A stretch of DNA of 64,000 bases from an uncultured Chloroflexia bacterium (lineage in GTDB: Bacteria; Chloroflexota; UBA6077; JACCZL01), in NCBI GenBank assembly GCA_963765765.1, contig CAVXYC010000001.1, positions 256,001 to 320,000 on the forward strand. The letters run 5' to 3'. Each line of letters begins with the position of its first letter. Positions within the stretch are counted from its first letter, which is position 1. The position numbers and the translations under genes were made by a program. This document shows, one piece after another, positions 1-64,000 of this stretch. A model generated the notes under the pieces. The model searched no databases and was not told where the DNA came from. It saw only the letters and a list, made by a program, of their open reading frames with translations.

Positions 1-233
1 CGTGACTTATATCGGGCTGGCTGCCGTTGCCCGAAGGGGTTTCGTTCGTTAACCTGATAGGGAGACGAGAAGCATCGTCTCCATGATCTGGACGCATGCC
101 GATGATCCGGATTCGCCCTGATTGCCTCAACGCATTACGCGCCCGGATGCCATGGCGGCACCCCGGTTACGCTATCGCTCGGACTTCCGACAACGTCGGA
201 GCGCGTATGACCTGAGCATGATGACACTGCTCG

Positions 234-1301
234 GTGATCGGTTTAGCTTCTCCAATGATGTCCATTCAGCAAATCCCGCAATTTCTGGCGTCTCAGAACA
301 TCGATAGTCCCAGAGTACATCCCAGACTAGCAGCCGGGATTTCAGCCTTTGTCGGCCTCATAACTGGAGTGGCAGTACTACTCCTGCTCGACTGGGTCTT
401 ATTCGAGACGAACCTAGTGTCCTCTCGTCTGGCCGTGGGTGACAACGGCTCGGCCGGCGATAAGCTATTGTTGGCTCGACGATACCGTGACTCCGAAGTG
501 GTGTATCTGGGGGATTCCCGGGTTCTCTACGGCGTTCAACCCGAATTCGTCTCAACGGAGTGCGCTTGTGGGCCGGGGTTCAATGCCGGATTCCCGGCGG
601 CGGATACGCGCCTCACCAGAGTCATGGCAGGACGGCTGCTGCGCGAAATCTCGCCGGACATAGTGGTCATCGGAGTCTCACAGTGGGATCTGAGTGACGC
701 GGCTGATATCCGTGTCTGGGGCCCCGCACCGGAGCTGGTACCGCCGTGGCGGTTGCTTGAGTTTGGTGTGTCACTCGACGAGCCGGGCGAGATTCGAGAG
801 GCCATCGGGCAGACCTGGCGGCTAAACCGCTATCGCGGTGAGCTGCGCGCCGCAATGGATCCGTCCACCGATCGACATGATAGCAACGCCGACCGCCGCG
901 GTTTCGATGAGTACCAGGGCAGGCGGCAGCTTGGCGCCAGTGACCTGGTGGATAGACAGCAACAATGGTTCAGCGACTTCGCCGTCCATGGTCGCCGTAC
1001 CGAAGCCGTCGGAGAGCTGGTGACCGAGCTACGGGCAAGGCACATCGGAGTCGTCCTTGTGGCGCCGCCCCTGTACCCCGATTTTTACGCCCGGGTGAGC
1101 ACTGAGGTGTCCGAGTTCCAGACGGCCATGGGCACCCTGGCACGCGAGCGAGGCGCCGTGTTCGAGGATGTGAGCGATCCCCAGCGAATTAGCCTCAAGC
1201 GCGATGATTTCCGCGATGCCGTGCATCTGGGCGAGGACGGGACCAGGACGTTCTCGCGTCACATCGGCAAGGTCATACGCGCACATTTTGGGTCGGCCTA
1301 G
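234..1301 (+). CDS. Membrane-anchored SGNH-like protein (DUF1574/DltD/AlgJ-like), partner of the MBOAT
   Basis: N-terminal TM helix, GDSR block I motif, C-terminal DAVH (DxxH) motif; abuts the MBOAT gene. Start uncertain. Confidence 0.7.
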   Translation: MIGLASPMMSIQQIPQFLASQNIDSPRVHPRLAAGISAFVGLITGVAVLLLLDWVLFETNLVSSRLAVGDNGSAGDKLLLARRYRDSEVVYLGDSRVLYGVQPEFVSTECACGPGFNAGFPAADTRLTRVMAGRLLREISPDIVVIGVSQWDLSDAADIRVWGPAPELVPPWRLLEFGVSLDEPGEIREAIGQTWRLNRYRGELRAAMDPSTDRHDSNADRRGFDEYQGRRQLGASDLVDRQQQWFSDFAVHGRRTEAVGELVTELRARHIGVVLVAPPLYPDFYARVSTEVSEFQTAMGTLARERGAVFEDVSDPQRISLKRDDFRDAVHLGEDGTRTFSRHIGKVIRAHFGSA

Positions 1302-1302
1302 G

Positions 1303-2709
1303 GTGCTTTTTCACAGCCTTCAGTACGCGGCGTTCCTGCCGATCACCTGGCTACTGTTTCGTCTGACTCCCTCACGCTGGCGGGTGGAGCTGCTTCTGGC
1401 GGCAAGTTACACCTTCTATGCGTTCTGGAGCGTGCCCTATGCGGCGCTCATGTTCCTGTTGGCAGTTGCCAACTACCTCTTCGGCCTGGCCATCGTCCGA
1501 GCATCGCGCCACAAGCGCCTTATCCTCTGGACGTGCATCGCCACGGACATTTGCGTCCTGGGAGCATTCAAGTATCTCAACTTTTTTCTAGACAGCGGCT
1601 CCTTTGCTCTTCAATCGCTGTTTGGACTGTCCTGGGATCCACCGCTGCTCCAGATCCTGCTCCCACTCGGGATATCCTTCTTTACGTTTGAGTTTATCCA
1701 CTACCTGGTCGATACATATCGCGGCCATGTGCCCGCGCACAGCTTCTCTAAGTTCCACGTCTTTGTCGCCTTCTTCCCAACCCAGATCGCCGGGCCAATC
1801 AAGCGGTTTCAACAGTTCGTGCCCGGCCTGGCCACGCTCGATCGATTTGACGCTGAGCTGGCGAAAGACGGCCTACGGCTCATTGCCCTTGGTCTGGGGA
1901 AGAAGATTCTGCTGGCTGACAAGCTCGGTCCCATCGCGGACGCCGGGTTCACGGCGGCCGCACATGGGGATATCGGCACCTGGGAGGCCTGGGCTGCCGC
2001 GCTTGCCTTTGCTCTGCAGATCTACTTCGATTTCTCCGGCTACACCGATATCGCCCGTGGGTCAGCCCAACTGTTTGGATTCCACATTCCGATCAATTTC
2101 AACGCACCATACCTGGCCACCAGCGTCTCGGATTTCTGGCGGCGCTGGCACATCTCGCTGTCAAGCTGGCTGCGCGATTACGTCTTCGTTCCGCTCGGTG
2201 GCTCGAAGCGCGGCCTTCCGAGGACCCTTGGCAACCTGTTGGCGACGATGATTCTCGGCGGATTGTGGCATGGCGCAGGTTGGCACTTTGTGGTCTGGGG
2301 CCTGTATTGGGGTGTGGCACTGGGCCTCCATCGCCTGATGCAGCGATGGCTGAATCTCCCTCAATCCATAGGAATCACGGCCTTCGGTTGGCTAGTGACT
2401 CAAGTGATCGTGATGACTGGCTGGGTTCTCTTCCGTTCGGAAGATCTTCCGCACGCGGGCCGAATGTTGCAGGCGATGCTGATGCCAACCTCCGCGCGTG
2501 ACGAGATTAGCGCTGGCGCGGCGCTGTACGTCCTGGCAGTCGCCGGGCTCATGCTGATAGCAACGGTCATCTCGCGCCGAAAGCTGTGGCCCTCGCTTGC
2601 CCCCTCTTTGCGTCCCGCCTTCGTTGGTGCCGGCATCGCTCTAGCAATCGCTTACGCCGTCGTAGCAGAGCCCATTGCGAATCAGCGATTCATCTACTTC
2701 CAGTTCTGA
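1303..2709 (+). CDS. MBOAT family O-acyltransferase (AlgI/DltB-like)
   Basis: LPLGISFFTF, IYFDFSGYTD, FWRRWHISLSSWLRDY, GLWHG motifs, C-terminal FIYFQF; GTG start at 1303 right after the upstream stop. Confidence 0.93.
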   Translation: MLFHSLQYAAFLPITWLLFRLTPSRWRVELLLAASYTFYAFWSVPYAALMFLLAVANYLFGLAIVRASRHKRLILWTCIATDICVLGAFKYLNFFLDSGSFALQSLFGLSWDPPLLQILLPLGISFFTFEFIHYLVDTYRGHVPAHSFSKFHVFVAFFPTQIAGPIKRFQQFVPGLATLDRFDAELAKDGLRLIALGLGKKILLADKLGPIADAGFTAAAHGDIGTWEAWAAALAFALQIYFDFSGYTDIARGSAQLFGFHIPINFNAPYLATSVSDFWRRWHISLSSWLRDYVFVPLGGSKRGLPRTLGNLLATMILGGLWHGAGWHFVVWGLYWGVALGLHRLMQRWLNLPQSIGITAFGWLVTQVIVMTGWVLFRSEDLPHAGRMLQAMLMPTSARDEISAGAALYVLAVAGLMLIATVISRRKLWPSLAPSLRPAFVGAGIALAIAYAVVAEPIANQRFIYFQF

Positions 2710-3019
2710 GAGGGCTAAACCACCTCAATTCTTCGGCTGGAGTGGGCACTAGACCGACTACCGCAACAAAGGCTTCCCGACCGACATGGCCTTGAAGCGT
2801 TCCGGAATTCTTCGCGGGAATGGCTCCGCGGAGTCTTTGGACAGTGAGGGCCGCACGGACCAGGCTTCGCGCACTAGATGTCCTGGAACACGACCCTTCG
2901 GCGTCACCCATGACGAGCGTCTATCTGACATAGTCGGCGCATCGTTCCAGGGTTCCGTGGTGGCATTCCGCCTGATGGTGCCGTCGCGGCTCTGCTGGAC
3001 TTCGGTTGAGCACTCGGCG

Positions 3020-3130
3020 TAGGGGGCCGTTCCGGCGCCAGAGCCTCACGGTAAACGCGGTCCGCGGTCGCGACGTCCTCGATCGCCAGGCCAACCGACT
3101 TGAACACCGTGCTCTCGTTGGGGCGCGTGG
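3020..3130 (-). pseudogene. Isolated C-terminal remnant of an ornithine cyclodeaminase/mu-crystallin gene
   Basis: TVFKSVGLAIEDVATADRVYREAL matches the family C-terminal signature; no N-terminal part present. Confidence 0.7.
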
Positions 3131-3367
3131 GGTTTTCATCCACCCGATTACCCTGGGTGTAGCCGACCTTCAAGGTATTGGCGACCAGTGATCAGCTATG
3201 CGAATCGTGCGCGATGTGACCGATGAAGAGCCGAAAGATGCTCGGCCCTTTGATGACGAGGTGAAACTGACCCACTGCCCTGGCTCGGATTCTTTGACAG
3301 CACCAACTCGCGGGTCTAGGCTTTTCACATCCAAAATGATCCAGGAACTGGCTAGTGGGGGCGCTCC

Positions 3368-5053
3368 ATGACAGATTACGATCTTCTGATTCGCGGCGGA
3401 CTGCTCGTCGATGGCTCCGGGATGCCTGGCTTGCGGGCGGACGTGGGCGTGAGTGGCGGGCGAATCGTCGAGCTCGGTCGGCTCAAGGGATCGGCCGCGC
3501 GGACCATTGATGCCACGGGCCTGGTGGTGGCGCCGGGCTTCGTGGATCACCACACCCACCTCGATGCCCAGCTCTTCTGGGATCCATACGGCACCTCCGA
3601 GCCGCAGCATGGCGTGACATCCGTGGTGATGGGCAACTGCGCGCTCGCGCTGGCCCCAGCCGAGCCGGCCGATTACGACGCCCTGATCGGAAGCTTCGTG
3701 CGGGTGGAGGCGATGCCCCGACGTGCCCTCGAAGCGGGCATTGCCTGGAATTGGAAGACCTACGGCGAGTACCTGGATGCATTCGAAGGCAAGCTCGGCA
3801 TCAATGCCGGCGGCCTGGTGGGTCACATCCCAATCCGACAGCGTGTGATGGGCGAGGAGTCGGTGGAGCGCGAGGCCACCGAGGACGAGATCAAACAAAT
3901 GCAGGCGCAGGTGGCCGAGTCACTCCGGGGCGGCGCGCTGGGCATCTCGACGAATCGAAATCGTCGCCATATGCGCGACGATGGCAAGCCCATTGCCAGC
4001 CGTCTGGCCACCGACGAAGAGTTCTTTGCCCTGTGCGACGTGCTGGGAGACTTGAACGCCGGCGCCATCCAGACCGCCCTCGGCGTCCACACCATGGAGC
4101 ATGTCCGCTGGTACGACAAGCTCGCGCGACGATCGGGTCGGCCGGTGGTGTGGCAGAGCGTCCGTCATCGCTGGAACGAGCCCACGCTGTGGCAGCAGCA
4201 GCTCGATGGCGTGGCGCAGACGTTCCGAGACGGCTATCAGGCCTACGGCATCACCAACGCGGACCCGCTGTTCACGCAGTTCTCCATGAAGAACGCGCAG
4301 ATCTTCGATGAGTTCCCGACATGGAAGAACCTGGGCTTCCTGCCTGACGCCGTTCGACGACAGGCCATGGCCGATCCAGAAACGCGAGCCAAGATGCGCG
4401 CCGAGCTGGAAGAAGAGAAGCCAACGACGTTCCACCGACGCTGGGAGCACGTGTACATCGCCTCGGTCGGCGATCCACGACATGCCGATGTGGTGGGCAA
4501 AAGCGTTAAAGAGCTTGGCGCCTTGCGTGGCCAGCACCCAACCGACGCGTTCCTGGACCTCTCACTCGAGGACGACCTGGAGACAATCTTCGCCACCGAC
4601 CCCGTGGGCGGCGATCTGGACTCGACGGCGGAGATTCTCCGCAGCCCTTATGTGCTGGTCGGCCAGTCTGATGCTGGCGCGCACATCGAGTTCAGCGCGC
4701 ACTTCGGATACAGCACCACGCTGCTCGGAATGTGGGTGCGGGATCGACAGATTCTCAGCCTGGAGCAGGCGATCCACAAGCTTACCTTCCAGGTGGCCTC
4801 CGTCTACGGTCTGAAGGACCGCGGCCTGGCGAGGCCTGGCTACGCGGCCGACCTCACCATCTTCGACCCGGAGACCGTGAACGCCTGTGAGCCCGAGTGG
4901 GCGGATGACTTTCCGGGCGAGACGCGCCGACTGATCCAGCGCTCCGAGGGCGTTCACTACACCATCGTGAACGGTCAGGTGATCTACGAAGACGGCCAGA
5001 TCACGGGTGCTCTGCCAGGGCAGGTGCTACGAGGGTCGGCGTATAGCAAGTGA
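3368..5053 (+). CDS. N-acyl-D-amino-acid deacylase family amidohydrolase
   Basis: VAPGFVDHHTHLD, HGVTSVVMGNC, SDAGAH, GYAADLTIFDP motifs. Confidence 0.9.
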   Translation: MTDYDLLIRGGLLVDGSGMPGLRADVGVSGGRIVELGRLKGSAARTIDATGLVVAPGFVDHHTHLDAQLFWDPYGTSEPQHGVTSVVMGNCALALAPAEPADYDALIGSFVRVEAMPRRALEAGIAWNWKTYGEYLDAFEGKLGINAGGLVGHIPIRQRVMGEESVEREATEDEIKQMQAQVAESLRGGALGISTNRNRRHMRDDGKPIASRLATDEEFFALCDVLGDLNAGAIQTALGVHTMEHVRWYDKLARRSGRPVVWQSVRHRWNEPTLWQQQLDGVAQTFRDGYQAYGITNADPLFTQFSMKNAQIFDEFPTWKNLGFLPDAVRRQAMADPETRAKMRAELEEEKPTTFHRRWEHVYIASVGDPRHADVVGKSVKELGALRGQHPTDAFLDLSLEDDLETIFATDPVGGDLDSTAEILRSPYVLVGQSDAGAHIEFSAHFGYSTTLLGMWVRDRQILSLEQAIHKLTFQVASVYGLKDRGLARPGYAADLTIFDPETVNACEPEWADDFPGETRRLIQRSEGVHYTIVNGQVIYEDGQITGALPGQVLRGSAYSK

Positions 5054-5140
5054 GCTCAGAGTGAAAAGTCTAGAGCTAAGAATTGAAGTTAGGGAATCCA
5101 AGACCTGAGTTTCCAATGAATACTTCGGTATTTCCGGCTC

Positions 5141-5169
5141 TTGACAGAATCGGCCTCGATTAACATAAT
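5141..5169 (+). promoter_or_regulatory. sigma70-type promoter
   Basis: TTGACA-N17-CATAAT upstream of AAGGAG RBS and ATG 5243. Confidence 0.7.
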
Positions 5170-5242
5170 CGGCAGTGTCATAACCCGGCAGTGACGCCGG
5201 GCAACGTGGGCGCGACGGGGCGCACTCTCCAAGGAGACCACT

Positions 5243-5497
5243 ATGGCTAGCGCGCCGTCCGCCGAAACTGTTTACTTTGTCCCTCGCCGGGACATCCTTG
5301 CTGGAAGCTATCCACTCGCCGAGCCCGTACTGCTGGTCGACGCAGATCTTGCCGATCAATACGTCGGAGTGCGCGAGCTCGTGGTGGCCGAGACCCGGCC
5401 CAACCGGATCAGGCGCCGCGTCCGGCGGACGCACTGCCCGTCTTCGCGATCGACTGGCATGAAGCGGCCAACTATGAGGGTGTTCGAGTGGCGGTGA
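5243..5497 (+). CDS. Small hypothetical protein (84 aa, basic C-terminus)
   Basis: AAGGAG RBS and consensus promoter; no recognised domain. Confidence 0.55.
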   Translation: MASAPSAETVYFVPRRDILAGSYPLAEPVLLVDADLADQYVGVRELVVAETRPNRIRRRVRRTHCPSSRSTGMKRPTMRVFEWR

Positions 5498-6235
5498 TCG
5501 CACAGGATGTCCGCACCTTGATCCTGTCCGAGCCTGCCAGAGTTCTGGTCACCGCGTAGCGCTTTCCGAAGCGATCCATGAGCGTCGATTGACGCGACCA
5601 ACGGACTTAGAATGAGCCAACGGTCGCCTGATCGTGCCCTGGCGGGCACGATCAGATCTTAGTAAGGGCGCTGTCCCAACGCCGTGAACATGAATTTCAT
5701 GCACACGGTATCCATTCGGCCGAGCGGTTCGTCGTCGAGTGTCATCTGAGTCGCGGCTTGCGATGGGAAGTCCGGCCGTTCTTGTCGCCCTGGTCCACCG
5801 CGGGAGCCGAATACGGATGGGATGACCGTTCCCGAGTGACGCCGCCGTGCGGGGGCGATTAGCCCGCGTTTTGCGGGCCCATTATCGATTCATGCTCCCT
5901 TCAGTATCGCTGTGTAAATCTACCAGTGTTTCAGGAGCGGAGAATGCTGTGCGAGTGTGCGCGCACTCTCATTCGTTAGTGATATCGAGAGCGGAGCTGG
6001 TTCCTCGCTCCACCGCCTGAATCGTTCCCATGCGAGGCATAGTCGGCGAAAGGACCAACGACAGCGAGCACACAGGTAAAAGAACCCAAGCTCAGCAACC
6101 CGATCGCTGGAGCTCAGTAAGTTTCGCGCGATCAAGACCAGCTGTCGATCCTGGTCGAAACAGCTCTGCATCCGTCGAACGGCGACGGTAAGCCCATCCC
6201 CCAGTGGATGAATCTCCTCACGGGGAGATTTCGAT

Positions 6236-7780
6236 ATGGAGTGCCACATGCACAATGTCCCCACGCCGCCAAATCCCCGATTACGTCATCTTCGGGTACC
6301 GGGCGCGCTGCTCGCGGCCGTTACACTTTCGGTCGGGCTTGCGAATCCAACATACGCTCAGACCCCTTCCTCGTCGCCAACCCCGACGTCTGCGTCAACG
6401 ACCCTCGGGACAGGAGCCGGTACAGCCGGCACTCCGAGAGACCTGACTGCAACCGCGGGCGCGGAAACTCCCGTTGGACCTCCGCTCGCCCAAGCGACAA
6501 CGAGCGCCATGCCAAGATCAGGGGTCTCGCCGCTCCGTACCTGGGAGTTTGCTGAAGGCAACAGTCGGCGTGATTTCCAGACCTTCTTTTCCATTCTCAA
6601 CACGACCGACTCGCCGGCCAGTGTCACCGCCTCCTATCAGCGTGATGACAACATTCGGCTCACTCAGTGGTTGGGCGTTCCCGCGCGTGGCCGCATCAGC
6701 TTGAACGCCAACGAAGTAGTGGGTGCAAAGGCCTTTGGCGCATCGTTCTCCTCAGACCAGGATGTGGTTGTGGAGCGCTCCACGACCTGGGGACCAAACC
6801 AGAATGGTGCGACCACCGTGGGGTTTGCGCCGAACGGCCCGCGCCGCTGGTACTTTGCCGAGGGCACGACGCGAGGGCAGGTGAGCACCTATTTCGTGAC
6901 CCGAAATCTCAGTGACACTCAAGCAACAATCAAGGCGGTCTTTACACGCGATAACGGCAGCCGTGAGCAACGCTGGTTCCAGCTCGATCCGCGTGCCCGA
7001 GAGGCGTTTCGGATGAACGATCTGCTGCAGGACACGAGCTTCTCCGCCAGCTTCGAATCGGATCAGGATGTCATCGTAGAGCGCACCATCATGAGTGAAG
7101 GACCGGTGGGCGTGATGGGTGGTCTTGGATACTCACCAAGCTCCGTGGATGCTGGCTCCAAGGTTTGGAGCTTTGCCGAGGGCAGCACGCGATCCCCGTA
7201 TCTGACAGATTTCCTCCTGTTCAACCCCAGCACGGAGGCCGTGGAGGCTTCGTTCCGATTCGCTATGGATGGCCAGGTGAAGGAGCATCGATTGTGGTTG
7301 GCGCCACAGTCGCGCACCGCGTTCGAGCCCAAGAATGTACTCCCAGCGTCAGTCGATTTTGCGACGACCATTACCACCAATCGGCCGATCATCGTGGAGC
7401 GATCGTATTACTCCACCGGGGACGGGCTCTACGGTGCCCTCGGTTTCGCGGACACGAGGTTGGGACGCGGATCCACCGATTGGTACTTCGCGGACGGAAA
7501 CACCACTGGGAAAATTGAAACCTTCTTTCTGCTCTACAACTTGACCGACGAAACGACGCAGGTGCGAGTCAGCTATTTCGGCGACAACGGGCCCAATGGT
7601 GAGCAGACGCTAAGCGTTCCGGCACGAGGACGGATCAGCGTCCGCGCCAACGACTTAGTACCAGACCGCACCTTTGCCGCCCGGTTCAAGGCAGACAAAG
7701 ATCTCGTGGTTGAGCGCACGTTTTACTTTCCTGGCTGGAGCGGCTTTACGACCGTGGGCTCAGGAGCGGCCGGCCTCTAA
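6236..7780 (+). CDS. Secreted protein with four ~100-aa W-x-F-A-[ED]-G repeats (DUF5719-like)
   Basis: Signal peptide, Thr/Pro/Ser linker, repeats WEFAEGNS / WYFAEGTT / WSFAEGST / WYFADGNT each ending in V/IVER. Confidence 0.8.
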   Translation: MECHMHNVPTPPNPRLRHLRVPGALLAAVTLSVGLANPTYAQTPSSSPTPTSASTTLGTGAGTAGTPRDLTATAGAETPVGPPLAQATTSAMPRSGVSPLRTWEFAEGNSRRDFQTFFSILNTTDSPASVTASYQRDDNIRLTQWLGVPARGRISLNANEVVGAKAFGASFSSDQDVVVERSTTWGPNQNGATTVGFAPNGPRRWYFAEGTTRGQVSTYFVTRNLSDTQATIKAVFTRDNGSREQRWFQLDPRAREAFRMNDLLQDTSFSASFESDQDVIVERTIMSEGPVGVMGGLGYSPSSVDAGSKVWSFAEGSTRSPYLTDFLLFNPSTEAVEASFRFAMDGQVKEHRLWLAPQSRTAFEPKNVLPASVDFATTITTNRPIIVERSYYSTGDGLYGALGFADTRLGRGSTDWYFADGNTTGKIETFFLLYNLTDETTQVRVSYFGDNGPNGEQTLSVPARGRISVRANDLVPDRTFAARFKADKDLVVERTFYFPGWSGFTTVGSGAAGL

Positions 7781-7951
7781 CTTCTGGCCGGCCGAACGGG
7801 CCTCCGCCATTCCAGGCGGAGGCCCAAGCGAAGCGTCATGGAGCGCGACGCACGGAGAAACGACCTCCATATTGGTCGATGACTCGAAATCCCCGAATTT
7901 GACGCCTTGATAGTCGTCGATTCACGTACAGGGCCGCTCGCCCGACGAACG

Positions 7952-8163
7952 GCGCTGTCGATTGTTGACAGTGAGAATTGGCTCCTCGGGATCATCACCG
8001 CTGATGATGCCGCCGCGGTGCTTCTCGAATAAGCAGGCGAGGATCTCGAGCGCATGGGCGGCTCTGAGTTGTTGGTGGTCTCCGCGCCGCTCATCACAAC
8101 ACTGGTAGACGGGACAGGCCTGATTATTTATTTCACGATTGCCCGTCTGTTCCTGCAACTTGA
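7952..8163 (+). pseudogene. mgtE: Internally deleted magnesium transporter remnant
   Basis: CBS end ALSIVDSENWLLGIITADDAAAVLLE*AGEDLERMGGSE joined directly to the last TM VVSAPLITTLVDGTGLIIYFTIA; in-frame TAA. Confidence 0.75.
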
Positions 8164-8227
8164 TCAGCAGGGCACACACTTTCGTCCGAGCTCTGTTCCG
8201 ACGGTTCAGTTGAGCCTGTTGAGATGC

Positions 8228-9718
8228 TCAGCTCGGCTTCGCGCGAACCAGACGGTAGCTTGGTGAGTTCTTGCTGTTAGAGCCGTGGTCATCCACGAAG
8301 TTCAGGGCGAGGCGCTGACCAAGCTCGTGAGCGGTTGCGCGCTGAAGGATGAGCAGATGTCCCGAGGCCGCCGCGGAGTATGCATCGTCGGCGCTTGAAG
8401 CAACGGGTATGCCGGACACAGGTAGCAGCCAGGCAAAGGTGCTGCCGGCCAAGTCGCCGGCTGGCATCTTCACCTCTCGAAGGCGTGGATCCAGCCACAC
8501 TGCTTCGCCGGACAGGTGCTCATCGCGGATTCGATTCAAGGTGCGCAAGTAGAGCTGATTACTGGCGCCATCCTCAGTGGACTCCTCGTAAAACCGATCC
8601 AGGCGCGACATTGAGCTGAGCGCAAGACCAGCGCTTATCAGCGCAATCATCACGGCCACAAGCGGTTGTATCCGCTGCCGATCGAATACGTTCAAGATCT
8701 TAGCGGCGAGACAGCCGATGCCGACGAACACCACGGGAACCAGTGGCATCAGGTAACGCCCATCGAGAATAGGCCGGTACTTGCCGTTGAGAATTGGCGG
8801 AAGCAGCACCGCGGCAATGAGTCCGGCCAGTAGGATCCAACCCAGACGCCTGGGAGTCACCAGGAGTCCCAACAGTCCAAGCGCTGGGTACACCAGCAGT
8901 CGAACATCAGTCAGGAACCCGCCGGGCGTCTCATGCTTTTCTTGCAGCTCTCCCGCTGAGAGCCGGACGAGCGATGACGCGAGCTGTTCCAGGTTGTTCA
9001 GGTACACGCCTCGTTCCGCGCTATCGTCCGGATCGGGATCGGCATCGAGGTATCGCGCTTTTTTGCCATCGATGTCGTCCACCACGGCGAAGCGGGTTTG
9101 GAGATGATGAACGAGTAACGGTGCGTAGCCGATCACCATGCACGCCAGAAAGAGCGCCGGCAGGAGGGGCCGCTGCCAGAGCCGCATGAATAACACGGTT
9201 GCCAGACCGGCTCCCATGAGCAGGGGAAAGGCCGTGGGATGCGTCTGAAGCGTGACGCCAACGAGTAGGCCGGCGATTAGAAGTGAACGAGGCTCATGTC
9301 GCTTGCAAGCACGAACCATAAGCCACAGGCTACATGTCGCCAGCAGCGGCGTGACTGAGTGCACCCACGGAACGTGGCTGCTTATAACAGTGTGCGCTGG
9401 CGAGGTAGCCACCAGCAGCCCGGCGATTCCGCCGGCAGTAGTGCTACCGAGCTCTTTCCCGAGCAAATACGCCGGCACGATTGCCAGCGCGCCCAAAAAC
9501 CAGGGGACAAGCATTGTGGCTTCGAAGCTTGGCCCGAAGATTCGAAAGACTGCACCGAGCACATACAGGAAGGGCGCCCCGAGATAAGGAGCCTGATCCG
9601 CGAGGGGCCATGCTTGACCCTGGGAGATGCTTATGGCCGCGAGAACGGATTCTCTGACGGAGGGAAGCGGCGGTGACGTAAAGAGGTGTGACCAACGAAC
9701 GATGAGCCCGATGAACAC
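8228..9718 (-). CDS. GT39/ArnT-like (GT-C fold) membrane glycosyltransferase
   Basis: Polytopic membrane protein, PYLGAPFLY loop, DGRYLMPLVP motif; start uncertain. Confidence 0.75.
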   Translation of the reverse strand: MFIGLIVRWSHLFTSPPLPSVRESVLAAISISQGQAWPLADQAPYLGAPFLYVLGAVFRIFGPSFEATMLVPWFLGALAIVPAYLLGKELGSTTAGGIAGLLVATSPAHTVISSHVPWVHSVTPLLATCSLWLMVRACKRHEPRSLLIAGLLVGVTLQTHPTAFPLLMGAGLATVLFMRLWQRPLLPALFLACMVIGYAPLLVHHLQTRFAVVDDIDGKKARYLDADPDPDDSAERGVYLNNLEQLASSLVRLSAGELQEKHETPGGFLTDVRLLVYPALGLLGLLVTPRRLGWILLAGLIAAVLLPPILNGKYRPILDGRYLMPLVPVVFVGIGCLAAKILNVFDRQRIQPLVAVMIALISAGLALSSMSRLDRFYEESTEDGASNQLYLRTLNRIRDEHLSGEAVWLDPRLREVKMPAGDLAGSTFAWLLPVSGIPVASSADDAYSAAASGHLLILQRATAHELGQRLALNFVDDHGSNSKNSPSYRLVRAKPS

Positions 9719-10116
9719 GAGGCTGCTGACTAGCAGTATCCGGGCGGTCGTTCCGGCGAGCGGCTGGGCCGAGGCGCGAACTATCAGCGAGCGACGGAAG
9801 GGAAGGGTGGCAGCGATAGGGAAAACCAGACTAGAAGAATGTCACTGCCGCCTGGCCCGTAGAGCAGGGCCTAGACAACGGCGCGTGGGGGCTGACCCTA
9901 ATTAATCACAACGAAGCAGCACGTGGGTTGGTAGCACCATCACATTTGAACTACGTCGATTTCAATCGAAACAGCATGAGAGTTATGATGACGTCCTCCC
10001 AACCGGAAGGACCGAACCCGTACTGCTGCCTCTCGGCCGGCCGGCTGTTCCAGGGTTACGAGTGTACACGGCCTGCTACGCCTTGTGACAATCAGTCGCA
10101 TCGCGATTTCCCGAAC

Positions 10117-11607
10117 ATGATCCCTACCTCTCTTCCAGCAATCCACCCGGTGAGCTCCACCGTCCGTCCAGGCGAATTGAAGCGTCAAGACGCGCTGATG
10201 CTCTGCGTGATATTTGCCGTGGCAACTACGCTTCGGTTCGTCTTTTTTCAGCACGCGCCGGTGTTCTTCGAAGGCGATGCCCGCGGCTACCTGGTGAGGG
10301 CTGTGGAGATCAGCACCGGTGAGGGCTTCCAGTTTAGTCTCAAGCGCACGCCCGGCTACCCGATGCTGCTGGCGGCGGTATTCAGTGTCGTGGGCCCAAG
10401 CCTCGAAGCGATTGTCATCGTGCAACATGCGCTAGGTATCGCCACCGCGCTCCTTATTTACGCCTGCGCCCGCCAGGTTGCCGGCCGAGCGGCGGGTCTC
10501 CTGGCAGGTCTTGCCACCGCTCTGAGCGGCTCGATGCTCATCTACGAGCACGTGATTCTGACCGAATCACTCTTTACGTTCCTGCTCGTGGCGTCGCTCT
10601 GGCTGGTGTTATTGGGTGCTTCGCATCGGTCCTGGCGCAAGCTTGGGATGGCCGGCGGCGTGGCCAGTCTGACGGCCATGATTCGTCCCGTTGGCCTTTG
10701 CCTGGCGCTTGTCGTGCCGTTGATCTTGCTCTGGCTGGTGCCGCGCCGTGATGGCCTGAAAGGGGGAGCCGCGTTTCTCGTGGCATTCGGGCTTGTCATG
10801 GCGCCGTGGGTTCTGCGCAATGCCCTGGTTCACGGTGAAGCCGAGGTGGTTCACCCCGGCCGATTCCTGATCGATCGAACGATCCGACACAATGCCACCG
10901 GAGTCTCGATGTACTCCGTACCCGACCGTCCGGATGATAGTCGCCGCATTCGGACAGGACGAGCGGTCCTCCGAGCCATCGAGCCAGAAGAGCCGTCGTC
11001 CTTCGAGGTGCACGCGGCACTAATGCGGCGCATGCAGTTGACGGACGCACAGGCCAGCGACCTTCTTCGCGACCTGGCCATTGACGCCATCCAGCGATCG
11101 CCAATGGTCTACCTCCAGGGCACATGGATGGAGCTGGGCGTGCTGGTGAATGGCGCACCCGAGTCCGTTGCGAAGCATGTTGCGGATCGTCGGTCGTCCT
11201 GGAAAGGCACCGATCTGGTGAGCTTAATCGCCACTGGAACAATTCCTGAGCTGATCCCGCCGACCTGGGATCCCGAGCCGCATCTCGCGACCGCTGAGGC
11301 GGCCGCCAACGTGTATCAGCCTGCGCGCTGGAACGTTGTGCTGCTTATCCTGGCCGCATGCGCTGCTTTCTGGGGCGTTCGAGACTCGAGCCGCCGTGCG
11401 GTTCTGTTTCCGCTGGGGATCGTTGCGGCCATGTCGGTCTGCACCGTGCTCATCAACGGCGCGCTCCCGCGCTATCGCTACCCTATGGATCCGTTGCTGC
11501 ACGTCGCCGCGGCATCCAGCCTCGTTTGGATAGGGTCTTCGATACGTGTTCGTCTCTGGCGGTCAGGATATCTTGGTCAGAGGAAAATGACGCACCAAAC
11601 GCCTTAG
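10117..11607 (+). CDS. GT39/PMT-like (GT-C fold) membrane glycosyltransferase
   Basis: GDARGY, RTPGYP, ILTESLFTFL, IRP, PWVLRN, PRYRYP motifs; ATG 10117 preferred over ORF start 9928. Confidence 0.8.
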   Translation: MIPTSLPAIHPVSSTVRPGELKRQDALMLCVIFAVATTLRFVFFQHAPVFFEGDARGYLVRAVEISTGEGFQFSLKRTPGYPMLLAAVFSVVGPSLEAIVIVQHALGIATALLIYACARQVAGRAAGLLAGLATALSGSMLIYEHVILTESLFTFLLVASLWLVLLGASHRSWRKLGMAGGVASLTAMIRPVGLCLALVVPLILLWLVPRRDGLKGGAAFLVAFGLVMAPWVLRNALVHGEAEVVHPGRFLIDRTIRHNATGVSMYSVPDRPDDSRRIRTGRAVLRAIEPEEPSSFEVHAALMRRMQLTDAQASDLLRDLAIDAIQRSPMVYLQGTWMELGVLVNGAPESVAKHVADRRSSWKGTDLVSLIATGTIPELIPPTWDPEPHLATAEAAANVYQPARWNVVLLILAACAAFWGVRDSSRRAVLFPLGIVAAMSVCTVLINGALPRYRYPMDPLLHVAAASSLVWIGSSIRVRLWRSGYLGQRKMTHQTP

Positions 11608-11812
11608 CCCCTACCACTTCGTTGGCGCTGAGACTAATGCGCCCGCGCGGCGGAACACCGCGCCACTGCGTCAGGCGAATGTGATCACGCTGGTACGAGG
11701 GGATCACGCCGTCCGGCGAATCGGTCATATTTAGAATCGAGAAGAAGACCCAGGAGTCACGCCGGCTGTTCCCTTCAGCGAGCTCCCATGTGCGACGCGG
11801 CGAGACGCCGGC
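11555..11812 (-). pseudogene. Inverted degenerate copy of the first repeat of the 6236..7780 gene
   Basis: GVSPRRTWELAEGNSRRDSWVFFSILNMTDS...IRLTQWRGVPPRGRISLSANEVVGAKAFGASFSSDQD matches 6520-6770. Confidence 0.85.
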
Positions 11813-11963
11813 GCTTCACGTGAGGCTCGTCACGATGTCTGCGTTTTGATCTACGCCACCCGGTCTCTCGACGGGCCTCGTCTCGGGTGGCGTTGAGCCG
11901 CTCGTATCTGATTGCGGGCGTCAGATGCCTGAACGCGATTCGAGCTGATGAGCCGATACTTGT

Positions 11964-13742
11964 TTATGAGCGCGATGTGTAAGTCACTTGTGCGTCGGTC
12001 TGATCGGTAGCGAAACGCACCCAGACATGGTGGCGGTCCTCGTCGTAATACCAGCCCTCTTCGGCGCCGGTAAGCGCCTGTCCCGATTGGAGCTGCGGGA
12101 GCCGCGTCTCAATGCCGCCCCGCGCCAAACTCACGACGGCTGGGCCGGATGGCTCCTTGATGCGCAGCGTATACAGCTCCGATCGGGAACCGGTCGCAAC
12201 CGTGACCTTCGAGCCCTCGCGACGAGCCTGAAGGAGCAATGTATCGTCGGGGCCGGCGTGATATTCTCGCGTGCTGTCACTGGCGGGATAGATAAGCAGG
12301 GTTAATCGTCCCGATGAGCTGCGATCTCCGTGTCCAGTCTCTGATCCCTCGACCTGGAGCGGAATGATGGCTCCGGATCGAATGTACAGTGGAATTCGAT
12401 CTTCTGGGGCCTGCACCGCGATGGTTCGCCCCCCTTCCTGCACCACGTCATCGTCCCAATAGTCGTACCATCGGGTGTCGGGCGGAAAGGTCACCTCGCG
12501 CGCTTCGCCCTCAGAGAGGATCGGGGCCACCAGGAAGTCCGGACCCAGCTCATATTGCTTTCGGTCGGAATCGGCATTTCGCACGATTGGCGTCCCAGTG
12601 CGATGGGCCACCATTCCGGCCGAATAGAGGTATGGGACGAGCTCGTGATGCAGCGTCGCATAGTAACGATAGTTCTCGAGCGCTCGCGGTCCGAGCAGCC
12701 ACGGCCGATGCTCTCCGCGTCCCCCGTTCTCCATGAGTGGAACCAACGCTCCGAACTGAGTCCAACGCATGAACACTCGTTCTGAGCGCTCCCCGCGTCG
12801 GTAGCCCCCGATATCCGACCCGATCGCCGAGAAGCCCTGCCTGCTCGATGTCGCGACATCATCAAATGCTTCCCGCAGCCCAGCCCAGCCAGGGTTTTGA
12901 TCGCCGGACCAACCGGCAGGATTCGCGTCCACCGGCGCGTAGGTCGTGCCACTGTCGGTGGCTCGCGCCAGGGTGACCGCATCCGGTTTACGCTCCACGA
13001 CGTAGCGGTACATCGCCCGGTAATACGCCTCCCCGTATTCGCGTTCGGTCTTGAGTCCCGCGGCGGTCTGAAACTGTGGAGGCAGATTCCCTTCGGGACT
13101 GTCGACTTTCCATCCGTCAACGCCCACGGCAAAGGCCCGGTCCATCTGGGAGTACCACCAGCGAACCGCGTCGGGATTGAAGAAGTCGATGGCCGAACCA
13201 CGCCCCTTGTCCCACTTGACGGTCCGCCCACCATCGACGAAGTACCCGGCAGCGTGCGCCTCATCGTAGTTCGAGGCTTTCCCGGGGTCCGGTCCGTCAT
13301 CCGATTCGGTATTGATGAAGCCGGTCACCCAGAGGATAACCCGGATTCCCCGATCGTGAAGCTCGCGGACAAGGCCCGCCGGATCCGGATAGTCGCTATT
13401 GAAGAGAAGCGTGTTGTAGTTCGTCTGCCAGGGGCTGTCGATGATCACGACGCCCACGGGAATGGTGCGCTGCCGGTAGCCTTCGACGAGCTCGCGAACG
13501 GCCTGTGCGTTGTTGTACTCGTCTTCCCAGACCCAGGGTTCGTAGACCCAGCGGGGCGTGAGCGGCGGGCGAACCTGGGACACGGACTGTGGTTCAGGTT
13601 CCGGAGTCGCCGCCGAAGTCGGATTCGGGCGACTCGAGGGAAGATAACCACAAGCGACCCCGCTCGCAACAAGCGAGATGATTAGGACTGCGATTGGAAG
13701 TCGAATTGGTCTCTCCTGAATTTTGGCTGCACGCGTGACCAC
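11964..13742 (-). CDS. Glycoside hydrolase family 31 protein, probable lipoprotein
   Basis: VIIDSPWQ, DGWKVD nucleophile region, WSGD, GSDIGGY, RWTQFGA, LVPYLYS; lipobox-like VAC; start uncertain. Confidence 0.88.
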   Translation of the reverse strand: MVTRAAKIQERPIRLPIAVLIISLVASGVACGYLPSSRPNPTSAATPEPEPQSVSQVRPPLTPRWVYEPWVWEDEYNNAQAVRELVEGYRQRTIPVGVVIIDSPWQTNYNTLLFNSDYPDPAGLVRELHDRGIRVILWVTGFINTESDDGPDPGKASNYDEAHAAGYFVDGGRTVKWDKGRGSAIDFFNPDAVRWWYSQMDRAFAVGVDGWKVDSPEGNLPPQFQTAAGLKTEREYGEAYYRAMYRYVVERKPDAVTLARATDSGTTYAPVDANPAGWSGDQNPGWAGLREAFDDVATSSRQGFSAIGSDIGGYRRGERSERVFMRWTQFGALVPLMENGGRGEHRPWLLGPRALENYRYYATLHHELVPYLYSAGMVAHRTGTPIVRNADSDRKQYELGPDFLVAPILSEGEAREVTFPPDTRWYDYWDDDVVQEGGRTIAVQAPEDRIPLYIRSGAIIPLQVEGSETGHGDRSSSGRLTLLIYPASDSTREYHAGPDDTLLLQARREGSKVTVATGSRSELYTLRIKEPSGPAVVSLARGGIETRLPQLQSGQALTGAEEGWYYDEDRHHVWVRFATDQTDAQVTYTSRS

Positions 13743-14361
13743 GGTCCGGAAACGAAGGCTGCAGCTTAACAGACTTCTAGAATTTTCTTCGAGGACCGCT
13801 ATTTGTCGTCGCGTGTGCATGAAGATAGTGGAGCAATGAGAGACACGGTCGTCAGTGTCGTGGTTATGGCTGCCGATTCGATTCGTCGTTCTGGCCCTCG
13901 AACCGATCGTTGCCGACGGAATCGCAATCTTCGATCCCTCGTCGGTGTGGACGTCGCCAACGCCCCCGCGCGAAGCGCTCCCTCGGGATGACGAGCGGCC
14001 GAATGGCTTCGTCGCCGAAGACATGGACGATCATTCCGTCATATTGCCGAGCGAAGCCTCCGTCTGGCGCAGCCACGTTCCGGCCCAGCCCTCGGAGGGG
14101 CCGGAGCAACTCTAAAGTCTTGTCGTGATCATCACATGGACCACGTCTGCGATGGAGGCCGTGGAGGCATTCACGTCCGGCATCCAGCGATCGCGTATCG
14201 TTGGATGAACGTTTGAAAAGGACACACCGGTCGTATACGAGCGGACTACTCCACCGCTTTTCCCGGGCGCATTTTGGTCCTATAAGAACGGAGAGCCGTG
14301 GAAATCTTCCACGGCTCTCCTTAATTGCGGCTGGCGCTCGCCAGCCCAAATAGCGAAGGCC

Positions 14362-15624
14362 TTATCCCGGCACGCACGAGGGGTGATTCGCCTGGCAGCC
14401 CCACGGGTATGGGACCTTCCTGCCAGTCTGAATTCCAGCCTTCTGCGCTTCGATGGCCGCCGCACGGTTAGGCTCGATTAGATCGAAGTCGGCGATGGTC
14501 TTCGGTCCGATGAAATTCTGCTCGGTCGTCCAACCGGCGTCTTTGATCAGCTTGCCCAGCGGGTATTTGTCCGCCTCTGGAGCATAGAACGGGCGGGCGC
14601 CGCCGCCACCCAGCTCCGCCTGGATCCACTCGCCGTCGAGGTTCCGCCAGGCGAAGAACAGCATCGCCAGGTCCGGGTTATTCGCCGAGATCGCCGGCGT
14701 GCAGGTCAGGAGGAAGTTGGAGGCGGCGAACTCGGGCCAGGCAAAAGCCAGCGGCGCACCGCGGCTCATCTGCGTGTAGGCCGTGTCCATGCTCATCCAG
14801 CCGATGTCGCCTTCACCCTGGATCACAGCCTGGACAACGCCGTTGCTCCCGCCCGATATCAGCTTGAGACCGTTGGCGCCCAGGTTGTTCGCGAAGGCCG
14901 TGCCGCGCTCCAGGCCCCAGCCGTTGGGGAGCATCAATTCCTTGAACCCGAGCCCCTGAGCGTCGAATGCCGCGCGTCCCTTCCACTTGTCAGTGAGCAG
15001 GTCGTCCCACTTGAAGTTTTGCATCTCCTCGGCTTTGACGTTGCGCGTGTTGTACGCCAGCGACCAGCCCTGTTGAGTGTGGAGCATGCAGTAATCCTGC
15101 AGGGTCGTGCCGTCAGGCCCGCCGGGCACGTCCGGGTACATCTTCCGCAGGTCGTTGATGGCGGGCCATTCCTGCGCCAGCACGTCCCACGGCACCTTCT
15201 TCCAGGCGCCCTGCTCCATGGGCGGGACGAAGTTGCTGGGGTTGCCGCCTTCCACCCAGTCCACGACGCCGATGTTGGAGGGCATGGCCTGGAGGATCTT
15301 GACCGGAATCTCGCGCGACCCGTGTCCCGGCTCGCTCTCAAGCTCGATCTTGATTCCGAAGCGCTGCTCGAATCGCTTCTCGAGCTCCTTGACGACCTCC
15401 GCGTCATAGCCTGTCATGCCGCCGCGGAGCTTTCCGTTGCTCGCCTTGGCTCGGGCCACGAGCGCGTTGAACTCAGCCTTTGGGTCGGCCGCCGGCTTCG
15501 CGGCCTCGCCAGATTTTGCCGCCTCCGCCGGTTTCGCTGGGGCCGCGGTGGGGCTTGGCGCAGCCGCCGGTGCACACGCCGAGAGCACCAGGAACGGCAA
15601 CATCAGCCATGAGAGTCGCTTCAT
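14362..15624 (-). CDS. ABC transporter substrate-binding lipoprotein (Fe3+/extracellular solute-binding type)
   Basis: LSAC lipobox, PA/K-rich linker, AYNT and WDDLL..KWKG motifs, AGGAGG RBS, downstream of permease. Confidence 0.82.
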   Translation of the reverse strand: MKRLSWLMLPFLVLSACAPAAAPSPTAAPAKPAEAAKSGEAAKPAADPKAEFNALVARAKASNGKLRGGMTGYDAEVVKELEKRFEQRFGIKIELESEPGHGSREIPVKILQAMPSNIGVVDWVEGGNPSNFVPPMEQGAWKKVPWDVLAQEWPAINDLRKMYPDVPGGPDGTTLQDYCMLHTQQGWSLAYNTRNVKAEEMQNFKWDDLLTDKWKGRAAFDAQGLGFKELMLPNGWGLERGTAFANNLGANGLKLISGGSNGVVQAVIQGEGDIGWMSMDTAYTQMSRGAPLAFAWPEFAASNFLLTCTPAISANNPDLAMLFFAWRNLDGEWIQAELGGGGARPFYAPEADKYPLGKLIKDAGWTTEQNFIGPKTIADFDLIEPNRAAAIEAQKAGIQTGRKVPYPWGCQANHPSCVPG

Positions 15625-15818
15625 AGGTCCTCCTCCTTCACTATCTAAGCCCTTAACTCACCCGCCGAAGCGCAGATAGGGCATCTTATCTTCAGCTATT
15701 TGACACTATGACATCGATGCTTGAAAAGGAATAGGAGAAGGTCAAATGCTTGAAGTCAAAGACGGATCCGATCACTGCCGAGTCCCGTGACCTCTAGCAT
15801 CTGACCTCTCGCCTCTCT

Positions 15819-17582
15819 CTAGTGCTCTCCTATAGCTCGGGTGATCCACTTGCGGCCGATAAGCACGGCCAATATGTTCACCGTGACCAGTGCTACCATC
15901 ATCGCCGCGGCAATCGGGAAATTGCCTCCCGAGTAGCGTCCGAAGATAATGTTGGCCACGGTCTGAGCGCCGGCACTGGCAACCATGAGCGGAATCGTGA
16001 AGTTACGCGACGAGTTGACGAAGATCCACAGCCAGCCATTCACGAACGCCGGTAAGAGCAGCCGCAAATTGATATAGAAGAAGCTGCGCACATAGCTGAC
16101 CCCGGCCGTGAGCGCGGCTTCTTCCAGCTCCCGATGAATCTGCACCTGCGCGGCGTGCATGAGCCGCGTGCCGTAGGCAATGTAATTCGCCGTGAAGGCC
16201 AGCGAGACCAGGATGAGCGTTCCGTACAGCGGACCACCGATGAACATCAGGAAGAATGCCAGGCCGGAGATCACGCCGGGGATGGCCAATGGCATGAACG
16301 CCAGTATGTTGACGAGTCTCGTCAGCGGTGAGGGCCACCGCACAAGTTGCCAGGCGAAAAAGCTGACCAGAAGCATCGTTATCGTAGAAGCGACCAGGGC
16401 CACGATGAGCGAATTCAATGCGTACTGCCCGAAGAAGCGCCAATCCAGCATGCTCTCGTAATTGCTCATGGTCCAGACGATGTTCACTCCTGGGACCAGA
16501 GGCTGGTAGAACCGCTGGAAGCTCGTAGCCAGCAACACGATGAACGGGATGACCACCTTGATGAGCATGAACAGCATCACGAAGCCCAGCGCTACCCACC
16601 GCCAGCGGCCCAGGGGAATGACGCGTGGTCGATATGCCTTCCCGGTGATGACGGTGTATTTGGAGGCTGCACTCACAAGGCGCATATAGAATGCGATGCC
16701 GATGATGCCTACCAGTAGGCCAAACATGCCCAGTGCCGCGGGCTGACCGTATTGGACGCCCGCACCGGTGGCTGGATTGAGTAGCTCATAGACTCGCGTG
16801 GAGAGGACGTCGATCCCAGCCGTCTTACCCAGCGCCAGCGGCGTCTCCAGTGACTCGAGCCCGACGACCGTGAAGAGCACGATGATCGAGAGCAATCCCG
16901 GCGTCATAAGCGGGCCGGTGACGTGACGAATCGTCTTCCAGCGGCTAGCGCCGGTGGCGGCGGCTGCTTCCTCGAGCGTCGGGTCCATATTGCGCAGCAC
17001 GCTGATAAGCAGAAGCCACATGGACGGGACGATACCCAGGGCGTGGACGAAGATCATCCCTTCCATACTGAAGATGTTGACCGGTCCCTCACGGATGTCG
17101 AGGCCAAAAATCTGGCGCGCCCATTGATTCAACGTGCCCGCGCGCGGACCGAGGAGCAATACCCAGCCCAGGGCGGTGGCAAAGGGTGGAATGCTAAGTG
17201 GAATGAACATGAGCGTATACATGGACGTACGGAACGGCATGTCCGTCCGCTCGGTCAGGAATGCGATCGTGAAGGCAATCGGCACGCCGATGATCATGGA
17301 GCCCACCGCATACACCACGGTGTTCCGCAGCATCGTAAGCGTGCTGGGGTGACCGAACACATCTATGTAGTTGCTCAGGACGAAGGCGTCAAACCCAAGC
17401 GGTTTCGAGTTGGCCGGACGGAAGCTGGCGATGGCCATCACGATGAGCGGGACCACCACAAGCACGGTCAGAATGATCAGTGCTATGAGCGGTGCCGCGA
17501 CCTGGATCCTGAAGATTCGGTCGAGGCGCCAGGCCGATCGCGTGGATGGAGTCCCCCGATGCTCGAGGGTAGTTGTAGCCAT
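15819..17582 (-). CDS. ABC transporter permease, FbpB type (two BPD_transp_1 halves)
   Basis: Two EAA loops (DPTLEEAAAATGA, HRELEEAALTAGV); no ATPase gene recognised nearby. Confidence 0.9.
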   Translation of the reverse strand: MATTTLEHRGTPSTRSAWRLDRIFRIQVAAPLIALIILTVLVVVPLIVMAIASFRPANSKPLGFDAFVLSNYIDVFGHPSTLTMLRNTVVYAVGSMIIGVPIAFTIAFLTERTDMPFRTSMYTLMFIPLSIPPFATALGWVLLLGPRAGTLNQWARQIFGLDIREGPVNIFSMEGMIFVHALGIVPSMWLLLISVLRNMDPTLEEAAAATGASRWKTIRHVTGPLMTPGLLSIIVLFTVVGLESLETPLALGKTAGIDVLSTRVYELLNPATGAGVQYGQPAALGMFGLLVGIIGIAFYMRLVSAASKYTVITGKAYRPRVIPLGRWRWVALGFVMLFMLIKVVIPFIVLLATSFQRFYQPLVPGVNIVWTMSNYESMLDWRFFGQYALNSLIVALVASTITMLLVSFFAWQLVRWPSPLTRLVNILAFMPLAIPGVISGLAFFLMFIGGPLYGTLILVSLAFTANYIAYGTRLMHAAQVQIHRELEEAALTAGVSYVRSFFYINLRLLLPAFVNGWLWIFVNSSRNFTIPLMVASAGAQTVANIIFGRYSGGNFPIAAAMMVALVTVNILAVLIGRKWITRAIGEH

Positions 17583-17889
17583 GACTGTCAGTCCTCAGGC
17601 GCTCAGCGGATACCTCTAGGCATTGAGGCATTCCGCGATCGACGATGATCCGCTCCCAGTCCGTCATCACGGGTGCGTTCCGGACTGATGTAGCGGATTC
17701 TAGCGTGTGGCAGGTCGGAAGTCCCACAGATTCTTGCCAGCGCCTGATCCGCGCGAGTCTGACGCTTGCCACTCGACTTCAGAAGGCCTACGATGCGCCC
17801 TAACCAACGCGCAGCCATCGAAGCTTCAGCTTCCAGACTGATTGGAAGTGCGACACGGTCAGAGCTGCAATAGGCAGGTTCGCGGCGTT

Positions 17890-18013
17890 CAGCCGACACG
17901 TTCGAGCTGGGCCAAGCGCAGCCATGCTCGGGCGATTGCTCCTCCACGAGCTCTCGCTGGGGCGCGCTATCCCCCTGACCCTGCGCCCCCAGGCCACGGA
18001 GCTCATCCAGTGA
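17890..18013 (+). pseudogene. C-terminal remnant of an ABC_sub_bind paralog
   Basis: Degenerate QPT.FEL and AIPLTLRPQATELIQ* whose TGA overlaps the next GTG. Confidence 0.55.
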
Positions 18014-19019
18014 CGTACCTGAGCCGCCGCCGATTCTTCCGAGGAAGCCTGGGACTGGTCGGCATGGGTCTACTCTCTGGCTGCGGAAGCTCGTCGGTCC
18101 CATGGCAGCCAGCATCTGGCAAGCCAAAGGTTCCACGCATCGGGTACCTGGCGCTGAGAACGACTTCTACCGCGGAGCTCGAGGCGTTCCGCGACGGCCT
18201 GCGCGACCTCGGCTACGTGGAGGGCCAGAACATCACGATGGAGGTACGCCTGGCCGAATCGCCAGGGCTCGGCACCGGCCGCGGAGCTCGTTGCCGTGCC
18301 CGTGGATCTCATTGTGACTTCGGGAGCAACAGGGGAGATCCAGGCGGCGATGGACGCCACGCGCACGATCCCGATCGTCTTCGCCGCCGCGCCCGATCCG
18401 GTGCGGACAGGTTACGTGGCCAGCCTGGCGCGGCCGGGTGGGAACCTGACCGGGTTGAGTACCCTGGCGCCGCCGGCCAACGGGAGGCGCTTGCAGCTCC
18501 TGCGCGAGCTGATGCCGGGTGTCTCGCGGGTCATGTTTCTCGCCCCAACAGCGGGTGCAGAGGCTGCGGGCGCTCTTCAGGAGGTGCAGGCAGGCTGCCC
18601 AGTCGCTCGGGGTGCAGCTACTGGTACCGCACATCGTCACCGTCGCAGATCTACCGGACGCTTTGCAGATGGCCATTGACGAGCGTGCGGAGGCGCTCTG
18701 GATGAGCGGCTCACCGCTCCTCGGCGGTGAGGTGGGGCGAATCATGGAGTTCGCGACGGCGGCGCGGATGCCCGTGCTGTCTCAGACGCGGATCTACGCG
18801 GACGCCGGCGGTTTGATCTACTACGGGTCGAATCGGCTGGCCCAGTTCCGCCGTGCCGCCACCTACGTGGACAGGATCCTGAAGGGCGCCAATCCCGCGG
18901 ACATGCCGGTGGAGCAGCCCACCGAGTTCGAGCTGGTCATCAACCTCAAGACCGCCCAGGCACTCGGGATCACCGTCCCCAGGTCCGTGCTGGATCAGGC
19001 GACCGAGGTGATCCATTGA
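18010..19019 (+). CDS. ABC_sub_bind (PF04392) Tat lipoprotein, copy A (frameshifted)
   Basis: SRRRFF Tat motif, [47 protein letters not shown] across three frames. Confidence 0.85.
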
Positions 19020-20035
19020 CCGGCGTCAGTCGCCGTCAGTTTCTTGGGCGGAGCCTGGCTCTGGCCAGTTTGGGCCTGCTGTCCGGGTGTGCGGTCCTGC
19101 CGTGGCAACCACGGAAGCCGGCACGCGTGCCCGCGCGTTGGGTTCCTGCTCTTAGGTGGTCTGGGAGTCGTAGCTGCTGGGTCACCGCCCGACGCGTTTC
19201 TGGACGGCTTGCGGGAGCTGGGCTACGTGGATGGGCAGACCATGACGCTCGAGAGTCGCTGGGCTGAGAATCGGACCGAGCGGCTCCACCAGCTTGTATC
19301 CGAGCTGGTGAGCCTCGATGTGGACGTGATCGCCGTAGCCGGCAATGCCGCGATTCGGGCCGCGCTCGACATGACGAGCACCACCCCAATTGTCATGCTG
19401 GTCAGCGCCGATCCGGTCGGGGACGGTTTCGTGACCAGTCTGTCCCGCCCTGGCGGGAACCTGACCGGCCTGAGCTCAAACGCCGTCAATACGGTAGGAA
19501 AGCGGCTGGAGCTGCTCCGCGAGATCCGCCCATCCCTACGCAAACTCGCGGTGTTCTGGAACACCACCGAAGCATCCAAGGTCCGAGAATTTGACGAGCT
19601 ACGCACTCTGGCCCAGCGGGATAGTGTGGAGATCGTTTCCGCTGGAGTCACCGATCTGGATGACTTCGACCAGGGTCTGGCGGCCGTGGCCCAGGCTCGC
19701 CCTGAGGCGCTGATGATTCTGGAAGATCCGCTTATGGCAGGAAACCAGTACGGACGAATCGCCGACTTCGCGCTCACGAACCGACTCCCGTCAATGTCAG
19801 AGGCCGGGGAGCGGGTAAGTGCCGGCGGACTCGTTAGCTATGGCCGAAATCTCCCGGCCCTCTTTCGCCGCGAGCCGGGTACGTGGACAAGATCATCAAG
19901 GGCGCCAATCCAGGCGACCTGCCGATTGAGCAGCCCAACAAGTTCGATTTTGCCATCAACCTCAAGACCGCCCAGGCGTTGGGAATCACCGTCCCCAGGT
20001 CGGTACTGAATCAGGCGACGGAAGTCATTCAGTGA
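19016..20035 (+). CDS. ABC_sub_bind Tat lipoprotein, copy B (frameshifted)
   Basis: [33 protein letters not shown]-terminus QATEVIQ in a shifted frame. Confidence 0.85.
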
Positions 20036-21021
20036 ACCGTCGCCAGCTCATTCAGGGCGGGCTTGCGCTCGCCGGTGCGGGCCTGATCGGTGCCTGCGCG
20101 GGACTTTCATCGCGGACACGGCCGGTCCGCCTTTATCGCATTGCCTACCTCGTCTCCGGCTCGTTCGATTCGAGCGCGGCGAGCCTGGAAGCATTCCGGC
20201 AGGGTATGCACGATCTCGGGTATGCCGAGGGACAGGACTATGCGCTGGAGATCCGTGCCGCCGACGGCCGAGATGAGCACTTGCCGGGCCTGGCGGCGGA
20301 GCTGGTTGCGTCGAACCCCCGTCTTATCCTGACGGGTGGCCGCGAGGCAATCGGCGCTTTGCGTGGCGCAACTTCCACCGTACCCATTGTGTTTGCCAGC
20401 GCCGGTGACCCTGTTGCCGAAGGGTTTGTGGAAAGCCTCGCACGCCCGGGCGGAAATGCCAGTGGCCTGACACTTGGGACTGGAAATGTCTATCCCAAGC
20501 GGCTGCAGCTTCTCAAAGAGGTAGTCCCGAAACTATCGCGAGTGGCTGTCCTGCGGAGCCAGGGATCGTCCAGAGACTACGAGAACATTGTCGATGCGGC
20601 CCAGGTGATGGGCATCCAGGTGCTCACGCTGGCGCTATCGGGCACGGACGACTTCGATTCGGTCGCCTCGGCGGCGCTGGACGGGCATGCCGATGGACTT
20701 ATCGTGATCACCGACGCGATTTTCATGGCTCTGGCGCCGCGCATCGTCGCTTTCGCGGCCGTGAACCGGTTGCCCGCGATGTACGGTACGAACACGTATA
20801 TGCGCGCCGGCGGACTCATGTTCTACGGCGTCAACATCTCAGAGAATTACCGCCGCGCCGCCGTCCACGTCGATCGGATCCTCAAGGGCGCCAATCCGGC
20901 CGAGATACCCGTTGAGCAGCCGACGAAATTCGACTTCGCAATCAATCTCCAGGTGGCCCGCGCGCTGGGGCTGACGATTCCCCAGTCAGTGCTCAGCCAG
21001 GCCACCGAGATCGTTCAGTGA
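20032..21021 (+). CDS. ABC_sub_bind Tat lipoprotein, copy C (intact)
   Basis: [40 protein letters not shown]. Confidence 0.92.
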
Positions 21022-22030
21022 GCCGAGGCAAAAGCGTCCATGCACGCCGCGACTTTCTGCGCGCCCTGGGCATGCTGACGGCCGGAGCCGTGGCCGGCTG
21101 TGAGTTTCCGCGCTTGAGTCCCGCGCCTCCTCTGAAGATCCATCGTGTGGGGCGACTCGCGGCCACGCTTCCCAATCCGACGACCGACGCTCTCACGGCC
21201 GTGTTTCGAGAGGGACTGCGGGATCTGGGCTACGTGGACGGCCAGAATCTCATCATAGAGGAGCGATACGCCAGCGGCGTCGCCCAGTTAGCCGAGCCGG
21301 CCGCGGAGCTGGCGCGGCTTCAGGCCGAAGTGATTCTGGTCCCGTCTATCAGCGATGCGCGCGTCGTGTTATCCGCGGCGCCCAGCATGCCCATTGTCAG
21401 CGCAGGCGCGGGTGATCTGGTGGCCGGCGGGCTCGCGGTCAGCCTCGCCCAGCCAGGCGGCACCGTCACCGGATTCAGCACTCCGGACCTTACCGGAAAG
21501 CAGTTGCAGCTATTCCAGCAGGTGCTGCCGGGCAATCAAGCGAATCGCAGTTCTCACTGATCCGGCGATGCTCTCTGACTCGCAACGCGCTCAGTATGAG
21601 ACCGCGGCGGCAGGGCCTGGGACTGCATCTCGACGTTGTGCGCGCCGCAAACGCCGAGGCGTTGGAGCCCGCGATCGAGGAAGCGGTCCAGAGGCAGGCA
21701 GAGGGTCTGTACGTCGTTGGAGGACCGATGTTCGCGGCGAACCAGGAGCGGATTGCCGATTTGATAGCGCAAGCAGGCTTGCCCGCTACGTGGTTCCAAA
21801 CCGAGGCTGTCAGTCGCGGCGGCTTGATGAGCTACGGGGCCAACCGCGCCGACTTGCACCGGCGCGCGGCAACATTTGTGGACAAGATTCTCAAGGGCGC
21901 GGTGCCTGGCGAGCTGCCCATTGAGCAGCCGACCGTGTTTGACTTCGTAATCAACCTGAAGACCGCCCAGGCCCTCGGTCTCACTGTCCCCAGGTCCGTG
22001 CTGGATCAGGCCACCGAGGTGATCGAATAA
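21018..22030 (+). CDS. ABC_sub_bind Tat lipoprotein, copy D (frameshifted)
   Basis: [43 protein letters not shown]. Confidence 0.85.
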
Positions 22031-22079
22031 GCTGGCTTGCTTCTCTTCCCATTGGACAGCCGAGTTCTGAGTGATTGGA

Positions 22080-22893
22080 CTATGCGGGCTTCCGAGCGAC
22101 GGCCAGGATGTGAGCACTCAAACCCAGGAGACTCCGCTCGGCCTCTACGGCACGCGCGGCTCTGAGCACGCTCTCCTGCTGCAGCGGGTCAGTCCAGCGT
22201 TCTTCCATGAGCCAGCCTGGACCTTCGATCCCGAGCAACGCTTCGAGCTGGAGTCCTGCTTCGCTCACTTCAACCGCGAGCTCCTCTGGGCGGTGGAAGT
22301 AGGCCGTCGTGAACCACTCGGGGTGCAGGTCCAACCGGGCGTTCCGATGCTGCCCTTCACGGAGATCGCGCTCCACCATCTGAGAGAAATCTGCATCGAT
22401 CAGGACGCCCCGCCGCAGTCCGTCGAGCAAGGACGCGAAACGAGAGATGCTCACCGCCAGAACACGCCCCGACGGGCGGACCACGCGTTTCGCTTCGGAC
22501 AGGGCCATAAGCCGCTCCGCCTGCTCGGTCAGGTGGTACAGCGGTCCCATGAGCAAGACCGCGTCATACGAGTTGTCGGGCTCGTCCAGGCTGCGCGCGT
22601 CACCGATGGCCGCGGTGAAAGGATTCTCGGGCTGGGCCCCCGCGGCGACTCGTGCCTGCTCGATGTGCAGGGCCACGGGATCGACAAGGCGCACTCGGTA
22701 ACCCTCTCGGGCGAGCCACGCGGCATAGATTCCCGCCCCGCCCCCAACGTCGAGCACGCTGGCCGGTGGCGGAGGTAGAAAGCGTCCCAACAGCTCATTG
22801 GAGCGAACGAGCTCCAGATCCCCGGGGATTGTCTCGGAGTCGGTCGCGCTCTTGAGCGAGATCGTAGTACGCGCGAATCTCTGGGTCGAGCAT
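22080..22893 (-). CDS. Class I SAM-dependent methyltransferase (one frameshift near 22825)
   Basis: MLDPEIRAYYD start, VLDVGGGAGIY motif I, GPLYHL. Confidence 0.88.
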
Positions 22894-23417
22894 GGTCTTA
22901 AGGTGAGTCTAGCAAGCTCTTTGTCCTGGACTGTGAGTCTAGTGTTAGCAGTGGAGGGAGTCTGGGGCGTGATCCACTCGTAGCACGGGTCCTTGTGCCC
23001 TGTGCCTAGAGGGCGATGAGCGGGGTCGGCACATAGCTGGTGGTGATCCAGACACAGGCCACAAGGATCCGTGCTACTGTGATGATCCGGTGGATCGGTT
23101 CCTTGTTTTGAACAGTGTCAACCGAAGAAGGGCGATTCCTGAAGACCAGTGGGCCAGCGACCTTCGCTAGCATCGCTGGCTCACTGGCAATGAGTCGATT
23201 GTGCGAGGGGCGTGCCTGGCGCCCGACGGCGAGAGACACCCGGGGTGAACACTCAAGCCTGCCTCCCTAGGTCCATGACCACTTACCGCGTCAAGCTTAG
23301 CCGGCCATGGCCGTATACTCAGTCTCACGTCGCAGGCTCCGTGCACGTTGGGTGAGCCCGCCTCAACCGCCGAGTGGAGCGGGAGCCGAAAGGTGGACTG
23401 CCATGGCACCCGAACGC

Positions 23418-23833
23418 GTGAGGCATCCTCGCCCTCAGTTCCACCAGGGTGGTCTGGCTGTCGCCGGTGCGGGGCTCCTTTCCGCTGCGGTGTGGCCCTA
23501 GGCCCGGCTGTGCAAACAGCGCTGCCTTTCACGGCGCCAGGATCCACAATTAAGGTTCACCGCATAGCCTGTCTCTCAGGCGCCGGGCCGAATCCCGCTG
23601 GGGAGGCCCAGATGGGCGCGTTTCGAGAAGGCATGTTGAACCTGGGGTACGTGGAGGGCCCGCAATCTGCTCATCGAGATTCGGCACACAAGCAGTGGTG
23701 AGTCTGCTCCGGCGGCGGCAGAGCTCATCGCCTTAAAGCCGGATGTGATTCTCGTGTCTGGTGTCTTTGTAGCAAGCGCAGTAAAGGCGGCCACCAGTAC
23801 GATTCCCATCAAGCGACCGAGGTGATCCAGTGA
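23418..23833 (+). pseudogene. ABC_sub_bind copy E, internally deleted
   Basis: N-half (AFREGMLNLGYVEG...AVKAATSTIPI) fused directly to terminal QATEVIQ*; Tat motif degraded. Confidence 0.8.
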
Positions 23834-24816
23834 ATCGCCGTCGATTCTTGCTGACCGCAAGCGCCGCCAGCCTGGCCATGATGGCCGGGTGTGCGCCCGG
23901 CCTATCGCTCGGCCCAACGCCGCCGCGAGTGTATCGCGTTGCCCGTTTGGCCAGTACTCCCCAGAACCCCACCGGCCAGGCGCTCGCCCAGGCGTTCCGG
24001 GATGGAATGCGCGACCTGGGATATGTGGAAGGCGAGAATCTGATTCTCGAGGAGCGCTACGCCAACGATATACCCGGGCTGACGGAGCCGGCTCAGGAGA
24101 TGGTCAGCATGGGTGTGGACGTCCTGCTCGTCTCGGGGGGCTCGGATGCTCGCCCCGTTCGGGCGGTGACTTCAACAATTCCGATAGTGACAGCGGGTGC
24201 TGGTGATCTGCTGGCCACTGAGCTGATAGCCAGTGCCGCGCGGCCTGGAGGAAACGTCACTGGCCTCAGTACGCCGTCGCTGGCGGGCCGACAGATGCAG
24301 CTGCTCCAGGAGTCGATCCCCGGCCTTACCCGTCTTGCGCTCCTGTTTGACGCGAGCAATCCGACGTTTGCCCGTGAACCCTTCGAGGCGGCCGGTCGAG
24401 GCCTCGGTCTCCAGATCCAGTTCCTGGGTGCACGGGATCCGTCTGACTTCGAGCCGATCATGACGACCGCCGTGCAGGAGCGGGCGACGGGCTTGTTTGT
24501 CGCCGGCAGCGCCATGATCATGGCCAACCATAGGCCGATCGCCGAAGCGGCGCTGCGCCACGGACTGCCGACAACCTGGGTAGAAACCGACGCCGTGGGC
24601 AGAGGCGGGCTTATGGGCTATGGCTCGAACCGGCCAGCCCTGTTTCGCCGAGCGGCAGGATTTGTCGACCGGATCCTCCGCGGCGCCAACCCGGCGGAGA
24701 TGCCCATAGAGCAGCCGACGGAGTTTGACTTCCGTATTGACATGCGGACTGCCCAGGCGCTCGGCATTGTCATTCCCGCCGCCATCCTGGCGCAGGCAAC
24801 CGAAGTGATGCAGTGA
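23830..24816 (+). CDS. ABC_sub_bind Tat lipoprotein, copy F (intact)
   Basis: NRRRFL, AGC, RPGGNVTG, IEQPTEFDF, QATEVMQ. Confidence 0.92.
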   Translation: MNRRRFLLTASAASLAMMAGCAPGLSLGPTPPRVYRVARLASTPQNPTGQALAQAFRDGMRDLGYVEGENLILEERYANDIPGLTEPAQEMVSMGVDVLLVSGGSDARPVRAVTSTIPIVTAGAGDLLATELIASAARPGGNVTGLSTPSLAGRQMQLLQESIPGLTRLALLFDASNPTFAREPFEAAGRGLGLQIQFLGARDPSDFEPIMTTAVQERATGLFVAGSAMIMANHRPIAEAALRHGLPTTWVETDAVGRGGLMGYGSNRPALFRRAAGFVDRILRGANPAEMPIEQPTEFDFRIDMRTAQALGIVIPAAILAQATEVMQ

Positions 24817-25811
24817 ACCGTCGGAGACTTATAGCGGCAGGTGGCTTGGCGACGTTGGGCTTGCTCTCAGGTTGCGGCCTGGAGCGTCTTTCGACGTCGC
24901 GACCCATGCAACAGCGGCGGCTGGCCTATTACTCGAACAACCTGGCATCAGACTCTGATGTCTCTGGGTTCATGGACGTGTTTCGCGACGCCATGCTTGA
25001 CCGGGGATACGCGGAGCGTCAGAACCTGGTCATCGAAGAGCGATATGCTAGTGGAGATGGGCAGGCGGCTGAGTTCGCAGAGAGCATTGAGCGGTTCAAG
25101 CCTGAGGTCATTGTGGTGCCGGCGGCCACCGTGGCTCGCGCCGTCCATGCCATCACCACGATTATCCCGATAGTCAGCATCGGTCAGGGTGACCTCGTGA
25201 CCAGCGGACTGGCGGAAAGCCTCGCGCGGCCCGGCGGGAACGTTACGGGCCTGAGCTATTCCCGCTACTGGCCGCTAAGCCACTCGAGCTGCTCAAACAG
25301 ACTATCCCAGCCCTTCAGCGGGTGGCCGTACTCTTCGATGCGACGATCGTCACTCCAGCGCAGACCCTCTATGAATCGGCCGCGGCGAACCTCGGTGTGG
25401 AGCTTCGATTCCTGCCAGTCAGTGGCTTGGCTGACTTTGAGCCTGTCTTGCAGGCCGTCGCTCATGATCGGGCCGGAGCTGTCTACGTCCTGAGCGGTCC
25501 TGTATTCGGCACCGCCGGTGCACAATCGCGAATCTGTGACCTGGCGCTTCAGCTCCATCTACCTTCGATGTGGCAGCTTGCCGATGCCGTTACGCGTGGC
25601 GGTCTCATGGGCTACGGGCCGAACCGAGCTGACATGTTCCGACGCTCCACCAGTTATGTGGACAAGATACTTAGAGGCGCCAATCCGGCGGATCTGCCCA
25701 TCGAGCAGCCGAGCCTCTTCGACTTTGCTATCAACATGAAGACTGCTCACGGCGATTGGGATAAGCGTTCCTTCAGGCGTTCTGGCTCAGGCAACGGAGA
25801 TTCTGCAGTAG
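24813..25811 (+). CDS. ABC_sub_bind Tat lipoprotein, copy G (frameshifted)
   Basis: [44 protein letters not shown] at 25811. Confidence 0.85.
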
Positions 25812-25865
25812 GAAGCACCGACGGTGTCTATGGGGATGGGCAGCCGGGGCGCATCGATGAGAACG

Positions 25866-26002
25866 ACCCCACCCCAGCCCTCCCCGCTGCGGCAGGGAGG
25901 GAGCCGGATCCAGAGGAAATCTGGCTACGCAGGGAAGCCGCAGCACCAGAAATCCCTAAACACGCTCCCTCCCTGCCGCAGCGGGGAGGGCTGGGGTGGG
26001 GT
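25866..26002. repeat. REP/BIME-like inverted pair (39-bp perfect IR)
   Basis: ACCCCACCCCAGCCCTCCCCGCTGCGGCAGGGAGGGAGC at 25866-25904 and its reverse complement at 25964-26002, between convergent genes. Confidence 0.85.
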
Positions 26003-26031
26003 TCCCTCAAAGCGCCTTGGTATCGACCGGC

Positions 26032-27793
26032 CTAGGACCCCGCGGCCTTGATGTTCTGTACGTGGGTCCATGTGCCGCTGATAGAACCGGGGAAGACGTA
26101 GTCGCCCACGATCTTCGGGTCTACCACAATCTCCGCAGGCAGCCAGTACAGCGGCATGGCCAGGTGCTTCTCAAATGTCACCGTACCCACCTTGCGCCAG
26201 AGCTCGTCCTGAAGCTTGAGGTCGAGGGTGTTGCTTATCTGATTGACGGCAGCGTCGAGCTCTGGGTCCTCAGTACCGCTTCCGCGCGGACCGCCGCCCC
26301 AGTGGTAGCCGATCATGGCGGCCATCAGGCCTGCGCTCGTGCCGCGCACCTCGTAATGGTTCGTGAAGCCGTGTTGCCGGGCCCGATTGCGAATCTCACC
26401 TGAGTCCATCGTCACCATCTCCGGCGTGGCGCCCACCGCGCGGAAGTAACCACCAATGGCGTCCGCGACGTCCTCGGCGCCAGAGTAGAACGGCAGCGGC
26501 TGAACGAGGATGTTGGTGTTCAGCGGCCTGCTGGGACCGTAGCCTGCCTCGGCCAAGAGCGCTCGAGCCTTGGCGGGGTCATAGCCATATTCCTCAGGGA
26601 AACGCTGCTCCCAGCTGGGGTCCCAGCCCGCGCGTGACGGATGGAAATGATCAACGATCATTGGCTCACCCTTGCCAGCGAAGAAGGCTTTATTCATCTC
26701 ATCGCGATTGATGGCTTTGTCCAGCGCCTTACGGACGCGAACGTCCATAAGCGGGCTGTCGGGGTACTCCCAGCCCGCGGCCGGATCCTTGGGATCCTTC
26801 TGATAGCAGCACATCATGCTGAGAAATGTGCGAAGGCCTGGAACGTTCCCACGTAGCACTTTGAAGCCGCGGCCCTCCGCCTGCTGCAGGAGGTCCTCTG
26901 GCAAGGTGGCAAGCTGCACTTCGCCTGCTTGAAGGGCGGCAAAGCGAGTGGATGATTCAGCGCGGAAGCGGAATTCGAATTCTGGGAAATCCGGTGTGGC
27001 GCGCCAGTGCTGATACGGGACGCGCTCGTATCGGATAAATTGCGACTGCGTCCGCTCCTTGAATTGATACGGTCCCGTTCCCGCCGTAGGAGCTGTCTGC
27101 ATGGTGGGCTCGCCGGCCTTGTCAAAGTGCGCCTTGCTACGGATCTCGAATCCGCTCTCAGATTCCGAGAGGAGCTCCAGGAATGTGCCATCGGGACGAG
27201 TCAAATGAAAAATGACTTCATAGTCATTGACGGTCTCAATGTCCTTGAGAACGCCGCGCCAGTAGGGCGCGTTGCTGGCAAATGAGTCCTGTTTGATGAC
27301 GTCTTGCCAGGAGAAGACAACGTCTTGCGCGGTGAATTCGCCATTGCCGCCATGGAACTGCACGCCGCGGCGGAGCTTGAAGCGGAATGATTGACCGTCC
27401 GGCTCAAGGCTCCATTCCGTGGCAAGCTGCGGCACGAGCTTGCCCGTCTCCTGATCCAGGCCGACGATGTACTCATACATCGGGCGCATCGGCCAGGTAT
27501 CGGGCTGCTGGAGCATGCGGATTGAGTTGTTCTCCTGGCGTGCCGGGACGGTGGCCATCACCACTCGTTGGACCGCCCGGCTGCGCCGCGGGCTGCGATG
27601 CTGGCGCGGCAGGTGCGACCGCGCCGGGTGATGCGGCGGCCGCGGGAGAGGCGGCAGTCTTAGGCGCCGCCTCTGTCTTCGCAGGCGCCTGAGTTGGCGT
27701 GGGTGCGGATGGTGAACACCCGGCAACAATTGCCAGCGCCAACATGAGTGGCGGAAGTAAGCGAACAAATCGTCCGGGATTGCCAAAAGCCAT
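26032..27793 (-). CDS. Family 5 (peptide/nickel) ABC substrate-binding lipoprotein (frameshift near 27570)
   Basis: VAGC lipobox plus PA linker; PQLATEW, FKLRRGVQFH, GTGPYQF, DVRVRKAL..AINR, YDPAKARALLAEAGY. Confidence 0.88.
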
Positions 27794-28059
27794 AGGGGCG
27801 AGCTCCGAGGTGAAGACTGCGACCGGCGGGAAGGTCACGTGCAGTATGAGGCATGTTCTGCCCGTGATACTCGAATTATCGTCGCGGGAACCGCCCTCAT
27901 CCTCTCGGCTCGGCCCCCAGAGGGCCGCCTCGCGGACTCTTCTGCTCCGGTGGCAACGGTGCCCGCCGACGGCCCTTTGGGGCCGGCCGACAGGATGTCG
28001 GCGGTCCCGGTATCGGCGCTTGGGTTGACGGAAGCCGAACCATCGCCCATACTCGCGCC

Positions 28060-28503
28060 ATGCTGGATCGACGCACACGCATCGGTGCTTACGCGGTATG
28101 CCAGGACTCAGATGGGCGCATTCTGCTGTGCAAGTTCGCCCCGGGATTCAGCCTCTCCGGGCGCTGGACCTTGCCTGGTGGCGGCATTGAGTTCGGTGAG
28201 GACCCCGTCGACGGAGTGCTCCGTGAGCTGGAGGAAGAGACCGGCCTGGTCGGTCGAGTCCAGGAGCTAGTGTCCGTAAGCTCACGCATGGCCGTGGTGA
28301 ACGGTCGACGTGGTCCTTACGATCTGCACAGCGTACGGATCATCTATCGCGTTGAGATCGTCGGCGGAACGCTTCGCTACGAGATCAACGGTAGCACCGA
28401 GCTGTGTGAATGGCTGCATCCCAGTGAGGCCGAGTCGCTGCCGCTCCTGGACCTGGCCGAAATTGGTATCCAGCTCATCCGCAAGCCAGTCCCCATCGCT
28501 TAA
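28060..28503 (+). CDS. NUDIX hydrolase
   Basis: Nudix box GGGIEFGEDPVDGVLRELEEETG. Confidence 0.92.
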   Translation: MLDRRTRIGAYAVCQDSDGRILLCKFAPGFSLSGRWTLPGGGIEFGEDPVDGVLRELEEETGLVGRVQELVSVSSRMAVVNGRRGPYDLHSVRIIYRVEIVGGTLRYEINGSTELCEWLHPSEAESLPLLDLAEIGIQLIRKPVPIA

Positions 28504-28608
28504 GCGCGCACGCCAGTCCTCGTCACCTAAGCCGCGATCCGCAGCATCCAAGAGCCTCAGGTCACTCTGTGTCCACCGCGCCTGACTACGAAGACTCTCG
28601 CCCGACTG

Positions 28609-29856
28609 CTACCGCGACAGCCGAAAGATGCTGGTCACGCTGGCGTAGTAAATCGAGCCATCGGGCGCGACGGTAAGGTCCAGCCTGCAGCCCTGCCCAT
28701 CCTGACCGCTGACCACCTGCTCCACCCGCTCGACTTTCTTGAGGTCCGGGCGACTCAGAACGGCTCGGAGGAGGTTACCCGTATTGACCGAACAGAAGAG
28801 CACGTCACCAGCGTACTCCGGGAACATGCTTCCCTTATATACACGCAGGCCGGTGATGCCCAGGCGGTCCACGCCGGATTCCCAGGCTGGATCCACAAAG
28901 CGCTCGTCGCCCCCTGTACATTCGACTACAGGATTGCCAAAATTAGCGCCCGGCTGGACGACGTTGAGCTCGTCACACATGTCGGGCCCATTGTCGGTGA
29001 GCCACACATCTCCGGTGTCCGGTTGGATGTCCAGGCCATAAGGGTTCCGCAGGCCGCTGGCGACGATGAACGACTTCGGGTCGGGTTTCTCCTGCATCGC
29101 CTGCTGCACGTCGAATCGCAAGACTTTGCCATTCAAGCGATTCGGATTCTGCGCATCGCGCCTATCAGCATCACCCTGGTCGCCAAGCGCGATAACCATG
29201 CTGCCGTCCGCCGCGAAGGACATCTTGCCGCCAGTGTGACAGCACTTGCCCGTGGGGAGATTGTCGATGACAGGTGTCTCTGAGTCCGCGACCCCATCAT
29301 GCTCGGTCCAGCGAGTAACCCGATGTCGACGCGGACGATCAGCCGTGTCACCGGATCCTCCCTGCGTGTAATAGGTATAGAAGTAGTGATTCGTGGCGAA
29401 CCCCGGGTCCAGCACAAGTCCGACCAAGCCATGCTCGGCGCCCCGAGAGATCCCTACCGAGGCAACGGGCTTCTCCTGCACCACGCCGTTGGCGCGTACT
29501 CGCACCGCGCCCTTCTTGACCTCGACAAAGAAGATGCGACCATCAGGCGCAATCGCCAGCGACTGCGGCAGGATGAGCCCGTCCGCGATGAGCTCAGAAC
29601 GGAGGCCCGCGACCGTGGTCGTGGGCTGGGGACGAGGTGTGGCGGTGGGTTGACTACCGGGCTTGGCGCCCTGGGTTTCTTCCTCATTGTCGATCTCTTC
29701 GACGAGCTCACTGGCGGTTTGTGTGGTGGGCTGAGCGGTTGGAATCGCCGGAGCCGTTGTGGGAGCAGCCGTCGGTGCGACAGTGCACGCCATGACCGTC
29801 AACAACAGGAGGCCCAGCCCGGCGCGCACCGCGCCTCCCAACCAGCGGTAATTCAA
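28609..29856 (-). CDS. PQQ-dependent sugar dehydrogenase (GSDH family) lipoprotein
   Basis: EHGLVGL, HTGGKM, LNGKVLR, GLRNPYG, DNGP..CDELN; TTG start with AAAGGA RBS. Confidence 0.88.
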   Translation of the reverse strand: MNYRWLGGAVRAGLGLLLLTVMACTVAPTAAPTTAPAIPTAQPTTQTASELVEEIDNEEETQGAKPGSQPTATPRPQPTTTVAGLRSELIADGLILPQSLAIAPDGRIFFVEVKKGAVRVRANGVVQEKPVASVGISRGAEHGLVGLVLDPGFATNHYFYTYYTQGGSGDTADRPRRHRVTRWTEHDGVADSETPVIDNLPTGKCCHTGGKMSFAADGSMVIALGDQGDADRRDAQNPNRLNGKVLRFDVQQAMQEKPDPKSFIVASGLRNPYGLDIQPDTGDVWLTDNGPDMCDELNVVQPGANFGNPVVECTGGDERFVDPAWESGVDRLGITGLRVYKGSMFPEYAGDVLFCSVNTGNLLRAVLSRPDLKKVERVEQVVSGQDGQGCRLDLTVAPDGSIYYASVTSIFRLSR

Positions 29857-30160
29857 TCGCTTATTCCTTTGATCCAAAAACCCAGGATGACGGGAGCCTT
29901 CGCCCGAGCCCACCAATGATAAACGGCTCACCAGAGGGAGCGGTTCGGGAAGAGCTCCTGATGCTCTTGAGCAGGTCCCTGTTCGGGCCCGCCTGGGGTC
30001 ATTCTCATTGAGAATGCTTCCAGGCGAAGTTATCGTGCAGCGCGCTGGCCCGGACGCACTCGGTTCCGTCCAATCCGCTGCTATCATGCCGTTCTATCCG
30101 AAGCAAGGCAGTTCGGTGCCAATAGCCGCGTTCGGGACAGCGTGATCGGAGCGCCTCACG

Positions 30161-31383
30161 ATGGAGATTCAGGCCCCTAATAACTCCACCGCTCAATCAC
30201 CGAGTTCTGTATTCGAGGTCCTGAAGGCCGCCACACGTCTCGGACTGACTTCCTTTGGTGGGCCCGTTGCGCATATCGGCTACTTCCGAGAGGAGTACGT
30301 CGTGCGCCGCAAATGGGTGGATGAGTCTACCTACGCCGACCTCGTCGCACTGTGTCAATTCCTTCCAGGTCCGGCCAGTAGCCAGGTCGGGATTGCGCTC
30401 GGGATCATTCGCGCCGGCCTGCCGGGGGCTTCGCGGCCTGGCTCGGTTTCACCCTCCCGTCCGCCTTGCTGCTCATCGCGTTTGCTTACGGTGTCCAGTT
30501 TATTGGCGATAGCAATCTCGCCTGGTTACACGGACTCAAGATTGTGGCTGTCGCGGTGGTCGCGCAGGCCGTTTGGGGGATGGCACGCACGCTGGCTCCT
30601 GACAGAGAACGCGCAACGATAGCGATTCTGGCTGCCATCGCCGTGCTCATCTGGCCCACCGCCATGGTTCAAGTGCTCGTTATCGGGCTCGGGGCGATCA
30701 TTGGCTGGCGCTGGCTTGCACAGAACGCTGTCCCGGCGCCGCCTCCAATACTTCGTCCAATGAGCCGACGCCTTGCCATCGCGGCCTGGGTGATCTTCTT
30801 TGCTCTACTCGTGACACTGCCGCTCATGCGGGCAGCCACTTCTAATCAAGCAGTGGCGGTGTTCGACTCATTCTTTCGAGTCGGCTCGCTCGTGTTCGGG
30901 GGAGGACACGTTGTCCTGCCCTTGCTCCAGGCTGAGGTCGTGCCGCCAGGGTGGGTCACCAACGAGCAATTCGTGGCTGGATACGGTGCAGCTCAGGCTG
31001 TTCCCGGGCCCCTGTTCACGTTTTCCGCGTATCTCGGCGCAGTCATGACACCCGAGCCGAATGGTGTGACTGGAGCCACCCTGGCACTCGTTGCCGTGTT
31101 CGCTCCGTCGTTTCTTATGGTTATCGGCGCTCTCCCGTTCTGGGAGAGTCTTCGCCGACGTGAGGAGTTTGTAAGCGTTCTTCGAGGAATTAACGCCGCC
31201 GTGGTAGGTCTATTGCTGGCAGCCCTCTATAACCCGGTCTGGACCAGTGCCATTGGCTCCGCGGCTGATGTAGCCCTGGCACTGGGCGCCTTCTGCCTAC
31301 TTATGTTCTGGAAGACGCCGCCGTGGCTGGTCGTTGTGCTGACTGGGATCGTAGGCGCTGTTACGGCGACGAATCGTGCTTAG
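30161..31383 (+). CDS. chrA: Chromate efflux transporter (frameshift near 30430)
   Basis: LGLTSFGGPVAH, CQFLPGPASSQ, GSLVFGGGHVVLP, AQAVPGPLFTF. Confidence 0.92.
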
Positions 31384-31486
31384 GCATGAGCTAAGCCATG
31401 CGTCGCTTATGCATCTCAGGCCGACTCCAGGTGCCAACTCGGCCTGAAGCGACTGCCCGTCGCCGTTCTGCATCCCGAATTCGTGC

Positions 31487-31711
31487 CTACACTACCGAAC
31501 GCCCTGCCATCCTTTCGCTTCCGATCTGGTCAATGGACTGATCCACATCCATGTCCATAAAAATGGGCTGCTCCTTGCCGTCTTTCTCAAGGAGGTAAGG
31601 AGTTGCGTTAAAGACGATGCGGGTGCCGCCAGACTCATTAGGAACGGCCCAGGCAACGTTCTCCAGGTTGACGAGAACTGGCTTTCCCGATCGCGTGAAC
31701 TCATTCATCAT
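31487..31711 (-). CDS. Small hypothetical protein (74 aa), weakly FlbD/SwrD-like pattern
   Basis: AAGGGG RBS; FTRSGKPVLVNLENVAW...TRIVF...VDQSIDQI pattern. Confidence 0.55.
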   Translation of the reverse strand: MMNEFTRSGKPVLVNLENVAWAVPNESGGTRIVFNATPYLLEKDGKEQPIFMDMDVDQSIDQIGSERMAGRSVV

Positions 31712-32052
31712 TTGGTCGCCCCTTTCGCGCCCTGCGCATCCAGCAACGCTATCTGGACCGATCTCCAAACCCGTCCGGCGTTGCCGTGGTGTGGATGTGA
31801 CGGCATGTGCAAGGGTGATGCCACGGCCACCGAGGCCCTTCCGGGTCTCCAGCCGCGTCATGCAGGAACGACTGTCCGCATGTAGCCGTTGACGAGCAAG
31901 TCGGGAAATCGATAGGTTCAAGGCCACGCCGCACGACAACGCGGTAAAGTTCTTCGCGTCAATTCGCACACATAGATGAGAAGATCGAGCCGGCGCCCGA
32001 ATTGACCCGTGGTCAAGCGAAGTGTGCCGCTCATTCCTGAGAGGTTAAAGCT

Positions 32053-34290
32053 ATGCTCAGAGTCGTTGGCCAGCGAGTTCCGAAGATCGAGGGTGCCGAA
32101 AAGGTCACGGGTCACACGCCCTACACGGCCGATGTCCATCTCCCCGGGCTGCTCTGGGGCAAGGTGCTGCGGAGTCCGCACGCCTACGCGCGTATCAAGA
32201 GCATCGATGTTTCAGCGGCGCGCGCGCTCCCGGGCGTCAAGGCTGTCATCACCGCCCAGGACATCCCTTACATCCTGGTTGGCCGTCGGCTCAAGGACGT
32301 GCCTCCCCTGGCTAAGGACATCGTTCGCTTCGTCGGCGAGCGCGTGGCTGCTGTCGCCGCGGAAGATCCTAATGTGGCCCAGGAAGCACTGGGTCTTATC
32401 GATGTCGAGTACGAGGAGCTCGAGCCGCTTCTGGATCCTCTGGAGGCCATAAAGCCGGGCGCGCCGCTACTCCATCCGGATATCGCGACCTACGAAGGCC
32501 TACCCAAGACGCTTCCCGCCGACGTCCCGAACATTCACTCGTTTCTGGAGCGTCGGGCAGGAGATCTCGATGCCGGGTTCGCGGACGCGGACGAGATCTT
32601 CGAGGCCACCTACCAGACGTCGATGATGCACCAGGCCTATCTGGAGCCGCATTCCTGCCTGGTCAACATCGACGATGCAGGTCGGGTTCACGTGTGGGCC
32701 ACCAACAAAAGCCCCTACTCGCTGCGCACGCACGTGGCCCAGGCGCTCGATATAGATGAGGACAACGTCGTTGTCGAGCACACTCGTATCGGTGGAGAGT
32801 TCGGCGGCAAGGGCGCGGTCATGGACATCCCGGTCGCCTATCACCTGGCCCGAATCACCGGCAGCCCGATCCGCATCGTCATGACATACACCGAGGAGTT
32901 CCTTGCGGGGAATCCTCGTCATCCATCCGTCATTAAGTTCAAGACGGGCGTCAAGCGCGACGGCACGATTACCGCGCATCAGGCGGTGACCGTGTTCGAC
33001 AGCGGTGCGTATGGCGGGTTCAAACCCGTTCCCGACGTCTCCCTAGGCGGCGGCATGAAAACCGGCGGCTGCTATCGCATTCCCAATGTGCTCATACAGT
33101 CCTACATTGCGTACACCAACCACATACCGGGCGGCTTCATGCGCGCCCCGGGCGATCCTCAGGGCGTCTTCGCGGCAGAGAGCCATTTCGACGTGATAGC
33201 GCGGAAGCTCGATCTGGACCCGCTGGAGTTTCGTCGCAAAAACATCATTCAGCAGGGCGATTCTGCGCCATCAGGGCAGGTCTGGAGCGACATGATCGCT
33301 CCAGACGTACTCGAGCGCGCGATCGAAGCAGTTGATTGGCATGGACCCAAGGAGCCAAATGTGGGGCGCGGTCTGGCTGTGACGCATCGGCACCAGGGTG
33401 CTGGCGAGAGCAAGACGCGCTTGACGCTGCATCCCGATGGCCGTGTGGTCATCACCACGGGCGTCCCCGACGCTGGCCAGGGCTCGCACACGATGATGAA
33501 GCAGATCGCCGCGGAAGTGCTCACCATCCCGATGGAGCAGATCGATATCGCTGTGGGCAATACCGATGAAGCCCCACCGGATCCGGGCATCGGCGGGGCG
33601 CGCCACGGGCACATCGCCGGCCAGGGCGCCTTCGGAGGCTCGCAGGAGCTATTTGAGCGGATGCGCTTAGCGCTGGCGGAAGAGATGGGTTGGCAGGAGG
33701 ATCGGATCACCCTCCAGGATGGCGCCTTCGTGGTCGACGGTCAGCCTGATAGCGCCGCGCCATTCAATCGCGTCGCAGAGATTGCTACCAATCATAGTGA
33801 CGGTCTCATCGATTTCATCTACACCTACACCAAGAGCAGTGCAGAGCAGGAATGCTTCACAACGCAGATCGCCGAAGTGAAGGTTGATCCTGACACGGGA
33901 GCGTTTGAGATTCTCAAATTTGTCACCGCGCACGATGCCGGTACCTTGATCAATCCGATGATGGCAGAAGGTCAGATCGACGGCGGATTCGTCCAGGGCT
34001 TCGGCTTCAGCGTGATGGAAGAGATGCAGCTCGAAGACGGTCGCGTCACGAATGGCAATTTCGGGGATTACAAGATCCCAACCATCGCGGACATCCCGGA
34101 GCTCCAGACAATCTGGCTGGAGGCGGTAGGGCCAATCCCGTTCTCCGGCAAAGCCGTGGCCGAGCATTCCCTGATCCCCACCGCCGCGGCAATTGCCAAC
34201 GCCATCGACGACGCAGTCGGCGTTCGAATCACCTCAACGCCGATCACAGCGGAGAAGGTATTCGCCGCGCTACAGGAGAAAAAGGGGTAG
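32053..34290 (+). CDS. Xanthine dehydrogenase family molybdopterin-binding (large) subunit
   Basis: KVTG..YTAD, LRSPHAYARI, GGEFGGKG, MRAPG, GQGSHT, GQIDGG, DYKIPT. Confidence 0.93.
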   Translation: MLRVVGQRVPKIEGAEKVTGHTPYTADVHLPGLLWGKVLRSPHAYARIKSIDVSAARALPGVKAVITAQDIPYILVGRRLKDVPPLAKDIVRFVGERVAAVAAEDPNVAQEALGLIDVEYEELEPLLDPLEAIKPGAPLLHPDIATYEGLPKTLPADVPNIHSFLERRAGDLDAGFADADEIFEATYQTSMMHQAYLEPHSCLVNIDDAGRVHVWATNKSPYSLRTHVAQALDIDEDNVVVEHTRIGGEFGGKGAVMDIPVAYHLARITGSPIRIVMTYTEEFLAGNPRHPSVIKFKTGVKRDGTITAHQAVTVFDSGAYGGFKPVPDVSLGGGMKTGGCYRIPNVLIQSYIAYTNHIPGGFMRAPGDPQGVFAAESHFDVIARKLDLDPLEFRRKNIIQQGDSAPSGQVWSDMIAPDVLERAIEAVDWHGPKEPNVGRGLAVTHRHQGAGESKTRLTLHPDGRVVITTGVPDAGQGSHTMMKQIAAEVLTIPMEQIDIAVGNTDEAPPDPGIGGARHGHIAGQGAFGGSQELFERMRLALAEEMGWQEDRITLQDGAFVVDGQPDSAAPFNRVAEIATNHSDGLIDFIYTYTKSSAEQECFTTQIAEVKVDPDTGAFEILKFVTAHDAGTLINPMMAEGQIDGGFVQGFGFSVMEEMQLEDGRVTNGNFGDYKIPTIADIPELQTIWLEAVGPIPFSGKAVAEHSLIPTAAAIANAIDDAVGVRITSTPITAEKVFAALQEKKG

Positions 34291-34299
34291 ACGGCCCCA

Positions 34300-34398
34300 G
34301 ACGTAGTGGCGTCCCTTTACGGGCGCCACTTAGGTGTCAAACCCGCGCTCGCAACGGGGATGTCTAAGATGGCGCCCGTAAAGGGGCGCCACTACGTC
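34300..34398. repeat. GTAG-type REP doublet
   Basis: GACGTAGTGGCGTCCCTTTACGGGCGCCA (34300-34328) and inverted copy (34370-34398), one mismatch. Confidence 0.85.
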
Positions 34399-34411
34399 GG
34401 CCTAGCAACAA

Positions 34412-35193
34412 TTACGCGTGGCGGAACTTCGCCGGGCGCTTCTCGATGAACGCCGACATGCCTTCTTTCTGGTCCTCGGTGGCGAAGGTGGAATGGAAGG
34501 CACGGCGCTCATGGAGCAGACCCTCGGAAAGCGGCGTCTCGAACGCCCGATTGACGGCCTCCTTGACCATCATTGACGCGTTGCGCGACGATTCCAGCGA
34601 CTTTGGCTGCTACCGCCAGCGCTTCATCGATGAGCTTGTCGGCCGGCACGATCCGCGACACGAGTCCGGACCGCTCGGCTTCCTCAGCGTCCATCATCCG
34701 ACCGGTGAGGCACATCTCCATGGCCTTGGCTTTGCCGACGGCACGGGTGAGCCGTTGCGATCCACCCATGCCCGGGAATGACGCCGAGCGTAATTTCAGG
34801 CTGGCCGAACCGGGCCGTGTCCGCGGCCAGTAGAATGTCGCACATCATGGCCAGCTCGCAGCCTCCGCCCAACGCGTAGCCTGAGACAGCAGCAATCAAC
34901 GGCGTGCGGACTCGATTCATGGCCTCCCAGCCACCGAACATATCGCTGGCGTAGGCATCGCTAAAGCTGTGCGGCTGCATTTCCTTGATGTCCGCGCCCG
35001 CTGCAAAGGCCCGCTCCGATCCGGTGATGACGATGGCGCCAATTGCCGGATCGCTGTCCAGCTCGGCGGCTGCTGAGGTCACTTCACGCATCACCGTCAG
35101 GTTCAGCGCATTGAGCGCTTGCGGTCGGTTGAGCGTGATCATCGCCACGCCGTCACCCGTGCGCTCCACCAGAATCGTCTCGTAGTCCGTCAC
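34412..35193 (-). CDS. Enoyl-CoA hydratase (frameshifted near 34775 and 34585)
   Basis: [57 protein letters not shown]. Confidence 0.9.
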
Positions 35194-36257
35194 CGTGTCC
35201 CCCTGTCACCTGCATTCTCGTCGAGCCCAAGCTCGCGCTCACCACTACCCTTGAAATATTCGCTCACTGCGTCATCGCTCACTTCGGCTAGCGTCGCGGG
35301 GAGCCAATGTGGGTTCCGATCCTTGTCGATCACCTGGGCACGAATGCCTTCTACCAGGTCGTGCGCGTGCAGACATACGCTGGCGATTCGGAACTCCTGG
35401 TTGAGCGCGGCTTCCACGGTGGACATCTTTGCCGCGGAGCGAATCGCCCGTAGGGTGATCTTCACCGAGGTGGGCGACCGCTTTTCGATCTCGCTTGCGA
35501 CGTCAGCCGCATCGCCCTCATGGGCTCTGAGCTCGGTCAGGATCTCTTCCGCCGAGGCCGCTCCATAGCTAGCGTCGATCCACTCAGCTTGGTCGGCGAG
35601 GCGACTGGGCGGCGGCACTTCAGCAAAGCGTGCAATAGCCGCCTGAGGCTCTTCGTCAACGAGCGCGCGAAGCAGATCCGACAGTTTGTGGCTGGGCACG
35701 AAGTAGTCGGCCAGCCCGCAATGGATCGCATCCGCGCCGGACACGTCTCCGCCCGTCATACCCATGTGCGTGCCAAGCTCGCCGGGGCATCTCGATAAGA
35801 GAAATGTACCGCCGATATCCGGCACGAAGCCGATCCGCGTCTCTGGCATGCCCACCCGAGATCGCTCGGTCACGACGCGAACGGATCCATGGGCGGAGAT
35901 TCCAACTCCCCCGCCCATGACGAGGCCGTCCATCAACGCCACGTACGGCTTCGGGTATCGGGCTATTCGCGCGTTCAAGTGATACTCATCGGCCCAGAAC
36001 TCGAGCGCCGCCGCCGGGTTTGATTTCGCGCCCTCGTAAATTGCGCGGACATCGCCGCCGGCACAGAGTCCGCGCTCGCCCTCTCCACGAATCGCCACAG
36101 CCCGAACTCGATCGTCTTCAGCCCAGGCCGCCAGTGTGTCGTCGATGGCGAGAATCATCCCGTGCGTGAGCGCATTGATCGCCTGGGGACGATTCAACGT
36201 GACTAACCCAAGCCCGTTCTCTACGGACGTGTGGACTTCAGTCTCCATCGCAGTCAT
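35190..36257 (-). CDS. 3-hydroxyisobutyryl-CoA hydrolase family protein
   Basis: [53 protein letters not shown]. Confidence 0.92.
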
Positions 36258-36456
36258 GGCGCTTCTACCCGGTGCACAAGAAGAATCATTGTCTGCCGAT
36301 CCCTTTTGAGACCAGTGTATCCGCGGACGACTAGCGCGGGATTTGCCGGGACCATCGTCACTCTGAAATCAAGAACCGTCAAAAGACATCCGAGAGTCCT
36401 GGGGGCGCGGGGGTCCCGCGCGCTCCAGGACGCAGCTGACCTTCCGCAATAAGCCG

Positions 36457-36485
36457 TTGCTAAAATAGCAAATATTCATTACACT
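36457..36485 (+). promoter_or_regulatory. sigma70-type promoter overlapped by a palindromic operator candidate
   Basis: TTGCTA-N17-TACACT; TTGCTA-AAA-TAGCAA palindrome covers the -35. Confidence 0.6.
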
Positions 36486-36518
36486 CATTTCTAGCATGCT
36501 GCCGGCTCGGAGGAGCCC

Positions 36519-37652
36519 ATGCCTTCAGATACGATGGAAGTTTTGCTTCGTGCCGCGCGGCAGCGCGTCGGACTATCCCAGGGTGAGCTTGCGTCCCGGG
36601 TGGGCGTGAGTCGACAAGCAATCAGCGCTATTGAGACGGGTCGCGCCGCGCCGACGATGCCGGTGGCCTTGCGCTGTGCTCAGGTGTTGGGCGTACGTGC
36701 CGATGAGCTATTTCGGCTGGTTGACGCCCTTCCCAGCCTGGAGGCTGACATTCTGGCTGCCACCGACCTGCCAGGTGGTGGACCGTATCGCGTACACGTG
36801 GCGCGCGTCGGCGGCCGAACCGTTGCGCGACCCTTGATCGGCGCCAGCGGACTGCTGGTCTCATTGCCGCGTGCAAATGGCTTGCTTCGCTCAGTGGGTG
36901 ACGGCCAACTGCGGGCCACCGTGGAGCTATTTGACGATCCGGACGATCTCGATCGCACTGTGGTTCTGGCGGGCTGCGACCCATCCATGAGCGTCCTTGC
37001 GGATCACGTTCGCCGACGCCACCCAGGCGTGGATCTCGTGTGCCAGGCGAGCAACAGCCGGGCGGCGTTGGAGTCGGTTGCGCGCGGGGAAGCGCACGTG
37101 GCAGGCCTGCATCTTCTCGACCCTGACACGGGTGAGTACAATCGGCCGTTCGCCCAGGAAGCGCTGGGTCGGGACGTGCGCCTGGTGACATTCGCGATCT
37201 GGGAGCAGGGCCTCATGGTCTCACCCGGTCGCGTGGGCGAGGTTCGTGGCATCCGATCGTTGGTGCACCCTGGGGTGCGCGTGGTGAATCGAGAAGTAGG
37301 TAGTGGCGCACGTGCGCTCCTCGATGCAGAGCTGCTCCGAGCCGGTATAGACTCCGCCGCGATCAGTGGATATGACACAGTGGTCAAGAGCCATCTGGCC
37401 GCTGCCGAGGCGGTGGCCGCTGGATTAGCGGACGTCGCCATTGGCGCCCGTGTAGCAGCCCAGGCGCTGGGCCTCGATTTCGTCCTGCTGACCGAAGAGC
37501 GATATGACCTGGCAATACCAGATAGATTCTTCGGACTCAGCCCAGTCCAGGCACTGCTAGAAACGCTAACAAGTCCACTGTTCAGGCGGGAGATTGATGC
37601 GTTTGGCGGTTACGACGTTGCGCCCATGGGCAATGAGATCGCCGCTGCATGA
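36519..37652 (+). CDS. XRE-HTH + PBP (molybdate-binding type) transcriptional regulator
   Basis: LSQGELASRVGVSRQAISAIETG HTH; GCDP, AHVAGLHL, NREVGSGAR, EERYDL PBP_like motifs. Confidence 0.88.
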   Translation: MPSDTMEVLLRAARQRVGLSQGELASRVGVSRQAISAIETGRAAPTMPVALRCAQVLGVRADELFRLVDALPSLEADILAATDLPGGGPYRVHVARVGGRTVARPLIGASGLLVSLPRANGLLRSVGDGQLRATVELFDDPDDLDRTVVLAGCDPSMSVLADHVRRRHPGVDLVCQASNSRAALESVARGEAHVAGLHLLDPDTGEYNRPFAQEALGRDVRLVTFAIWEQGLMVSPGRVGEVRGIRSLVHPGVRVVNREVGSGARALLDAELLRAGIDSAAISGYDTVVKSHLAAAEAVAAGLADVAIGARVAAQALGLDFVLLTEERYDLAIPDRFFGLSPVQALLETLTSPLFRREIDAFGGYDVAPMGNEIAAA

Positions 37653-38498
37653 GCTTGAGAATCCGGCACCTCGCCATCATCCTTGTTTCGCTTTACCTGA
37701 GCGTCGGCTGCTCTGCCGGGAATACGACGCCGTCCACATCCACTCCGGCGAATACATCGACGCTTACGGTGTTCGCCGCATCCTCACTGACCGACGCGTT
37801 CAAAGAGGTCGGAACGATCTTCGAATCGAATCACCGGAACCGCCGTCGTTTTCAATTTTGGAGCGTCCTCGCAGCTTCGAACACAACTCGAGCAGGGCGC
37901 TCCCGCGGACGTGTTTGCGTCGGCCGACACCGTGCAAATGGAACGAGCGCGGCAGGCAGGTGTGATCGCTGGATCTGATCAGATCTTCGCGACCAATCGC
38001 CTGATGGTGATCACTCCGGCAACCAATCCCGCCGCAGTCACAGGACCCGAGGATCTCGGCAAGGGCGGAATCAAGATCGTGAGTGCACAACTTGACGTGC
38101 CCATCGGGGCGTACACGCAGTCGATGTTCGAGGCAATGAGCCGAGACACTCGGTTCGGCTCGGACTTCATGGACCGCGCCAACGCGAATATCGTCTCTCG
38201 CGAGCCGAACGTGCGCCAGATCGTGGCCAAGATTCAGCTCGGCGAGGGCGACGCGGCTCTGGTGTACAAGTCGGACATCACCCCCCAGGCTGCTCCGGAC
38301 CTGGCGACGTTCGAGATTCCGGATGTATTCAATACCGTTGCTGAATACCCGATCGCCAGAGTGACGAACGGACCGGCGAGTGACGTGGCGACACAATTCA
38401 TCGCCTTCGTGGTTTCACCTGAAGGCCAATCCGTTCTTCAGCGATGGAACTTCCTGGCCGCTGCGCCCACCGCTCGGGAGCCGGCAGCAGCACAATAG
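37649..38498 (+). CDS. modA: Molybdate ABC transporter substrate-binding protein (frameshifted near 37840-37860)
   Basis: LTVFAASSLTDAF, DVFASAD, FATNRL, VPIGAY, EPNVRQIVAKIQLGEGDAALVYKSD. Confidence 0.9.
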
Positions 38499-38513
38499 CG
38501 CGGCGCGCGTTTG

Positions 38514-38611
38514 CCTTTGGACTGCGGGGGGCTTCGCCGCTTTCACGCCGGGCGGAAGCCGAACGCGCTCCACGCTCGCCTAAAGCGGCGAGAACCGCCG
38601 CACTCCAAAGG
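38514..38611. repeat. REP-like inverted pair (TTGGA[CG]TGCGG...CCGCTTT type)
   Basis: CCTTTGGACTGCGG..CGCCGCTTT and AAAGCGGCG..CCGCACTCCAAAGG. Confidence 0.65.
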
Positions 38612-38622
38612 TCTGGGGATTC

Positions 38623-38785
38623 TTAGCGCACGACCACCGTCTTGACGTTCATGAGCTCGCGGACGCCGTAGGCGCTTAAATCCCGTCGTCGCCCGACATC
38701 TTGACCCCGCCAAAAGCCAAACGGGAGACGCGGTCCGACGCTACCCGGCCAATGGTGAACGTGGCGCCCGCCTCGAGCTTCTCGT
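38623..38785 (-). pseudogene. Degenerate duplicate of the SSADH 3' end
   Basis: LEAGATF...PRLPFG...KMSG...LSAYGVRELMNVKTVVVR* parallels 45824-45985. Confidence 0.85.
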
Positions 38786-38915
38786 CGACACCATCTGTGG
38801 GCCGGGGTTCGGCGGTATCCTGACAGGGCGCAAGAGCGCAGTTTCTCCATGTAGGATGCTGGCCTGCGTCGCCGCACGTCGGCTACCTGACGATCCCGCG
38901 ACTTGAACGGAGAAA

Positions 38916-40094
38916 GTGATGCAGCGAAGTACGGGTCGAATCCTAACCACGCATACTGGGAGCCTGCCTCGTCCGACGGACCTGCTGGAAGCAATGCGGG
39001 CTCGAGAGCTCGGTCGGCCGTTCGACCAACCAGCGTTCGAGCAACGCTTGAAGGAAGCCGTAGCCGAGAACGTCCGTCAGCAAGTCGCCGCCGGCATCGA
39101 CATCGTGAATGACGGCGAGGTAGGCAAACCAAGCTTCTCAGCGTATGTTATGGATCGGTTGAGCGGTTTCGAAGCGCGGCCGCTGCCAGAGGGAGCTCCC
39201 CGACCCTCCGGCCCAATCGACCCCAACGGCCGTGACGCGCAGCGGTTCCCCGACTATTACGAATACGTGCTGGCCCATAGTCCGTTCGAGAACACCATCC
39301 GGATGGCGCCCCGTGTCTGTGTCGGCCCGGTGCGTTACGTGGGTCAGCAGCTAGTGCAGCGAGACATTGCCAACCTCAACGCGGCCACGGCCGGTCTCAA
39401 CGTGGTGGAGGCATTTCTACCCTCCGCGTCACCGATCCCCATGATCGGCCTGAACGAGCACTATGGCTCGGAAGAGGAATACGCTGTCGCTTACGCGGAC
39501 GCGATGCGCGAGGAATATCGGATCATCCTGGATGCCGGGCTGCTACTACAGATCGACGATCCCCGCATGGTCAGCAGCTGGGACAACCGGTACGATCTGA
39601 CTCTCGACGAGTACCGAAGAGATGCCCAGCGTCGCGTCGAGCTGATTAACTACGCGCTCCGTGACCTACCGGAAGACCGAATCCGGTACCACACCTGTTA
39701 CGGCGTCAACTTCGGGCCGCGCGTGAGCGACCTCCAGTTGGAGAATGTGATCGATATCTTCTTCCAGATCCACGCCGGCGCCTACTCGTTTGAGGCCGCC
39801 AATCCCCGCCACGAGCATGAGTGGCGGCTGTTCGAGCGCGTGAAGGTACCCGAAGGGAAAGTTCTCATCCCCGGGATGGTTACTCACTCCAACGTCATGA
39901 TCGAGCATCCGGAGACCGTGGCCGATCGCATCGAGCGCTGGGCGCGCACCGTTGGCAACGAAAGTCTGATCGTCGGTAACGATTGTGGCTTCGCGTCGAC
40001 CGCGGGCAACGCCGAGATTCCGCCCACCGTAGCCTGGGCCAAACTCCAGGCCCTGAGTGAAGGTGCCCAGGTGGCGTCCAGGCGTCTGATCTAA
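38916..40094 (+). CDS. Cobalamin-independent methionine synthase II family protein (MetE C-terminal type)
   Basis: TTHTGSLPRP, DIVNDGE, LQIDDP, HTCYG, EAANPRHEHEW, DCGF. Confidence 0.9.
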   Translation: MMQRSTGRILTTHTGSLPRPTDLLEAMRARELGRPFDQPAFEQRLKEAVAENVRQQVAAGIDIVNDGEVGKPSFSAYVMDRLSGFEARPLPEGAPRPSGPIDPNGRDAQRFPDYYEYVLAHSPFENTIRMAPRVCVGPVRYVGQQLVQRDIANLNAATAGLNVVEAFLPSASPIPMIGLNEHYGSEEEYAVAYADAMREEYRIILDAGLLLQIDDPRMVSSWDNRYDLTLDEYRRDAQRRVELINYALRDLPEDRIRYHTCYGVNFGPRVSDLQLENVIDIFFQIHAGAYSFEAANPRHEHEWRLFERVKVPEGKVLIPGMVTHSNVMIEHPETVADRIERWARTVGNESLIVGNDCGFASTAGNAEIPPTVAWAKLQALSEGAQVASRRLI

Positions 40095-40125
40095 ACGATT
40101 CGGCTGGGTAGAGAAAAGCCGTTTC

Positions 40126-40512
40126 TCAGAGCGTCAGGATTGGAAGACTGAGAGAGCGAGCCGCGGCGACGAGGCGGCCATCATAGCTCGCCAACTCAAT
40201 CGACTGACCGCGCCCGTGGAGAAAATCGAGGGTGGCCAGGTGCAGAGCGTCCAGTGTACGCACGGGCACGGGGAACGGTTGGAGCGCACGCGCCAGGATT
40301 GGCGGAGCCAGCTCGACATAGATGACCCCGTTCAGCAGCTCACGTACCGCGTCGCCGTGCGTCGCCGCCAAACGCCGCGCGTTGACCCGATTCCAGACTT
40401 CGTACTGGAGCAAGCGGCTCGCCGTCAGCGGCTTCAGCCACAGATCCTCAGGCGGGAGCCGATCCTCTGCGAATAGCTGTGCAAGCGCGACCGAGGTGTC
40501 AAGGTAAATCAC
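40126..40512 (-). CDS. vapC: PIN-domain toxin
   Basis: MIYLDTS, RTLDALHLAT, SYDGRL. Confidence 0.9.
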   Translation of the reverse strand: MIYLDTSVALAQLFAEDRLPPEDLWLKPLTASRLLQYEVWNRVNARRLAATHGDAVRELLNGVIYVELAPPILARALQPFPVPVRTLDALHLATLDFLHGRGQSIELASYDGRLVAAARSLSLPILTL

Positions 40513-40799
40513 CGGTCGGCGCGGTCTTCCTCCAGCTCGCGCATCAAGTCACGCAAGGTGGTAATCGGCGCCCGCGATGGAGGTCCGCTGAGCGGGTGGG
40601 CTGCCGGTGTTAGCCATCCCTGGCGCATGAGGTCAACGAGCACCGCGTCCGCGACCGTTGTGGCACGGTCGACCCGAGGCGGGACCAGCTCCGCGACAAC
40701 CTGATCTCGATCGGTTACGAGTATCGTCTCACCACCACGGGCAAGACGGACGTATTCCGAGAGCTTATTCTTGAGCACCTTTATCCCGACTGCACGCAC
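40509..40799 (-). CDS. Phd/YefM family antitoxin
   Basis: VGIKVLKNKLSEYVRLARGGETILVTDRDQVVAEL; stop overlaps toxin start. Confidence 0.88.
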   Translation of the reverse strand: MRAVGIKVLKNKLSEYVRLARGGETILVTDRDQVVAELVPPRVDRATTVADAVLVDLMRQGWLTPAAHPLSGPPSRAPITTLRDLMRELEEDRADR

Positions 40800-40835
40800 G
40801 ACCAAATAGTAGCCCCCAGTAGCTACTTGAGTCAA
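40800..40835 (-). promoter_or_regulatory. TA promoter, probably leaderless, with GTAGCTAC palindrome
   Basis: TTGACT-N18-TACTAT 6 nt before GTG; palindrome lies in the spacer. Confidence 0.55.
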
Positions 40836-40867
40836 TACCAACAGGGCGTGGTCCCCGCGGCGCAGCT

Positions 40868-40989
40868 CGTGGGTCATGATTGTGGCTTCGCGTCGACAGC
40901 GGGCGTGCCGAGTTTCACCCGCCGTTGCCTGGGACTAGCTCCAAGCTCTGAGCGAAGGTGCCCGGGTGGCCTCCGAGCGCCTGGGCTAA
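40868..40989 (+). pseudogene. Degenerate duplicate of the MetE-like gene 3' end
   Basis: GATTGTGGCTTCGCGTCGAC identical to 39981-40000; similarity continues to the stop codon. Confidence 0.85.
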
Positions 40990-41102
40990 CCGCTTCGCGG
41001 TCTTGGTAGTAAGGCTGAGCAGATCGCGCGCTGGCGTGGGACATCGAAAAGTGACGCCCAACAACCGCGGCCCCCGTCGCCGCGCCGTCGTCGACACATA
41101 TG

Positions 41103-41840
41103 TCAGATAACCTCTCGCGGCGTGACGAACCGTCGCGGCCACGAGTCGACGTGGCGTAGCAGCACGCGAGCCAGCTCCTCCTTGCGGGGCTCGAGATCCG
41201 GAGTCGGGCCCACGAGTGTGACTGACGCCACCGCCTCATTCGATTCATTACGCACGGTCGTCGCGATGGCGAAGCGCGTGCCGCCCAGGCGCAGGTTCCG
41301 CGCGATCCGAGTTCTCGCGATCTCTTGGTACTCCGCCAGGAAGGCGTGGACCAGATCCACCTCCTCCGCGCCGCGACGGCGCAGATAGGTCTCGAGCTCG
41401 GCTTCCGACTGCGCGGCGAGCAGCGCCTTGCCGCCGGCCGTGGCCAGCAGGGGCCGGCGGATGTTGGACCGCGCCTCGAACCCGGTCAGGGCATCGCTCC
41501 CCACCTCGGCGATGTACACAAGATGGTCGCCGGCCCGGACGCCGAGAAACGCCGCCACGTTTGTCTCCTGGTAGAGCGCGGCCAGGTCCGCGTGTGTGAC
41601 TAATCCCGCCCGAATATGGCCGCTCGCGAGAGTGAGGCTGTACACGGCGGGCCCAAGATAGAAACGGTGATCCTGCTCGTGGAGCCAGCCCTTGGAGAGT
41701 AGCCCGCGAACGAAGCCGTGGACGGAGCTCTTCGGCGCATCGAGAGTGCGCGCGAGGTCGGCGAGCGTCATCCCCGGGTGATAGACGACCGTCTCGACGA
41801 TGTGCGTGATCCGATCGACGGTGCGATGGCTTTCTGGCAT
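41103..41840 (-). CDS. IclR family transcriptional regulator
   Basis: TVDRI..IVE, LADLARTLDAPKSSVHGFV HTH, PLLATAGGKALLA. Confidence 0.9.
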   Translation of the reverse strand: MPESHRTVDRITHIVETVVYHPGMTLADLARTLDAPKSSVHGFVRGLLSKGWLHEQDHRFYLGPAVYSLTLASGHIRAGLVTHADLAALYQETNVAAFLGVRAGDHLVYIAEVGSDALTGFEARSNIRRPLLATAGGKALLAAQSEAELETYLRRRGAEEVDLVHAFLAEYQEIARTRIARNLRLGGTRFAIATTVRNESNEAVASVTLVGPTPDLEPRKEELARVLLRHVDSWPRRFVTPREVI

Positions 41841-42023
41841 AGCGTGGATATCGTACAGCCGATCTTCGACCACTGAGTCCAGCTCGGGTTGCCCTCGCCG
41901 CACCTTCGATAGGTCGCCGCGCACTGGCATAAGGCGTGCACAGATTCGCCCAATCATCCGTATATACGAACACTCGAACGATTGGCAATGTGGGATCCGG
42001 GCTTTAATGAGAGGCATTCAGAT

Positions 42024-44413
<2,390 letters not shown>

Positions 44414-44414
44414 C

Positions 44415-45164
44415 ATGCACCAGCACGCCGAGACCGACCCCACCCGCGACCGGGCGATAGGGACGACGCTCGGGTACGGCAGGCCGATCGCGCTGGGGCG
44501 GCGCTCGTTCCTGCGGGGTGCCCTTGTGGGGGTAGCAGGCATGGTGATCGGCGCCGGGATGAGTAGCTGCTCCGCGTCTTCACCGAGCCGCGTGGAAGCC
44601 CAGCCCGAGCCGAAACCGGTGACGCCCCCGTCGACCGGAAACACGGCCTTGTTAGCCTATTTCTCGCGGGCCGGCGAGAACTACTACTACGGCGGACGGA
44701 CCTACCTCACGCTCGGGAACACCGAAGTGCTGGCGGGCATGATCGCCCGGCTCATCGGGTGTGACGTCCACCGCATCGACCCCGTCGATCCCTATCCCGA
44801 GGACTACGAGGAGACCCGCGAGCGGAACGTCAGGGAGCAACGCGCCAATGCCCGTCCGGCCATCGCGAACCCGCTGGACTCGATCGAGCGCTATGACACC
44901 GTGCTGCTGGGCAGCCCGATCTGGAACGTCAGGGCTCCCATGATCATGTCGACCTTCGTCGAGAGTTTCGACTTCACCGGCATGACCGTCTTCCCGTTCG
45001 TGACGTACGCGGTGAGCGGACTGGGCACGACGATGCGCGATTATGCCGCGGCGTGCCCCGGCGCAACCATCGGGGAGGGTCTCGCGGTGCGCGGCGAAGA
45101 AGTGGGGGAGGCCGGTGCCGCGGTCGAGTCGTGGCTGCGGCGCATCGACCTGCTCAAGACATGA
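44415..45164 (+). CDS. Flavodoxin (Flavodoxin_4-like) with Tat lipoprotein signal
   Basis: RRSFL; AYFSRAGENY, GNTEVLA, LGSPIW, PFVTYAVSGLG. Confidence 0.88.
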   Translation: MHQHAETDPTRDRAIGTTLGYGRPIALGRRSFLRGALVGVAGMVIGAGMSSCSASSPSRVEAQPEPKPVTPPSTGNTALLAYFSRAGENYYYGGRTYLTLGNTEVLAGMIARLIGCDVHRIDPVDPYPEDYEETRERNVREQRANARPAIANPLDSIERYDTVLLGSPIWNVRAPMIMSTFVESFDFTGMTVFPFVTYAVSGLGTTMRDYAAACPGATIGEGLAVRGEEVGEAGAAVESWLRRIDLLKT

Positions 45165-45292
45165 CGCAGGCCGGACGCTTGGCGGCGGCAGACGCCGGGC
45201 AGAAGCGCGGACGTGGCCACAACACAGGAGCAGCGGTGATACTCGCAGCTCACCAGTCAATCGGGACAACCGGGCATAAAGGAGAACGACCC

Positions 45293-45644
<352 letters not shown>

Positions 45645-45763
45645 TAGCTAGGCTGACGAGCGGTACATCGAGTTGCTCTCAATGACGCATCTGAAATGGT
45701 GCATCTCGACTTGCGCGTGCCGGTCTTTCTCCATGCGAATGTCCTTCAGAGGGATTGAGCTGG

Positions 45764-45807
45764 CCGGAGAAGCAGGCGCCGGAAGGCGGAGGCGCCTGCT
45801 TCTCCGG
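45764..45807. terminator. 17-bp hairpin downstream of SSADH
   Basis: CCGGAGAAGCAGGCGCC / GGCGCCTGCTTCTCCGG; no clear U tract. Confidence 0.55.
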
Positions 45808-45823
45808 TGAGGCTGAATGACGG

Positions 45824-47188
45824 TTAGCTAACCACCACCGTCTTGATGTTCATGAACTCGCGGATGCCATAGCTGCTCAGCTCGCGGCCGTAGCCGGACA
45901 TCTTGATGCCGCCGAACGGCAGGCGCGGGTCGGAGGCCACCAGGCCATTGATGAACGTCGACCCTGCCTCGAGCTCACGGGCAACCCGTTCGCCGCGCTC
46001 GATGTCGCGGGTGAACACGGCCGCGCCGAGTCCGAACACTGAGTCATTGGCGATGCGAATGGCGTCTTGCTCGTCCTTCGCGGTGATGATCGACGCAACC
46101 GGACCGAACAGCTCTTCATCGTAGGCTGGCATACCTGGCTTCACGTCGGTCAGCACCGTGGGCGGGTAGTACGCTCCGGCGTCAGGCGGAACTTCTCCGC
46201 CGAGGAGCACCTTCGCGCCGCGTGCGATGGAGTCCTTCACTTGCTGGTGGAGCTCATCGCGGAGTTCGTGTCGCGCCTGCGGGCCAACATCCGTGTCATC
46301 GGCCAGAGGGTCACCCATCTTCTTGGCTCTCATGAACGCCACGTACTTCTCAGTGAACGTCGCCGCGACCGGCTCCACCACGACGAAGCGCTTTGCGTTG
46401 ATGCAGCTCTGCCCGCTGTTGAGCAGCCTGGAGTTGACGCACGTCTGCGCGGCGAGCTCCAGGTCGGCGTCCTCGAGCACCAGGTACGCGTCCGATCCGC
46501 CCAGCTCCAGTACGGTCTTTTTCAGCACCGCGCCCGCCTGTGACGAGACTGCTTGACCCGCCGGCGTGCTTCCGGTCAGGGTCACCGCCTTGACCAACGG
46601 GTTCTCGATGACCGCCTGCACCTGCTTACTGCCGATGAGCAGGGTGCGGAAAACGTCCTTCGGGAACCCAGCCTGAACGAAGATTTCCTCGATCGCCATT
46701 GCGCAGCCGGGAACGTTGGACGCGTGCTTCAGAACTCCGGCGTTACCCGCCATGAGCGCGGGCGCCGCGAAACGGAACACCTGCCAGAATGGAAAGTTCC
46801 AAGGCATGACGGCCAGCACAATGCCGATTGGATCGAATGCTACGTACGATTTGGCCGAGTCCGTCTTGACCTGTTCCGAAGCAAGCTGCTTCTCGGCGTT
46901 CTCCGCGTAGTACTCGCAGCCCCAGGCACTTTTCTCCGCCTCGGCAACACCCTGCTTCAGCGGCTTGCCCATCTCCTCGGCCATCATCTGTGCGAGCTCT
47001 GTCTTTCGATCGCGCAGGATGCTGGCCGCTCGCTTCATCAGCTCTGCACGATGCGCGAAGGAGGTTGTCCGCCAGGATCTCCACGCTTCGTGCGTCTGCT
47101 TGATGATTTCGGAGACTTGCTCGGGGGTGTGCTCGTCGTAGCTCTTGATCGACTGGCCTGTAGCGGGGTTTACGGATGTGATGGGCAT
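45824..47188 (-). CDS. NAD(P)-dependent succinate-semialdehyde dehydrogenase (Sad/GabD1-like)
   Basis: MPWNFPFWQVFR, LKHASNVP, TGST, LELGGSD, GQSCINAKR, EELFGPV. Confidence 0.93.
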   Translation of the reverse strand: MPITSVNPATGQSIKSYDEHTPEQVSEIIKQTHEAWRSWRTTSFAHRAELMKRAASILRDRKTELAQMMAEEMGKPLKQGVAEAEKSAWGCEYYAENAEKQLASEQVKTDSAKSYVAFDPIGIVLAVMPWNFPFWQVFRFAAPALMAGNAGVLKHASNVPGCAMAIEEIFVQAGFPKDVFRTLLIGSKQVQAVIENPLVKAVTLTGSTPAGQAVSSQAGAVLKKTVLELGGSDAYLVLEDADLELAAQTCVNSRLLNSGQSCINAKRFVVVEPVAATFTEKYVAFMRAKKMGDPLADDTDVGPQARHELRDELHQQVKDSIARGAKVLLGGEVPPDAGAYYPPTVLTDVKPGMPAYDEELFGPVASIITAKDEQDAIRIANDSVFGLGAAVFTRDIERGERVARELEAGSTFINGLVASDPRLPFGGIKMSGYGRELSSYGIREFMNIKTVVVS

Positions 47189-47534
47189 CGGCGTTGGTGC
47201 TCCTCGAGTTAGATGCGAGTTGATAGGTACATCGTAACTCCGATGAAGCTGGGCGGCTGGAGGGAAACGCGAGAAGACGACCCCCGAGCACGGGGAGGGC
47301 TCGGGGGGCTAGCGGGGAGGGTGGTGGCCTGGCGCCTGTGCGGGCAAACTGAGCTAAGGATCAGCGAAATGTCTATTCAATGGGCAGCGCGGGCCGCATT
47401 GACCTTCGAAGCGAGAGATGTGCCGTGCGCCGAGTCGTCTGCCGTTACCCCGTGACCCGAGACAGAGGGCTCATTCCAACCTGCCCAGCGCGGGTAGCAA
47501 CGCACGATGCCGCTCCATGTTGATCCAGCTCCCG

Positions 47535-47690
47535 AAATACGGTGTCCTTCAATTGGTCGAGCGTGCGTGGTCCGATGATCGGGCTGGACGCCCCGGGCGG
47601 TCCAGGCACCAAGCAAGCGCAAGCTGAGTCAGTGAACAGCCTCGTTCCGCCGCAAGGTGTGTCAGAGTATCAATCGCGTCGAAGACGGAC
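47535..47690 (-). pseudogene. Aldo/keto reductase C-terminal remnant
   Basis: LAAERGCSLTQLALAWCLDRPG..SPIIGPRTLDQLKD. Confidence 0.7.
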
Positions 47691-47997
47691 CTCGCTTAAC
47701 CCGTTCGGTGAGATTGTGGGCACTGGAGCCCTCGCCGCGTCGTATGTAAATGACATAGATTCGGCGCCGACATGCCATTCGCCATAGTCGAGGAGCGTCC
47801 CACTGCCTTGAGCTGATCGGACGGGAAATCGGGTCGGTCTACGGTAGGAGTCGCTGCCAGAACTGGACAATAGCCTGATCGGGCTATGGGGACCGCTCGT
47901 AAGTTTCAAGGGGTCTTGCCTCACTGCTACAAACCATTCGTCGGCGGGGGGCATGCGCCGTGCTCGACGGCACAGACAGCGATCTCGGTACGGCTTT

Positions 47998-48739
47998 TCA
48001 GCACCCACGCTTCCCCATGATGTGGTTGGCCATCGTCCCGGGCGCGAGCACATGACGCTGGGCGATGCGTTTATTCGTCAGACCCCTCGGCCACCAGCGC
48101 GGTGAGCTCTCGCTCGCGGGCTTTGAGCTACAGTCCGGATCGCGCGGTGCTGTGCCGATCCCGACGACGGGCATCGTGGGTGATTGGCTCGGCACGTGCG
48201 GCGGAATTCACGATCACCGCCATCGCGATTACGCGCGCGGCAGCCTCCAGAAACTCCTGGTCCGCGGCCGTGAAGTGATTGGGGGATCCGGCGTGCGCAT
48301 CGAGCACGCCGACGGCCTGGTTGCCCACCTGCATCCGGCTGAGCACGCCGCTCCGGCTTTCCAGGGCTGTGGCGATGTCACGGCGCTCCTCGGGCTCCGT
48401 ATCGCGGTGCCCGGTGCGGACGCTGGCGCCATCCCTGAAGACCCTGACCGCCAGGCCCCCATCCGGGAGCGGCAGACGATCGACACCGATCGCCCGCTCC
48501 AGACGACCCATGGGGGAACGCGGCGCACGGACGGCGATGAGGCTTTCGGACGAAGCGTCATACAGGAAGATGTCCAGCGCATCAGCCCCCACGGCCTTGA
48601 CGATGATCGCCGACGCCGCATCGAACACGGTCTGGAGCGGCGCGGTGGGATCAACCTGCGCCAGGGCGCAGAGCGCCGCATACCGATTGGTCGCCGGGCG
48701 TGAAGCTTCGGCAGTTGGTGTAAGGAAATTCATCACCAT
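47998..48739 (-). pseudogene. GAF-LuxR regulator, frameshifted with truncated HTH
   Basis: GAF paralogous to 59222 (AVGADALDIFLYD...PMGR...RVF...RTGH); RGLTNKRIA..LAPGTMANH then early stop; GAGGTG RBS. Confidence 0.8.
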
Positions 48740-48904
48740 AGGGACACCTCGAATGATGGTCGCTGGGAATCTCAGTGGGGGGACATTGAGATGGCATGGT
48801 GCCCACTGTATTGGGGTGACTCGCGCGGGATATGTATGAAATTGCACATCCTCCCATGCAGCGTTCGGTTCATTGTTAGCTGAGCACCAGGAGGGGAGCT
48901 GTCC

Positions 48905-49196
48905 ATGCCGCCAACGGAAGTTATCGCGCTCACGGATGAGATTCACGCACGGTTTGAGCATGGCGAATTCGCCGGGCTGGGCCCGATCGCGGTGGAGGGC
49001 GGGATGTTCCTCCCCGACGCGGAGGTGGTCGCCCGGATCCTGCTCGCGGACGTCGAGGATTGGGCGGTACGCGAGTCCTGGGATCACGTCAGCCCCCCGC
49101 AGTGGAACCATCTCGACCGCGCAGCTGCGCGATTTCCTGCATGAGGTGGAGCACCTTCGCGTCGCGCACGCTCGGCGGAACCGCGTCCCGGCTTGA
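48905..49196 (+). CDS. LuxR-associated orphan small protein, copy 1 (frameshift near 49115)
   Basis: GGAGGGG RBS; GEFAGLGPIAVEGG..DAEVVARILLADVED aligns with copies 2-5; shifted frame gives LRDFLHEVEHL tail. Confidence 0.7.
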
Positions 49197-49218
49197 CGAG
49201 GCGGCGTCCCCTTCCATC

Positions 49219-50220
49219 GTGAAGTGGTTCGAGCTGGCGCTCCAGCGATCACCGATCGTCGTCTACAGTCAGGACACCGAGCTGCGGTACACCTGGATCT
49301 ACAATCCGCACCCGGATTTCGTGCCGGAGACCGTCGGCAAGACCGACGCGGAATTGCTCCGTCCGGACGAGTTCGAGCGGATCCGGGACATCAAGCGGCG
49401 CGTCATGGACACGGGCATCGGCACCCGAGAAACGGTCGTGGTGTCGGTAAGTGGCACGCCCACGTACTTCGACATGACGGTCGAACCGCTGTACGACGCA
49501 CGCGGCGCGATCATCGGCGTGACCGGCTCGTCGGCGGACATCACGGCCCTCATGCGCACCGAGCAGGCGCTGGCCCGGCGCGAGGCCCAGCTCAATGAAG
49601 CGCAGCATGTCGCGCAGATCGGCAGCTGGGAGTGGGACGTGGTCACCAACCAGCTGAGCTGGTCCGCCGAGCAGTATCGCATCATGGGTTTCGATCCGGA
49701 GGCGGGGATGCCGAGCCGTCCGGCGGCGCAGGCACGGATCCATCCCGATGATCGGGAACGAGCCATGCAGCTGTCGCAGCGGAGTGCCGAGACGGGCGAG
49801 CCGTATGCCTCTGATCTGCGCCTGGTGCATCCCGACGGCAATGAGCGCGTGATTCACAGCCGCGGCGCCGTGGTGCGCGATGCCACCGGCCGTGTGGAGC
49901 GCTTGATCGGGACGTCGCAGGACATCACCGAGCGGGTGCAGGCGGATGCCGCGCGGGCGGCCGACCGCGAGGTGCAGGCGCGCCTGGATGGCATGATCTT
50001 CGCGGCCCGGCAGCTCGCCGACCGGATGTCCGACAGCCTGGAGCGATCCTGCGGATGCATGGAGGCATTTCCCTCGGACTCGGCGACCGACGTGGAGATG
50101 CGCGTAGCACTGGACGCGGCCATGCACGACCTCCGCGAGCTGCGGCAGCTGGTGGGCGATGCGTCATCGAGCGATGGGATCGGCTTTCAGGGTGAAGCGA
50201 GTGAGCGGACACCGGGCTGA
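49219..50220 (+). CDS. PAS-PAS sensor protein without a recognisable catalytic output domain
   Basis: YSQDTELRYTWIYNP PAS; AQIGSWEWD..WSAE..IHPDD PAS_3; helical tail, no HATPase. Confidence 0.8.
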   Translation: MKWFELALQRSPIVVYSQDTELRYTWIYNPHPDFVPETVGKTDAELLRPDEFERIRDIKRRVMDTGIGTRETVVVSVSGTPTYFDMTVEPLYDARGAIIGVTGSSADITALMRTEQALARREAQLNEAQHVAQIGSWEWDVVTNQLSWSAEQYRIMGFDPEAGMPSRPAAQARIHPDDRERAMQLSQRSAETGEPYASDLRLVHPDGNERVIHSRGAVVRDATGRVERLIGTSQDITERVQADAARAADREVQARLDGMIFAARQLADRMSDSLERSCGCMEAFPSDSATDVEMRVALDAAMHDLRELRQLVGDASSSDGIGFQGEASERTPG

Positions 50221-50232
50221 GACGGCGCCACG

Positions 50233-53012
50233 ATGACCGGGATCCAAGCTCGGCAGGTGCCGAGCACGACCATCCCGAGCACCAAGCTCCGCCCTCCCGA
50301 GCTGCCCTCGGATTTCATTCCCCGGCCGCGGGTGCACCAGCGGCTGACGGCCGGCTGGGGATGCCCGCTGATGCTGGTGTGCGCGCCGGCCGGATTCGGG
50401 AAGACGATCGCGCTGGCCGGCTGGCTGCAGGACGCTCGGCGTCCCTGGGTGTGGGTCAGCCTGGACGAGCACGACAGCGACCTGGTGAGCTTCACGCGCG
50501 TGCTCGTCGCGGCGCTGGGCACCGTCGTTCCGCGGGCCGGTCACCAGGCGCTGGCGCTGGCCGCGCAGACCGAGCACCCGTCGCTCAGCCAGTTGAGCGC
50601 CCTGCTGGCCGACGATCTCGCGGGGATCGACCACGAGCTGGTCATCGTGCTGGACGACTTCCACCTGATCCGCGACGAGGCGATCCACGCGCTCGTGGCG
50701 CTGCTGGCGCGGCGTCTCCCGCCGAGCATCCAGCTGGTGCTGGCGAGCCGCGCGGCGCCGCCGCTGCCGGTGGCGCTGCTGGGCGGCCGGCACGCGCTGG
50801 TCGAGGTGCGCGCCGACGACCTGCGCTTCGATCGGGCCGAGGCGCTGGCGTTCGTGCGGGGGATGAGCACGGCCCCGCTCGATCTGCGCGGGGTCGCCGA
50901 AGCGGTCGAGCGGTCGGAGGGCTGGGCGGTGGGGCTGCGCCTGCTGACCCTGGTCGGCGGACCATCCGGGGCGCGGCGGACCGGCCGGTCCGGCGGCTCC
51001 GCAGAAGCAGGACGTGGACGCCTATCTTTTTGACGAGGTGCTGGCCCGCCAGACGCCGGAGCTGCGGCGCTTTCTGATGCAGAGCGGCGATCCTGGAGCG
51101 CTTCTGCGCGCCGCTGTGCGAGGCGGTCGTGGATGGCCTGCAGCCCGGCGACGGCCGGCGCCTGCTGGACGAGAGCCTGGCCGCCGGGCTGTTTGTGACG
51201 GCGCTCGACGACGAGCAGCGCTGGTACCGCTTCCACCACCTGTTCCGCGCCATGCTGCAACGCCGCCTCGAGCACGATGCCGGGGCGGAGGGCGTGCGGG
51301 CGCTGCGGCAGCGGGCCAGCGACTGGCTGGCCGGCCAGGGGTTGTGGGACGAGGCGGCGGCCCAGGCGATCGAGGCGGACGACGTCGGTCGGGTCACGTC
51401 GCTGGTCGAGACCTGTCTGATGACCGAGCGGAGCATCGACGTGGGATTGATGCTCGAGGCGTGGACCCGTCGGCTGCCGCGTGACGTCGTGGAGGCGAGC
51501 CCGACGCTCGTCGCTGGCCCGCTGCGGGATGCTGGCTATCCGCGGCGAGGTGGACGAGCTGGAGTCGGAGCTGCGTCGGCTCGACGCGCTGCTCGCCGCA
51601 TGAGCCGGCGCGCATGAGCGCCGGCCTTGCTGCCGATCGCGCGCGGTCAGATCGACAGGCAGCTCGCGTGGGTGCTCCATCTGAAGGGCGGCGACGATCA
51701 TGAAGCGCTCGCGCGTGCTCGAGCGCGCGCTCGACCTGCTCCCGATGGACCAGTACGACTTCCGCGGCGGCGCCGTCGCACTCTACGCCTTCACGTTGCA
51801 CTGTCTGGGACGGACCGACGAGGCGCTCGCCTGGATCCGCGCCGAGCACGGTCGCGACACGGCGCGGCATCCCGACTACGCCGCGCGCCTGCTGATTGGC
51901 CGGCTGTACGTCGAGCTCGCATCGGGGCGGCTGCCGGCCGCCGTCGAGACCGGCCGGCAGATGGTGGTCTTCGGCAGCGCGCACCAGCAGCCCCTGGCGA
52001 TCGGCTGGGGGCACTACGCCCAGGGACGGGTCGCGTACGAGTGGAACGATCTCGACGGGGCGCGCGCGCACTTCGAGGCCGTGCGGGCGCTCGGCCGCGA
52101 TGCCCATCGCCTGTGCGCGGTCAATGCGACGCTCGGGCTGGCGCAGACGCTCATGGCCGGAGGGCAGCCGGCCGAGGCGGAGCAGCTGGTGCGCGCGGAG
52201 CTCGCGGAAGCCGAGGACGCGGGCAACGCGTTCTTCGTCGAGCGCGTGCGGTCGTTTCTGGCCCGCCTGGCGCTCGCGTCGGATGACCTGGACGGCGCCA
52301 CCCGGTGGCTGGCGGGGGTCACGATCACCCGCCAGGGGATCACGGGGTTCGACATCGAGGATGCGCGGCTCACCCGCGCGCGCGTCCTGGTGGCGCGGGC
52401 CACCTCCGAGGACCTGGAGCCCGGATGAAGCGGCCGCCGCGGTGGACCACGCGATCGCGGCCGCCGACGGCGCGGCACATGATCGCCTCGCTCGTCCAGG
52501 GGCTGGCGCTGCGCGCCGTGGTCGAGCGGTCGCGCGGCGAGCTGCAGCGGGCCGCCGGGTCGCTGGCGCGGGCGCTGGAGCTCGGCGGGCCGGGGCGCTT
52601 CACGCGGACGTTCATCGATCTCGGGCCGCCGCTGACCGCGCTGCTGGCCGAGCTGATGCGCCAGGGCGAGCTGGCGCCGGGCGGACGGCGGGTGCTCATG
52701 GCCTGCCGGGCGGCGTCCGTGGGGACGGCGTTCGGCCGGCCGAGCCGGACGAATCGGTGGTGCCGCTGTCCCGCCGGCCGAGCCGGGACCCGGCTGAGCC
52801 GAGCGTCGCCGAAGCACTGACCTGGCGGGAGCTCGACGTGCTGGCGTTGATGGACGGACACCTCAGCAACGAGGAGATCACGCGGCTGCTGGGGCTGGAC
52901 GACGCGACGCGTGCAGCGGCACATCACCAGCATCGCCAGCAAGCTCCGGGTGGTCGGCCGAGACGACGCGGTGCTGCAGGCCGACGATGGTGAGACGCCG
53001 CCATCCGACTAA
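50233..53012 (+). CDS. MalT-like AAA-TPR-LuxR regulator (several frameshifts)
   Basis: TKLRPP, APAGFGKT, WVSLDEHD, VLDDFH, SEGWAVGL, WYRFHHLF, LTWRELDVL..LSNEEI; end approximate. Confidence 0.88.
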
Positions 53013-53071
53013 CGCTGGCGGCGGAGTGGGACCTCGGCTGACCACCGAGCGCATGACGGCCAGCACCGACG

Positions 53072-54285
53072 ATGGCGAGCGCCATGCGCGCTGATGGTCA
53101 CCTGACGAAGGCGTCGGTGGCGGCGGTCGTGCTCCCGGCCGCCGCCAGCCAGCTGTGGTTCGTCACGCTGCCGCCCTTCCTCCCGACGATCGCCGAGGCG
53201 ATCGGGGTGAGCACGGCGCTGGCGGGCCAGATCGTGGGCCTGCCGGTGTTGCTCGCCGCGGTGCTGATCCTGGGGGTGGGCCCGCTCATCGACGCCTACG
53301 GGCATGCGCGGGTGATGACGGTCGCCCTGGTGGCCATCGCCGTCAGCTCGCTGGGCACCGCGGTGGCCACCGGCGCCGGCGTGCTGCTCGCCGCCCGGCT
53401 GGTGGGCGCATTCGGTCGGGCCGGGGTCATCCCGGCCGCGTTCGTCGATGCCGTGGAGCGGCCCAGCCAGGAGCAGCGCCGCCACGGCACCAGCTGGGTG
53501 GTCGCGGGCGCGGCGGCGGCACCCCTCCTCGGCGTCCCGCTGCTCACGCAGGTCGGGCGCGCAGGCCGGCTGGCGTGTGGCGTTTGTCTTGATCGGCGTC
53601 CTGGCCGCGCTCGCTGCCATGCTGGCGTGGCGACAGCCTCGCGGGCATCCGTCGGCCTCGGCGCGAGCGTCCCGGCCAACGCTGCGCAGTTTCCGGCCGC
53701 TGCTGTCCCGAGCCGGCCATCACGACGGTGCTGCTCTCCTCGCTGGTGGGGAACGCCGGCCTGTGGACGGTCTCACCTACCTCGGGGTGCTCTATCAGAA
53801 CCGGCTGGGGCTTGGGCCCCAGGATGCCGGCTGGGCCCTCACCGCCTTCGGGCTCGGCCAGCTCGCCGGGTCACTGGCGGCGCGGGACCGCCGCGTCGGC
53901 CGGGCCTCGCGTCGCCTGCTGGCCGCCTGTCGTGTGGGGATCGGCGTGCTGCTGGGCCTCGCGTTCCTCATGCCCATCGGAGCGACCGGCCTGGTGGTGC
54001 TGCTCTTCGTGTGGTGGGGTGCTTGGGGGTGTGCAAGCATCCATCATGCCGCTGATCTTGAGTCGACAGCCGTCGTCGGAGACGGGGACCGTCCAATCGC
54101 TCAACTGGCTGGCGCTCACCGCCGGCATCGCCCTGGGGGCCTCGTTCGGCGGCGTCCTCCTTGCGGCCGGCGATATCCCGCTCGTGGGGTTGGGCACGCT
54201 CGGCCTCTCGTGCTTGGCTGCGACGATTCTCTTCTGGCCGCGTTCAGCGAGTCCCACCCCTGCACCACGCTGGCAGAAGTCATAG
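53072..54285 (+). CDS. MFS transporter (frameshifted)
   Basis: PFLPTIAEAIGVS, GPLIDAYG motif A variant, GWRVAF, multiple TM helices. Confidence 0.75.
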
Positions 54286-54712
54286 TTTGCTCGCGACGGC
54301 TGCCTAGCGACATGGAGAAATCTGCATCTTTACGGTCGAGACCCGGATGAGCGCCCCGGTCTGGCTCTAGTGTGCTACGCTTGTAGCAGCCGGTCTCCAC
54401 GATGGAGATAAATGGGCGTGGTTTGTTCACGCACGATGTGGCACTTTGGGTCGGCCGCCAGAGGCGTCTCACCAGGCCGTAACGCGAACTTACCTGCTCA
54501 TATTTTGTCCTAGGATTCTTTTCAGCGCCTGGGTGCGCCACACCCAAGAAGTTCCCGGGCACCAGTTACCTGAATACGCTGATTGTCTCGCCAGTGAAGC
54601 GGGGCACACGGATTGCGCTACACATGACACCCGAGCGCCGGGGCGGTGGTCGTGGTTTCCTGACCATTGACCCTTCCCACGCCGAAGCCCAGCCGGTGCC
54701 CAAAGGATTGAA

Positions 54713-54983
54713 CATGACAGAGCCACCATTGGGATCCGATCGTGCACTGCGACGTTTTCGTGTCGCTCTGGCAGCCGCCGAAGCGGCTCCATCTGCAGCG
54801 TCCGTTGCCTCGCTCAGCGAGGCGGCGCTTCTGCTGAACACCGAGCTTCGCGCTGCTTACGTGGCTGCCGGCAGTCCGTACGGCGATGACCGTGCAGGCA
54901 TGTACCGCTGGCTCCGAGAGGGCATCGGGCGACCGGACACAGGACCTGATGAGATGCAGAGCGATCGCTTCATGACGAGCTAG
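54713..54983 (+). CDS. Small hypothetical protein with AYVAAGSPYGDD..GMYRW motif
   Basis: AAAGGA RBS before the ATG; helical composition. Confidence 0.55.
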
Positions 54984-55381
54984 GTCCTACTAGCTAGGAA
55001 GGTGCCGTCCCGACCGGTTGCTACGTCGTCGCCCATAAACGATCGCCGTCTAAAATGAAGAAGCGACAAGAACCCGTTGATGGGAACCAAGCGAACTTCG
55101 CACCGGATGTCGGGCGGATTACCGCCAGCCGGTCTTCGCAGATCGCAGTCGAAGGCCCGTGCTTTACGTGTAGTCGCGCTTTACAAGCGCCACCCGATCG
55201 GGCGCACGACGACCCGGGCTGAGCTAACCTGCCGGTTCACTCTGCCTTGAAGGGGCGCGGTGCAGCGCCCATCGCGATTCGCGACGCGCAAACGTCAGGC
55301 GGCCGCGGTCCATGGCGAGGATGCAGCAGTCCCTGGATGATGTCGGAATGCGCGGTGGCTCCACCACCGCCGAGACGATGG

Positions 55382-55624
55382 TCAACGGTGCAATCCGTGC
55401 TCCATCGTCCACACCGCGATCTGTAAGCGGCTGAACAGTCCCAACGCCCGGAACATGTGCGCTATCTCGTTGGACACGGCTTCGGGCGTCAACGCGAGCC
55501 GCGCGGCAATCTCGCGGTTCGAGAGGCCCTCGGTCACGAGGGCGGCAATGTCTTCCTGGAGCGGACTAAGCACTCCTGGGCAATCGTCGCCGGAATTCGG
55601 GGGCGGATCAAGGTCGGTACGCAT
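55382..55624 (-). CDS. Solo LuxR/GerE-type HTH protein
   Basis: LSPLQEDIAALVTEGLSNREIAARLALTPEAVSNEIAHMFRALGLFSRLQIAVW; GAGGAG RBS. Confidence 0.85.
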   Translation of the reverse strand: MRTDLDPPPNSGDDCPGVLSPLQEDIAALVTEGLSNREIAARLALTPEAVSNEIAHMFRALGLFSRLQIAVWTMEHGLHR

Positions 55625-55795
55625 CGAGCCACTCCTCAGCACTGGCCGGCTGGTCTCGTCATCGGAGAACCAGCACGCACTCTCTGCGCGATGCTCCCGG
55701 TGGCAGGGCTCAGGCCCAGCAAAAACTGCCGTTCCCCAGGATAGCAGCCAGTGGGAGGAATTACCAAGGGTCTCGCTAGGAATTACCGAGCTCGG

Positions 55796-56071
55796 TCAGC
55801 CGGCAGCGTCGCGCTCGTCCCGATCCTGTCGGAGAAGCTGCCGGGCTTCCGTTCCAACGGTCCGCAGCCGCTGCTCACTGGACGGATGCGTCGGGTGCGT
55901 GCGATCCCACTCGCGGATGTCCTCGATGTCGGCGAGGACGATCCGCGCCACAAGCTCCGCTTCCATCACTGTTCCGCCGTCGAGCGTCACCGGCGGCAGC
56001 CCGTAAAAGGCGCCGCGCTGCAATCTAGCATCCAGCTCCGCGGCGAGGGCGTCTAATTCGGGCCAATCCAT
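55796..56071 (-). CDS. LuxR-associated orphan small protein, copy 2
   Basis: MDWPELDALAAELDARLQRGAFYGLPPVTLDGG..EAELVARIVLADIEDIREWD; GGAG RBS. Confidence 0.8.
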   Translation of the reverse strand: MDWPELDALAAELDARLQRGAFYGLPPVTLDGGTVMEAELVARIVLADIEDIREWDRTHPTHPSSEQRLRTVGTEARQLLRQDRDERDAAG

Positions 56072-56093
56072 CGCCAACTCCCCATTGAGTGCG

Positions 56094-56192
56094 CTACGTT
56101 TTGCGATGTGATCCGTCGGGCCGCGGTGAACGGATCACACCAGCATCGATGGTGTTCCGGCCCCAGCTCCAGTCTGCGAATCGTTAGCACCA
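56094..56192 (-). ncRNA. Candidate structured leader, variant copy
   Basis: TGGTGCT..GATTCGCAGACTG...CGGATCACATCGCAAAACGTAG homologous to the other two leaders; GGGCCG/CGGCCC stem and TGTGATCCGT/ACGGATCACA IR. Confidence 0.45.
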
Positions 56193-56570
56193 TCTCGCGA
56201 TTTAAGAGGCGCGGTGGAGGATAGTCCAGTAAGCCCGCAGGTGCGACACGTGTAATACATAACGGGTGAGTACACAGTCTGGTTGGCACAGTCTCCCTGC
56301 GTAGTGCAACGCGCAGGGCGGTTCGGATCTTCGTCGATGTCGAGCAGGTCAGTTATAGGTCGTACGGGACTTAAATGCGACGTCGCCTGCGGTGGTCACA
56401 GATCCAGCGCCCTGTATGAATGGTGCGCCCGGGGCCGAGTCGGGGGAGTCACGGCGCAACGTGTCGTCTCGGGCCCCGGGCACCACGTTAGCGGTGTAGG
56501 GGCGGACTGACTCACGGTCAGTGCGGTATCGAACACAGCGCGTCCGTCCGCTTCGACCAGGGGTCAGTGA

Positions 56571-56759
56571 TTACGATGGGTGGTCGATCGCCCACAGGGC
56601 AATCTGTACGCGGGTGATAAGTCCCAACGCCCGGAACAGGCCCACTATTTGGTCGGACACGGCTTCGGGCGTTAACGCGAGCCGCGCGGCAATCTCACGG
56701 TTCGAGAGGCCCTCGGCCACGAGCGCGGCAACGTCCGCCTGGAAAGTGTAAGCATTCAT
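56571..56759 (-). CDS. Solo LuxR/GerE-type HTH protein
   Basis: DVAALVAEGLSNREIAARLALTPEAVSDQIVGLFRALGLITRVQIALW; 1-nt indel near the start relative to the 60807 copy. Confidence 0.82.
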   Translation of the reverse strand: MNAYTFQADVAALVAEGLSNREIAARLALTPEAVSDQIVGLFRALGLITRVQIALWAIDHPS

Positions 56760-56780
56760 CGACACCATCAGACGGCAGGT

Positions 56781-57074
56781 TCAATAGATGTAGGCAGATT
56801 GTGTTGCGGCAGCGTGGCGCTCGTTCCGGCCAAGTCGCAGAAGCTGCCGAGCATGCGTTCCAACAGCTTGCAGCCATCTCTCACCGGTCGGATGCGGCCG
56901 GTTCTTACGATCCCACTCGCGGATGTGCTCAATATCGGCGAGGACGATTCGCGCCATGAGCTCCGCTTCTATAACATGTCCGCCCTCGAGCGTCACAGGC
57001 AGCCCCCGCAAGCCTCCGCGCTGTAATCGGGCTTGCAGCTTCATCGCGAGCGCGTCTAATTCCGGGCAATTCAT
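56781..57074 (-). CDS. LuxR-associated orphan small protein, copy 3
   Basis: MNCPELDALAMKLQARLQRGGLRGLPVTLEGG..EAELMARIVLADIEHIREWD. Confidence 0.8.
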   Translation of the reverse strand: MNCPELDALAMKLQARLQRGGLRGLPVTLEGGHVIEAELMARIVLADIEHIREWDRKNRPHPTGERWLQAVGTHARQLLRLGRNERHAAATQSAYIY

Positions 57075-57110
57075 TGCCAACTCCACGTGGGTGCGTCGGC
57101 CTGGTTTGAC

Positions 57111-57205
57111 TCCTACGTTGCGGTGTGCTCCGTCTGCAGGCCGCGATCAAATGTATCCAATGCTCTTCGACCTGCAGCGACAGTCTGCGAGTCGGAGCAC
57201 CACTG
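57111..57205 (-). ncRNA. Candidate structured 5' leader RNA
   Basis: P1 GTGCTCCG/CGGAGCAC, P2 CTGCAGGTCG/CGGCCTGCAG; extended -10 TG-G-TAACCT at 57219-57227. Confidence 0.55.
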
Positions 57206-57764
57206 GAATACAAATCGCAGGTTACCAAGCGAGCCGGCCGCGCGGAACATGCAGTTGTGCACTAATTCGGGCGCCCAAAGACACAAGAGACCGCCAGCAC
57301 GATGAAACCCGGCTCTCTCAGTGCTGGCGGTCTACCGTCCGAGCGCATTCTAACGGTGCACGTTCCAGAAATCGGTTAACGGCTTGACAGTCTAGATGGG
57401 GCCACATCACCGTAGCAGTGTGCCGTTGTATACATAGGGGGCTGCCGAGCCATTGCTATGCTGAGATGCCCGTGTGAGCCTCGCGGAGTCCGGGCATGCA
57501 TGGTTCCGATTCAGGTCCCATGCACTCTCCATGAGCGAACTCCGGGAGGCTCAACCAGAGAACACCGTCGCGGGGCTCGTCGGCACCACGTTGGCGGAGT
57601 GGATGTCGACTCCTACCTGAGCCGATTCCGCGAATGATCACGGCTCGGGACAGCTCTGTGCTCCTCGACGTGGTCACAAATCGCCTGCGCACGCCGAGGC
57701 ATCGGAGCGCTGCCTACGCCACTGTTCAGAAGTAGGGGGAGAGCCAGGCGATGTTCGATGTTCT

Positions 57765-57888
57765 TCGTAGCACGGGGGCTTGTCCTGTCCTGAGTTGCCC
57801 CGGCATCCGACGACGGATCCAGCCTGATTCTCCCCGTGGCCGGCGCCTATGGCGCTCCAGGCACAAGGGACAAGCCCCCGTGCTACGA
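57765..57888. repeat. GTAG-type REP doublet
   Basis: TCGTAGCACGGGGGCTTGTCC (57765-57785) and exact reverse complement (57868-57888). Confidence 0.85.
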
Positions 57889-58078
57889 CAGTCGTCCGGC
57901 GGATCGTCCCCGCAACTCTGAACACGTCCATCTGGTCGAGAAGCTTCCAACAAACGTCCGACTTCCCTCTAACTGATCTCTGATGCGAGCGTCGGTATGC
58001 TCTGGTCGAGGCCGTTTCGGATCCTCCCAGCGATCCGAAAGGCTGTCGAATCCATTCTTTGCAGAGGAGGGATTGACC

Positions 58079-58294
58079 ATGCCCCAATCATGGTCACCGA
58101 CAGTCGGCGACGAAGTACGCGTGAAATCATTTGGAGAACGTGGGCCTATCGTGCGCATCGAAGGCTCCGGTGATTCGGCCGTGTACGCGGTGAACAGCCG
58201 CAGGTATCGCTTTGTTGACGCCGACGGTCAGATCAAGAACACCGCCCTGGAGCCGAGGGAGTGCTCCATCGCCGATCTCGAGCCAATCAGCTAG
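58079..58294 (+). CDS. Small hypothetical protein with KOW/SH3-like pattern (71 aa)
   Basis: GAGGAGG RBS; VGDEVRVK...GPIVRI...YAV. Confidence 0.6.
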   Translation: MPQSWSPTVGDEVRVKSFGERGPIVRIEGSGDSAVYAVNSRRYRFVDADGQIKNTALEPRECSIADLEPIS

Positions 58295-58394
58295 ATAAAG
58301 ACAGATAAGCCCCGTATTCCCGGGGCTTATCTGGTTCCACGGTGCCCCTGCTGCAGCGCAGGGACACGGTGTCGATCGCACCGCTAACCAAACT

Positions 58395-58620
58395 GCTCAT
58401 GTCACGAAGACGGACACGTGCTGCCGGTCCTGGACGGGCACAATCAACCACGGATATGGGTCTGGTATGAAGCACATCTTCGCGCATGTCACAGCCTGGT
58501 AAGAGAAGCACGGCCCGTCCCGCCCGGACATCGGCTGACAACGACGTGTCGCCCCCGCCACTGCATCAACCCTGATGACTGGGCCGCCGTGCGCAGAGGT
58601 GACTTCTTCCGATCAATGAA
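58395..58620 (+). pseudogene. Phage-type HNH endonuclease remnant
   Basis: VTKTDTC..WTGTINHGYG...AHVTAW*EKHGP then shifted VPPGHRLTTTCRPRHCINPD; catalytic His missing, internal stop. Confidence 0.7.
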
Positions 58621-58806
58621 GCGCCCTGTTCATCGGTGTTGGTGTGATCGTTCGAGTCCATACGCATCTCTCGGGAGCATGGGACTAGACAGAGCTCGGC
58701 GACACGGGCCCAACGCATGGGTCAAGGCCTGATCGATGCGGCGGCTCCGCGCGGTATGGTCTCTGCAGGACAGCGGCATTCCTCATACACGACGCGAGGT
58801 GGTGCC

Positions 58807-59077
58807 ATGGAATGGTTGGAGGTGGACAGAGTCGCGGACCAGCTGCATCGCTTGCTCCATCGGGGAGCGTTTCGGGGACTCCCCGGAGGTGGCCGTGGAT
58901 GCGGTTCATATGATGGATGCGGAGCTGGTGGTTCGGATCACGCTGGCGGATATGGCGCACATCCGCGACTGGGATGTCGCGCATCCGCTTACGCCAATGC
59001 CCGATTCTCGCCGACGGGACTTGGCCGAGGCCGGCTATCGACTCCTGGGACTGGTGGAAGCGGTTCGGTCGCTCTGA
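58807..59077 (+). CDS. LuxR-associated orphan small protein, copy 4 (frameshift near 58885)
   Basis: MEWLEVDRVADQLHRLLHRGAFRGLP + EVAVDAVHMMDAELVVRITLADMAHIRDWD; GAGGTGG RBS. Confidence 0.75.
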
Positions 59078-59221
59078 CTGGTCCGGCCATCTGGTATCCT
59101 TCTGCACGGGCATGTTTCGCCGGCCCGCTCGTCGGGCTTGGCTTCGGGGCAACACCAGCCTCGGCAACACTTCTTTCGTCCTTGCTGACGAGACCTGCCC
59201 AGTACGCGGCAGGTAAGTGCC

Positions 59222-60022
59222 ATGCTCGGCAATTTCGACTTTCTCTCCTATTCGGACGACCGGTTGCTGGACGCGCTCGAGCGTCTGGTCGTTCTCCCAG
59301 GGTTGGAGCTGCGTCCCACGCTTGACGAGGCGTCGACGGTGGTGGCCGAGGCGGTGGACGCCGACAAGGTTGACGTCTTTTTGTACAAGGCGAATAAAGA
59401 CAGCCTGGTGGCGCTGGGCACCAGCGACACACCCATGGGACGCAAACAGCTCGCGCTCGGGCTGGACCGCTTCCCGCGCGCCAACGCCGGACCACTCTGG
59501 CGGGTGTTCGAGACGGGCGAGACGTATCGCACCGGCCACGCCGAGCAGGACCCGACCCAGCCCCGTGGGCTGATCGAGGCGCTCGGGGTGTGCAGCCAGG
59601 TGCATGTGGCCGTGGATGTGCGGGGCGAGCGGCGCGGTGTCCTGGGGGTCGTGAGCCAGCGCGAGGAGCACTTCAGCGAACGCGATCAGCGCTTTCTCAC
59701 TGCCGTGGCCGGCTGGATCGGGCTGCTCATGCACCGAGCCGAGGTGGTGGAGCAGCGCGACCGGGAGATCGACCGGCAGGCGCGGCGGGAGGCCGGCGAC
59801 GAGCTGGCCCGAATCACCCGCCGACAGCAGGAAGTCGCTGCGCTGGTGGCGGAGGGTCTGAGTAACGAGGAGATCGGCGTACGGCTCACGCTGGAGGCCG
59901 GCACGGTGGCCAATCACATGGAAAACATCCTGAAGCGGCTCGAGCTGCGGAATCGGACCAGCCTGGCGGTCTGGGCGGTGGAGCGCGGACTGTATCGGTC
60001 CGATTGGGGCGAGAACGGATGA
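59222..60022 (+). CDS. GAF-LuxR transcriptional regulator
   Basis: GAF (ADKVDVFLY..GVLGV..HFSERD) plus ITRRQQEVAALVAEGLSNEEIG..GTVANHMENILKRL. Confidence 0.9.
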   Translation: MLGNFDFLSYSDDRLLDALERLVVLPGLELRPTLDEASTVVAEAVDADKVDVFLYKANKDSLVALGTSDTPMGRKQLALGLDRFPRANAGPLWRVFETGETYRTGHAEQDPTQPRGLIEALGVCSQVHVAVDVRGERRGVLGVVSQREEHFSERDQRFLTAVAGWIGLLMHRAEVVEQRDREIDRQARREAGDELARITRRQQEVAALVAEGLSNEEIGVRLTLEAGTVANHMENILKRLELRNRTSLAVWAVERGLYRSDWGENG

Positions 60023-60109
60023 GCGCGCCCGACGACGGAAGGGCAATTGGACGACTGGATCGTGAACGGCGCGATTGGCGCTTCGACCTCACGGCGGAAG
60101 GGGTAATAG

Positions 60110-60625
60110 TTACCGAGACCGATGACATCGCACCGGATTCCTGTCGCTCGGTCCTTGGTCAAACCGACTCCCACCGAGCCGCGCCCGGCAATCCGTTGCC
60201 CAGCCCGCTGCCTGTGCTGAAACCGTCCGAAGGCGCTCGGCGTCGAGCACGGCCTGATGTTCCGCCTCGAGTCGAAGCTGGGCATCGCGCTGACTCTGCG
60301 CGAGACGGAGCTCCAAGTGCTCCTGGAACTGCACACCGTAGGCGATCATGACTTCGAGCAGGAATTGCTGACCGCATCCCTCGAGGTGGGCACGCTCGCG
60401 GGCCGATTGGCCGGCGAGCGCCCGATCGAAGCTCTCGAAGTGGAGCGCGATGATGTCCTCGGGCCCGAGTCCTCCGCGGATCAGGTGCTGACTCAGCTGC
60501 GAGACCCGGTAGAGCGCATCCTCGCTGCGCGTGGCGATGTAGCCGCGCAGGAGGTCTTCGTACGCGTCGGGGCCGAACTCCGGCTCATCAGTAGCGAGCT
60601 GTGCGGCCTGGGAATCAAAAACCAT
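60110..60625 (-). CDS. RsbU N-terminal-domain protein, apparently truncated after a coiled coil
   Basis: YEDLLRGY...EDALY..SQL...GLGPEDIIALH...FLLEVMIAYG is the RsbU_N signature; no PP2C or kinase follows. Confidence 0.75.
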   Translation of the reverse strand: MVFDSQAAQLATDEPEFGPDAYEDLLRGYIATRSEDALYRVSQLSQHLIRGGLGPEDIIALHFESFDRALAGQSARERAHLEGCGQQFLLEVMIAYGVQFQEHLELRLAQSQRDAQLRLEAEHQAVLDAERLRTVSAQAAGWATDCRARLGGSRFDQGPSDRNPVRCHRSR

Positions 60626-60806
60626 GGGAGGCTTGTTCAGTCGGACGGATGGACGGCGACGGCGCCAGGCGCGTGTCCAAGGCGGGACCGACGGATGCGC
60701 CATTGTCGCGGGCTCAGCTTTCGGCCGGGCAGATTCCTCGTGCGGAGCAGGCGCCGCACGGTCAGTCCGCTACCGAACACGGCGCGTCCGTCCGCTTCGA
60801 GCACGG

Positions 60807-60998
60807 TCAGCGGTGCGATCCATGCTCGATCGCCCACGGAGCAATCTGTAAGCGGGAGGTCACTCCCAGCGCCCGGAACAGGCTCGCTATCTCGTTGGAC
60901 ACGGCTTCGGGCGTTAACCCGAGTCGCTCGACAATCTCGCGGTTCGAGAAGCCCTCCGCCACGAGTGCGGCAACGTCCTTCTGGAGGGGTGTAACCAT
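60807..60998 (-). CDS. Solo LuxR/GerE-type HTH protein (63 aa)
   Basis: MVTPLQKDVAALVAEGFSNREIVERLGLTPEAVSNEIASLFRALGVTSRLQIAPW. Confidence 0.85.
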   Translation of the reverse strand: MVTPLQKDVAALVAEGFSNREIVERLGLTPEAVSNEIASLFRALGVTSRLQIAPWAIEHGSHR

Positions 60999-61010
60999 TC
61001 ATCGACACTA

Positions 61011-61322
61011 TCAGACAGCAGGTTCAATGGATATCGGGTGAGATTGGGCCCTGGCACCGTCACACTCGTCCCGGTCCATTTGCAGGAGCTGCTGGGCATC
61101 CGTTTCGACAGCTCGCAGTCGTCTCTTCCCGGAGAGATGCGTCGGGCGCGTCGGGTACCACTCGCAGAGATCCTCGATGTCGGCGAGGACAAGCCGCGCC
61201 ACGAGCTCCGCTTCCATGACCTTCCCGCCGTCGAGCGTCACAGGCGACAGCCCGCGAAACGCTCCGCGCTGCAATCTGGCCTGCAGCTCCACAGCGAGCG
61301 CGTCCAATTCGGGGCAATCCAT
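61011..61322 (-). CDS. LuxR-associated orphan small protein, copy 5
   Basis: MDCPELDALAVELQARLQRGAFRGLSPVTLDGG..EAELVARLVLADIEDLCEW; GGAGG RBS. Confidence 0.8.
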   Translation of the reverse strand: MDCPELDALAVELQARLQRGAFRGLSPVTLDGGKVMEAELVARLVLADIEDLCEWYPTRPTHLSGKRRLRAVETDAQQLLQMDRDECDGARAQSHPISIEPAV

Positions 61323-61374
61323 CGCCACCTCCACATGGGTGCGTCGGGCCCACAATCATGCCGCCTGCTTTCGA

Positions 61375-61476
61375 TCCTACGTTGCGGTGTGCTCCGTGGT
61401 GGGTCGGCAGACCACGATTGAACGTATCCGATCGTCTTCGGCCCACCACGCCAGTCCGCGAGTCGGAGCACCACTG
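61375..61476 (-). ncRNA. Candidate structured 5' leader RNA
   Basis: P1 GTGCTCCG/CGGAGCAC, P2 CGTGGTGGGCCG/CGACCCACCACG; extended -10 TG-A-TATCTT at 61480-61488. Confidence 0.55.
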
Positions 61477-61553
61477 CCCAAGATATCAAGCGACCGGGGC
61501 GCGCGAACCCATAGATATGCACAAATTGGGGTACGGAAAGCGACTTACGCAGT

Positions 61554-61661
61554 GTGGAAGGATTTCGGACAATCAGGTTACGAGGGACCTGATACGGCGT
61601 TCGAGGACGGCCATTTCATATCAGGGCACCCGACCGGGCAGCGAAATTGGTCTTGGTCAAG
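61554..61661. repeat. ~110-bp non-coding direct repeat, copy 1 (copy 2 at 63027-63136)
   Basis: GTGGAAGG[A/C]TTTCGGACAAT..GGTTACGA ... AGCGA[A/C]ATTGGTCTTGG shared by both copies. Confidence 0.75.
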
Positions 61662-62155
61662 GCGGACCCGACTCCGTGCCTGGGCGGGGCGCTGGTGAGC
61701 AGGTAGAGCACTGCCGCGCCAAACGGCCGCCGCGTGCTCAGGATTAGCCGAAGGGAAAGCCGGAAAGGCGAAGTGAGGCACGCCCGCCCCGGCTTTCCCG
61801 AGCGCCGCTGGGGGGTGGGTCCACCTCCCACGGTACTTAGAGATTACCGAATGGGGACCGCCCCGGTGGGATTTATCGGGTCTCGGGTCCGTCACGACGC
61901 CCATACCGTGGACGCCTCGCAGACTTGGTTGCTCGAATCGCTTCTGGCGAACGGAAGCGGTCGCCTTGGACGCCGGTCCTGCCGCCGCCTGCGTCGGCAG
62001 TCAAGCGGCCCCGAGCACCACGGCGTGGATGCCGATGCCAGGGGCCGTCTAAGTTCGGCTGCGGAGCTCGGGGTTGACGTGGGCGGGCCGCCTGGTGACT
62101 GCCCGCTGCGTGATCGGAATCTCCGCCGCGGCACGTGGGAAATACGCGGGTAGGG

Positions 62156-62206
62156 GAAGGCCACACCGATCGCTCCTGAGGTTCAGGAGCGATCGGTGTG
62201 GCCTTC
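62156..62206. terminator. 24-bp perfect hairpin downstream of 62235..62741
   Basis: GAAGGCCACACCGATCGCTCCTGA-GGT-TCAGGAGCGATCGGTGTGGCCTTC. Confidence 0.65.
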
Positions 62207-62234
62207 GGTACGGTCGTGGCGAATGCTGGAGGAC

Positions 62235-62741
62235 TTACGGGTCGAGGATTCCTACCAGCGCGCAGAGCAGGTTGCCCAGCAGGCTGCCCGGGCCCGCTAT
62301 CGCGTAGATGTCGATCTCGATCGGCCCAATATCAACCACCAGCCCCAGGAGGTTGAGGACGAGCCCGTCGTCCGGTATGAAGAGGCTGAGGATGGGACAC
62401 GACCCCTCCGGTGCTACGGTGGCTTCAACGTTGTTGAACTTCTCCGAGACTTTCTTTTCTTGCCCGTTCTGCTTCGCGGTACCCTCGACCTCGCCGCTGA
62501 TGAGCAGCTTATTGCTGCCCTTCTTCGCCTTGACGTCGGTGATCTCGATCTGGCCGTCGAAGGTGCCGACCTTCTTGCCGGACTTGTCCTTGAGGTCCGC
62601 CCCCTTCACGTCCTTCTTGATCGTCTTCTCCGCGGCCGGAGCGGCAGCATCGGCGGTTTGCGGTGGGAGTAGGAGTCCGGGGACTATGAGCGCGCCCACG
62701 AGGGCTGCAGTCAGAGAAAACATAGTCAGACGCAGTTTCAC
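62235..62741 (-). CDS. Secreted uncharacterised protein with C-P-I-L...LNLLGL...GNLLC motif
   Basis: Signal peptide, Lys-rich beta region, two Cys in a hydrophobic C-terminal block; GAGGT RBS. Confidence 0.75.
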   Translation of the reverse strand: MKLRLTMFSLTAALVGALIVPGLLLPPQTADAAAPAAEKTIKKDVKGADLKDKSGKKVGTFDGQIEITDVKAKKGSNKLLISGEVEGTAKQNGQEKKVSEKFNNVEATVAPEGSCPILSLFIPDDGLVLNLLGLVVDIGPIEIDIYAIAGPGSLLGNLLCALVGILDP

Positions 62742-63026
62742 GTCACTACCTCACTTGGTCCATGAATCGAATGGTTATGAATCGAACGGAGATCCTGCTG
62801 AAGAGCAGACTCTACGAAGGCAAAGAATTCGATAGAGCCGCCGCACCGAGCGCAGGAAGCGCGAATGCGGTTGTAAGAGTGGCAACTAAGGCCAATGCTA
62901 TTAACCGTAAGCGAATTTACCGACCATCGTGAACTCTCCTCCTTGGGAATCGGATCTGGGACTCGATCTGTTCGTCCCATCAACATTCACGCTACGTGGC
63001 CCGATGCTGTCCAAACCTTAAGAAGA

Positions 63027-63136
63027 GTGGAAGGCTTTCGGACAATTTGGTTACGAAAGGCTTAAGAGCGGGTCCAAGGAGATGGTTAAATGGACCTCAG
63101 GCTCTCCCCGACTAGCGACATTGGTCTTGGAGCAAG
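63027..63136. repeat. ~110-bp non-coding direct repeat, copy 2
   Basis: See 61554-61661. Confidence 0.75.
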
Positions 63137-63317
63137 TCCAAGACGCAGCGTGGCATGAGGAATGCTTATTCGCTTCTTCACGAGCATGAGGTCATTCTTT
63201 AGCGGTCAAGGGCATCTCCAGGCTTCCCGAGCGTCAGTGTTGAATGCCGCTTCGGTGCAAAGCGTCGGCTACGGAGGCCGCAATCCGGCGACCTTGCTAC
63301 CGCGGGGAGGGCCAACG

Positions 63318-64000
63318 ATGACGGCCACGTCGGAGCTGCGTGCAACCATTCTCCTGGTGGAAGATGATCCGGCCCTCACGATGCTCTTAATCGATCGGCT
63401 CGGGGCCGAAGGGTACAGCGTTCACAAGGCCGCGAGTGCTGCACAAGCCGTAGAGCTCACTGCTCAGATTTCCCCCGACCTCATTCTCCTTGACCTCTCG
63501 CTCCCCGACCAACATGGGCTGGTCTTGTGTGCTGAGCTCAAGGAGAAACACGAGGCTCCGATCATCATTTGCAGTGGAACGAAACACGAGCATGAGGCGA
63601 TTCTCGCGTTGAAACTTGGAGCGGATGACTTCGTTGCCAAACCCTTCTCGGTCGATGAGCTGGCTGCCCGGATCGAAGTCGTCTTGCGTCGGACAAGGCC
63701 TCCCACCGGTCCGGAATTGGACGGTCTCGAGGACATTGAGCGCGTCGGCGAGCTCGTGATCGATCGGGCCGGATACGTGATCACTGTGTGCGACGAGCCG
63801 CTCAAGCTCACCCCGACGGAGTACCGGTTGCTGTGCACACTGGCTCACCGGCCCGACCAGGTGCTCTCCCGCCAGGAGCTGACCGAGGCACTCTGGGGTT
63901 ACTACGATGTAGGCGTGAGCCGGTCACTTGACGTGCACATCCGCCGCCTGCGTGCGAAGCTGAAGGCCTGCGCAGGGGACGCCCCGGACATTGTTACGGT
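63318..64000 (+). CDS. OmpR/PhoB family response regulator (runs off the window end)
   Basis: GGGAGG RBS; ILLVEDD, LILLDLSLPD, GADDFVAKPF, LTPTEYRLL, SLDVHIRRLR. Confidence 0.93.
   Translation, partial: MTATSELRATILLVEDDPALTMLLIDRLGAEGYSVHKAASAAQAVELTAQISPDLILLDLSLPDQHGLVLCAELKEKHEAPIIICSGTKHEHEAILALKLGADDFVAKPFSVDELAARIEVVLRRTRPPTGPELDGLEDIERVGELVIDRAGYVITVCDEPLKLTPTEYRLLCTLAHRPDQVLSRQELTEALWGYYDVGVSRSLDVHIRRLRAKLKACAGDAPDIVT

Follow-up and report, generated by a model that had tools for sequence, protein, structure and literature searches.

The window, a stretch of 64,000 nt from the genome of a soil bacterium, carries three tandem two-gene cassettes on its minus strand. The first gene of each cassette encodes a protein of 91-103 aa (approximately 95 aa) without a Pfam family (P0001, P0003 and P0005), and the second gene encodes a protein of 63-86 aa that is barely more than a GerE/LuxR helix-turn-helix (HTH) (P0002, P0004 and P0006; Pfam GerE, E = 6e-6 to 8e-9). 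The genes are as follows.

61011..61322, minus strand: copy A gene 1, P0001, 103 aa, no Pfam family
60807..60998, minus strand: copy A gene 2, P0002, 63-aa GerE/LuxR HTH-only protein (Pfam GerE, E = 8.3e-9)
56781..57074, minus strand: copy B gene 1, P0003, 97 aa, no Pfam family, 61% identity to P0001
56571..56768, minus strand: copy B gene 2, P0004, 65-aa GerE/LuxR-type HTH-only protein (Pfam GerE, E = 6e-6)
55796..56071, minus strand: copy C gene 1, P0005, 91 aa, 70% identity to P0001
55382..55642, minus strand: copy C gene 2, P0006, GerE/LuxR HTH, 86 aa as translated (Pfam GerE, E = 9.2e-9)

For the small protein encoded by the first gene, we found no Pfam family, no match in the ESM Atlas and no match in a PDB fold search at E ≤ 0.001; the AlphaFold2 model of P0001 is a three-helix protein (mean pLDDT 72.7). 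The family is expanded in its own genome (25 matches at E ≤ 1), no match was obtained at E ≤ 1e-8 in 60 relatives, and the 26 matches in a large protein collection are, besides those of the window itself, all metagenomic. The cassette family is young and lineage-specific, and it has undergone tandem duplication in this genome.

A further paralog of the small protein (58736-59077, plus strand) is located directly upstream of a regulator with GAF and GerE domains (59222-60022, plus strand; Pfam), and the pairing of the small protein with a LuxR-type HTH therefore recurs. At L016 (G000 contig 14: 322924-323076) and L017 (contig 32), longer ORFs (446 and 206 aa, respectively, as open-frame figures) begin with the same N-terminal module of approximately 55 residues, which indicates that the module is also a domain of larger proteins; the part downstream of the module may be PAS-like, judging from our own reading of the translation. 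Approximately 100 nt downstream of cassette A, a 197-aa ORF (60110-60703, minus strand) encodes an RsbU_N domain (Pfam, E = 1.2e-15), and this ORF and the cassette may form one transcription unit.

Leader anatomy and promoter-like signals

Aligned with one another, the stretches 5' of the first genes in the three cassettes have a mean column identity of 69%. A preliminary description of this DNA had proposed that they constitute a conserved leader in which an inner stem changes its sequence and still pairs, and the motifs quoted there, the outer stem (P1), the inner inverted repeats and GAAGA/GGATAC are all present on the minus strand. Leaders A and B have in common an 8-bp P1, an inner stem (H2), GAAGA and GGATAC, which are inside the hairpin in both copies, and a –10-like TGnTAnnnT. 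Indels of 10, 7 and 16 nt between A and B leave no common reading frame, as had been stated. The features of the leaders are listed below, each on the minus strand.

61320-61488, minus strand: leader A, full copy
61480..61488, minus strand: copy A extended –10-like TGATATCTT, which fits TGnTAnnnT and is homologous to the copy B site
61464..61471, minus strand: copy A P1 5' arm GTGCTCCG, inverted repeat, 8/8 complementary
61439..61448, minus strand: copy A H2 5' arm TGGTGGGCCG, homologous to the copy B arm
61405..61414, minus strand: copy A ancestral H2 3' arm TGGTCTGCCG, 10/10 pairs with the 5' arm, five of them G-U
61397..61403, minus strand: copy A 7-nt insertion CCCACCA, a gap in the other nine alignment rows
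61389..61396, minus strand: copy A P1 3' arm CGGAGCAC, inverted repeat
61320..61388, minus strand: copy A proximal leader, with Shine-Dalgarno GGAGG at 61328-61332 and ATG at 61320-61322
57288..57333, minus strand: terminator-like hairpin upstream of copy B, a perfect 13-bp stem followed by a T-rich tail
57072-57227, minus strand: leader B, full copy
57219..57227, minus strand: copy B extended –10-like TGGTAACCT, which fits TGnTAnnnT, with the hexamer TAACCT at 57219-57224
57193..57200, minus strand: copy B P1 5' arm GTGCTCCG, inverted repeat
57168..57177, minus strand: copy B inner stem (H2) 5' arm CTGCAGGTCG, inverted repeat
57134..57143, minus strand: copy B inner stem (H2) 3' arm CGGCCTGCAG, inverted repeat
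57125..57132, minus strand: copy B P1 3' arm CGGAGCAC, inverted repeat
57072..57124, minus strand: copy B proximal leader, with a linker, a local hairpin, Shine-Dalgarno GGAG at 57081-57084 and ATG at 57072-57074
56069-56200, minus strand: leader C, a diverged relative (covariance-model score 87.3 bits)

The inner arms of copy B form nine Watson-Crick pairs out of 10 and one G-U pair. The inner stem originally assigned to copy A has its arms at 61439-61450 and 61395-61406, with 11/12 positions complementary. Copy C, which had been presented as a third copy, retains TCGCAGACTG and GGGCCG/CGGCCC, but its strongest repeats are located elsewhere (56107-56116/56130-56139 and 56148-56154/56188-56194) and its P1 has two mismatches.

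The extended –10 sites reported for two copies fit TGnTAnnnT and occupy homologous positions in A and B. TAnnnT hexamers occur at homologous positions as TATCTT (A), TAACCT (B and the metagenome contig L039), TATTCT (L042) and TATCCT (L044). Because a sigma-70 consensus promoter scan found no site in the leader region, we treat the promoter as putative. The 3' arm and tail of the terminator-like hairpin are also present upstream in L039; given the position of this hairpin immediately before copy B, a separate promoter for the cassette is expected ahead of P1, at approximately 57287 to 57201, in the conserved block that ends with the TAnnnT hexamer. The spacing between the –10-like hexamer and P1 is variable (approximately 8, 18 and 33 nt), and, counted from the hexamer, the expected beginning of P1 is approximately +2 for A, +12 for B and for group II, and +27 for L040 and L043. 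A 5'-terminal stabiliser stem-loop would start only a few nucleotides from the 5' end of its transcript.

A terminator scan returned two sites (58302-58333 and 59405-59424), neither of them in a leader. The GC-rich hairpin and U run of an intrinsic terminator or attenuator were not found in the leader, where P1 is followed by ACCGCAACG with no U-tract. A long perfect hairpin at 62154-62208, after the upstream gene, gave weak matches to microRNA families in Rfam and is most likely of the terminator type. The sequence is present in 13 DNA metagenome runs and in no RNA run among the runs listed.

Leader A also contains, at 61372-61380, the 9-mer GTAGGATCG, shared with the Vibrio fischeri lux box printed in PMC4444344. 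A lux-box operator is a palindrome of approximately 20 bp upstream of the –10, and the surroundings of the 9-mer are not palindromic and lie downstream of the putative start. Since it is restricted to copy A and lacks a palindromic context, this is probably a coincidence.

Distribution of the leader

We searched positions 54000-64000 on both strands against Rfam 15 with cmscan at E ≤ 10 and obtained seven weak matches (14-26 bits, compared with gathering scores of 50-197), none of which overlapped a leader; this agrees with the earlier impression that the element corresponds to no Rfam motif. In the 6.5-Mb genome of the bacterium, BLAST with leader B gave, apart from the query, a single match below E = 0.1, which was A. 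A covariance model, R1, found four full copies in the 6.5 Mb, namely A, B, C and D (contig 10); its further matches were F and L051, which cover the proximal 55-60 nt only, and a marginal match at paralog E.

All leader copies found with BLAST and the covariance model are located upstream of family genes or derived genes. Downstream of the F and L051 leaders, chimeric genes join the proximal leader and the first codons (MDSSEL...) to an unrelated Cys-rich ORF of approximately 75 aa, and the hairpin part is deleted. L037 (contig 15: 324225-324302) and L051 (contig 23: 475006-475098) are two copies of a chimeric gene.

Beyond this genome, R1 yielded only weak matches in seven of 100 relatives (E = 0.002-0.06); all were inspected and judged to be noise, being inside ORFs or at the Shine-Dalgarno-like end only. 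Comparison of the DNA of leader A with 60 relatives gave nothing beyond one weak 37-nt match. In the genome_contigs collection, a protein-pattern scan produced 201 matches, none of which was confirmed, and a DNA pattern scan produced none; the plasmid and phage collections (BLAST) and the viral-contig collection (pattern) likewise had no match. Contigs of four sequencing runs aligned to 55300-61700 consisted of short fragments with no usable leader variants. A single metagenome scan identified eight contigs, and 6/8 carry a hairpin-type leader (that of L038 is incomplete at its 5' end). As for the others, L041 is an intact relative cassette with a shorter leader lacking the hairpin, and L045 is too short to classify. 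The hairpin is missing in L041, in the own-genome paralog E and in the chimeric derivatives F and L051.

The leader is thus not a dispersed repeat, and was found only in its own genome and in 6/8 related soil-metagenome contigs. It resembles REP, ERIC and MITE elements in being an imperfectly palindromic intergenic sequence present in several copies. Unlike these elements, however, it is limited to four full copies in the 6.5-Mb genome, all of them preceding the same paralogous gene pair, and the membership in a known REP/MITE family that the preliminary description had named as a refutation was not observed. Among the top-ranked papers of a literature search on LuxR solo or GerE leaders with a riboswitch, we found nothing relevant.

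Retention of pairing in P1 and H2

We used an alignment (A4) of 10 rows, comprising A, B, C, D and six metagenome leaders. Hairpin-region identity between copies ranged from 0.52 to 0.89, compared with 0.47-0.85 at the four-fold degenerate sites of the downstream gene. Because leader identity tracks these sites, conservation alone is no sign of function. The numbers of parsimony changes per column were 1.50 in the arms and 1.39 in the other columns. None of the 10 copies had a sense-strand folding energy better than that of its dinucleotide shuffles (z = –1.9 to +1.15), and the consensus energy computed by RNAalifold on the alignment was just –2.16 kcal/mol. The 150-nt leaders of 13 family paralogs were not better than shuffles either, with the exception of B (z = –2.35), and the idea that the leaders of the wider gene family are structured in general was accordingly rejected. 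A candidate pseudoknot, in which the apical UUCGAUC would pair with the downstream GAUCGAA, was also rejected, as it was no better than shuffles in 9/10 copies.

These equal rates, null z-scores and synonymous-like identities are what would be expected if the leaders were young, undiverged paralogous promoter and leader DNA whose inverted repeats are decaying mutational by-products, for example of template switches, with no RNA function. The dispensability of the hairpin in L041, E, F and L051 also favors this explanation, which is the main rival to a functional hairpin and which we consider a real possibility, although on balance a doubtful one.

Copy A provides a further argument of the same kind. 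Its insertion CCCACCA (61397-61403) matches TGGTGGG of the adjacent 5' arm exactly when reverse-complemented, and creates a near-perfect 12-bp alternative stem. Template switching is reported to generate a hairpin and apparent compensation in one step (PMC8794818), and the copy A insertion carries the signature expected of such a mutation; its stem was probably gained in one step. The preliminary description had interpreted the inner stems of A and B as compensatory changes. Because the 3' arm that it used in copy A derives from an insertion absent in the other 9/9 rows, this part is not column-by-column compensation; the older homologous arms of A still pair, however, forming 10/10 pairs in A and in B although 8/20 H2 positions differ between the two copies. 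Template switching concerns how a stem may arise by mutation rather than what it does; it accounts for the stem of copy A and leaves the retention of the older H2 through G-U pairs unexplained. In L042, L044 and L038, H2 has three to four mismatches and another register is in use: a 7-nt deletion between GACT repeats joins TCG to GCG, and TCGGCG paired with YGCCGA replaces H2. This replacement indicates that the hairpin is plastic rather than fixed.

We then considered P1 and H2 together. In A4, standard pairs occupied 77.5% of 173 cells, compared with 33-41% when the partners were slid by one to three columns. A lack of significant covariation in a larger alignment had been named beforehand as a refutation. 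In the 10 rows, 5/10 pairs of H2 changed on both sides, whereas 0/8 pairs of P1 did so, and P1 displayed one-sided erosion in L039, L040, L044, C and D. For a tree-aware null, the parsimony changes of each column were re-placed independently on a FastTree phylogeny, with the transition share of 0.50 taken from the non-arm columns (the share in the arms was 0.62). On the sense strand, 134 paired cells were observed, compared with 110-124 under the null (P = 0.0003-0.05), or 110-118 at a transition share of 0.50 (P = 0.0003-0.008). P1 alone was consistent with neutral decay (P = 0.14-0.26 at a transition share of 0.50, 0.14-0.5 overall), as the neutral explanation predicts. H2 alone gave P = 0.0007-0.008 at a transition share of 0.50 and P = 0.004-0.027 at 0.67, and these P-values are nominal, given that the stem was picked post hoc, that the 10 rows are related and that gene conversion between paralogs may inflate the test. 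The H2 result was P = 0.012 when A was dropped, 0.08 when B and L039 were dropped, and 0.03 when C and D were dropped. The retention of H2 pairs above the tree-aware null, on the sense strand only, and the absence of any lost pair between A and B argue against a purely neutral origin. These results amount to a real but modest signal of RNA-level constraint on H2. A model-fitted alignment of 15 rows (A5), in which 0/500 shuffles reached the observed value, was discounted because its extra double changes in P1 come from L041, L051 and a refitted D, in which the hairpin region is non-homologous or model-fitted.

It had been held that G-U placement does not settle which strand folds. On this point our results differ: G-U cells outnumber A-C cells (27 vs 7), and the retention of pairs (sense P = 0.001-0.008, antisense P = 0.15-0.35) favors the sense strand. 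The opposite possibility is that a plus-strand, antisense RNA is functional, or that the element is a mobile repeat of the REP/MITE type. The plus strand does fold better than shuffles in A (z = –4.1) and in B (z = –2.6 to –3.0), but the plus-strand z-score was not significant in the other eight copies and the antisense reading of pair retention was not significant (P = 0.09-0.35). Given also the confinement of the copies to sites upstream of the cassette and the empty plasmid, phage and viral searches, both variants appear extremely improbable.

Possible roles of the leader hairpin

The element could be regarded as the promoter and the 5' untranslated leader, of approximately 135-160 nt, of the cassette family. 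Transcription would start a few nucleotides after the conserved TAnnnT hexamer, and the sense mRNA would fold as a long irregular hairpin, with the 8-bp P1 outside and the 10-bp H2 inside, in which H2 is the part likely to be under RNA-level constraint. The most likely role of such a hairpin would be to influence, in cis, the translation or the stability of the mRNA.

The Shine-Dalgarno sequence is located outside both P1 and H2. GUGCUCCGACUC, the 5' strand with the best conservation, can pair with two segments, namely the P1 3' arm and GAGKUGG, the latter overlapping the Shine-Dalgarno sequence; RNAalifold likewise proposed the pairing CCGACUC:GAGKUGG. The cost of this pairing relative to the minimum-energy fold ranges from 0 to 11 kcal/mol: it is part of that fold in L040 (0 kcal/mol) and requires 2.3 kcal/mol in L044, these being two copies with an eroded P1, and 6.6-11 kcal/mol in the remaining six copies tested. 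It shows no covariation. GGAG is also partly enclosed by a local hairpin of its own in B, L044, C, L043 and L040; the partners are not the same from copy to copy, and the pairing probabilities reach 1.0. In copy B, for example, GCCGAC...GUUGGC surrounds the Shine-Dalgarno GGAG, whose first and last G have pairing probabilities of 0.92 and 0.95. The paralogy, the pairings, the lack of a known family and the excess of H2 pairs kept on the sense strand are direct results; where transcription starts, how the leader folds in vivo and a Shine-Dalgarno competition, in which the P1 3' arm and GAGKUGG would be alternative partners of GUGCUCCGACUC, are what we infer from the sequence features. Since the 5' strand has these two alternative partners, a closed hairpin would leave the ribosome site freer.

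Cis-acting stem-loops in 5' untranslated regions control mRNA stability or ribosome access in several systems, such as the ompA 5' hairpin, the Bacillus aprE and ermC leaders, and cases of competition between Shine-Dalgarno and anti-Shine-Dalgarno sequences. As in these systems, a hairpin lies between the putative start and the ribosome site, and its conserved 5' strand could pair with the distal arm or with the Shine-Dalgarno region. Unlike these stem-loops, the candidate is a long hairpin (approximately 70-80 nt) with an irregular shape and a plastic register, its start is deduced from sequence, and its distance from the –10-like hexamer varies.

The same region could instead be a DNA operator near the promoter, at which the GerE-type HTH of the cassette or another transcription factor would act, giving autoregulation through repression or activation, the hairpin potential being incidental. 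Every cassette encodes a DNA-binding HTH protein, and AACNNAGG-like direct repeats recur in the linker, approximately 11-13 nt apart. The motif GTGCAY/RTGCAC (e.g. approximately 61519-61524 and 57257-57262 of the window; in the own genome, contig 20: 696910 and contig 15: 655420) occurs ≤300 nt upstream of 10/24 family members, which as paralogs are not independent, compared with 15% of random 300-nt genome windows; two paralogs contain the palindrome GTGCAT-N4-ATGCAC, and the motif may be a common operator. However, the P1 arms are 54-67 nt apart, unlike dimer operators, and the G-U-type changes that keep H2 would not keep a DNA palindrome. We regard an operator role of the conserved blocks as improbable.

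With respect to orphan riboswitch candidates and Rfam cis-regulatory motifs, the leader is similar in being a conserved non-coding upstream block with pairing potential and some pair-preserving variation. It differs from them in having no Rfam match, in its occurrence in one genome and a few soil-metagenome contigs only, in the lack of covariation in P1 and in being missing from some members of the gene family. A ligand-binding riboswitch or an RNA thermometer would fit the position in a leader, the conserved apical block GGAUACRUUYGAUCG and the alternative pairings of the 5' strand. The expression platform of a riboswitch would be a terminator or a sequestration of the Shine-Dalgarno sequence coupled to the aptamer, and a thermometer of the ROSE or fourU type would enclose that sequence and the start codon in a weak hairpin that can melt. 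On the other hand, the covariance model gave only noise-level matches in 100 relatives, where an aptamer would be conserved with covariation across taxa; the interior is rich in indels and has no multi-helix junction, the Shine-Dalgarno sequence is outside P1 and H2, metabolic gene context is absent and some cassettes lack the element. Judging from the sequences, these two possibilities are very unlikely.

The general proposal of a cis-regulatory RNA, made in the preliminary description, can therefore be retained in part. The excess of sense-strand pairs in H2 speaks for it, whereas the neutral behavior of P1, the low consensus energy and the null z-scores do not, and its riboswitch and thermometer variants receive no specific support. 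Taken together, the comparisons point to a lineage-specific cis-acting hairpin in the 5' untranslated region that would tune translation, through ribosome access, or mRNA stability; we consider this reading plausible but unproven, and hold it with slightly less than even confidence. A more elaborate version, in which each paralog has its own RNA switch, with GUGCUCCGACUC toggling between P1/H2 and segments flanking the Shine-Dalgarno sequence and with a cassette-encoded protein or a physical signal setting the balance, seems unlikely.

The finding opens no long-standing question, and the label of riboswitch is not warranted on present evidence. If the switch did exist, the cassettes would be mutually insulated, self-regulating modules of small regulators that diversify by hairpin indels and template-switch mutations. 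If the hairpin itself is real, it would represent a young, lineage-restricted cis-acting leader in the course of helix remodelling, through indels, shifts of register and an insertion that probably arose by template switching, and thus a small natural example of how the structure of mRNA leaders evolves in a set of paralogs. Such a leader would moreover point to an uncharacterised pair of regulators, consisting of a small three-helix protein, with its 25 matches in this genome, and a GerE-type HTH.
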